Of a stretch of DNA of 38,492 nucleotides, positions 1 to 38,492 are shown one piece after another. The position numbers and the translations under genes are program-made. Source of the stretch: a virus; IMG/VR virus record IMGVR_UViG_3300030503_000212, positions 1-38,492 of that record, one strand, 5' to 3'. The notes below the pieces were generated by a model that was not told the DNA's origin, did no database searches, and saw nothing but the letters and a program-made list of their open reading frames with translations. Every line of letters begins with the position of its first letter. Positions within the stretch are counted from its first letter, which is position 1.

Positions 1-1
1 T

Positions 2-160
2 GTAGCTGAGTTCACTACCAAGGTTGATCCTGTCAAAGCAATCTCGGGACGGGACATCAAGCAACTGCTTAAGCTGGTTAAAAAGTATTGTGCTCAAAAG
101 AATGTCAAGATCAGTACACAGGCTTTCCGGGTTTGTGCTGTGTTTCGCGGAATCAAATAA
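2..160 (+). CDS. hypothetical protein, 5'-truncated by window edge
   Basis: Frame 2 is open from the window start (VAEFTTKVDP...FRGIK) to TAA 158-160; same strand as neighbours. Confidence 0.6.
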   Translation, partial: VAEFTTKVDPVKAISGRDIKQLLKLVKKYCAQKNVKISTQAFRVCAVFRGIK

Positions 161-201
161 CTTACTGTTGCATCAAATAGCATAACGAGGTATGGACAGT
201 A

Positions 202-642
202 ATGGCAGACAAAAATAAAGATTGGTTGGACGGAACTGACATTCCTACCTACAACTTGACTTATCGTGTACCTGATGCGAAATATCGTGTAATTACTGTT
301 GACGATTTCAATGGGTTAGTTGCACAACGACGGCGGGTACATGAGGTTGAGAAACTCAATACGCCGGAGATCGAGGATTTTGTTAGGGGTATCGAGCGTG
401 AGGCCAAGCATCAACGTGTGCGGTGGGCAACTACACACGATTCAGGTAAAACGCCCGAGGATTGGTTCTGGCTCATCGGATATTTGGCTGGGAAGTGTCT
501 GGCAGCATTTACCGCAGGGGATCGTGATAAGGCACTTCACCACACAATCAGTACAGCAGCTGTGCTTTTGAACTGGCACGCGGCCATCAAGGGTACAAGC
601 AACAGTATGCGTCCGGGGATCACGGAACCTAAGGGTTTGTAG
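202..642 (+). CDS. phage protein, C-terminal half possibly MazG-like all-helical NTP pyrophosphohydrolase fold
   Basis: GAGG upstream; HDSGKTPEDWFWLIGYLAGK...ALHHTISTAAVLLNW resembles common phage MazG-like proteins; family call tentative. Confidence 0.55.
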   Translation: MADKNKDWLDGTDIPTYNLTYRVPDAKYRVITVDDFNGLVAQRRRVHEVEKLNTPEIEDFVRGIEREAKHQRVRWATTHDSGKTPEDWFWLIGYLAGKCLAAFTAGDRDKALHHTISTAAVLLNWHAAIKGTSNSMRPGITEPKGL

Positions 643-697
643 TTGGTCGAAACAGGCGTGGACAATCATGAGTGCTACGGTCGTATGGAGATAATCA

Positions 698-1297
698 ATG
701 TCACGAGCTGCTAAACCGAAAAAGATCGAAGTCTATAAGCATACCAAGTTGGGTGTTAGCGTTGATCTATGCTTTGACAAGAACAGTGCGCTGTTCCTGT
801 TTGAGTTGAATGGCAAAACGTACACAACTAAGTCAATGGATGAACTGCGTACGTTGGCACATCGTGAGGTTGAAAAGCTCGCGGATGTCAAATGGATACC
901 CGTTATCGAGGTACGACGTTTCGCGCCGTTTGCAAGTCATTCTCGAAAGTTTGTGGGGTTTACACAGAATCGTTTTTATATCGCCAAGAAAGCTGACGGC
1001 GGTTGGATTCAGAGGGACTGGGAGGATCGTTTTGATGACGGATGCAATGGGCTCACGTGGGCCAATCAGTTTGCGGGGCCGGGGTTTGAACTTTATAAAG
1101 AGGGTCAAGATAGTCATGATTCCGCTACCTACGTTATCGATTACACCGAGGGAGCATGGAACAATCTATTGCGTATCAGCGATCAGATCGAGATGCTGCG
1201 AGATAGGCTTAGCGACTTATTGATGACGAAGGCTGGTGTTGAGCGGCTGTCTACAATGAAAGTTGGAAAGCTATTAGGGAGTGGAGACGCGAAATGA
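698..1297 (+). CDS. hypothetical protein
   Basis: GGAG RBS, 199 aa ORF, stop overlaps next ATG (ATGA). Confidence 0.8.
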   Translation: MSRAAKPKKIEVYKHTKLGVSVDLCFDKNSALFLFELNGKTYTTKSMDELRTLAHREVEKLADVKWIPVIEVRRFAPFASHSRKFVGFTQNRFYIAKKADGGWIQRDWEDRFDDGCNGLTWANQFAGPGFELYKEGQDSHDSATYVIDYTEGAWNNLLRISDQIEMLRDRLSDLLMTKAGVERLSTMKVGKLLGSGDAK

Positions 1298-1476
1298 GTG
1301 AGATCCAATTGGCAACGAACATAGTACATTGGCCGGGCAACGACATTCCATCGTGTGATGCACACACCGCTGCATTGCAAAATCTTGGTCTAGTGCTCGG
1401 ATGCCCCGTTTCGGTAACGCCAATTACAACAGAAACTGTTTGCTATAACTGTGTGAACAAACCGAAAACATCATAA
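1294..1476 (+). CDS. small Cys/His-containing protein (possible zinc binding)
   Basis: GGAG RBS, ATGA coupling, CxxH and CxxC motifs. Confidence 0.65.
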   Translation: MSEIQLATNIVHWPGNDIPSCDAHTAALQNLGLVLGCPVSVTPITTETVCYNCVNKPKTS

Positions 1477-1490
1477 CTAACTGGTGATAT

Positions 1491-2399
1491 ATGCCTCGGA
1501 TAAAGTATCAGGATTTCAATTTCAGAGCAGAGACGTTGACGAAGATTCAGGTTGTCAATAATATCTTGTATAAGTTTGCAGCGAACGGTTACAACATGAC
1601 TTTGCGGCAAGTCTACTATCAGATGGTCAAAGCTAATCTCATTGCCAACAACGCGAGAGAGTATGACAAGCTCGGAACCGTGATAAACAACGGCAGGCTT
1701 GCTGGGCTCATTGATTGGAAACTGATTGTTGATCGTACGCGTGACGTCGAAAAGCTGCCGTCATGGAAAGACTCGAAAGAGATCGTCACCACGACAGCAG
1801 ATCAATTCCGCATCGATCAGTGGGCCACCCAGCCGTATCGTGTTGAGGCATGGATAGAAAAAGATGCCCTCAAAGACGTGCTGGGGCAGGTATGCGAATT
1901 GAACCATGTACCGTATTTCTCGTGCCGGGGTTACACATCACAGTCAGAAATGTGGGAGGGTGCCCAACGGTTGCTGAATTATCATCGTGATGGGCAGAAA
2001 TTGTTGATTTTGTATCTAGGGGATCATGACCCATCGGGCATCGATATGACGCGGGACATTACAGATCGTCTCAAGATGTTTATGGGAGGTGTTCCGGTTG
2101 AGAGACTGGCACTGAATATCAATCAGATTGAAGAACTGCAACCCCCGGAAAATCCAGCAAAACTTTCTGATAGCCGTGCGACGGATTACATCAAAAAGTA
2201 TGGACGTAGTTCATGGGAGCTTGATGCGCTAGATCCAGATGTGATTACAACATTAGTTCAGGATGCGATTGATCGGGTGAGAGATCCGGAGTTGTGGCAA
2301 GAGGCTGAAGATCATACTCATGCAGAGCGCGAACTGCTGGCTAAAGCGGGTCATTACTGGAATCAACTTACTGATGAGTATCTGTCTAAGAAAGCCTAA
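1491..2399 (+). CDS. Toprim-domain protein of the topoisomerase VI-A/Spo11/JetD-like type
   Basis: N-terminal winged-helix-like TLRQVYYQ; Toprim motifs WIEKDAL and GDHDPSG; C-terminal WELDALDP. Confidence 0.75.
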   Translation: MPRIKYQDFNFRAETLTKIQVVNNILYKFAANGYNMTLRQVYYQMVKANLIANNAREYDKLGTVINNGRLAGLIDWKLIVDRTRDVEKLPSWKDSKEIVTTTADQFRIDQWATQPYRVEAWIEKDALKDVLGQVCELNHVPYFSCRGYTSQSEMWEGAQRLLNYHRDGQKLLILYLGDHDPSGIDMTRDITDRLKMFMGGVPVERLALNINQIEELQPPENPAKLSDSRATDYIKKYGRSSWELDALDPDVITTLVQDAIDRVRDPELWQEAEDHTHAERELLAKAGHYWNQLTDEYLSKKA

Positions 2400-2410
2400 C
2401 GAGGTGATGT

Positions 2411-2992
2411 ATGCAGCTAACACGACAGTTCGCAACAAGGAAATTTATTATTGACGCATGGCAAAGTTTCAACGATGCTGGGGAGACAACAAATCTTTGG
2501 CCGCGTTGGGTACTTGATGCTATTGTCAGCAACAGCATATTTACCGGACCCGCAGGTGAGACTCGACTGGTGCCATCACCTGGGGCAAAGGCTGTGGAGG
2601 TCCCTGATGGTGCTTGGATCATCAAGAATGCTGACTCGACATTTTCTGTCCTGTTAGACGAGATTTTCAAAGTCCATTATGAGCCCGTGGTGATTCCGGA
2701 TACAAAGCCAGCGGTTAAAGCCCTAACCAGCACACCGATACCTCAGGAGCAGATTGATTTCTGCAAGGCTGTAGCTCAGCTGGCGATTCAACACGGATGC
2801 CATGAATTTACGTTGTCCTACCAAGTCATCAGCTATGCACAGCCTGAGGGCCATGCACAGTGGAGTGATGAGATCAAGGCACATTGGACGGGCAACCGTC
2901 ATAACGAAAACCGCAGCATGAATATCAGCTCACAACGTCGCGTGTACGTGAACATCGACGGTAACGGGATAGCTCAGTACGGCGAGTTCTAA
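2411..2992 (+). CDS. hypothetical phage protein
   Basis: GAGGTG RBS; segment GAWIIK...EIFKVHYEPV resembles a common small phage domain. Confidence 0.75.
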   Translation: MQLTRQFATRKFIIDAWQSFNDAGETTNLWPRWVLDAIVSNSIFTGPAGETRLVPSPGAKAVEVPDGAWIIKNADSTFSVLLDEIFKVHYEPVVIPDTKPAVKALTSTPIPQEQIDFCKAVAQLAIQHGCHEFTLSYQVISYAQPEGHAQWSDEIKAHWTGNRHNENRSMNISSQRRVYVNIDGNGIAQYGEF

Positions 2993-3010
2993 TTTACAAG
3001 GGAGATCCAG

Positions 3011-3331
3011 ATGACTGTTATCGAATTGATTGACGAGGTGAAACAGCACTACAAGATTGCACATGAACCCGGCAGCGAGTCGGATTCCATGCAGGTGCTG
3101 TTTTCTAAACGCGTAGACCCCGGTACGTTGATCGTATTGGTTGATGGCAAGGACGCACATCTGCCGGAGCCTGTCATGGTGTTTCTGTTGGTTGAGTATC
3201 GTTCAGATAACGAGATCATCGCTATGCGAGCGGATCTTGGTATGACGGTATTGAGACTCATGCAGGAGTTGCATCACGCTTACAGCATCATTCAGGAGTT
3301 GCGGGCTGGACAAAGCTCTATCGTGCATTAG
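3011..3331 (+). CDS. hypothetical protein
   Basis: GGGAG RBS, 106 aa. Confidence 0.75.
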   Translation: MTVIELIDEVKQHYKIAHEPGSESDSMQVLFSKRVDPGTLIVLVDGKDAHLPEPVMVFLLVEYRSDNEIIAMRADLGMTVLRLMQELHHAYSIIQELRAGQSSIVH

Positions 3332-3346
3332 TGTTGCAAACCTGTC

Positions 3347-3352
3347 TATAAT
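3347..3352 (+). promoter_or_regulatory. -10 element (cTATAAT) upstream of a structured hairpin
   Basis: Matches the recurrent intergenic CTAYAAT motif. Confidence 0.5.
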
Positions 3353-3388
3353 GCCAACATACGAGGTTGGCGGCGCAACCAACCGTTC

Positions 3389-3462
3389 TGATGCTCTAGG
3401 GGTGTTCGGGCTGTATCCCTTATCCCCAAGACTGTTGTATAGCCGGAACCCCCGGAGCATCA
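3389..3462 (+). ncRNA. long hairpin, putative small RNA or leader between two promoters
   Basis: tgatgctct-agggg-tgttc-gggctgtat pairs with gtatagcc-g-gaac-cccc-ggagcatca; pyrimidine-rich loop. Confidence 0.5.
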
Positions 3463-3467
3463 CCCGC

Positions 3468-3473
3468 TATAAT
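3468..3473 (+). promoter_or_regulatory. -10 element (gcTATAAT) for the HerA-like gene
   Basis: 9 nt upstream of ATG 3483, no SD: near-leaderless. Confidence 0.55.
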
Positions 3474-3482
3474 GCCTACGTT

Positions 3483-5255
3483 ATGACTAAATCTATTGAT
3501 GCACAAGACACTATTGAGCTGGGAATTGTCGCTGATGGTCAACGCGTCAATTTGAGCTGGCAGGCACGCTTATCGCTGCTGATCCAAGCAGCATCAGGCG
3601 GCGGCAAGTCTTGGCTTGTGCGGCGTATCGTAGAACAGTTATTCAGCAAGGTTCAGATTATTGTTGTCGATGCTGAGGGTGAGTTCCCAACTCTCAGGGA
3701 AAAGTACGACTTTGTGTTGGCGGGTAAAGGTGGAGATGTTGCCTGCGATCCGCGTACAGCTAAAGCATTGGTAAACATGCTGCTGGAGAAAGGTGTATCG
3801 GCGGTTCTAGACATATCAGAACTTTCTCTTGCCACAGGTGCGCGTCAAAACTATGTCAAGTTGGTTGCCGAGGCATTGATTGAGGCTCCTAAAGAGCTGT
3901 GGCATCCGGTAGTGGTCATCTTTGATGAGGTGCATTTGTTCTGCACAGAGCGGGGCAAAGGTGAGGCTATTTCAACAGCTGCGTTGATCGATGTGTGCTC
4001 TCGCGGTCGTAAGCGTGGCATCATTCCCATATTTGCTACACAGCGTATGGCCAAGGTGAGCAAGGACGCCATAGCAGAGTTGCAGAACTACCTTATCGGC
4101 GGGACATTCCTAGATAGCGATGTGAAGCGTGCGATTGAGCACCTGGGGATCGAGGGACAGGATAGGGCTAAGTTTGCTAAGCAGATCCGGTTGTTGGAGT
4201 CGGGCGAGTTCTGGGCATTGGGCCGTGCGATCTCTCGGATACCAGTCTTGTTTCACGCCGGACCCATTCAGACATCACACCCAAAGATGGGTGAGTTCGT
4301 ACCACCTGTGCGAGTGCCAGTAAACATTCAAAAACTGTTGCCTAGCTTTGCTGAATTGGTAGATCAAGCCACAGACGACGGGATGACGCCTGAGGAATTG
4401 CGGACTGAGATTGAGCGCCTAAAAGAGATGGTGACGCGACTTACTGCTGAGGCAGCTATCGATGGTGAGCCAGTTGTACAGCAACTTACTGTTGAGCAGA
4501 TGCGAGAGATCCTAGCCCCAGAGATCCAAGCTACGTTTGAGGCTGAGGCTCGAAAGATGGTCAAGCCTCTATGGGACTGGGCTAAGGCAACGCACAACAC
4601 AATTACGAGTGTTGAGCTCCCACCTAAATTAGTGTTGCCGCGAATTACTGTAGCTCCCGATGTACAGGACCGTCATGAGAAAGCTACAGATCGCTCACGC
4701 GTGGCGGCAGAGCTCGTATTAAAACCACGTTCTCAGGGATTGTCTACGATGGCACTTGCCCAAGCCAAGACGACTACCAAGGCACGCGAGGCTGGTCTCA
4801 AGGCGGGCATGGTGAACATCCTGACTACGGTGGCGGCTTGGTATCCAAAGGGCTTGTCAGAGACCCAGGTCGCTATGCAGGTAGGCATGAAAAGTGGTGG
4901 TAGTACATTGAGGCAGTACCGTGGCTCATTGGTCAGCATGGGCTATCTGGAGCGCCGGGACGGCTGGCTGTACGTTACAAGTGCTGGTTTAGAGGTATTG
5001 GGTGGTAAACCAAAAGCACCCAAGTCCCAGGCAGATGTTATTGAGCTGTGGATGGCAGTTCTCAAAAAGGGTCAGCGTGAGTTGCTAACGCTTTTAGTAC
5101 AGTCCAGATCTATTAAGTTATCAACATTGGCTACACAAGCAGGAATGACTCCGGGTGGCAGTACGTTTAGACAGTACATGGGTACTCTCAAGACAACCGG
5201 ATTAGTGAACGTTTACGATGGCGTTGCTACACTGAACAAAATCGAACTGCCATAA
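3483..5255 (+). CDS. HerA/FtsK-superfamily (DUF87-like) ATPase with coiled coil and two C-terminal winged-helix-like repeats
   Basis: Walker A ASGGGKS, IVVDAEGEF, Walker B VIFDEVH, RGRKRGI, ATQR; repeats GMKSGGSTLRQY / GMTPGGSTFRQY. Start moved from 3351 to 3483 because 3351-3482 is promoter plus hairpin. Confidence 0.8.
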   Translation: MTKSIDAQDTIELGIVADGQRVNLSWQARLSLLIQAASGGGKSWLVRRIVEQLFSKVQIIVVDAEGEFPTLREKYDFVLAGKGGDVACDPRTAKALVNMLLEKGVSAVLDISELSLATGARQNYVKLVAEALIEAPKELWHPVVVIFDEVHLFCTERGKGEAISTAALIDVCSRGRKRGIIPIFATQRMAKVSKDAIAELQNYLIGGTFLDSDVKRAIEHLGIEGQDRAKFAKQIRLLESGEFWALGRAISRIPVLFHAGPIQTSHPKMGEFVPPVRVPVNIQKLLPSFAELVDQATDDGMTPEELRTEIERLKEMVTRLTAEAAIDGEPVVQQLTVEQMREILAPEIQATFEAEARKMVKPLWDWAKATHNTITSVELPPKLVLPRITVAPDVQDRHEKATDRSRVAAELVLKPRSQGLSTMALAQAKTTTKAREAGLKAGMVNILTTVAAWYPKGLSETQVAMQVGMKSGGSTLRQYRGSLVSMGYLERRDGWLYVTSAGLEVLGGKPKAPKSQADVIELWMAVLKKGQRELLTLLVQSRSIKLSTLATQAGMTPGGSTFRQYMGTLKTTGLVNVYDGVATLNKIELP

Positions 5256-5282
5256 TACAATAGAAAGTTGAGGCACACTCCT

Positions 5283-5660
5283 ATGATGATGACTTGGATC
5301 GATGTAGACGATACGACACAAACACCGTTTGACGGTGAGACAGTTCTGTTGAGCATTGTGGAGACGTTGGGTGACAACCAGAGTCCGAAGGTTATCAAGG
5401 CCGTGTATAGTGCCGTGACATGCTCGTACGACTCGTTAGAGCTGCAACCGTTGTCGGCATCATCGGTCGGAGACATGATCTCCATTTGTCCGATGTACTG
5501 GATGCGGATCATACCCCAAGTCAAGCCAACCCTTGTTAGTGAGATCACCAGCTCGCCTCAGAATGGTTATGTGTTGTCGTCTACGGGTTTGTATGTGCTG
5601 GTACTGGGAACAGAAACGAATGCGGTGACGATGGAGTATTTCTTTGTAGTTGGTCCATAG
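5283..5660 (+). CDS. DUF551-like phage protein (paralog 1)
   Basis: GAGG RBS; W-I-D...PFDGETVLLS...YWMRIIP pattern shared with next gene. Confidence 0.6.
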   Translation: MMMTWIDVDDTTQTPFDGETVLLSIVETLGDNQSPKVIKAVYSAVTCSYDSLELQPLSASSVGDMISICPMYWMRIIPQVKPTLVSEITSSPQNGYVLSSTGLYVLVLGTETNAVTMEYFFVVGP

Positions 5661-5698
5661 TGCTGCACAACAGTAATTTAAAACTGGAGGGATTAATT

Positions 5699-6145
5699 AT
5701 GCAGATGCATTGGGTGGATTGTGGAAAGCCAGAGCGGCCTTTTGATGGCGAGGTAGTTTTACTTAGTGTTGTACATTTTCAGTATGGTGAGACACGTCAA
5801 CACATCTTGGCAGCAATTCCTCATATTGTGATTGGAATTTACAACGGTGTGAGGGATAGCTACGATAACCTCGATTTTAGACCATATTCTGTTGATGATG
5901 CACACGCTTTGCAGGCTTGGGCACGACCTATACCGTATGTGCAGCCATCAATGCTAGACTCAGTTCTCCAGGCCAGTCCTCAATACAAATTGCCTGAGAT
6001 TGTTGAGAGCGATGATGGTATGAGTGAGGATTGTCCGATTGTGTACAAGAACGTGCTGAAGACTGCTGTTGGTCGGCAATTTGGTGTGTTGTGTTTTGAA
6101 TGCGATACAGAGCCTGTACCTGTATTTGACAATACGCAACAGTAA
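5699..6145 (+). CDS. DUF551-like phage protein (paralog 2)
   Basis: GGAGG RBS before ATG 5699; HWVD...PFDGEVVLLS...AWARPIPY. Confidence 0.65.
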   Translation: MQMHWVDCGKPERPFDGEVVLLSVVHFQYGETRQHILAAIPHIVIGIYNGVRDSYDNLDFRPYSVDDAHALQAWARPIPYVQPSMLDSVLQASPQYKLPEIVESDDGMSEDCPIVYKNVLKTAVGRQFGVLCFECDTEPVPVFDNTQQ

Positions 6146-6168
6146 GTGAGATTCTTTGAGAGTCACGC

Positions 6169-6174
6169 TATAAT
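6169..6174 (+). promoter_or_regulatory. -10 element driving the RNA cluster
   Basis: gcTATAAT about 7 nt before G6181; a CAAC-N5 motif copy lies at 6137. Confidence 0.6.
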
Positions 6175-6183
6175 GGTTTCGGG

Positions 6184-6273
6184 ACGGGGATGGCGGAATT
6201 AGAAATTGGTATATGCCGTGCATAGCGCTAGGGTTGAGATACCCGTGCAGGTTCGACTCCTGCTCTCCGTCCA
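6184..6273 (+). ncRNA. tRNA-like RNA (Leu/Ser-type long variable arm) with truncated anticodon arm
   Basis: Acceptor ACGGGGA/TCTCCGT; TGGCGGAATT..GGTA D arm with insertion; variable arm GGGT-TGAGAT-ACCC; T arm GCAGG-TTCGACT-CCTGC; anticodon arm only GTGC-ATA-GCGC. Confidence 0.75.
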
Positions 6274-6343
6274 AAGGTTTTTAGTAGCAGGTGTTTGATT
6301 GAGGTTCGGCCATCTGCATCTTTAGTTGAGTGAGGAGCATCAT

Positions 6344-6544
6344 ATGTCTGTATTACAACCGTACCAGCAACGAGTAGTACAAGAGCGTGACGAGCTGCAA
6401 GAGAAAGTGGGCAAGCTGGCGGAGTTCGTGCGGTCTCCGGGGTTTGCCGATGTAGCCACAGACGACAGAACTCTGTTGCTGGAACAGTATCAAGCGATGA
6501 CTGAGTACGTGATTATTTTGAGCAGGCGTATCGCACGGTTTTAG
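6344..6544 (+). CDS. small coiled-coil phage protein (crAss001_48-like)
   Basis: GAGGAG RBS; YQQRVVQERDELQEKVGKL...Q..AMTEYVIILSRRI pattern. Confidence 0.75.
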   Translation: MSVLQPYQQRVVQERDELQEKVGKLAEFVRSPGFADVATDDRTLLLEQYQAMTEYVIILSRRIARF

Positions 6545-6605
6545 GTTTCAACAGTAAGTGGCTGCTTAGAGCAGATCGTGGTTTTGACAATAGAAAGTTT
6601 GAATT

Positions 6606-6690
6606 TGTTTGGGGACGGTCGGGTCATTAATCTGCCATGTAATGTAAGACCCCGCTTAGATAATGAGATGCATGGAGCCGTTCCTAAACA
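6606..6690 (+). ncRNA. structured RNA module M1
   Basis: 14-bp closing stem tgtttggggacggt/gccgttcctaaaca with G-U pairs; three crossing internal complementarities. Confidence 0.6.
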
Positions 6691-6693
6691 TCC

Positions 6694-6898
6694 GAAAAGT
6701 ATTGAGGCCGCTCGTAGCGTGACAGAGATGCGTTAGCAGCGACTGCTCAGGGATCGGGCTCGAAAGAGAACCTCTACTCTGTGACGGTTAGGCTGGGGGC
6801 TGCTCCCACTCCAGATGTACAACAAGTCTTGCGCTTGCGTCGTGGTTATAAGGCCGAAGCTGACACAGTGTCAACTACGAGCGACCTCAATACTTTTC
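6694..6898 (+). ncRNA. structured RNA module M2 (205 nt)
   Basis: 24-nt closing stem with one mismatch, extended by tgaca/tgtca; internal hairpins agcag-cga-ctgct and ctc-gaaa-gag; acagag/ctctgt. Confidence 0.7.
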
Positions 6899-6905
6899 AG
6901 AATGT

Positions 6906-6980
6906 TGCATCGTAGCTCAGTGGTAGAGCAGCGCCCTGTTAAGGCGACGGTCGTAGGTTCGATACCTACCGATGCAGCCA
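6906..6980 (+). tRNA. tRNA-Asn(GTT)
   Basis: Acceptor TGCATCG/CGATGCA-G-CCA, D arm GCTC-AGTGGTA-GAGC, anticodon loop CTGTTAA, T arm GTAGG-TTCGATA-CCTAC. Confidence 0.95.
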
Positions 6981-6985
6981 AATAA

Positions 6986-7179
6986 ATCGGCGGCGATGAG
7001 TAGACAGGACAGTTTGGCCACCTGACACTTTGTGTTGAGTAAGACTGTTCGCGCTGGATTGGAAAAGACTAGCTGGGAGTGAGACCCGGTGCCCTACAAG
7101 TGGCTAAGGGCTATGTTGACGATGCCAACCGTGACCGCAAAATCCATGCTGAGAGGCCAATGCCACTCAGTACGCCGAT
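6986..7179 (+). ncRNA. structured RNA module M3 (194 nt)
   Basis: Closing atcggcg..tgagt / actca..cgccgat; internal gacagttt/agactgtt, tggatt/aatcca, ctggg-agtgaga-cccgg, gccct/agggc; crossing ttggcc/ggccaa. Confidence 0.65.
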
Positions 7180-7306
7180 GTTGAGAGCTTACGGTAATAG
7201 TTGGTTGTGAAACCTCGTGAGGAGCGGAACTGCACTACTGATGTGAATCAGGAGCGACGGCGTTCTATCTGTTAGATCCATACTGACAAGCACGTAAGCT
7301 CTCAAT
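7180..7306 (+). ncRNA. structured RNA module M4
   Basis: Perfect 13-bp ttgagagcttacg/cgtaagctctcaa; internal ctgat-gtga-atcag (GNRA), cctc/gagg, tgttag/ctgaca. Confidence 0.65.
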
Positions 7307-7322
7307 ACTTTTCGGTAAAAGT

Positions 7323-7415
7323 TTCCCGGTGGTCGGCTGGGCCGTAACTCTCTTTACGCGTTGTGCTGGTGTGCATAGCAAGTTCACAGAGGAGCGGAAT
7401 GTAGACCATCGGGAA
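7323..7415 (+). ncRNA. structured RNA module M5
   Basis: 12-bp ttcccggtggtc/gaccatcgggaa; internal cgtaa-ctctct-ttacg whose loop complements downstream agag. Confidence 0.6.
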
Positions 7416-7421
7416 TTCAGT

Positions 7422-7519
7422 TGGGAGTGTGGGGTAATCCACCTTAGTCAGATACCAAGGGCAACGGCCTTTACGTGAATGCCTCGAATCCCGGTTAGTT
7501 CTGTAGGCCCACACTCCCA
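7422..7519 (+). ncRNA. structured RNA module M6
   Basis: Perfect 12-bp tgggagtgtggg/cccacactccca. Confidence 0.6.
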
Positions 7520-7526
7520 GTGATGT

Positions 7527-7629
7527 ACGAATGTAGCTCAGCGGTTAGAGCGCTATGGACCTGCGGAGGAGAAATCTGTTGATGCAAGCAAAGGTTCTGA
7601 GGTCATTGGTTCGAATCCAATCATTCGTG
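7527..7629 (+). ncRNA. tRNA-like RNA with anticodon arm replaced by a larger structured domain
   Basis: Acceptor ACGAATG/CATTCGT, D arm TAGCTCAGCGGTTAGAGC, variable AGGTC, T arm ATTGG-TTCGAAT-CCAAT; about 45 nt in place of the 17-nt anticodon arm; no encoded CCA. Confidence 0.75.
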
Positions 7630-7633
7630 CTAA

Positions 7634-7724
7634 TTTTGCAGTGTAAAACCTAATCCCAGGCGTGGGAACGGCGGCACTGGTGAGGAGATAATCCAACCCA
7701 GCTCGGTACGGCCACACTGCAAAA
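7634..7724 (+). ncRNA. structured RNA module M7
   Basis: Perfect 11-bp ttttgcagtgt/acactgcaaaa; internal tccca-ggcg-tggga, ctgg/ccag, gga-gataa-tcc. Confidence 0.6.
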
Positions 7725-7779
7725 TACAACCTGCAACACTATTTAGACCTCCAATGTATGTACCTCCGGAGGTTCTAAA

Positions 7780-7974
7780 ATGATAAGTCTATTGCTGTCA
7801 TTGGTAGTGTTTGCACTCATCTGTTGGCTGGTATGGTTTATTCTCACGAAGATTCCAGTACCAGCACCGTTTGTATGGGTTGTACAGGTGATATTCGCAA
7901 TTTTCGTAATCATCGGTTTGATTAGTTTGCTTGAGGGTGGTTGGCGTATTCCTCTTGCCGTGCCGATGCGATAA
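7780..7974 (+). CDS. small two-TM membrane protein (Thivi_2564-like)
   Basis: GGAGG RBS; two hydrophobic helices separated by KIPVPAP. Confidence 0.75.
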   Translation: MISLLLSLVVFALICWLVWFILTKIPVPAPFVWVVQVIFAIFVIIGLISLLEGGWRIPLAVPMR

Positions 7975-7978
7975 CAAG

Positions 7979-8059
7979 TTGCTACACCGTAGGCCGGGAG
8001 CCACCACAGAATCAACGGGGGATTGTATCGAGCCTGTAAAAGTGGGACGGTAGTAGCAA
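7979..8059 (+). ncRNA. structured RNA module M8 (possible pseudoknot)
   Basis: Closing ttgctac-accgt/acggt-a-gtagcaa; aggc/gcct crossed by ccac/gtgg with a taaaa linker. Confidence 0.55.
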
Positions 8060-8061
8060 AG

Positions 8062-8104
8062 AGTGGGGCTCGCTGGGCCGTTAGCGCTTGGGCAGAGCCC
8101 CACT
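8062..8104 (+). ncRNA. hairpin module M9
   Basis: Perfect 10-bp agtggggctc/gagccccact plus upper stem; no + strand U tract (followed by AAAAA, so could terminate on the - strand). Confidence 0.45.
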
Positions 8105-8113
8105 AAAAAGATT

Positions 8114-8252
8114 GATGTTTCCACCAAGAAATTACTGAGCCGCAGCGCTGATGTGAACAGGTTAGCTGCTCAAGGTCCCAAGTCACATTGGGGAACCGGG
8201 CCTCTGCAAGAGGTCTGAGCATAACGGACAGTAATTTCTTGGTGGGAACATC
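8114..8252 (+). ncRNA. structured RNA module M10
   Basis: 24-bp closing stem (one U-G); internal tgctca/tgagca junction, cccaa-gtcaca-ttggg, cctct-gca-agagg. Confidence 0.7.
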
Positions 8253-8295
8253 ATTGAATACGCACGATGTGAGTCAACAGTAAGTTGATTCGAGA

Positions 8296-8348
8296 GCTTG
8301 AATGGAGTTTGTATTCGGACAGGTGTTCGACTCACCTCACCTCCACCA
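8296..8348 (+). ncRNA. ssrA: permuted tmRNA, acceptor piece (5' boundary approximate, may extend to about 8255)
   Basis: GGAC-AGGTG-TTCGACT-CACCT-CACCTCC-ACCA is a tmRNA 3' end; gcttgaatggagttt pairs with ggattttgttcaagt of the coding piece. Confidence 0.9.
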
Positions 8349-8478
8349 ACCAGCACATACGCGAATGTTTCCCAGTAAAGATTACGTTGCGCCCACCTAG
8401 AGGCAGGTTGGTCTATAACAACGTGAACCCCTACTGGGGGATAAGGAATTAAGCCTCATTCGATGTGTGCTGGTATGT
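8349..8478 (+). ncRNA. tmRNA intervening segment, 130 nt, highly structured
   Basis: accagcacat..cgaatg / cattcg..gtgtgctggt closing; internal cccagta/tactggg and acgttg/caacgt. Confidence 0.75.
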
Positions 8479-8800
8479 GGGGGTGTCACGGTTTCGACGG
8501 GTCGGATTTTGTTCAAGTAATTGTGCCGGGACTGGTACTCACCGAAGTCTCACATTAGGAATGACGCTTAGGCACATGACCCTAGTGAGGGGAACGAAAC
8601 GAGAGCTAAATCAAAAAGTGCCAACACTGTTGACACGGGCCGTAAGACTGCGAAGGTACTGGCATTCCCAGCACCTGTTGTTGCAGCTCCTATGGTTGCT
8701 ATGGCCGCTTAACAGGCGTCCGTCCGGAGGTGAGCAATATCCGTCGAAAGACCATGCTTACAAGGTGCCCTGTACACAGAAATGTGTCTGGGGCATTTTT
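8479..8800 (+). ncRNA. ssrA: permuted tmRNA, coding piece; tag (A)ANTVDTGRKTAKVLAFPAPVVAAPMVAMAA* at 8620-8712
   Basis: GGGGGTGTCACGGTTTCGAC is a tmRNA 5' end; GGGGGTG/CACCTCC gives G3-U70 (Ala identity); resume context AAAAAGT-GCC-AAC; tag ends in AA; 3' end approximate. Confidence 0.9.
8765..8800 (+). terminator. intrinsic terminator ending the RNA cluster
   Basis: gtgccc..acac / gtgt..gggcat followed by T run. Confidence 0.7.
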
Positions 8801-8809
8801 GTTTCCCGC

Positions 8810-8815
8810 TACAAT
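8810..8815 (+). promoter_or_regulatory. -10 element (gcTACAAT)
   Basis: Recurrent motif, directly after a terminator. Confidence 0.55.
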
Positions 8816-8860
8816 GTCGGTAGGCAAGTCAATGCTCAAAATCAAGGGGAGACTGGTTCA

Positions 8861-9288
8861 ATGATTCAACCTACCATCGGACGTGTTGTATATTTTCATC
8901 CGGCTTTCGTACCCGACAGCGGTACGAACGAAGTTACTCATGCGGCCATCGTAACTTATGTCCATGGTGACACGTGCATCAATCTTGCTGTGTGTTCGAC
9001 AGCAACGGAGTACCGTATGCCCAGACATCGGTGTTCCTGTACCAGGGTGATGGACCAGCGCCGGGCGGTAAGTTTGCAGAATGGATGCCGTTCCAACTCG
9101 GACAGGCAGCACTCACAGCAAAGCTGCTGGAGTCAGCTGCTATCCCCGCTATCCAGACCGATCAGGCTGATAGCAAACTGACTACTGTCGTCGACGATTC
9201 GAATGACGACTCAGCCGCCCCGGAGACAGGTGTCGTTGATACAGAACCCGGCCCCGTTGATATCACTGCCGAGTCCGGACGCGGTTAG
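8861..9288 (+). pseudogene. phage protein split by a 2-nt frameshift in a TG run
   Basis: MIQPTIGRVVYFHP...CINLAV continues as FDSNGVPYAQTSVFLYQ...EWMPFQ if one GT is removed at 8989-8995 (428-2=426 nt). Confidence 0.75.
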
Positions 9289-9314
9289 ACGGTCGTTACT
9301 AGGGTTTGCTTAGG

Positions 9315-9357
9315 AGGGCTGAGGCGGGGTTGCAACCGTTTCAGCCCTTTGGTTTTT
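9315..9357 (+). terminator. intrinsic terminator
   Basis: agggctgaggcgg/ccgtttcagccct then ttggttttt. Confidence 0.75.
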
Positions 9358-9425
9358 GCATCGTGACTTACTGTTGAGCATCTGATAGAGATGAGTTTGA
9401 AAAGTAATGCAAGAGTGAGGAACTA

Positions 9426-9782
9426 ATGAGCTTTGAAAAAATTCCGACAAGAGTAATTCGACGTGTGCCTCTAGGCGATCTGCAAGGAAAAATTCAATCC
9501 GTCAGCGTTACCCATTCACAGATCATGCAGGAAACTGAAATTGATTTCCTATTCGAACGTGTCAGTTTTGGTAGGGCTGCATATAAGTGTCGAGCATGTC
9601 TCGATAACGATATACAGGCAGACTCTTGGCTGGTACAGAGTCCGACTTTTAGTTTGGTAGACAAAAACGGTGATCCAATCGAGGAGCTGCCCTATACCGT
9701 TCAGAGGTGGTTTGCTGCTCATACCAAAAGTCACTCAACAATGTTTCAGTGGGCGAAGGGAGTGATTGCACGTGGGAGATGA
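9426..9782 (+). CDS. hypothetical protein (CxxC...HxxxH)
   Basis: GAGG RBS, 118 aa. Confidence 0.75.
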   Translation: MSFEKIPTRVIRRVPLGDLQGKIQSVSVTHSQIMQETEIDFLFERVSFGRAAYKCRACLDNDIQADSWLVQSPTFSLVDKNGDPIEELPYTVQRWFAAHTKSHSTMFQWAKGVIARGR

Positions 9783-10068
9783 ATCGGAAGCACTAGAGGA
9801 TCAGATTGGCTGGGGCCAGGAGATCGACGAACAGTTCACCCATGCCCGTATACAGGCTCTGCTGACGGCCTACGATGCATCAGGACGCATTCCGGCGTTC
9901 TGCTATGCCAAATGCCCCGTGTGTGGCTGTACGTTCACCAAAAAGGTCAAGGCACAGCGATTCTGTGGTCGTAAGCGCCGGGGCCAAAGCACTTGCCGGG
10001 ACTACTACCATAACGCTACACATCCGGCACGTAGGGAACGTGCAATGCAGGTATTGCGTCGTCAATAG
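9766..10068 (+). CDS. Cys-rich zinc-finger-like protein (start may be GTG 9772)
   Basis: CPVC...RFC...C motif; overlaps upstream stop. Confidence 0.65.
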   Translation: MHVGDESEALEDQIGWGQEIDEQFTHARIQALLTAYDASGRIPAFCYAKCPVCGCTFTKKVKAQRFCGRKRRGQSTCRDYYHNATHPARRERAMQVLRRQ

Positions 10069-10083
10069 TAAGTTGAGCATCTG

Positions 10084-10311
10084 ATGTGTATGGCTTACAA
10101 AAAGCAATTCGTGATTGAAAAACGCAAGGCTGATGGGAGCCTTGATTTCTCTGTACCTCAACCTCCGTTTTTCATTGGATCTGAGGACGATATATGTCAA
10201 CACTATTTCAAGAATACGAGTGCTGAGATTCATGGTGGAGCTGCATCCATGGGGACCATCTATCTCTGGTACAAAGAACAAGGATTTGAGATCAGACCTA
10301 AAACGTGGTAA
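10084..10311 (+). CDS. hypothetical protein
   Basis: 75 aa ORF filling the gap in a + strand gene run. Confidence 0.5.
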   Translation: MCMAYKKQFVIEKRKADGSLDFSVPQPPFFIGSEDDICQHYFKNTSAEIHGGAASMGTIYLWYKEQGFEIRPKTW

Positions 10312-10334
10312 CTAACCAACAGAAAGATAAAAAC

Positions 10335-11162
10335 ATGCGAACAGTAAAGATTAGTAATGAGGCACTCGCCATCTTGTCAGGCTGCAAAGTAGAGCAGCTT
10401 AAGCTGTCAACGTCCTTAGTAAAAATCGTATCCGGACAACTGGAGCGAAAACTGTATACGGACGTTAACAAGGTGCTGGAGGAGATCGGCGGTAAATGGT
10501 CACGATCAGCCAAGGGCCATGTGTTTGAAACGTCTGTGGACGTAACGCGCGAGCGGCTGGATGGTGTGATCCTCTCAGGTGAGATCGCCCCTCTCAAAAA
10601 GAACGGCTGTTTCTGGACCCCTCCGGCACTTGCAGCGACTGTAGCCGCGTTGGCACGCCTGAGACAGGGTCAACGTATCTTGGAACCCAATGGCGGCTCA
10701 GGAGCGCTCGTGGATGCGATTCTGGACACGTTAGGCACGCCACACATCAGTACGACGATTCGGGTACTGGAGATCAACGAGAGTTTGGCTGTTCAATTGC
10801 GGGATAAGTACATCGTCGATCAACCGACTGTAATTGTCGATCAAACTGATTTTCTGACATGGACTTGCGAAGCTCCAGAGTACCTGTACGACCGGATTGT
10901 GATGAATCCGCCGTTTGAGAATCGGGCGGATGCAAAGCATGTGCTGCATGCATGGTCACTACTCAAGCCGGGCGGTTGGTTGGTCGCCATTATGAGTGCT
11001 GGAGCTGGATTTCGGCGCGAGGACGAGTACCAGCAGATCCGATTGTTGATTTCACGCTACGGTTCCATTGAAAAGCTGCCTGAGGGATCATTCAAGGAAT
11101 CTGGTACGGGTGTCAACACAGTTTTGGTGATATTGGACAAGCCGGAGGACTGGAAAGTCTAG
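10335..11162 (+). CDS. class I SAM-dependent methyltransferase, probably DNA adenine (N6) type
   Basis: Motif X FWTPPALA, motif I ILEPNGGSG, motif IV IVMNPPF, LKPGGWLVAIM. Confidence 0.85.
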   Translation: MRTVKISNEALAILSGCKVEQLKLSTSLVKIVSGQLERKLYTDVNKVLEEIGGKWSRSAKGHVFETSVDVTRERLDGVILSGEIAPLKKNGCFWTPPALAATVAALARLRQGQRILEPNGGSGALVDAILDTLGTPHISTTIRVLEINESLAVQLRDKYIVDQPTVIVDQTDFLTWTCEAPEYLYDRIVMNPPFENRADAKHVLHAWSLLKPGGWLVAIMSAGAGFRREDEYQQIRLLISRYGSIEKLPEGSFKESGTGVNTVLVILDKPEDWKV

Positions 11163-11176
11163 TTTCTGTCGATCGA

Positions 11177-11220
11177 CAACTTTATGTTGACAACTTTCTG
11201 TTGAATCCAACTTTCTGTTG
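11177..11220. repeat. three tandem CAAC-TTT(A/C)T-GTTG sites upstream of the ParB-like gene
   Basis: Copies at 11177-11189, 11191-11203, 11208-11220. Confidence 0.85.
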
Positions 11221-11258
11221 ACGCATCCTATAGATGTGAGCCGTGGAGGGCTCCAAAA

Positions 11259-12104
11259 ATGGCTAAGGAAACTGGTGAGATTGTTCGGTTAGAGGATTTC
11301 TTTGAGGGACGCCGGGCGTCGGGTAAGGTCCATGTTGACAATCTGATCGTGGTTCCTGGCCATAACCCTCGCGATTTCAGCCTGCGTAAGAATCTTGAGC
11401 ACGTTGAACGGCTGAAAGTGTCGATTCTTTCCATAGGCTTGTTGGAGCCGGTTTTGGTGCGGTTCGACGCCGGAACCAAGACAGCTTATATCGTTGACGG
11501 TGAGAGTCGTTACCGGGCGGTAAAAGCAGCGGTCGCCGAAGGACACAGCGGTTACATCGATGTCATCAGAACATCTGAAAAGATCGTATCTGAGGAGCTG
11601 GCAACGATTCAGGCGCTTGAGGCCAACACTGGCAAGCACATTACGCAGTGGGAGGTCGGATCACCTTATGCGAAGTTCCGCAAGTGGGGATGGAGCGATG
11701 ATCGTATCGCGACACAGTTCCAAAAGAGCGCCCGGTACGTCCGCGATGCAATCGAGCTGTCCGAGGCTCCCAGCGACATCAAGCAGGCTCTGGACAATGA
11801 GGAGATCACGGTTGCTGTGGCTCTCAAGAACCTCCGCAACAAGGGCAATCAGGCGTCGGCCTCAGTAGCGGCTGCTGTAGCCTCTGCCAAGGCTCAGGGT
11901 AAGACCAAGGTTGTTGCCCAGTACACGAAACGGGCTCAGGTTACTAAAGTGGACAATGAGTTTCTTGTGCGGCTGCACAAGGCCCTCAGCGGGTTCGATT
12001 TCACTGGTTCTACTGAGGTGCTGGAGCTGATCGAGGAGCTTGAAGTTCTGCTCCCAGGTCCGGGCAAGAACGGTCAGGCTGCTAAGGATCTGGATTCGTT
12101 CTAA
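11259..12104 (+). CDS. ParB/Spo0J-like protein
   Basis: GGAGG RBS; NPR, SILSIGLLEPVLV, IVDGESRYRA; HTH GWSDDRIATQFQKSARYV. Confidence 0.85.
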   Translation: MAKETGEIVRLEDFFEGRRASGKVHVDNLIVVPGHNPRDFSLRKNLEHVERLKVSILSIGLLEPVLVRFDAGTKTAYIVDGESRYRAVKAAVAEGHSGYIDVIRTSEKIVSEELATIQALEANTGKHITQWEVGSPYAKFRKWGWSDDRIATQFQKSARYVRDAIELSEAPSDIKQALDNEEITVAVALKNLRNKGNQASASVAAAVASAKAQGKTKVVAQYTKRAQVTKVDNEFLVRLHKALSGFDFTGSTEVLELIEELEVLLPGPGKNGQAAKDLDSF

Positions 12105-12112
12105 AGTCAAAG

Positions 12113-12142
12113 ACGGCTCACGTGGGGGATAGCGTGGGCCGT
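12113..12142 (+). terminator. hairpin after ParB-like gene (possible terminator)
   Basis: acggctcacg/cgtgggccgt; weak U tract. Confidence 0.45.
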
Positions 12143-12162
12143 AACTTACTGTTGAGGAGCAT

Positions 12163-12385
12163 TATGGAAACCATTAATCCATTGTTGGCATTGAAAGAGC
12201 TGGGCTATGACACACGTAAGCCGTGCCGTGGGCATGTGCTTGTGGAGGTGTTGCCCAACAAGTTCAAGACCTATGCATTTCGTCATAGGTCTGGGGACGG
12301 GCATGTTCAGTGTCGTTTGGGACGTTTAGTGAATTGCTACAAACAACCCATCAGCGGCTTGTTGATATTTGTCTTGGATGCATAA
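12163..12385 (+). CDS. hypothetical protein
   Basis: GAGGAG RBS before the METINP start (about 12164), within track ORF 12122-12385. Confidence 0.6.
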
Positions 12386-12406
12386 CTTATTACTGAGGGG
12401 TAGAAA

Positions 12407-12871
12407 ATGCGAACGGTCAGAATAAAACCTGAGGGTGAGCTGGGTTTCCTCAGGCTGGAGCCGAACACGCCACATGTGATACGTGTACTCGACAAACCGG
12501 TAGAGACGTACAGTAATTACGAGCCGAGCGTGGATAAACATTTCGAGTCACACTACATTCAGGTCATTGATCTAGCAGACAAGACGCCCAAAATGCTGCG
12601 TGTCAGCAACGTTCTGCGTAAGACCATCCAAAAAGCGATGGAGGCTATTGCCAAGCACAAGGAACAGTTTCGGTTTCCGCGATCTAAGAAAAAGCGTATT
12701 CGGAAAAAGTGGGCATCGCGGCCTGAGAATTGGCGTCCGGTCCAGAACTACGATATCGAGATTCTTAAGCGTGGTATCGGGCTTGGTACAAACTATTTGG
12801 TAGCGCCCTTGGCTATCCATAGGAATTATGAGACAGCAATCAGGAAAGGATATTGGCATGGCAGACACTAA
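12407..12871 (+). CDS. hypothetical protein with basic RSKKKRIRKKW segment
   Basis: GAGG RBS, 154 aa. Confidence 0.75.
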   Translation: MRTVRIKPEGELGFLRLEPNTPHVIRVLDKPVETYSNYEPSVDKHFESHYIQVIDLADKTPKMLRVSNVLRKTIQKAMEAIAKHKEQFRFPRSKKKRIRKKWASRPENWRPVQNYDIEILKRGIGLGTNYLVAPLAIHRNYETAIRKGYWHGRH

Positions 12872-13256
12872 GAAAGTTCTGGGTATTGGGTTGTGGGCGT
12901 TGTGTGTAGGACCTACAGGAAATCGAATTGTGCTGGAGTCAGGCGATGTCATTCCGCCCGGATACAGACTTTGTATTGATTCACCTACACCCGAGGAGCT
13001 GAAAGCTGAGCAAGATAGGCGAGCTGCGAAGGCACGTAAGATTAAAGCGATTGAGGATTTCCGGGCTCGTGAGAACAACATAGTGCCCGGCGTCGGACTT
13101 TGGGCAGTCTATAATTCGGGTGATTCACGGAGAATCTTATATTCAGGCGACAAGGTGCCAGCTGGGTTCCGGATTAGTTTTGTCTTGCCAACACAAGAGG
13201 AGATCGATGTAGCACGTGAGAGGCGTGCTGAGAAAGCACAGAGGTCGATAATCTAG
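12858..13256 (+). CDS. protein made of two ~55-aa repeats; frame continues past the TAG into an HTH-like segment
   Basis: GIGLWA..SGDVIPPGYR..PTPEE..RRAAKA repeated as GVGLWA..SGDKVPAGFR..PTQEE..RRAEKA. Confidence 0.7.
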   Translation: MADTKKVLGIGLWALCVGPTGNRIVLESGDVIPPGYRLCIDSPTPEELKAEQDRRAAKARKIKAIEDFRARENNIVPGVGLWAVYNSGDSRRILYSGDKVPAGFRISFVLPTQEEIDVARERRAEKAQRSII

Positions 13257-13307
13257 GTTGAATTTGAATCACGACTTGAGGTACAGGCGACGCAGTCGGT
13301 TGGAAAT

Positions 13308-13460
13308 ATGATTGAGAACTACCCGGAAATAGCTGTAATGGCATTAAAACCGGAACAGTGGACCTTGCTCAGGGCCACGATGAAAATACTGGTTGGCGAC
13401 GGTCCACATAAGGTTGTAGCCGAACGTCTTGGTCTGACAGAACCAACGCTGAGGGTTTGA
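13308..13460 (+). CDS. small HTH-like protein or C-terminal remnant of the preceding gene
   Basis: MIENYPE...HKVVAERLGLTEPTLRV; in frame with 12858-13256. Confidence 0.45.
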   Translation: MIENYPEIAVMALKPEQWTLLRATMKILVGDGPHKVVAERLGLTEPTLRV

Positions 13461-13507
13461 GTCCTCAACAGTAATTGCGACATCTAATTTACTGTTGAGG
13501 TGATTCG

Positions 13508-13867
13508 ATGAATGAATACATCAGATGCGATGAATGTTCTCTCAAGTTGAAACCGGGAGATCCAGTCTACGAGGTCACATGCCGGTATACGGAGGGTATA
13601 AAGCTCCCGTTGCCCAAGACTGAAAAGCTGTGCTTTTGCTGCGTGGACAAATGCCTGCTTTGTGGTGAGTCTCTGGACGACGCTACTGCGGTCGTACGCG
13701 GACCTGAGGTTGCTGTAAGGTTGGCGAACGGTATTACGTTCCATGGGCATGCACTATGCGCCGCTGACAATGTGTTGTCAGAATGGAGTGGCTCGATCAT
13801 AGACTCAGAACATGCCGACAAGGAATGGATTGCACGTATCTGTATGGAGGGATTTTTGAATGAGTAG
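13508..13867 (+). CDS. Cys-rich zinc-binding protein
   Basis: GAGGTG RBS; CxxC, CxCC, CxxC, HxxC. Confidence 0.75.
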   Translation: MNEYIRCDECSLKLKPGDPVYEVTCRYTEGIKLPLPKTEKLCFCCVDKCLLCGESLDDATAVVRGPEVAVRLANGITFHGHALCAADNVLSEWSGSIIDSEHADKEWIARICMEGFLNE

Positions 13868-14063
13868 CAAGCGTTGAACGCCGGTTGCTAAGAAAGAGCA
13901 CCCTGATAGAGATGGTCAGGTGTTAGTAACATTTGTATTGCCGGACGGAACCCGTCGTGTGTCAGATGCGACATGGGATAGGGATCACTGGCGAATTAAC
14001 GCAAGATGGCATGATGCTGAAATTGTAGCGTGGAAAGAGTTACCTCCGGTATACCAACAATAA
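13860..14063 (+). pseudogene. DUF551-like gene with in-frame TGA at codon 6
   Basis: GGAGG RBS; MSSKR*TPVAKKEHPDRDGQVLVTF...IVAWKELP aligns with KRWIEVEEQAHPEHGGQVLVTF...IVAWQEMP of 14373. Confidence 0.75.
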
Positions 14064-14098
14064 GTGGAGAAATCAACAATAAGTTTGTGGAGACTCAA

Positions 14099-14338
14099 AT
14101 GGCAATCAAAGTTAAGGATCTGATCGAAAAACTATCAAAGCTACCTCAGGATGCTGAGGTAGTGGCTCAGGTTAATAACAGTGGGTTCAATGGTATGCCG
14201 GGATCTGTGAATTGGTGTACAACCGCTGAGATGGCGGAAAACAGGGGCTACGGAGTTTGGACTAACGTATCACCTGGGCTACCCGGATGGTCTGATACAA
14301 AACCGAAAGATGTAAAAACTGTTGTAGTGTTGCGTTAG
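14099..14338 (+). CDS. hypothetical phage protein
   Basis: GGAG RBS; typical phage N-terminus MAIKVKDLIEKLSKLPQDAEV. Confidence 0.75.
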   Translation: MAIKVKDLIEKLSKLPQDAEVVAQVNNSGFNGMPGSVNWCTTAEMAENRGYGVWTNVSPGLPGWSDTKPKDVKTVVVLR

Positions 14339-14372
14339 TCATATGCAACAGTAATTTATGTGAGGTAATCAA

Positions 14373-15017
14373 ATGTCGGACAGAGTAAAGCGTTGGATCG
14401 AGGTTGAGGAGCAGGCACATCCGGAGCATGGTGGGCAGGTGCTTGTGACGTTTACCTTAGGTAAGTACACTCGGTATGTTACAGCGGCCCGGTGGGATTG
14501 TGGACGGTGGGATTGGGGTAGTGTGCGTGCTAATTTCGCCCGTAAGGATTCCGATATAGTTGCGTGGCAGGAGATGCCATTACCGTTTGGTGCTGGGGAC
14601 GATGTGACTGCTCCAGTTATGCATAAACTCTACGTGTGGCGAAATATTGATTACTTGGTCGTAGCACACGCGAAATCTGTAGCCGAGGCCCGGCAACTTA
14701 TTCGTGACGAACATGGGGTTGATGGCGATAGTTCTGTGCCGGTACGTGCAGCTGCTCTCAAAGCTGTTCAAGAGAATACGCCGGAGATCCACTACAGGAC
14801 GGATGCTGAATTAGTGTTGTCAGCGAATGGTGAAACGCAGGAGCTCGAATTGTTAGCAATCACAAATGAGCAAACCATTCATACGCTCAGAGATCAGTCC
14901 CGAGCCAAGGATGTAGAGATTCAACAGCTCAAGGATCAACTGCTACTCGCTCAGGAACAAGTGAATGCATTGTCTATCGTGAAAGGTTCTAATGACAAAA
15001 CTGCGAGCGGAAATTGA
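14373..15017 (+). CDS. DUF551-like N-terminal domain protein with C-terminal coiled coil
   Basis: GAGG RBS; W...VLVT...VAWQEMPLP. Confidence 0.75.
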   Translation: MSDRVKRWIEVEEQAHPEHGGQVLVTFTLGKYTRYVTAARWDCGRWDWGSVRANFARKDSDIVAWQEMPLPFGAGDDVTAPVMHKLYVWRNIDYLVVAHAKSVAEARQLIRDEHGVDGDSSVPVRAAALKAVQENTPEIHYRTDAELVLSANGETQELELLAITNEQTIHTLRDQSRAKDVEIQQLKDQLLLAQEQVNALSIVKGSNDKTASGN

Positions 15018-15237
15018 GGCTGAAAAGATCATCGGAGATCTTAACGGTTGGGGTCTGTACACCATGCCGGGGCGTAAGTTTACGTTCCTGAACGGTGGTA
15101 AGCAATTACCACGTATATTTGTCATCACGAACGGCAAACGGGGTAAGCAGCGCTGGGCAGTTGAGGCATCAAGTTGGCCGTCTGCGTTAGCAAAACTCAA
15201 GGTGTTATTTGATAGTAAGAAAGAGGAATTGAAATGA
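14992..15237 (+). CDS. hypothetical protein
   Basis: Overlapping coupled ORF, AAGG upstream. Confidence 0.65.
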   Translation: MTKLRAEIEAEKIIGDLNGWGLYTMPGRKFTFLNGGKQLPRIFVITNGKRGKQRWAVEASSWPSALAKLKVLFDSKKEELK

Positions 15238-15482
15238 GTTTCAAACAGTTGGTAGTGGTTCGAATTCTCCTGATGATCGCTAAGTTCGTAGCGCCGTCTG
15301 AGTGGCAGCGTGACATCGATCAGTTGGCATCACATTTCACTGTGCATGGTCCCAAAGACCTAGAGGCCGATTCGGTAAAGGACAAACTTATTGTTGATTT
15401 GCAACGTAAGATCGAGGCTCAGGCCAAAGACCTCACGGATATGGCTCCCACAAACTGGCGTGCCGAGGTGCAGCACCCATGA
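15234..15482 (+). CDS. hypothetical protein
   Basis: GAGG RBS, ATGA coupling at both ends. Confidence 0.7.
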   Translation: MSFKQLVVVRILLMIAKFVAPSEWQRDIDQLASHFTVHGPKDLEADSVKDKLIVDLQRKIEAQAKDLTDMAPTNWRAEVQHP

Positions 15483-15640
15483 AAGACTGGGCGATTCACC
15501 AAAGCCGTAGAGATGTACCATCACGGAACATCGTATGCTGTACGTTTTGTGGAGAGCCTGCGCCGTATAAAGCATCGGATGGATCGCCGGTGTGCTTATC
15601 GTGTTTGAATGCCTACAAGCCAGAATGCAACAGAAAGTAG
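15479..15640 (+). CDS. 53-aa zinc-finger-like protein (below the track's length cutoff)
   Basis: GAGGTG RBS, ATGA coupling; MKDWAIHQ...CTFC...CLSC...RK*. Confidence 0.6.
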   Translation: MKDWAIHQSRRDVPSRNIVCCTFCGEPAPYKASDGSPVCLSCLNAYKPECNRK

Positions 15641-15678
15641 CCGCCAATATGTCAACAGAAAGTTGTTTGAGGAACCTC

Positions 15679-15864
15679 ATGAAAGAACCTATCAACACAA
15701 AGTGCCAGTGTCCTTTTTGTCGCGGCGATATCATAGATTGTCCCGAGTGTTTTGGGGCAGGAATGAGATTCGTTCCGAATCGTGGACCCACACATCCGGA
15801 CTTGATGTTTCTTTACGTAGCGTGCAATGTGTGCGATGGCAAAGGGTATGTGCCGGTGAACTAA
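15679..15864 (+). CDS. DnaJ-type zinc-finger-like small protein
   Basis: GAGGA RBS; CPFC, CPECFGAG, CNVCDGKG. Confidence 0.7.
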   Translation: MKEPINTKCQCPFCRGDIIDCPECFGAGMRFVPNRGPTHPDLMFLYVACNVCDGKGYVPVN

Positions 15865-15874
15865 CCACTGCGTC

Positions 15875-15880
15875 TACAAT
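15875..15880 (+). promoter_or_regulatory. -10 element (cTACAAT) upstream of helicase
   Basis: Recurrent intergenic motif. Confidence 0.5.
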
Positions 15881-15906
15881 GGTGGGTAAGGGAAAACCAC
15901 TCGCCA

Positions 15907-17244
15907 ATGTATGAACTAGATGCAGACTTTACCGACTTGTTTTTGCGTTATCTTGTTGCTGATCGTCTGATGTTGCAGGCGGTCGGGGATCTGGTAGATC
16001 CGCAGGATTTTGAGGATCGGTCAGAACGGATCATTGTAGCTTTAGCCATACATCATTGGCGTGAGACACAAGAGCCTATCAGCTCGTGGCTCAAGATTGA
16101 GGTTGGCGATTACCTGGACTCACGCAAAACGCCGATGAAAGCCGATGCAGAGGCTGAGCTAAAGAAAAAAGTTTCATCGATTCTCAAGCGTGAGCGTCCG
16201 CTCATAGCTGCCACTAAAGTTCACAAGCTGTTTCAAAAGTTCAAGACAGATCAGTTCATGCGCCGGTCTATGGATGAAGTGCTTGAGCTACAGATGCAAG
16301 GGCAGCTCAACGTGAGCAACTTTGCCACGATAGCGCAGCAAGCTGCACGGTTCACTGCATCCTCAAAATTCAAGTCGCATGACATTACCGAAGAATTCGA
16401 AGTACGACAAAAAAGGCGTGAGCAGCTTAGCAATACCAAACATCCATTGTTCTATATCGATCCGCTAGATGACTCTGTGCGGGCGCTGGGACGTAAAGAG
16501 TTGGCTTTGTGGCTTGCGCCCTGGGGTTCTGGCAAGTCCATGGCACTGCTACACACAGCGTGGGCTCAGGGCGTACAGCGCCAAAAGACTTTGCACATTT
16601 CGACAGAGGATACAGAGGATACTGTTTGGAATCGGTTTGACGCAAAGATTGCTGACTTGCCCATCAATCAACTATTGGAGATGTCTGTTGAGCTGCGGGA
16701 ACGGTTCGAGCGTGTCACCAAAAAGTTTCGGGGCAGGATAAAGACTATTGACGCGGTGGGCGAAAGTCTTAGTGCAGCGAACATCGATGGGATCTGGGAG
16801 CGTGAACGCAGCAATGGATTCATCGCCGATACAGTTATTGTTGACTATGACGAAAAGCTAGTCCCGATGACACCCACAAAAGAGAAACGCTGGGACATCG
16901 ATGCTACATACAATGAGATGTTGCACTTTGCCGGGCAGCGCGATGTGCGTTTGTGGATGGCTGCTCAGGTAGGCCGTAAAGGCGATAAGAAAAAGATTGT
17001 TGACGGCGGAATGGTCGCCGAGGATATCGGCAAGGTGCGTAAAGCAACTATTGCTCTGGGAATTGGGTGGGGGGATAACGGCGAAAAGAGCCGGTACATT
17101 TATGTAGCCAAGCATCGTGATGGCAGATCCAGATTCGGCGTCGACATCATGAGTAATCTGGCTAACGCTCAGTTCTATGACCGTGAGGCTACGATGCGCC
17201 TGAACGTCAAAACTCAGTCGGCAGCAATTGAGGAGCTGGAGTAG
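15907..17244 (+). CDS. DnaB-like replicative helicase (SF4)
   Basis: Walker A APWGSGKS, HISTED, VIVDY, MAAQ, VAKHRDG; adjacent to primase. Confidence 0.9.
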   Translation: MYELDADFTDLFLRYLVADRLMLQAVGDLVDPQDFEDRSERIIVALAIHHWRETQEPISSWLKIEVGDYLDSRKTPMKADAEAELKKKVSSILKRERPLIAATKVHKLFQKFKTDQFMRRSMDEVLELQMQGQLNVSNFATIAQQAARFTASSKFKSHDITEEFEVRQKRREQLSNTKHPLFYIDPLDDSVRALGRKELALWLAPWGSGKSMALLHTAWAQGVQRQKTLHISTEDTEDTVWNRFDAKIADLPINQLLEMSVELRERFERVTKKFRGRIKTIDAVGESLSAANIDGIWERERSNGFIADTVIVDYDEKLVPMTPTKEKRWDIDATYNEMLHFAGQRDVRLWMAAQVGRKGDKKKIVDGGMVAEDIGKVRKATIALGIGWGDNGEKSRYIYVAKHRDGRSRFGVDIMSNLANAQFYDREATMRLNVKTQSAAIEELE

Positions 17245-18200
17245 TGACGATCCTAGACATCCTTGAGGCAAGTTCACTTGACTGGCGATACGACCATAAG
17301 CCGGGTGAGGTTTGGGTTTGCTGCCCTATATGCATTGAAAACGGAGAAACACCCGACACACGTTACAGGCTTGGTGTGAATTACGTTACGGGTCAGGCAC
17401 ACTGTTTCAATTGCCATTGGACATCAGACAATATCGTGTTCACTGCGAGGTCATTGGCAGCTGCTGCTGAGGTCGATCTACGCGGTACGGTGGTAACACA
17501 GCATAAAGAGCGTACGGAGCGTGCCAAGGTCAAGCCAGAGCCTGCTCCAACCTATCTAACGAACTTGCCTGAGGGTTATGAACGATTCAATTACAAGTCG
17601 CCGTTCGAGAAACGAGCGCTGGCGTATTTGATGGACAGAGGCATTACCAGGGATCAGATACAACGCTGGGAGATTGGATACGCCATGGTGGGGGTATATG
17701 CCGGTCGTATCATCATTCCAGTAGTTCACGATGGCAAAATCGCGGGTGTGGCATGCCGGGATTACACGGGCATCTCTGATTTGCGCTGGAAAAACTCGGA
17801 ATCGTTGCGTGGGATCTTTGGGATGAAAGGCAACAAGTACGCAACAATAAGTGAGGGTGCTATGGACGCTCTCAGAATTGAAACTTTGGTGCCGGGTGAA
17901 GATTCTATTGCCATGTTTGGGTCCAACATATCAGACGAGCAAATGGAAATGCTCAAGCGTTATACAGGCGGGATTACGTATCTGGGAGATCATGATGCGC
18001 CAGGGTGCAAAGGGGCAAGGATCAATTGTGAGGATATGGCCATGGCCGGTCTCAAGGTAAGGGTGAGCATTCCGGCACGATTGGATGGTTCAGATCCTAG
18101 CACACAGTCTGACGAATTACTATTGACACGGCGACGGACTGCTGTAGCATGGTCAAAAGCAACTGAAAGGTTACTAATGCATCGTGAGGCGTTCAAATGA
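17244..18200 (+). CDS. DNA primase (DnaG-like)
   Basis: Zinc finger CPIC..HCFNC, YLMDRGI, RIIIPV, Toprim SEGAMDA and GDHDAPG. Confidence 0.9.
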   Translation: MTILDILEASSLDWRYDHKPGEVWVCCPICIENGETPDTRYRLGVNYVTGQAHCFNCHWTSDNIVFTARSLAAAAEVDLRGTVVTQHKERTERAKVKPEPAPTYLTNLPEGYERFNYKSPFEKRALAYLMDRGITRDQIQRWEIGYAMVGVYAGRIIIPVVHDGKIAGVACRDYTGISDLRWKNSESLRGIFGMKGNKYATISEGAMDALRIETLVPGEDSIAMFGSNISDEQMEMLKRYTGGITYLGDHDAPGCKGARINCEDMAMAGLKVRVSIPARLDGSDPSTQSDELLLTRRRTAVAWSKATERLLMHREAFK

Positions 18201-18694
18201 AATTTCTATTGGGCATTGATAATTTTGTATTGAGCTGTGTTGCGTGGTGCCTCGGGTTCTGTGAGGCTAATTTCTCTTGGACGCAGAAATGGATCGAGCG
18301 GGTGCTTATCGTCATGATTGGTATTTTGGGAATGTTAACCATCCATGAGTACTACACATATCAGATTTCTGGGCTGTTGTTTTTAGTGTGGTTTCTGTGG
18401 CGTGCTCATAAGAAACCAGCCGTGTACCGACTTACTATTGAGCGGTCTGTGTTCTCTCGTAGTATGCGTATTTTGTACATCATACTTTGCGGCATCGATC
18501 TGAGTGCTATTGGAGTCATAAACTTTCATTTCAGATCATTAATGTTTACTTTGACTATGACTCTTATGTTCTACATGCTTGCAATCCCCTGGGACGATGA
18601 TGGGCAGCGCAAGCGTCATAAGAAACTCAGTCTGGCAAAAGCTATTGGATTGTTCGGTACGTCGTGGATTGAGCAACCCTTGGGAGTTCACTGA
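18197..18694 (+). CDS. membrane protein
   Basis: Several hydrophobic helices; coupled to both neighbours. Confidence 0.7.
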   Translation: MKFLLGIDNFVLSCVAWCLGFCEANFSWTQKWIERVLIVMIGILGMLTIHEYYTYQISGLLFLVWFLWRAHKKPAVYRLTIERSVFSRSMRILYIILCGIDLSAIGVINFHFRSLMFTLTMTLMFYMLAIPWDDDGQRKRHKKLSLAKAIGLFGTSWIEQPLGVH

Positions 18695-19989
18695 TGCCCC
18701 ATTACAGGATGAAACAGGGAGATTGCCGACAAGTCCTCAAAAAGATGCAGGACAATTTTGTGTCCTCAATAGTAACTGATCCGCCTTATGAGATTGGTTT
18801 CATGAATCATGGGTGGGACAGTTCGGGCATCGCTTACGAGGTTGCTGTATGGAAAGAGGCATATCGTGTTCTCAAGCCGGGCGGATACCTGCTCGCGTTT
18901 GGTGGAGCTCGTACATATCATCGTTTGGCTTGTGCTATCGAGGATGCAGGATTTGAGATCCGCGATCAGATCATGTGGATTTATGGGTCTGGATTTCCGA
19001 AAAGTCTTGATGTCAGTAAGTCCATAGACAAAGCTGCCGGGGCTGAACGTGAGGTTGTGGGGCGTAAAGTGCATCCAGACGACGGATCTACACGCAAAGA
19101 TGTCTCTAGATCACGCGGTATACATGACGGTGGACATCAACAAAATGGTTTGGGAGATATTACCGTGCCAGCAACAGAAAGTGCAAAACAATGGGACGGG
19201 TGGCACACAGCTTTGAAACCTGCACACGAACCCATTGTTGTTGCTAGAAAACCGTTGATCGGTACTGTTGTTGAAAATGTGTTGACGCATGGTACCGGAG
19301 CAATGAACATAAAGGCGTGTCGTGTCCCCGGCGAACCTATCACTATTAATGTTCTTGAGGAGTGGTCTGGATTCGGCCAAAAAGAAAAGCCTACGTACAC
19401 AGCAACAGTAAGTGTGACAGGACGTTGGCCAGCCAATCTTATCCATGACGGATCAGACGAGGTACTGGATACGTTTGCAGAGTATGGTGGATTGCGGGCT
19501 CGTGGAAATAAAACACCAACAAAACGTGATGTAAAAACGCCGGGATGGGGGAATATCGGGTGTGGTCCTGATGGTCCTATAAATGGTGGTGATGCAGGCA
19601 CAGCAGCACGGTTTTTCTACTGTGCCAAGCCCTCAAAGAAAGAGCGGAATGCTGGTTTGAATCGCTTACCAGATAACTTGGTAGGAACCTCTAACACAGC
19701 TCAGGCAGAGCTAAAGCGCGGTCAGCTACGAGATCGTCAACAATCAGGTGTCAATAGTATTAAGGTGATGAAGAATTATCATCCAACGGTGAAACCGATG
19801 ACTCTTGCACGGTATCTTGTGAGACTCGTGACTCCACCTAAGGGTATCTGTCTTGATATGTTTGCAGGCTCAGGGACATTTGTTGTAGCGGCATTGGCTG
19901 AGGGATTCAATGCCTACGGTATTGAGAATGAACAACATTATGTTGACATCGCTGAGGGACGCATACAACACTTTCTGAACGGAGAATAG
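18694..19989 (+). CDS. site-specific DNA methyltransferase (N4-C/N6-A, beta class)
   Basis: VTDPPY, WIYGSGFPKS, LKPAHEPI, HPTVKP, DMFAGSGT. Confidence 0.92.
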   Translation: MPHYRMKQGDCRQVLKKMQDNFVSSIVTDPPYEIGFMNHGWDSSGIAYEVAVWKEAYRVLKPGGYLLAFGGARTYHRLACAIEDAGFEIRDQIMWIYGSGFPKSLDVSKSIDKAAGAEREVVGRKVHPDDGSTRKDVSRSRGIHDGGHQQNGLGDITVPATESAKQWDGWHTALKPAHEPIVVARKPLIGTVVENVLTHGTGAMNIKACRVPGEPITINVLEEWSGFGQKEKPTYTATVSVTGRWPANLIHDGSDEVLDTFAEYGGLRARGNKTPTKRDVKTPGWGNIGCGPDGPINGGDAGTAARFFYCAKPSKKERNAGLNRLPDNLVGTSNTAQAELKRGQLRDRQQSGVNSIKVMKNYHPTVKPMTLARYLVRLVTPPKGICLDMFAGSGTFVVAALAEGFNAYGIENEQHYVDIAEGRIQHFLNGE

Positions 19990-19993
19990 GTGA

Positions 19994-20947
19994 ATGAAGT
20001 ATCTATTGGTGGATGGTAAGAATATGTTGTTCCGTGCAGGTTACGCATCACCCAACCTCCAGACGCAAGATAAGCGACTTTCTGGTGCATTACATGGGTT
20101 TCTCAAAATGCTTAGCCGGGTCCGGGTCCAGCATCAGGACGCAGAACTGGTAGTGATCTGGGAACAGGCCGGTCAGCAGACGTATCGCCACAAGCTCTAT
20201 CCCGGGTACAAGGATCGTTCACAAGCAAAGCCAGATCCGATAGCTCAGGGTATCCAAAAGCAGATAGAACCTATTCAGGCGATGTGCCATGCTTGCGGTG
20301 TACGTTGGGTGCAGATGCTTGGGATCGAGGCCGATGATGTTGCCGGACTATTGACTGTATCGCTGCGAGCTTTGAATCACGAGATTCTGTTGCTGTCTGG
20401 AGATAAGGATTGGTGGCAGCTTGCTCCGATTCCCGGTGTGACGGTGTTGTGTGAGCAAGGCACTACACGCGATGAGCCTATAGTTACGGACGCAAAGGTC
20501 ATGGATAAATTCGGATGTAAGGCTAAAGACTTGATACGTCTCCGTCCGTTCCTGGGAGACACCTCGGATAAAATCCCACGGGTGAGACCGCGATTCTTTG
20601 AGCGTGACGCACTGGCATTGGTTCGGGCAGGCTGCAATCCAAAATGGCCATTGGATCAGCAACCGGAGTTTGTACAACAGTTTCCTGATATCAAGCAGTT
20701 GTGGCCGAATTACGTACGCAACTACAGGTTGATGAAAATTGCCCGTACATTGGACGACTGTCATGTTTCTGTTGAGGCTTTCAATCAGGTGATGAACATC
20801 GTGACAGGTCCGTTGCCGGAGCGTAATTATCAGGCAATGATTCGTGTGATGGCCGACTGGGAACTAGATTCAGCTATGGCGAACCGTACTTTCATATTTT
20901 CTATTGCACGCACAGCAACTCCTGTTGTAGAGTCTGAGCTGGGATAA
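19994..20947 (+). CDS. 5'-3' exonuclease / flap endonuclease (PolA N-terminal-like)
   Basis: LLVDGKN, YRHKLYPGYK, EADD, SGDKD, GDTSDKIP. Confidence 0.9.
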   Translation: MKYLLVDGKNMLFRAGYASPNLQTQDKRLSGALHGFLKMLSRVRVQHQDAELVVIWEQAGQQTYRHKLYPGYKDRSQAKPDPIAQGIQKQIEPIQAMCHACGVRWVQMLGIEADDVAGLLTVSLRALNHEILLLSGDKDWWQLAPIPGVTVLCEQGTTRDEPIVTDAKVMDKFGCKAKDLIRLRPFLGDTSDKIPRVRPRFFERDALALVRAGCNPKWPLDQQPEFVQQFPDIKQLWPNYVRNYRLMKIARTLDDCHVSVEAFNQVMNIVTGPLPERNYQAMIRVMADWELDSAMANRTFIFSIARTATPVVESELG

Positions 20948-20965
20948 GGAGTACCGTGCAACAGT

Positions 20966-22792
20966 ATGTCAAAATTCAGGTTGTCCGAATCACTACCGGA
21001 CAGCGCGATCTCATTAAACTATGAGGGGTTCGCTGGACTAGAGCCGATGATTCTTAAATTCGCAAATATGACTTGGCAGCGAATTCCAGAGTCACATCGG
21101 CGTCATATAGACAAAGAGGATATATTGCAGGAGACGCGAATGCGTGCGTTTGCTGCAATAGCAAGTTACGATCCAGGTAAAACTGGATTGAACGGCAAGA
21201 CAGCAAAACTTTCATCTTGGGTGTATGGCACGCTCGCGTTACGCATGCGAGAAGTCAACGCTCCATTCACAGATCCAACACGCAATCAGAGTCGCAGCGG
21301 TATAGTTGTTGGCTTTGATGAGGCGTGGGAGAATCCTTTTTCGACATACGAACCCGTATTCGAAATGGGTCCGCATCTGCATGACTCGCTCGAATCGTTT
21401 GAGCAGGCGTACAAAGAGTCTGACACTAACACTCAACAGATGTTTCTTGATACGTTGGGACTACGAACTAAAATTCGTATTTCACCTAAACGCGGAAATT
21501 CTGTTGCATTAGACATCGCGACCAAATGCAGGCTTACACCGACAGATTTACGGACGTTGCGGTCGCATGGAACGGAAAGGTGCGTTATCGTGGCAGCAAA
21601 ACTAAGTAAAGGCGGAAAGCTCCCGCAGATCGAATGTGTAAAGTGCAGCAATAGTTTTTCAGTTACTGATGTCGGAAAGACTATTGACGCGCGTACTCTC
21701 GTGTGCTCAAATTGTTATGCAGAACAAAGTGAGAGTGAACTGACTTGCTTTGCAAAAGAATATGAGCCAACCGCGCCGGAGTGTTCGGGTCTATGTCCAG
21801 ATCGAACCGTTTGCGCTGAGGTATCAACTAAGGGAGCCTATATGGGGATCAAAGTATCGAACAGCAAATCAGGCAAGACAAAGTCAACTCCAGCAGTAAA
21901 ACCTGCATCAGAGATTGTGGACGATCCATTCGCTGATGAACCATTGGAGGTCGCAGGTTATCCGGTGGGGTCGTTGACTATCGGTAGTGAGCAGCTTGAG
22001 GTAGAGGATAATTCTATCGATGGCCATGACGATGAGCCAGCTGACGGAGAGTTCGATGAGCCGTTGGAGGAGGTACCTGAGGAACTGGAGGTACATGAAC
22101 CAGCTCATGCAGACGAACCTCTGGATACGGCAGCAGATGATCCATTTCTCGACACAGCAGTCGAGGAGAAACCAAAACCCGCTACGGCGGCTAAACCCTC
22201 TCGTCAGAAAGAACAGGTGGTTATCGTGCCTGCCAAGCCTACTCCCGTGAAGGTTGCTCAAAAGAAAGTGCCGGTTAAGGCTGTGCCTGCTAAAAAGGCT
22301 GTTGTGGTCGTCAAAGCAAAGCCTGTAGTCAAGGCGGCAGCTCCTGTGAAGGTCGCAGCCAAGCCCGTAAAGGCAGCAAAGCCCGCTCCAGCGAAAACGG
22401 CGGCTCTGGCTAAGGCTGGTAAAAAGGCCAAACGCGTGCTTAAGGCGTTCAAGCCTCAGTATTGGACCGGTCAGCATCCGTTCCGTCCAGGCACTGCGCT
22501 ACACAAGATCGCTGAGAAACTGTTGACGCCTCCGGGTGTCAAGCTGAATCAGCTGATCGCATATGTCGCTAAGCAGGGGCTCAATTGGCGTGGTGTGCGT
22601 CACAATCTGGCCAAGGGTGCATCATTCAATGGCCAGTGGGAGTGGAAGTTCAAAATCGCTGACGACGATGCTCAGATGGTGACGATGAAAATCACTAAGC
22701 ACCCTGATGCTGAGTACAAGAAAGAGTGCGGTGAGCCCGTCAAGCCTGTGGTCAAGGCCAAGGCAAAGGCAAAGGCAAAGGGCAAAAAGTAA
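20966..22792 (+). CDS. sigma-70 region-2-like domain + Cys cluster + acidic tract + Lys/Ala/Pro-rich histone-H1-like region
   Basis: DKEDILQE..AFAAIASYDP..KLSSWVY; CVKC, CSNC, further Cys; E/D-rich 21900-22170; KPVKAA repeats; possible internal start ATG 21842 with GGAG. Confidence 0.7.
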   Translation: MSKFRLSESLPDSAISLNYEGFAGLEPMILKFANMTWQRIPESHRRHIDKEDILQETRMRAFAAIASYDPGKTGLNGKTAKLSSWVYGTLALRMREVNAPFTDPTRNQSRSGIVVGFDEAWENPFSTYEPVFEMGPHLHDSLESFEQAYKESDTNTQQMFLDTLGLRTKIRISPKRGNSVALDIATKCRLTPTDLRTLRSHGTERCVIVAAKLSKGGKLPQIECVKCSNSFSVTDVGKTIDARTLVCSNCYAEQSESELTCFAKEYEPTAPECSGLCPDRTVCAEVSTKGAYMGIKVSNSKSGKTKSTPAVKPASEIVDDPFADEPLEVAGYPVGSLTIGSEQLEVEDNSIDGHDDEPADGEFDEPLEEVPEELEVHEPAHADEPLDTAADDPFLDTAVEEKPKPATAAKPSRQKEQVVIVPAKPTPVKVAQKKVPVKAVPAKKAVVVVKAKPVVKAAAPVKVAAKPVKAAKPAPAKTAALAKAGKKAKRVLKAFKPQYWTGQHPFRPGTALHKIAEKLLTPPGVKLNQLIAYVAKQGLNWRGVRHNLAKGASFNGQWEWKFKIADDDAQMVTMKITKHPDAEYKKECGEPVKPVVKAKAKAKAKGKK

Positions 22793-22817
22793 AGCGGTTT
22801 GCAGCACTTATTGTTGA

Positions 22818-22859
22818 GTGCAAAGGGTTCTATCACTCCACGGGTAGAACCCTTTGTGC
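22818..22859 (+). terminator. strong hairpin, probable terminator
   Basis: gtgcaaagggttctatc/ggtagaaccctttgtgc. Confidence 0.65.
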
Positions 22860-22866
22860 TGTCCGC

Positions 22867-22872
22867 TACAAT
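22867..22872 (+). promoter_or_regulatory. -10 element (gcTACAAT)
   Basis: Recurrent motif directly after terminator. Confidence 0.55.
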
Positions 22873-22890
22873 CTCTATACGAGGTGTGAC

Positions 22891-23415
22891 ATGCTACGAG
22901 CTACGATTTATCTTGTCGGATTGCTGTTCTTGACGTTCGTCGTTATGTACGGTAGCGAGCCACGACTCCAGGTCTGGTTATTGAGTAGCTATCATCGGCT
23001 TTACGGCCTGATTGAGCACAAGTATTTCGTGTACAAAGCCGGGCGGCTGCTCAAGGTTCCTGTGCGGCGATTGCTGTTGCATGATTGGTCTAGATTCCTG
23101 CCGCTCGAATGGAAAGCCTACCGTAAGCTGCCGGAAAGTTTGGAGTGGCAGCGGGCATGGGTATGCCATGTGAGTCGTAACGATCATCATTGGCAGCACT
23201 GGTGTACAGAGACAGAAACGTTCAAAATGCCTGAGGTATGTGTCCGAGAAATGGTAGCGGATTGGATGGCCATCAGCAGGACAACAAACGGCGTGTACGG
23301 GGCCGTGGCAGGCTTTACATTGGCATATCCTATGATGCGCCTGCATGAGAGCACACGTAATTTCGCTTGGTTTCTGCTACAGACTTATGCAACACGTTGG
23401 GAGGGGCGTAAATGA
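22891..23415 (+). CDS. DUF5662-like / HD-type putative phosphohydrolase with hydrophobic N-terminus
   Basis: EHKYFV, LHDWSRF, HVSRNDHHWQHW, EMVADW. Confidence 0.7.
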   Translation: MLRATIYLVGLLFLTFVVMYGSEPRLQVWLLSSYHRLYGLIEHKYFVYKAGRLLKVPVRRLLLHDWSRFLPLEWKAYRKLPESLEWQRAWVCHVSRNDHHWQHWCTETETFKMPEVCVREMVADWMAISRTTNGVYGAVAGFTLAYPMMRLHESTRNFAWFLLQTYATRWEGRK

Positions 23416-23996
23416 GGATTAGCTACATTGTGTCAGCATTCAATAGCTCGCGGTTTCTGCCGTGCCTGCTGGGATCTCTAGCGGTTCAGACAGATCAGGA
23501 TTTCGAGGTTCTCGTTACGGATAATACTGTTGACGAGGATAAAGCGTTGGCTATCCGACGAGTATGCCGGATTTCTGATGTCAAGCATATTCGGTACGTA
23601 AATACGCGCCAGACGACTTGCTATCACTCAGCAGAAACAGGTGTAGGGTTGGTTCAGGGCGAGTTTGTCTGTTTCCCATCAGACGATAACTATTACATGC
23701 CCACGTTCGGCGAAGCAATGTACAGAACAGCCAGTGCCAACGGTGCCGACTTAGTGTTGTGCGAGATGATTTTTGACGGTCGTCGTGGTGGTCGGTACTC
23801 AGTCATGGACACTAAAGCCGCGTTTGGACATGTAGACAAAGGTGGGTTCATTCTGCGCCGGGATAAGTTCCAACCGTTCCCCGGCAAGCCTGATACAGAC
23901 ATACCGTGTGGTGCTGATGGTATGTTGATTGACCAGTTGGTAGCCTCTGGGATTTCCCATATTAAACTGCCGGATATCTTAGTCGTTCACAATTGA
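23412..23996 (+). CDS. glycosyltransferase family 2
   Basis: ISYIVSAFN, LGSLAVQT, FEVLVTDN, GEFVCFPSDDNYY. Confidence 0.85.
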   Translation: MRISYIVSAFNSSRFLPCLLGSLAVQTDQDFEVLVTDNTVDEDKALAIRRVCRISDVKHIRYVNTRQTTCYHSAETGVGLVQGEFVCFPSDDNYYMPTFGEAMYRTASANGADLVLCEMIFDGRRGGRYSVMDTKAAFGHVDKGGFILRRDKFQPFPGKPDTDIPCGADGMLIDQLVASGISHIKLPDILVVHN

Positions 23997-24002
23997 GGCC
24001 GT

Positions 24003-24299
24003 ATGAGAAAGATTTGGATGGACATTCATGATGGTGTAGTGCCACGGCGTGGAGATAGATTGTTGTCTCCGAAAAGCGTTTATCATGTGCTGCACGTCCA
24101 TCGAATGAAACGACGCAATCCGGACGCCGTACCCAGGTTTCAATTATTCGTACTAAGGGCGGATGAGTTTGATGATGAGATTCTAGTGCAACGCCTACTC
24201 CAATCAGCGAATCGACGCGGCGGTCAGCAGATCATCAGATTTACATGGAATTCACGCAACAAAAAGTCAAAAGGACTGAGGTTAGACTCGTGGCTCTGA
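24003..24299 (+). CDS. hypothetical basic protein
   Basis: GAGG RBS, 98 aa. Confidence 0.7.
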   Translation: MRKIWMDIHDGVVPRRGDRLLSPKSVYHVLHVHRMKRRNPDAVPRFQLFVLRADEFDDEILVQRLLQSANRRGGQQIIRFTWNSRNKKSKGLRLDSWL

Positions 24300-25363
24300 G
24301 AATACAACGTGATGCATTCATCAGCACAATAGTAAGTCCATCCCATTTGATCTCACCCAACGATCAGTTGTTCACGTCGACACATATAAAGATTGTTGCC
24401 AATAACGAGTCAGTACGTGCTTACTGCTCCGGGGATCATATCAGCTCGTGCGCCTATATACCATTTGAGACGATTGAACCCGGAACGTTCTATTTTGCCC
24501 GTGCTGCGCTAGAGGCATTCGCGACTAAACTTACTACTGATGCAGTGACAATCGAACACAACGGATCAGAAAGCATTCTACGGGCAGATCAGCGTACGAT
24601 GACATTCGCAGATCCTAAAAAGCATTTTTCGTTCCCGCGCAAGCCCACATCGAATTTGGAGAGCTTGGATACGTTGAGTGAAAGTGATGCCCTCATGATT
24701 CAGACAGTGGCTCAGGCGAGCACAGAGAACGATCAGGTGCGATCTGAATATCACTGTGTATACGCTGATCCGGTAAAGTCTGGTACAGAGATATTCGCTT
24801 ATAACGGATCGGCATTAGCCATGGGTGTTTTGGATAAAAAGTTCAAGCATGCCGTAGCGCTGCCTACACAATTGTCTCGTATGGCTAAGTTTGGTAACTT
24901 ACTTGTGAGTCAGGAGGAGGTTGGGATCGAGGGTCCGTATTGCCTCTACTGGTGCAAAGCTCCGATTAAGGCTCAACACGCATTTCCGCTGGACAAGGTA
25001 CGCGCAACTCTAAATAAGCCTGCTGAAAAGTTGTTTGAGATCGAGGGCAAAGGAATGTCAGCCGCCGTGGATCTCCTACAGCGGGCGTTTGCGTCCTGGG
25101 ACGAAGCTAGTGATGCGATCTTGGAATTGGACGGCAACACACTCAAGGTTCGAGTCAAGTTCCCCTCCACACGATTTGAGGAGGTACTTTCTGTTGAGGG
25201 CAGCAGTAGAAAGTTTACGGTTAAGCTGCCGCTGAAAGAGCATTCACGCCTGTTACCGGCCTTAGCTCGTATGCCACTGTTGAGTGTCTACAATGTGGGT
25301 AAGCACATTCGATTCGAGGGTGATGGATTCAAATTACTCTTGCCGGTGGATTACTCAAAATGA
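24290..25363 (+). CDS. DNA polymerase III beta (sliding clamp)-like protein, divergent
   Basis: 357 aa from GTG 24290 (GAGG RBS); RSEYHCVY, AYNGSALA, FP, C-terminal FKLLLPV resemble DnaN; a clamp loader is in the same module. Confidence 0.6.
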   Translation: MALRIQRDAFISTIVSPSHLISPNDQLFTSTHIKIVANNESVRAYCSGDHISSCAYIPFETIEPGTFYFARAALEAFATKLTTDAVTIEHNGSESILRADQRTMTFADPKKHFSFPRKPTSNLESLDTLSESDALMIQTVAQASTENDQVRSEYHCVYADPVKSGTEIFAYNGSALAMGVLDKKFKHAVALPTQLSRMAKFGNLLVSQEEVGIEGPYCLYWCKAPIKAQHAFPLDKVRATLNKPAEKLFEIEGKGMSAAVDLLQRAFASWDEASDAILELDGNTLKVRVKFPSTRFEEVLSVEGSSRKFTVKLPLKEHSRLLPALARMPLLSVYNVGKHIRFEGDGFKLLLPVDYSK

Positions 25364-25617
25364 TGGATCAGGTACTCATGCAGTCCTATATGTTGCCCAT
25401 CAACTCTAGGCAACAGTTTACGAAAGTTCGTGTGGAGAAACGTTACGGCTATTGGCATATTCATAGGATCACAGGACATCGTGTCTTGGATATGGTAGTT
25501 CCTAGTTTAGCTTTTGGCTGTGATTACGCTTACGTAGGCATGACATTTACTATGCAGTCCGAGCTGAATTCTTACTATGCTCAGTTACGGAAATCTTATA
25601 GGGCAACACAAGTATGA
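25360..25617 (+). CDS. hypothetical protein
   Basis: ATGA-coupled on both sides. Confidence 0.65.
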   Translation: MMDQVLMQSYMLPINSRQQFTKVRVEKRYGYWHIHRITGHRVLDMVVPSLAFGCDYAYVGMTFTMQSELNSYYAQLRKSYRATQV

Positions 25618-28475
25618 ATATTGCTCAAGATCCGGATATCTGTAAAAAGTGCAAGCTCAACAGACTTGAGGGAGCCACAAAGATTTTTACAGAAATCTAT
25701 GGTCGCCCGATCATGATCGTAGGACAGTCACCCTCTCAAGAGGAGAATGACGAGTCTGAGTTTCTTGTGAACACATCACCTGCTGGTAAGTTCATTTGGC
25801 AGGCGCTGCGTCAGGTCGGTATTGAACGAGACGATTGTGATGTAACTGCCGCGTTGCGTTGTATCCCAGCAGAACCTGTTACGGGTTCGTACAGCAGCTA
25901 TCTAAAGCCCAGAGCTCCCTCGAAAGAGGAGATCAAACTTTGCTCCACATATACAAAGGGGCTTGTCACACTTGGGATCACGCCGCGAGCACCAGTTACT
26001 ATTGACGATCCTGATCCAGTAGAGGTGGGATCGGGTACACGTGCGATTCTCATCCTGGGGCAGCTGGCAGCAAAACAGTTATTGGGTGGTGAGTACAAAA
26101 AGAATCGCCGCATCATCGATTCAGCCAAGCTGGGTGTGCGTGTGTTTCTTGTCGATCATCCAGGGTTCTTTTTACGATCTGGTATCAAGGGTTTGAATGA
26201 GGATGATGAGCGCCTTAAGGCATTCCGCCAGACAGTTCAGGCGATGGCTGAGTTTGTTAACTCAGATGCAACAGTAGTTGGAGCCGAGGAATATTTACGA
26301 GCACAAAAGTATCGTCTCGTAAAGACCGGGGAAAAGGCATGGCGGTTTGTCCGTAAGCTCAAGACTTGGGCTATCGAAAGGAATGAGAGACTTTCTGTTG
26401 ACGTTGAGGACGATATACCAGATGATTTTGCTGAGACGGGAGTAGAGACTGGTGAGCGCGTTGTTCTGACAATGTCTATATGCCCTAAGCCCGGATACTC
26501 TGTGATGTTTGTTGTAGATCATCCGGATGCTATACGAGCAGAACGTGATGATATCGTAAAGGCTCTCGACTGGCTCCTATCAGATCCTGCTGTCAAGCTC
26601 ACGATGCACTACGGAGCGACAGATGCTGAAAAGCTGAATGACATTCTGGGAATCAAGACTCCCGGGTATAGGCTAGATACGTTTACGAGCATGTACCTCG
26701 CAAACCCAGGGTTGTTCAGTTACGGACTCGGAGGATTGACAGATAGCTTTGCCCCACAGTTTTCAGGTTACAAGCACATTATTGCTCCCTACGTAGGACC
26801 ACCTGGGCCTTGGCCTAAAATTGCATCGCGGAGCAATGAGACGCTGTACAAATTCATTTCGGCTAAGTCCACAATGCATTTTTCCCAGATACCATTGGGG
26901 GTTTTGCGTTTGTACAATAACGCTGATGCCGATATCGGCAAACGTTTTGAATTACTTTCGAAGGACTCCACACCCGAGGCGCTACAGGCGGTCTATACGG
27001 ACATGGGACACATTCTTATGCGTATGGAGCGTAATGGACCGCTTGTAGACTATAGGCATATTGAGACGCTCAAAAAGCTATGGCCACCTTTGGTAAAGAA
27101 CGCAGCTCAACGTTTGCGAGACGTTGCCGAAGATCCAGAGTTCAATCCCAACACACCAGCAGATGTTGCTTGGTTGTTATGGGAGAAACTTGCAATCCCT
27201 TATCCAGACCCTAAGGCCAAGAAAAAGAGTACTGGCAAAGAAATACTGTTGCAGGTTGCTCCCGACTATCCCATAGCCGGTGAGGTAATGGCTTATCGTA
27301 AAGTTGCAAAAACGATGAACACATACATCAAAGGTTATGAGTATTGTGCCAATCTCAACGGAGGCAGACTCAGAACTAAATGGTGGCTGGTTGGGACTCG
27401 GACAGGTCGTCTATCCAGTGGCGGATCTAAGGAAAAAATTGCTGGTGTAGTCAATCTCCAGAACATCCAAAAGAAAACTGAGATACGCAACATTCTTGTG
27501 TCAGATCATCGTTGGCGCGAGTTGCACCTATTCATAAAAGCCATGATTATGACGGGCTGCTCAGATGATGAGCTGGCAGAGTCTGTTATTAGTAAGTTTG
27601 GTGACATGGATGTGTTCTTGGAATTCGATCAAGGACAGGTTGAGGTTCGTGTAGCTGCTCAGTTGTCAGGTGATCGGCAGATGATTGCTGATTGTGAGGC
27701 TGGAGACATCCACTCCCAAGTGGGCCACGCCATGACTGGGTGGGCTATTGAACAGATTAAGAATGACAAGGACACGCGAACACGTACTAAGAACGTGCAT
27801 TTCGGTATTTTATTCGGGCTCAAACCTGACGGAATTTTGCGGTATATCAAAGGTTTTGATCCGCATACAAAGATTACACTACGAGACGTTGAGGGATACT
27901 ATGCAAACTATTTCAACCGTTATCCAGGCATGCAGGTATTCATTGACAAGCAGCATATATTTGCTGAGAACAATGGCTATGTTGCAACAGTTTTTGGGTT
28001 CAAGCGCCCGCTGATTATCAATGAGGACTTGAAAGGACTTGTCGATGACTATGGGCAACCTGCATATTGGAAAAACATCGCCGTCAATAGCCCTGTTCAG
28101 GGGAGTGCTCATCAGCTGCTAATGTGCGGAATCATAGCGTTATGGCGTCAGCCTGAAAAGTATGCGATGTTGGGTATACCTCAGATGGAGGTGCATGACA
28201 ACTTAGTGATGCGGATCAAGCTCAAGAATTTGGTTGAGTGCTACTGGCTGGCTAAGGAATTGCTTGAGCAAGAACCATTGCGTACGATCAAGCAGGATTT
28301 CCCGCATATTGACTGGCGTGTAAAGCTGGAGGTTGACGGTGCTGCTGGGTTTAGATTCGGTGTGAAATCCGGACTCAACAATAAGTTAACTATGGGCGCA
28401 TTCCTGCGGGATTGGTTTACGGAGAACGAAAAAGCTATCACTGCGATCAAGGTTTTGAAAGCAGCAGCTGCATAA
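25614..28475 (+). CDS. polA: family A DNA polymerase with N-terminal UDG-family-4-like domain and 3'-5' exonuclease
   Basis: CKKC/IMIVGQSP/RCIP/HPG (UDG-like); SVDVED and YNNADA (exo); TRTGRLSS, NLQNI, motif A DQGQVEVR, motif B RTRTKNVHFGILFG, motif C VHDN. Confidence 0.92.
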   Translation: MNIAQDPDICKKCKLNRLEGATKIFTEIYGRPIMIVGQSPSQEENDESEFLVNTSPAGKFIWQALRQVGIERDDCDVTAALRCIPAEPVTGSYSSYLKPRAPSKEEIKLCSTYTKGLVTLGITPRAPVTIDDPDPVEVGSGTRAILILGQLAAKQLLGGEYKKNRRIIDSAKLGVRVFLVDHPGFFLRSGIKGLNEDDERLKAFRQTVQAMAEFVNSDATVVGAEEYLRAQKYRLVKTGEKAWRFVRKLKTWAIERNERLSVDVEDDIPDDFAETGVETGERVVLTMSICPKPGYSVMFVVDHPDAIRAERDDIVKALDWLLSDPAVKLTMHYGATDAEKLNDILGIKTPGYRLDTFTSMYLANPGLFSYGLGGLTDSFAPQFSGYKHIIAPYVGPPGPWPKIASRSNETLYKFISAKSTMHFSQIPLGVLRLYNNADADIGKRFELLSKDSTPEALQAVYTDMGHILMRMERNGPLVDYRHIETLKKLWPPLVKNAAQRLRDVAEDPEFNPNTPADVAWLLWEKLAIPYPDPKAKKKSTGKEILLQVAPDYPIAGEVMAYRKVAKTMNTYIKGYEYCANLNGGRLRTKWWLVGTRTGRLSSGGSKEKIAGVVNLQNIQKKTEIRNILVSDHRWRELHLFIKAMIMTGCSDDELAESVISKFGDMDVFLEFDQGQVEVRVAAQLSGDRQMIADCEAGDIHSQVGHAMTGWAIEQIKNDKDTRTRTKNVHFGILFGLKPDGILRYIKGFDPHTKITLRDVEGYYANYFNRYPGMQVFIDKQHIFAENNGYVATVFGFKRPLIINEDLKGLVDDYGQPAYWKNIAVNSPVQGSAHQLLMCGIIALWRQPEKYAMLGIPQMEVHDNLVMRIKLKNLVECYWLAKELLEQEPLRTIKQDFPHIDWRVKLEVDGAAGFRFGVKSGLNNKLTMGAFLRDWFTENEKAITAIKVLKAAAA

Positions 28476-28491
28476 GGTAGATTGGGCCGTC

Positions 28492-28497
28492 TACAAT
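28492..28497 (+). promoter_or_regulatory. -10 element (cTACAAT) overlapped by a CAAT-AGTAA-GTG motif copy
   Basis: Intergenic, recurrent motifs. Confidence 0.5.
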
Positions 28498-28516
28498 AGT
28501 AAGTGAGGAAACAGTT

Positions 28517-28786
28517 ATGGTCGATTCAAGTGCGAAGGTCAGCATTACCATTGGTACGTTTGTCTATGAGTTTGAGGCAGCATTCAGCACAGCACTTGCT
28601 ATTTTGTTAGAGCCTCGTATGTATAGCTCTAGTGATCTAATGCGGCAGGCAACACGGGTCATTGATCGCGGTGCAGTTATTAAGGATCGGTATGGCTATG
28701 CTACGGAGCACGTAGAGCATGCACAGCTGTTACACGATGCTTACACCAAGGCTCAGGCAGCTTTGGTGTACAAAGAGCCGTTGTAG
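28517..28786 (+). CDS. hypothetical protein
   Basis: GAGGA RBS. Confidence 0.7.
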   Translation: MVDSSAKVSITIGTFVYEFEAAFSTALAILLEPRMYSSSDLMRQATRVIDRGAVIKDRYGYATEHVEHAQLLHDAYTKAQAALVYKEPL

Positions 28787-28806
28787 TCAATAATACGTGA
28801 GGTGTT

Positions 28807-29175
28807 ATGAATTTAGTTATCAATGATCGTCGACATGCAGCTGTTATGGCAGAACGTATGCGAAACGATCCAAACATCATCCCGCCAATTACTGACCCAC
28901 TGGGCAGCTCTTGGGATCAACCGTCAACGGATTTCATTGTTATTGATGACACTCACGCGTTGATGTCCAAACACACTTTTGAGGAGCTCGCTGAGTACTC
29001 ATGTACGAACCCATCGGGTGTGTATCACGGTAAAATGTGGCGGCGGCATGACGGATCTCACGATCAGGCGTTCTTAGCACGTGGTGGCATCCCAGAGTGG
29101 TACTTGTGCTGGTACGGGTTTGATCCGGACCCGAAATTTGTTTCAAACAACTATCGAAAAATCATCTTGGTGTGA
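28807..29175 (+). CDS. hypothetical phage protein
   Basis: GAGGTG RBS; Trp-rich C-terminus. Confidence 0.75.
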   Translation: MNLVINDRRHAAVMAERMRNDPNIIPPITDPLGSSWDQPSTDFIVIDDTHALMSKHTFEELAEYSCTNPSGVYHGKMWRRHDGSHDQAFLARGGIPEWYLCWYGFDPDPKFVSNNYRKIILV

Positions 29176-29184
29176 AAGGACACA

Positions 29185-29739
29185 ATGGCGGAACCAGTAG
29201 CAACACAAAGTCCCATTCAACGGTTTCTTAGCGAGGAGTCGGATTTCGACGAACTCATTAGTAAGTTGGCGTTTCCGCAGGAGCTGGCTATCAAAGCGGC
29301 AGCAGAACAACCGGGCTTGTTTATCAAAGCAGCACGAGCACGCGTTCAGACTATGAGACGTTCGGCTCAAGCTCATGCCAATTTGGATACTACCGAGGCT
29401 GACGTTGCCTTACAGACACGGGCAGCATTGGTATCGCGCGGCGAAAAGATTACGGAGGCAACAGTAGCGGCGCTAGTCGCTATCGACGCTGCGGTGCTAG
29501 ATGCCCAGAAAGCAGCACGAGCTGCTGACTCTCACGAGGAGCTAGGCAAACTTATTGTTGAGGCTTATCGGCATCGCCGGGACGTTATAAGGGTAATCGC
29601 CGAGGCGAATATCATTGAGGGCAATAATCCGTATACTGACGAAATGCGTTTCGATCAGACACGAAAGCTCTCTGAGGAGGCACGAGCTGCCCAGGCTAAA
29701 CGGCGTCAAGCTGCTGCACTAGAGGATGCAACAGAGTAA
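29185..29739 (+). CDS. helical protein, UvsY-like recombination mediator candidate
   Basis: AAGGA RBS; KITEATVAALV-type segment; next to SSB and RecA. Confidence 0.55.
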   Translation: MAEPVATQSPIQRFLSEESDFDELISKLAFPQELAIKAAAEQPGLFIKAARARVQTMRRSAQAHANLDTTEADVALQTRAALVSRGEKITEATVAALVAIDAAVLDAQKAARAADSHEELGKLIVEAYRHRRDVIRVIAEANIIEGNNPYTDEMRFDQTRKLSEEARAAQAKRRQAAALEDATE

Positions 29740-29774
29740 CTTACTGTTGATTCAAACAATAGAAACTAACTGGC

Positions 29775-29780
29775 TATAAT
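29775..29780 (+). promoter_or_regulatory. -10 element (gcTATAAT) upstream of SSB
   Basis: Recurrent motif; AAC-TTACT-GTTG copy at about 29739. Confidence 0.55.
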
Positions 29781-29798
29781 CTGTATGAGGTGAAATTC

Positions 29799-31142
29799 AT
29801 GGGTTACAAGGATAGAGCAAAAACTCGTGCGAAGGTACTTGCACAGGGTGACAATTTCAAGTTGCGAGAGGGTGAGAATTTCGTACGCATCCTGCCCACG
29901 CCTGAGTCTGCTGAGGGTGCTGAGGATGACGTTTTTTACGAAGTTCTTATGCACAACGACATCGGGGCAGAAAAGCGGTTTATGCGTTGTGGTAAGGATG
30001 CGCATGATCCGACACTGGGTGATTGCTACATCTGCGATGTCGTTGTTCCACGGCTTATCGCGAACGGCAATCAGGAGACAGCCAAGAAACTCAAGCCGCG
30101 TTGGTCAGGTGTTGTTCAGGCGCTGCACATGGCTGAGGACAACAACGTTACGGGTCCCCATTTTTGGATGGTCGGCGGCAAGTTGGGCAAGAATCTACTC
30201 ATGTTGCTGGGTCAGAGCAACAGGGACTATGCATCGATTAAGCATGGTTACTGGATCTATGTTAACCGCACAGGATCGGGACTCCTGACGGAATACTCTG
30301 CTCCGATTCCAGATCAAGATCCAATCGCAGTGAGTCAGAAGTATGCTGACATTCTCAAGCCGTTCGAACAGCTTACAGAGTTGCCGGTGTATTCGGAGCA
30401 GGGCCAAAAAGATGCATGGCTTGGGAATCGTGATGCTGGTCAAGAAAAGGCGCAGTCGCCGTCGTCCAGGCGTGCGGGTGTTATGGATGAGGATGAAGCA
30501 CCAGCGCCTCGTTCTACGCGCCGTGCGGCTGTTGTGGACGATGATGATACTCCTGCACCACGTAAGCCCGCTCCTACGCTCACCAAGACCAAGACAAAGC
30601 CCGTGCAGCCTGATTCTGAGGAGGCTGTCGAGGAGGAACCTGTATCCGAGGGTCCGACCCGAGAGGATATTCTGGCGTCGCCGCCCCTCAAGGCTCGCGA
30701 TCCAATCACTGGCGATAAGCGTTACAAAGTCGAAATTGAGGATGGTAAGTTCGTCGCAATGACGGCTGACGGCAAGCCGTCGCCCAAGGGACTTGCTGAG
30801 GGTGAGGAGCCTACCAAGCCGGGTAAGCTCTGGCTCAAGGAACATCCTGCTCCGGTTGAGGATGAGGTGGAGGAGTCTGAGGACTATGAGGAGTCCGAGG
30901 AGCCAGTAGAACGGCCTACACGTGGAGCTAAGCCCAGCAAGCCCGCCGTAGAACCTGAGGAGGCTGACGACCTACCCCCACGCAGCACTAAGGGCAAAGC
31001 ATCCACCCAGGCCAAGCTGCCGCTTGACGACGACGATCCGCCAGTATCCAAGGCTAAGACCGCGACCAAGGCTGGTACATCCAAGCCTAAGGCAGCGGCG
31101 GCTGTTGTGGACGATGATGAGGACCCGTTCGGAGAGGACTAG
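29799..31142 (+). CDS. single-stranded DNA-binding protein (T4 gp32-like) with long acidic low-complexity tail
   Basis: FKLREGENFVRILP, H..C..CYIC, RTGSGLLTEY, C-terminus DDDEDPFGED. Confidence 0.75.
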   Translation: MGYKDRAKTRAKVLAQGDNFKLREGENFVRILPTPESAEGAEDDVFYEVLMHNDIGAEKRFMRCGKDAHDPTLGDCYICDVVVPRLIANGNQETAKKLKPRWSGVVQALHMAEDNNVTGPHFWMVGGKLGKNLLMLLGQSNRDYASIKHGYWIYVNRTGSGLLTEYSAPIPDQDPIAVSQKYADILKPFEQLTELPVYSEQGQKDAWLGNRDAGQEKAQSPSSRRAGVMDEDEAPAPRSTRRAAVVDDDDTPAPRKPAPTLTKTKTKPVQPDSEEAVEEEPVSEGPTREDILASPPLKARDPITGDKRYKVEIEDGKFVAMTADGKPSPKGLAEGEEPTKPGKLWLKEHPAPVEDEVEESEDYEESEEPVERPTRGAKPSKPAVEPEEADDLPPRSTKGKASTQAKLPLDDDDPPVSKAKTATKAGTSKPKAAAAVVDDDEDPFGED

Positions 31143-31165
31143 TCGCCGGGCGTCAACAACAACTC

Positions 31166-31200
31166 ATGCCCAGTGCTAGTACAGGCTGGGCATACTTACT
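31166..31200 (+). terminator. hairpin, probable terminator
   Basis: atgcccag/ctgggcat then acttactt. Confidence 0.5.
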
Positions 31201-31215
31201 TATGCAAGTCATGAA

Positions 31216-31533
31216 ATGAGGTTGGTCATGGATCATTGTATAGCACATGGATTTTACTACGCTGGTTGCTGGAATTGCCGTAGAGCCCGCGAGGCGTTCT
31301 TATCAGGCCAATCACAAGCGCAGGACAATGCAATAGTAAGTTCATCTGACGACTCATCATCGTTGCTGGATACGGCTATTGCTGTAGAGGTTATCGACAA
31401 TGTAGTCGACACGTCTCCTATAGTTGATGTCTCGACAGATACCAGCAGCTTTGATACATCAGTGGATACAAGCAGTTTCGATAGTGGGTTCGGCGGCGAT
31501 TCAGGTGGTGGTGGAGCATCTGGAGATTTCTAA
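31216..31533 (+). CDS. small Ser/Asp/Gly-rich protein (start may be ATG 31228)
   Basis: CxxH..CxxC N-terminus, DTSSFD repeats, GFGGDSGGGGASGDF tail. Confidence 0.65.
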   Translation: MRLVMDHCIAHGFYYAGCWNCRRAREAFLSGQSQAQDNAIVSSSDDSSSLLDTAIAVEVIDNVVDTSPIVDVSTDTSSFDTSVDTSSFDSGFGGDSGGGGASGDF

Positions 31534-31557
31534 CTTACTGTTGCCGTACATGCACTC

Positions 31558-31563
31558 TACAAT
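31558..31563 (+). promoter_or_regulatory. -10 element (cTACAAT) upstream of recA
   Basis: Recurrent motif; AAC-TTACT-GTTG copy at 31532. Confidence 0.5.
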
Positions 31564-31581
31564 CTGAACGAGGTGAGTTAC

Positions 31582-33543
31582 ATGGCAGGAAAGAAAAAGG
31601 CAGGCTACGCAGAGGCAGTTGCAACTGCTGTGCTGGATGAGGAGCTTGAGGACGATGGCTCAGTAATCGATATTGCATCATTGAAAGCATCGGTACTCAA
31701 AGAGATCGGCTTGCGAGTGTTCGAACCTGAGACTCGTTTCGTGCTCAAGATGAAGTTTACAGGTGCTGAATACCTGCATCGGACTATGGGCACGCCTTAT
31801 GGTCTCCCGTATGGCAAAATCTACGAGCTGAGCGGGGCTGAATGTCTTGCTGACGATACTTTTGTGCGGTTCACTGTTCTGAACCGTAAGGGTGAGCGTG
31901 TTAATAGTAAGGGTGGTACCATCAAACGCCTTTACGAGAGATTTCACGGGCTTGAAGTCCCCGGTAGAGGTAAATATCAGCGTAAGCAGTTAAAACATGC
32001 TACATACACTCTTGCGTCAGTTAACGAACAAGGCAGAATCATCAGTAATCAGATCGAAAATGTAGTGAAATCTGGTCGTAAGAAATGCTACCAGCTTACA
32101 ACAGAATCTGGTTATAGGATCGTAACATCAGCCGATCATAGGTTTTTCAATGGTAAACGTTATGTACGTTTAGAAAAACTTTCTGTCGGTGATACGGTGA
32201 TGATCCATAACAACACACCGTACAAAGTCGATCACGGACGGCTTATACGGCCTTACGTTGATGTGCTTGTACACAATCACCCATCAGCCCCAGATAAAAT
32301 TACTGTTGAGCCATCATCTGGAAAAGTTTACACATACAAACGGTTGAAACGTTCACGAGCTGTTGTTGAGGCAAAAATGAACGGTATGGTACTTACGGAT
32401 TATGTTGAGCTTTTGAATTCGGGAGACATTGCTGGATTACAGTTCCTTTCATCGGATCAGCATGTTCATCACATAGACGAAGATACGATGAACGATGAGC
32501 CTGATAATTTGGAGGTAAAAACTCCATCGGAGCACGGTGTATTACATGCTACAGAACGCCACAATAATCTCCGTTTTGTGATTGTGCCAGATGTGATCGC
32601 ATCGATTACTTGTGTTGGTGAGCGTGATACGTACGACATATCAATGCGTGTTCCGTTTAACAATTTCGTAGCCAACAATTTTGTTGTACACAACAGTCAT
32701 GGGAAAAGTGTGCTGCAAAAGCTGATCGAGGGTGAGGCACAAAAGGATGGTGCGGTTGTCATTCATGGTGATATCGAGGATTCAGACGATCCGCCTTGGA
32801 ATGTCAAACTTGGTGTTGACAACGATCAGTTGATTCTCGTCAAACCCAAGATGATTATTCTGTCGATGCCACAAGCCCATAAAGATGCCAACAAGGTTGC
32901 AAAAGAGGCTTGGACAGCAAAGCCCGCTGCGTGGAAACTGGAGCATCCGTATAAGCGCCCGTTCGATCCACCTCTACGTCCGCAGACAGCCGAGGAGATT
33001 TTTGAGGAGATTGAAAAGCTCGTCGAAAAGCTGCATGCAGCAGGTGTTGAGAAAATGGTAGTGGCAATCGACTCGTTAGCCAACCTATCTACCAAGATGC
33101 AGCTTGAGGCTGGAACGCATACCAACATGCGGACTAATAGCGACTTTCCTATGTTCCTGTCGCAGAACCTCAAGCGGTGGCAAACACTAGCATCGAATTT
33201 CAACATTATGGTGCTGCTCATCAATCAGATACGTGAAAAGCCGGGTGTTATGTTTGGTGATCCTATTTATGAGCCGGGTGGTCGGGCGTTGCGACATAAT
33301 TGTGCGTCGCGTAATCGGGCACGCAGGGCTGGAAACGGTAAAATATTCCTTGCAGGCAAACTCATTGGCATCAGCGGTATTCTTAAGAACACCAAGAATA
33401 AGTCTGGTGAGGGATCGATGGAACAGCAGATGTGTACGTACATGGTGGAGTGGAATGACAAGCCTTTGTACAAGCGCGTGTCATTCGGCCACTTTGTAGC
33501 TAAGGAAAAGCCTGACAAAAACGCGCCGGTGGATGCAGACTAA
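31582..33543 (+). CDS. recA: RecA/UvsX-like recombinase interrupted by an intein
   Basis: GLPYGKIYELSGAE|SHGKS spliced P-loop; VAIDSLA; LINQIREKPGVMFGDPIYEPGGRALRH. Confidence 0.9.
   Translation: MAGKKKAGYAEAVATAVLDEELEDDGSVIDIASLKASVLKEIGLRVFEPETRFVLKMKFTGAEYLHRTMGTPYGLPYGKIYELSGAECLADDTFVRFTVLNRKGERVNSKGGTIKRLYERFHGLEVPGRGKYQRKQLKHATYTLASVNEQGRIISNQIENVVKSGRKKCYQLTTESGYRIVTSADHRFFNGKRYVRLEKLSVGDTVMIHNNTPYKVDHGRLIRPYVDVLVHNHPSAPDKITVEPSSGKVYTYKRLKRSRAVVEAKMNGMVLTDYVELLNSGDIAGLQFLSSDQHVHHIDEDTMNDEPDNLEVKTPSEHGVLHATERHNNLRFVIVPDVIASITCVGERDTYDISMRVPFNNFVANNFVVHNSHGKSVLQKLIEGEAQKDGAVVIHGDIEDSDDPPWNVKLGVDNDQLILVKPKMIILSMPQAHKDANKVAKEAWTAKPAAWKLEHPYKRPFDPPLRPQTAEEIFEEIEKLVEKLHAAGVEKMVVAIDSLANLSTKMQLEAGTHTNMRTNSDFPMFLSQNLKRWQTLASNFNIMVLLINQIREKPGVMFGDPIYEPGGRALRHNCASRNRARRAGNGKIFLAGKLIGISGILKNTKNKSGEGSMEQQMCTYMVEWNDKPLYKRVSFGHFVAKEKPDKNAPVDAD
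31843..32694 (+). mobile_element. intein (284 aa) with HNH homing endonuclease
   Basis: Starts CLADDT, block B TSADHRF, HVHHIDEDTMND...NL...H, block F TYDI, ends VVHN followed by Ser. Confidence 0.92.
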
Positions 33544-33577
33544 CAATCAACAATAAGTTTCGATAGGAGAGTTAAAA

Positions 33578-33979
33578 ATGGCAACACAAAGTGCAAAGCC
33601 TATACCCCCCGCAGCCAAGCATCCGGTGACTGCTCCAGGGTCCATGATATCGATACCTGAGGAGTCTCGGGACGGTACCGCGCCGGATACAAAGGCTGCT
33701 ATCGAGATCATTGACGATAGCGTGGTAGTCAACCTCAATCACAGCAAAGTCCCAGTTCCAGATCAGGGGTCATCTACTGTTGTAAGCAAAGTTATATCGG
33801 ATCTACTACAAGGCAGAATTACTATTGCAGAGGCCGATAATGTGCTTGTGGCATTCTGGCAGGAGCATGCAGATTCGCGTCAGGCGCTAACCGATACACT
33901 CGCACGTCTACAAGTGCTTGGTGAACGCCTGTATCAGAACACGACGGTTTTCATGCAAATGATCCACCGTTATAAGTAA
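33578..33979 (+). CDS. hypothetical protein
   Basis: AGGAG RBS. Confidence 0.75.
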   Translation: MATQSAKPIPPAAKHPVTAPGSMISIPEESRDGTAPDTKAAIEIIDDSVVVNLNHSKVPVPDQGSSTVVSKVISDLLQGRITIAEADNVLVAFWQEHADSRQALTDTLARLQVLGERLYQNTTVFMQMIHRYK

Positions 33980-33990
33980 GTCGATCACGC

Positions 33991-34030
33991 TACAATGTGA
34001 GTAAGCGAGTCCCCGGTTCGCCGGGGACTT
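33991..34030 (+). promoter_or_regulatory. -10 element (gcTACAAT) followed by a TTCG-loop hairpin
   Basis: agtccccgg-ttcg-ccggggact at 34008-34029. Confidence 0.55.
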
Positions 34031-34046
34031 TGTGTTGAGGATTATC

Positions 34047-34481
34047 ATGATTAAAAATACGGTGGCGGCTGATAAGGCCCTAGTATCCAGCACTGCGGAC
34101 TTGAATGAGCTGAAAGAACTGCTGGAGTATTGGCAGCGTGAGTTACGTCTCGATCATTGGGATATCAACTTGCGTTGGGCAGCTCCGGGTGAAATTCCCA
34201 CGGCGGCAGGAACATCCATCGCAGGCAGATATCATCAGGCTACGATTCTGCTCCAATACCCAGGAGATAGGGCTGTTCGTGATTTAGCGGATGTAGGACT
34301 GGGCTATGAACTTACTCTTGTACACGAGCTGCGCCACATTCAGGAATCTATTTGGCGTGATAATCCCAAGATCGAGGCCGTGATGGACAACGATCCATGG
34401 ATACAGCGTTGGCATGAGGCAATACACGATGCTACGGCTGAGGCTTTGGTGCGTGCAAGGCGCGGTTTACGGAGGTTATGA
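34047..34481 (+). CDS. putative zincin-like metallopeptidase
   Basis: GAGG RBS; WQRELRLDHWDI, TLVHELRH (HExxH). Confidence 0.7.
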   Translation: MIKNTVAADKALVSSTADLNELKELLEYWQRELRLDHWDINLRWAAPGEIPTAAGTSIAGRYHQATILLQYPGDRAVRDLADVGLGYELTLVHELRHIQESIWRDNPKIEAVMDNDPWIQRWHEAIHDATAEALVRARRGLRRL

Positions 34482-34540
34482 TGCTGCGTAGGAGCATACG
34501 TTTGTAACAAACAATTCAACAGTAAGTGAGGATCAATACT

Positions 34541-34801
34541 ATGTGGGTTTGGGCAAATAATCATCCCGAGTTACTTTGTATTATTGTTGTGACAATTCTC
34601 TTGTGTGTGTATGCCTATGTACAAGCACTCATGGGTTTTGTAGAGTTTAGATTTGGCCGCACGTTTCCCGGTCGCAGACAAAAACGAGTGATTGAGGTCA
34701 TGCCACCTGTTGATGATAGTGTCGATGCGTGGAACGCATTTGTAGATCGATTTAATGCTGAGGTTGAAAAGTGCCGCTTGGAAAAACGCATTAAAGAGTA
34801 A
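34541..34801 (+). CDS. small single-TM protein
   Basis: GAGGA RBS; hydrophobic LLCIIVVTILLCVYAYV. Confidence 0.65.
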   Translation: MWVWANNHPELLCIIVVTILLCVYAYVQALMGFVEFRFGRTFPGRRQKRVIEVMPPVDDSVDAWNAFVDRFNAEVEKCRLEKRIKE

Positions 34802-34820
34802 TCAACACTCGCAAGACACA

Positions 34821-35624
34821 ATGACTAAGCCTGACACATCACGACCGATAGATATTCTCCATGAGGCGGCACGCACCACATTCGCTGTGGGTAAGTTTGT
34901 TTACTTAAAAGAGGTGCGTGATGCTACGGGTTTTGATGCTGTACGTACAGCTGATGCTATGGCTATAGGCATGTACAGATCCGCAGGCCGGGCGATCCAT
35001 GGCTTTGAAATGAAAGTCTCGCGACAAGACTGGCTTAAGGAACTAAAACAGCCGGAGAAATCTGAAAGTCTGTTACGTTTTTGCGATACGTGGTCACTGA
35101 TAGCGTCAACAGAAAGTATCGTTCATGATGGAGAGCTGCCTCCATTGTGGGGATTCGGTATACCGCATAGAGCTCGATCCAATGCCAGCTGGCGAATCAA
35201 GTGGTTAGTCAAACCTCCTGAGCTCAAGCCTATGCCTTACGATATCGTGTTCTTGACAGCGTTGATAGCATCGGCTCAGGCACAACCCGGTATTGATGCT
35301 CGCAAACTTATTGATGAGTCTTACAAGCAGGGTCAGGCTTACAGTCGTAGCATTATTGCGAATCGTGAAACTAAGATTACTAGGCTCGAAAAGATTATTG
35401 AAACGTTCAGTCATGCCTCCGGTGTACAACTTAGTTCTTGGATGGCCGATTCAGATGTGGTTGAGGCTGCTGCTGCTTATAAGGAATTTCGTCTTACACG
35501 TCATACACTAGACAATAAGCGTATGGAGCTGCAAGACCTCTATCACCATTCAGAGCGTATTACGAACGGTATCCGCAAGGTGCTCAAAATCGAGGAGAGT
35601 AATGGCACAACAATTGAGTCTTAG
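34821..35624 (+). CDS. PD-(D/E)xK nuclease, MmcB-like
   Basis: KEV, RTADAMAIG, GFEMKVSRQDWLKEL. Confidence 0.75.
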   Translation: MTKPDTSRPIDILHEAARTTFAVGKFVYLKEVRDATGFDAVRTADAMAIGMYRSAGRAIHGFEMKVSRQDWLKELKQPEKSESLLRFCDTWSLIASTESIVHDGELPPLWGFGIPHRARSNASWRIKWLVKPPELKPMPYDIVFLTALIASAQAQPGIDARKLIDESYKQGQAYSRSIIANRETKITRLEKIIETFSHASGVQLSSWMADSDVVEAAAAYKEFRLTRHTLDNKRMELQDLYHHSERITNGIRKVLKIEESNGTTIES

Positions 35625-36633
35625 AATGCGTCCGCGTAGATTTGCAGACATGATCGATCAAGAGGCGGTTACTGATGAGCTGGCAAATTACTACGTAGAT
35701 AACAGTGATTTGCCGGTCGCATTGATGTTTACCGGTCCATCTGGTGTAGGCAAGACAACACTCGCAAGACTGTGTGCTGTGTCATTAGAATGTCCTCATT
35801 CAACAGAATTTGGAAATCCGTGCAAAGAATGCTACTGGGCATCCGTAGATCCAGAGCAGTACGAGTTTGATGAGTTCAACTCAGATATTACAGAGGTCAA
35901 CTGTGGTGACATGTCAGTTGAGGAGCTACGTAAGTTGATGGCACATGCGATCTACGCTCCTAGTAATGGAGCGCGGTTTCGTACGTACATACTGGATGAG
36001 TTGCAAATTTTGTCACCACAATCTCAAAAGTTCTTGTTCAAAATTCTAGAGGATTCTCCCGCATCAACAAAGTTTTACCTCTGCACGACCGAACCCGAGG
36101 ACATTCTTGAGGCAGTCGTGAATCGCTGTGTCAGCTATCAGCTCAGACATCTGACAGAGGACGGACTTAATCATTTGGTTGAAAAGCTGATCGTCAAGAG
36201 CAAGTCAGACTTGGACCCCGTGACATTGGCTAATCTCCTGATTGAGAATCGGGTATGGTCGCACAGAGCTGTCACCCAAGCTGTTACAAAGTACCTTTCC
36301 GGAGCCACACCAGCCGCTGCTGCCTCGTGTGCAGGTTTAGAGGGTCTGGACATCGGTCTCATCAGTCGCTACGTCATTAGCGGCGACTGGGGGTTATTGA
36401 GCAAGGTGTTGCAGGATGCTGAGGATAGTCAGTTTCGAGTGATTCGAAATAATGTTGCGTTGTACCTACATGCTATGTTGTTGTCAGAACAGGCATCGGG
36501 CGAGAAACGTAAACAACTTGCAAAGGGAATTGCCCGTTTATCCCAAGTAAATCTAAGGGACAGTCAGATACTGAAAGCGGCGGTTACATCGGCACTGCAC
36601 GATGTGATGCTATTGTTCATGCGGAATGCTTGA
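35602..36633 (+). CDS. dnaX: clamp loader, DNA polymerase III gamma/tau-like AAA+ ATPase
   Basis: MRPRRFADM, GPSGVGKTT, C..PCKEC, ILDE, FKILED, NRC. Confidence 0.85.
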   Translation: MAQQLSLRMRPRRFADMIDQEAVTDELANYYVDNSDLPVALMFTGPSGVGKTTLARLCAVSLECPHSTEFGNPCKECYWASVDPEQYEFDEFNSDITEVNCGDMSVEELRKLMAHAIYAPSNGARFRTYILDELQILSPQSQKFLFKILEDSPASTKFYLCTTEPEDILEAVVNRCVSYQLRHLTEDGLNHLVEKLIVKSKSDLDPVTLANLLIENRVWSHRAVTQAVTKYLSGATPAAAASCAGLEGLDIGLISRYVISGDWGLLSKVLQDAEDSQFRVIRNNVALYLHAMLLSEQASGEKRKQLAKGIARLSQVNLRDSQILKAAVTSALHDVMLLFMRNA

Positions 36634-36668
36634 TGAGTTCGTAATACGTCAACACAAAGTCAAGACGC

Positions 36669-36674
36669 TATAAT
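36669..36674 (+). promoter_or_regulatory. -10 element (gcTATAAT), leaderless start
   Basis: 6 nt before ATG 36681, no SD. Confidence 0.55.
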
Positions 36675-36680
36675 CTATGC

Positions 36681-38492
36681 ATGAGCGGATCATACATTCT
36701 TACAGGTGACTGGCAAGCCCGGTCATCGAATCTTGAAACCATACGACTTGCTATTGAGCGTGAGAACGCAGTCATGCGCGAGTACGGGGCAGACTTTGTG
36801 ATCGACTTAGGCGATCTTAAAGATCCGTACAATCCTTTGGACGCTCGTTTAGCAATGGTGATGCAGGATCGTTTTCTGCATAAGCAACACTTTGTCGTAA
36901 AAGGCAACCACGACCGGTTGTCACAGAATGACAATGATCTAACGTGGTTTCCTTTGGTGGGTGGTGTAGAAAACTTTGTATTGCGTGCCGCTCGCATAGA
37001 AAAGCCCGATGTCATTTTTTATGTTTTGCCGTACAGCAACAACGGGGACGAACTACGTAAGGTAGCTAACGATTTAGCTGCCATGGCTCGTACAGATCGA
37101 GCACAAGAGCCTAAAGGGTCCAAACGTGAGTTTGTGTTGCTGTTCCATTGCGATGTACGTGAAGCTGATTATGGATCAGGCCGACTCAATATTGACAGCA
37201 TCGGTATGGGCGATTTGCAGTTTGATGCCTATGACTATGCATTCGGCGGACACGTACATAAGCCTCAAGAGCTTGTGCCTAGCATGGCCTATTATGTGGG
37301 TTCCCCATTTTGTCAGGACTGGGGAGAGGCTAATCAGGTTAAGCGATTTTTGGTGTACACGCCGGGTAAAGGTGTAAAGTCGGTGCCGGTCGGTCTACCT
37401 GGGTTTTACGATTGGGATGTGGCTAAGACATTGTCGGTAGAATCATTGGCTGGCTCAACAGTAAGATTCCATATTAGAGCCAAAGATGGAGCTCACTATC
37501 GGGCGCTGGAGGTCAAACGCCGCGAGCAATTTGCAGGCAAATATCCGAATACGATGCTGCACTGTGTGCCGGAGTATGAGCAAACAGAGATAGCAGATTA
37601 CACTTTCACCCAGGGCAACGATGAGACAAAGGTGCGTGAGTTCATCCGTCAGACGAAAGACGACGACAAAGCACTGGCAGATTATGTCGTAAAGACTCTT
37701 GAGCGGGCCACCACTGTTCGTACATTGAACACAGAGGGTTTGCGATTTGTAGCTGCACGCGGGCACAACTACACCTCATTCGAGGATGTGCGGTTTGACT
37801 ATCGTAAGCGCGGTGTGGTCGTTATAAACGGCAAGAATTTAGATTGGCCGGGGAGATCGAATGCAGCAGGCAAGACCAACATTCAGGATCTGGTTAAGGT
37901 CGGAATGTTTGGTGAGCGCGACAAAGGTAAAGAGGAACGTGCCGATTCATGGGCCTCAGAGACTCTTGCAGGCACAGCGTGGCTTGAAACAATATTCGAT
38001 ACAGCAGCCGGTGATCGTGTCAAAATAAAGCGTTCAAGGAATCCAACGTCTATTCAGATGTTCGTGAATGGTGAGGACAAGTCATCAGGTTTGACCGGAC
38101 GCGAAAAGAATGGGGGTACACAGGGACTTATTGTTGAGTACTCTGGGTACGATCTCCGAATGCTAACAAATGCTGTGTACATCGATCAGGAACGGGCACA
38201 TAAGTTTCTTACTGGCACGCCTAAGGAAAAGTCAGAGCTGCTATACAAGTTCCAAGGACTCGAACGATTTCAGACGGCGCGGGAGTTGGTAGCTGCTGAG
38301 GTTAAAACACAAAAGGAATTGGCAACGCGGTTGGATCGTGAGTGCGTAGCAGCTAAAGCCACACACGAGGCGGCAGTGCTCACACATCAGGATGCTCATG
38401 CGGTTTTAGAATCAGCCATAGCTGAAACCGCTGCTACTGCAAAGGCTTTGGAATTGCGGAGCAACGCTGTTGACGAATACATGCCTACGTAT
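36681..38492 (+). CDS. fused SbcD/Mre11 nuclease - SbcC/Rad50 ATPase, 3'-truncated by window edge (absent from ORF track)
   Basis: Manually translated with no stop: TGDWQ, LGDLKD, KGNHD, FGGHVH, YVGSP..DWGE, then HNYTSF, SNAAGKTN (Walker A), YIDQ (Q-loop) and start of coiled coil. Confidence 0.88.
   Translation, partial: MSGSYILTGDWQARSSNLETIRLAIERENAVMREYGADFVIDLGDLKDPYNPLDARLAMVMQDRFLHKQHFVVKGNHDRLSQNDNDLTWFPLVGGVENFVLRAARIEKPDVIFYVLPYSNNGDELRKVANDLAAMARTDRAQEPKGSKREFVLLFHCDVREADYGSGRLNIDSIGMGDLQFDAYDYAFGGHVHKPQELVPSMAYYVGSPFCQDWGEANQVKRFLVYTPGKGVKSVPVGLPGFYDWDVAKTLSVESLAGSTVRFHIRAKDGAHYRALEVKRREQFAGKYPNTMLHCVPEYEQTEIADYTFTQGNDETKVREFIRQTKDDDKALADYVVKTLERATTVRTLNTEGLRFVAARGHNYTSFEDVRFDYRKRGVVVINGKNLDWPGRSNAAGKTNIQDLVKVGMFGERDKGKEERADSWASETLAGTAWLETIFDTAAGDRVKIKRSRNPTSIQMFVNGEDKSSGLTGREKNGGTQGLIVEYSGYDLRMLTNAVYIDQERAHKFLTGTPKEKSELLYKFQGLERFQTARELVAAEVKTQKELATRLDRECVAAKATHEAAVLTHQDAHAVLESAIAETAATAKALELRSNAVDEYMPTY

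Follow-up and report, generated by a model that had tools for sequence, protein, structure and literature searches.

An island of 2.6 kb in the 108-kb genome of an uncultured peat phage lies within the window (the whole 38,492-nt stretch of DNA analyzed here), among replication and partition genes. Besides one tRNA, two tRNA look-alikes, and a two-piece tmRNA, it contains about nine further modules, each closed by a stem; all of these elements, and every feature located below, are on the + strand, and the island elements are spaced 0–16 nt apart. The tRNA-Asn, one tRNA-like gene, and the permuted tmRNA sit just 0–9 nt from the neighboring modules, with which they share the strand. Outside the tRNA, the contigs of four peat runs do not differ from the window; the peat population is clonal, and no close relative of the phage was found. 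Of 24 sequencing runs listed, none is recorded as RNA.

The tRNA, tRNA mimics, and tmRNA claimed by the first-pass annotation were all confirmed. The tRNA-Asn (GTT) gene at 6906–6980 encodes its CCA, is called by ARAGORN, and scores 66.7 bits with RF00005. The element at 6183–6271 is a class-II-type tRNA look-alike. Its acceptor stem is 8 bp long, its T arm is canonical, a variable arm is present, and the D arm is enlarged, while the anticodon arm has shrunk to 4 bp closing a loop of 3 nt, which leaves no anticodon, and CCA is not encoded. It reaches 25.9 bits with the tRNA-Sec model (E 0.034; below the cut-off of 47) and aligns to class-II tRNAs and to phage T5 RNA1; the likeness to RNA1 is generic because the RNA1 family model barely separates this element (17.7 bits) from the true tRNA-Asn (14.1 bits). 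The tRNA-like gene at 7527–7629 keeps canonical acceptor, D, and T arms (RF00005, 48.2 bits; CCA not encoded), with the 15-nt core of the anticodon arm replaced by 45 nt that contain GGAGGAG. Neither look-alike is called by ARAGORN at default settings; with introns allowed, 7527–7629 is returned as a tRNA(CAA) in which an insert of 26 nt separates nt 33 from nt 34. The circularly permuted tmRNA gene spans 8252–8803 (ARAGORN tmRNA*; RF04321, 56.7 bits, cut-off 47), with a predicted tag of 30 residues that ends in AMAA. A two-piece tmRNA requires excision of its intervening segment, which is removed by host enzymes. Here that segment (~8349–8478) is shut by an 11-bp helix stacked under the acceptor stem, and the region around it, 8338–8485, folds at −66.2 kcal/mol (z −5.95). 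The segment shows the same closed form as the modules and fits the layout of a cut precursor.

The island had been described as bracketed by a −10 element and a terminator, and both were found. The sigma-70-like promoter at 6146–6174 (GTGAGA, 17-nt spacer, TATAAT) matches the consensus at 10 of 12 positions, and the hairpin at 8765–8800, which has a GAAA loop and is followed by TTTTTGTTT, resembles an intrinsic terminator (−20.7 kcal/mol, z −2.30); it is absent from the list produced by a simple terminator scan. Promoter-like sites overall are not enriched in the region (6 vs 4.2 ± 2.3 in shuffles). The genome-wide 11-mer CAACAGTAAGT overlaps the promoter-like site from upstream, at 6137, and is one of three copies in the island; these copies (6137, 6549, and 8275) could be sites of separate regulation, so the island may not be a single operon. 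As for the claim that nearly every non-coding base belongs to a module, the stem-closed modules are present but the stretch is not purely RNA, since two small protein genes lie inside it. The gene at 6344–6544 (66 aa from its ATG; GAGGAG ribosome-binding site upstream) encodes a product that matches Pfam PF21825, crAss001_48-related (E 1.1e-18), and phrog_774 (E 1.6e-18). The product of the ORF at 7780–7974, a hydrophobic 64-aa chain, is likely a membrane protein and has no match in Pfam or PHROG; the upstream GGAGG sits within a 12-nt palindrome, ACCTCCGGAGGT, able to sequester it. The island has no other plausible ORFs: the only further ones of at least 15 aa with an upstream SD-like site are 31 aa and 23–24 aa long.

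What, then, are the modules? Each of the ten intervals proposed by the first-pass annotation was folded separately and its energy compared with dinucleotide shuffles; the whole 6181–8810 transcript was also folded as a single molecule, giving a mean pairing probability for each terminal stem. Nine of the ten are shut, at the positions given for them, by 11–24 bp, in good agreement with the 10–24 bp proposed, the exception being 6986–7179 with a weak 7 bp; the original count of about ten comes down to about nine, with one interval a simple hairpin (8062–8104) and one weakly closed (6986–7179). Folding z scores range from −9.35 (8114) and −6.5 (7323) to −0.95 (6986), and three further modules have modest values of −1.6 to −2.4 (7422, 7634, and 7979). 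In the full-length fold, the terminal-stem pairing probability is at least 0.90 in seven of the ten, 0.61–0.66 in two, and 0.00 for 6986–7179; the acceptor stem of the genuine tRNA-Asn scores just 0.13, so a low value cannot be taken to disprove a stem. The claimed + strand preference is borne out: the + strand fold is more stable than its reverse in 8/10 modules, and over all ten the differences add up to ~54 kcal/mol. The island is more than 20-fold richer in long local inverted repeats than the remaining phage genome or shuffles. Counted as perfect Watson-Crick repeats whose arms are at least 11 bp long and whose loop is 20–220 nt, they number 5 in the 2.6-kb island vs 9 in the remaining 105 kb of the genome. 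In 829,321 nt from other phage loci there are 115 (0.14 per kb), and 500 shuffles of the island average 0.07 with a maximum of 2. Statistically, this series of + strand folds, each with a long terminal stem closing it, is exceptional. Spacers between modules are, as noted earlier, very short (0–16 nt) and mostly AT-rich (42/59 nt are A+T), and the interiors do differ from each other, being mutually unrelated by alignment; GNRA loops are present, but the minimum-energy folds of the modules contain only three. None of the modules encodes CCA, and none carries a recognizable signal for RNase P, RNase III, or RNase E beyond the helix itself.

The individual modules vary widely in size and support. 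The most 5′ of them, 6606–6690 (85 nt), has a 13–14 bp terminal stem with 2–3 G-U pairs around two inner hairpins and folds at −30.0 kcal/mol (z −3.67; reverse strand −17.0, z −0.18; stem probability 0.98). The largest, 6694–6898 (205 nt), is closed by 14 + 9 bp around a multi-branched interior with a GAAA loop (−84.9 kcal/mol, z −5.07; stem probability 1.00). The interval 6986–7179 (194 nt) has several inner hairpins within its 7-bp stem, and it is not supported as a stem-closed unit. The module at 7180–7315 (folded interval 7180–7306) has a 13–14 bp stem and three inner hairpins, two with GTGA loops (−45.1 kcal/mol, z −3.93; reverse strand −34.4; stem probability 1.00). It is followed by 7323–7415 (93 nt; contains GAGGAGCGGAA), in which an 11–12 bp stem carries a single long irregular inner arm (−46.0 kcal/mol, z −6.49; reverse strand −28.1; stem probability 1.00), and by 7422–7519 (98 nt), with a perfect 12-bp stem (z −1.62; stem probability 0.90). 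Downstream of the tRNA-like gene, 7634–7724 (91 nt) has a perfect 11–12 bp stem, part of a 12-bp repeat at 7633–7725, and two inner hairpins (z −2.35; stem probability 0.66), and 7979–8059 (81 nt) has an 11-bp stem with one bulge (z −1.96; stem probability 0.61). A plain G+C-rich hairpin of 43 nt (8062–8104; −26.9 kcal/mol, z −4.16; stem probability 0.99) precedes the most striking module, 8114–8252 (139 nt), whose 24-bp stem with one U-G pair encloses a branched interior (−70.1 kcal/mol, z −9.35; stem probability 1.00). Two modules are related: the 3′ arm of 6694 and the 3′ end of 7180 are paralogues, the 3′ tail of 7180, CTCAATACTTTTCGG, repeats that arm, and the common 35-nt region is 71% identical (alignment z 5.1). 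Outside a common TTGAG/CTCAA the two stems diverge, yet pairing is kept in both, a pattern that would count for selection on the helix.

Searches placed no module in a family. None of the collections searched yielded a homologue of any module, and an Rfam scan bore out the earlier statement that none matches a known family, tRNA-type matches aside. At E up to 10, no ribozyme family matches in the island, nor do GOLLD or ROOL, and no module scores with the tRNA model besides the three tRNA-type matches. The missing Rfam match says little, because none of the ten T4 and T5 stable RNAs has an Rfam match either. Antisense targets of at least 14 nt in the phage genome are lacking except for one chance-level match, and no RNA-binding or RNA-processing partner is recognizable among the 138 phage ORFs scanned.

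The reading that probably, though by no means certainly, accounts for the island is that these exceptional stem-closed + strand folds are co-transcribed with the tRNA, its look-alikes, and the tmRNA on one or a few precursors, from which host RNases, likely cutting at the bases of the stems, would release small stable RNAs. Transcription would start at 6146–6174 and end at 8800. Beside the ~12-bp stems of the island, which are as long as an acceptor stem stacked on a T stem, the cuts may be made by RNase P and the enzymes that trim tRNA 3′ ends; RNase III may cut the two 24-bp stems. Paired ends would protect the products against exonucleases, so that the products would accumulate. The best guess is that they bind and retain host proteins that work with tRNA or in translation; for tRNA-directed enzymes, the two tRNA look-alikes may be substitutes or decoys.

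Could the modules instead serve their neighbors? As cis-acting punctuation, they would be structured spacers that divide the long precursor into separately folding domains, guide the cutting and protection of the tRNA, the tRNA-like RNAs, and the tmRNA, and are then degraded. Their placement exactly between recognizable genes at 0–16 nt, their mutually unrelated interiors, the tmRNA intervening segment (a discarded spacer with the same closed form), and the failure to find homologues that would point to a conserved function are all in keeping with this idea. However, about nine modules for only four recognizable RNA genes is an excess, up to three stand in series (7180, 7323, and 7422) with no gene to punctuate, their sum of ~1.1 kb is costly for spacers, and record notes and a passage in the literature describe the analogous RNAs of T4 and T5 as stable species that accumulate; punctuation is a tentative possibility, on the unlikely side. 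It is rather improbable that the modules are mostly decayed or rebuilt tRNA genes and mutual duplicates, the remnant of a larger tRNA array in which the end helix was kept for clean processing of the neighbors: perfect 12–24 bp end helices exceed any acceptor stem and would be destroyed by neutral decay, no module apart from the three tRNA-type matches scores with the tRNA model (E up to 10), and the four-way junction at 7055–7150, inside 6986–7179, is not significant (z +0.61). Such an origin would nonetheless suit 6183–6271 and 7527–7629, which are plainly tRNA-derived, the partial duplication of 6694 and 7180, an inner stretch of module 7422 that resembles the T-arm region of the neighboring tRNA-like gene (alignment z 3.1), and the annotation of the RNA1 locus as tRNA-Ser or tRNA-Leu in some T5 relatives.

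The remaining explanations dispense with separate RNAs or with RNA altogether. GOLLD and ROOL are also found beside tRNAs in phages, and ~6600–7725 could in their manner form one large ornate RNA with many sub-domains. The sub-domains are nearly contiguous, with almost no spacers, and a perfect 15-nt complement (6692–6706/7301–7315) spans 594 nt; this complementarity exists because the 3′ arm is duplicated (6694/7180), and its pairing probability in the full-length fold is 0.00 against 1.00 for the two competing local stems. With a tRNA and a tRNA-like gene inside the interval and no GOLLD or ROOL match at E up to 10, a single RNA is very improbable. It is scarcely credible that the inverted repeats act as DNA, whether in miniature mobile elements, at recombination sites, or as an origin. 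Like young DNA palindromes, the stems are nearly perfect, and the surroundings are replication and partition genes; but the repeat sequence is unique to each module, the 6694/7180 pair excepted, and therefore there is no shared terminal repeat family, and inspection of the module borders revealed no target-site duplications. G-U pairs and folding energy favor the strand that carries the tRNA and the tmRNA, there is no GC skew switch at the island, and a promoter-like site and a terminator bracket the modules.

Among known systems, the permuted tmRNA offers a parallel within the island itself: its intervening segment, like a module, is a stem-closed piece of a stable-RNA precursor, but it is a discarded spacer within one gene, whereas each module stands free, and there are more modules than genes for them to serve. 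YrlA-type bacterial Y RNAs are non-coding RNAs that mimic tRNA and whose 5′ and 3′ ends pair into a long closing stem. In the island, the RF02553 model scores 16.9 bits against a cut-off of 69, over the tRNA-Asn rather than any module, and no Ro60/TROVE protein is present among the 138 phage ORFs scanned. The crAss-like phage phi14:2 makes long intergenic RNAs that appear early and stay abundant, with function undetermined (10.1101/2020.03.07.982082); these are, as predicted for the modules, intergenic non-coding transcripts of a phage, and the passage describing them includes neither stem-closed modules nor tRNA or tmRNA neighbors (10.1101/2020.03.07.982082).

The closest counterparts are in T5 and T4, whose annotated tRNA regions match the layout of the island; the ends of T4 RNAC and RNAD are processed like those of tRNAs. 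The first-pass annotation had proposed a precursor cut into discrete RNAs, which the layout fits, and an undescribed system, which it is not: the GenBank records of these two phages hold ten comparable small stable RNAs within tRNA clusters, most of the T5 ones with terminal stems. The T5 record (NC_005859) has eight misc_RNAs noted as “stable RNA with unknown functions” or “tRNA-like stable RNA”: RNAI, RNAIII, RNAIV, RNA1, RNA2, RNA2H, and RNA3 (73–172 nt) and RNAX (719 nt). As in the island, they lie on the tRNA strand within the tRNA cluster, several adjoin tRNAs or each other at 0–4 nt, and the intervening DNA holds small ORFs, some with transmembrane segments; in minimum-energy folds, six of the seven tested have a terminal stem of 5–12 bp, that of RNAIII being a 12-bp stem enclosing three hairpins. 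The two differ in that T5 has 25 tRNA features (in the stretch viewed) for eight stable RNAs and the island a single canonical tRNA for about nine modules, that several island stems are longer (up to 24 bp), that the T5 RNAs are on record as observed and the modules are predicted, and that no homology was found at the level of sequence or model, alignments being at noise level save for tRNA-like parts. In T4 (NC_000866), rnaC and rnaD (species 1 and 2 RNAs; 139 and 119 nt), each a “small, stable RNA”, immediately adjoin tRNA-Arg where the tRNA cluster ends and share its strand; rnaC includes a T-arm-like hairpin, but the T4 RNAs have no homology to the island and their minimum-energy folds lack long perfect end stems. 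In the passages that treat them, RNAC and RNAD derive from the T4 tRNA region, have unknown roles, and appear as late RNAs on Northern blots (PMC3014915, PMC9697503). By analogy, the modules, likely excised as small stable RNAs of the kind that come from T4 and T5 tRNA regions, are best placed in one class with T4 RNAC and RNAD and the eight T5 RNAs, a likeness of kind, not homology.

Ten intervals of the island, the 2.6-kb + strand stretch of RNA modules, tRNA-like genes and tmRNA at 6169-8800, close end to end when each is folded alone: 6606-6690, 6694-6898, 6986-7179, 7180-7306, 7323-7415, 7422-7519, 7634-7724, 7979-8059, 8062-8104, and 8114-8252 (modules, named here by their starts). The first-pass annotation described these modules as boxed by long terminal stems, and this is confirmed: the stems span 11-24 bp in nine of the ten, the exception being 6986-7179, which has just a 7-bp stem, a z (folding energy compared with dinucleotide shuffles) of -0.95 and a stem probability (mean pairing in the fold of the whole 6181-8810 transcript) of 0.00. 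In the same fold, stem probability is at least 0.90 in seven modules and 0.61-0.66 in two. Counting perfect inverted repeats with arms of 11 bp or more and a 20-220 nt loop gives 14 in the 108-kb genome, five of them in the island; other phage DNA (829 kb) has a background of 0.14 per kb, and 500 shuffles of the island gave a mean of 0.07 and a maximum of 2. The stem density is far beyond chance. The claimed preference of G-U pairs for the + strand also held up: this strand folds better in eight of the ten modules, by approximately 54 kcal/mol summed, with stem G-U pairs becoming A-C mismatches on the opposite strand.

Are the modules related to each other? Modules 6694 and 7180 have a 35-nt 3' region in common (71% identity, alignment z 5.1); their stems diverge outside a common TTGAG/CTCAA while pairing is kept in both, the sole available hint of what may be compensatory change. 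Because of this common region, a 15-nt long-range complement connects 6692-6706 to 7301-7315; its probability in the full fold is 0.00. The minimum-energy folds contain three GNRA loops. A four-way junction within 6986-7179, considered as a tRNA mimic, was ruled out (z +0.61).

The recognizable RNA genes are few. Across the whole genome, ARAGORN calls two: tRNA-Asn(GTT) at 6906-6980 and a permuted tmRNA at 8252-8803, listed as tmRNA* with the tag ANTVDTGRKTAKVLAFPAPVVAAPMVAMAA. The latter has the permuted acceptor halves and tag frame of a two-piece tmRNA and scores above the family cut-off (RF04321, 56.7 bits vs 47); its intervening segment (8338-8485) is closed like the modules (-66.2 kcal/mol, z -5.95). 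At Rfam 15 gathering cut-offs, the passing matches are tRNA (twice) and tmRNA_permuted only, and the genome beyond the island yields no Rfam match and no additional tRNA. The tag, encoded at 8620-8712, has 30 residues, the last four being AMAA. In 40 further permuted tmRNAs, called in the IMG/VR loci collected for comparison, the tags are of the ANDxxxALAA type and far shorter, at 10-14 residues; a comparably long tag occurs in one other contig (L010).

Two further elements resemble tRNAs. The element at 7527-7629 matches RF00005 with 48.2 bits through its acceptor, D, and T arms and has 45 nt in place of the 15-nt anticodon-arm core; the RF00005 alignment reveals no cloverleaf whose anticodon arm combines a 5-bp stem with a 7-nt loop. 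ARAGORN calls it only if introns are allowed, reading a tRNA(CAA) whose nucleotides 33 and 34 are separated by a 26-nt insert, a non-canonical place; we know of no bacterial route for removing such an insert, and the element is therefore treated as a tRNA look-alike. It is not unique in kind, since a pattern scan of eight other IMG/VR viral contigs found tRNA-like genes whose D and T arms stand 46-70 nt apart. In these genes, the acceptor, D, and T arms are intact and the interval is mostly one long irregular arm; most are missed by ARAGORN at default settings, and six of the eight loci contain other tRNA genes, with as many as seven in a single locus. The second look-alike, 6183-6271, matches tRNA-Sec with 25.9 bits (cut-off 47; Rfam at E up to 10) and can be aligned with class-II tRNAs, its anticodon arm having shrunk to a 4-bp stem and a 3-nt loop.

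RNA does not make up the whole stretch: two protein genes lie inside. One, at 6344-6544, encodes a crAss001_48-related protein (Pfam E 1.1e-18), and the other, at 7780-7974, is a small ORF with a hydrophobic 64-residue product, probably a membrane protein, and a GGAGG ribosome-binding site upstream. There is no plausible ORF between or after them, and among small frames hidden in the modules an SD-like site precedes only one of 31 aa and one of 23-24 aa. A perfect 12-nt palindrome, ACCTCCGGAGGT, at 7763-7774 places the GGAGG of ORF 7780-7974 opposite its own complement and could act as a translational switch. A promoter-like site (6146-6174; 10/12 matches) and, as judged by folding, a terminator-like hairpin with a U tract (8765-8800) frame the island.

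There are 29 copies of the 11-mer CAACAGTAAGT in the 108-kb genome, 11 of them + strand and 18 - strand, and both coding and non-coding DNA carry them; in the window, they are found at 160, 4484, 6137, 6549, 8275, 9366, 12144, 19403, 29739, 31533, and 34517. The 11-mer is frequently lengthened to the near-palindrome TCAACAGTAAGTTGA and frequently lies directly upstream of ribosome-binding sites or TATAAT, and looks like a candidate site for a DNA-binding protein of the phage; a ParB/KorB-like gene is present at 11259-12104. Three copies (6137, 6549, and 8275) lie within the island or close to its promoter-like site, so more than one control point is possible.

The window makes up the first 38.5 kb of an IMG/VR virus record that comprises 107,763 bases and is 91% complete (CheckV); DNA runs containing it carry the label peat metagenome. 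The genes around the island serve phage replication and DNA metabolism and lie on the + strand throughout; PHROG and Pfam matches identify a topoisomerase-like protein, a DUF87/HerA-like ATPase, methylases, a ParB/KorB-like protein, a helicase, a primase, a family A polymerase, and a RecA/UvsX-like protein with an intein. The polymerase (25614-28475) carries an N-terminal uracil-DNA-glycosylase-superfamily domain (Pfam UDG, E 2.8e-10), and the intein in the recombinase gene (31573-33543) contains an HNH endonuclease domain (Pfam Intein_splicing and RecA; PHROG HNH hits).

Where are the relatives of this island? Homologs of the modules were not detected in any search run. A blastn search with 6169-8800 against 50,697 phage records matched 113, none covering at least 80% of the query, and the best 40 of these 113 align to the tRNA-Asn part only. 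Permuted-tmRNA pattern scans of IMG/VR collected 41 loci (32 + 9), with matches limited to short tmRNA/tRNA stretches; a scan for two GAGGAGCGGAA motifs 145-175 nt apart returned four unrelated IMG/VR loci (coding repeats or ribosome-binding sites), and a scan anchored on the DUF87 protein returned nothing. The nearest relative by the topoisomerase-like protein is a single locus, 54% identical, on a 58%-complete fragment that stops short of the expected place of the island. A metagenome scan with the topoisomerase alignment kept 80 of 514 loci, which are 45-55% identical and contain no module similarity and no such island; a tRNA is present in only four of the 80. Against 5.8 billion proteins, the best non-self match of the 634-aa neighbor is 38% identical over most of its length. 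Outside the tRNA, contigs from four of 24 listed peat runs match the window letter for letter.

Nor do the modules match a known family, as the first-pass annotation had held: none reaches the gathering cut-off of any Rfam 15 model, among them GOLLD, ROOL, Drum, Y RNA, 6S, ribozymes, and riboswitches. With E up to 10, there is no ribozyme, riboswitch, Y RNA, GOLLD, or ROOL match on any module, and the weak matches that do appear, sR39 (14.2 bits, E 2.4) and Six3os1_3 (11.9 bits, E 8.2), are at chance level. PMC10690425 lists 10,006 candidate viral RNAs, a collection that could include a motif covering a module.

Several named candidates were ruled out: (i) a YrlA/Y RNA, the 16.9-bit match (cut-off 69) being located on the tRNA and a TROVE domain being absent from the 138 ORFs of the genome; (ii) a retron non-coding RNA, no reverse-transcriptase domain being found in these ORFs; and (iii) miniature inverted-repeat mobile elements, the arms being different from module to module except in 6694/7180 and no flanking duplications being seen on inspection.

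What, then, is the island? The best-supported reading is a predicted phage stable-RNA transcription unit, weighed against rivals that take it for pure spacers, tRNA relics, one giant RNA, or DNA-level repeats. In the predicted unit, transcription by host RNA polymerase would begin near 6181, with self-contained domains folding as the RNA emerges, and host tRNA-processing enzymes together with RNase III would cut at the helix bases; stems of approximately 12 bp equal the acceptor-plus-T-stem stack in length, two other stems measure 24 bp, and paired ends would keep the products stable. We infer all these steps from anatomy and from T4/T5 precedent.

What would the products do? Our preferred guess is that they bind host factors, because the genome encodes no recognizable RNA partner protein (no reverse transcriptase, Ro60, RtcB, RNA ligase, RNase, or SmpB domain in the 138 ORFs) and offers no antisense target (no complement of at least 14 nt in the phage genome besides CAACAGTAAGT and one chance-level match). 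A far more specific proposal, which we regard as improbable, is that the island holds approximately nine new families of structured RNA together with two tRNA mimics with absent or disrupted anticodons, a phage-borne library co-expressed to soak up host factors: the mimics would occupy tRNA-cutting defense nucleases and tRNA-processing enzymes, and the stem-capped modules would occupy ribosomes or RNA-binding regulators. Cited with the latter part is an excess of the Shine-Dalgarno-like GAGGAG, carried by four of the modules and present four times in 1,513 non-coding nucleotides vs 0.66 expected (P 0.0045) and partly within helices. If the decoy-library proposal were true, the phage would give 2 kb to RNA decoys in place of protein inhibitors.

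The predicted stable-RNA unit has precedents. For decades, the annotations of T4 and T5 have listed small stable RNAs in the tRNA clusters without assigning them a role. The T5 record lists eight misc_RNAs in the tRNA region (RNAI, RNAIII, RNAIV, RNA1, RNA2, RNA2H, RNA3, and RNAX), described as "stable RNA with unknown functions" or "tRNA-like stable RNA"; several lie 0-4 nt from tRNAs and from one another, with small ORFs, some with transmembrane domains, in between. In the T4 record, rnaC and rnaD adjoin tRNA-Arg; RNAC and RNAD are described as late RNAs from the T4 tRNA region whose role is not known (PMC3014915, PMC9697503). This class is defined by setting, not by homology: the modules and the T4/T5 RNAs alike are non-coding, lie on the tRNA strand in a phage tRNA/tmRNA cluster and abut tRNA genes, and for the most part are approximately 70-200 nt long, with their 5' and 3' ends in a terminal helix (11-24 bp in nine of ten modules; 5-12 bp in six of the seven T5 RNAs folded alone, RNAIII being a 12-bp stem that encloses three hairpins).

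How deep does the resemblance go? Alignments of the modules with the T4/T5 RNAs are at noise level except for the tRNA-like parts; the likeness is one of kind only. A covariance model of T5 RNA1 (R1), built from eight T5-like phage sequences out of 487 matching records, gives 17.7 bits for 6183-6271, 14.1 for tRNA-Asn, and 14.0 for 7527-7629, so the likeness of 6183-6271 to RNA1 appears to be generic to tRNAs, not specific. The RNA1 locus itself is conserved in the 487 phage records and is annotated as tRNA-Ser or tRNA-Leu in some.

The same comparison bears on novelty. Scanning T5 25000-45000 and T4 66000-76000 with Rfam 15 at gathering thresholds gives 29 hits, all tRNA, and none of the ten stable RNAs matches; RNA family libraries thus miss the class entirely, Rfam silence on the present modules is expected for the class, and failure to match Rfam is therefore no sign that a phage tRNA island holds a new system. 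The first-pass proposal of a polycistronic precursor cut into distinct stable RNAs survives as a plausible processed multi-RNA unit, but "undescribed system" does not, since the T4 and T5 records annotate ten RNAs of like kind in a like setting. Our verdict is that the modules are probable new orphan members of a known, unexplained RNA class. The island is an extreme case: it pairs approximately nine such predicted RNAs with just one true tRNA, and its phage lineage has no relation to T4 or T5. This speaks for a widespread class and against its being a by-product of large tRNA arrays.
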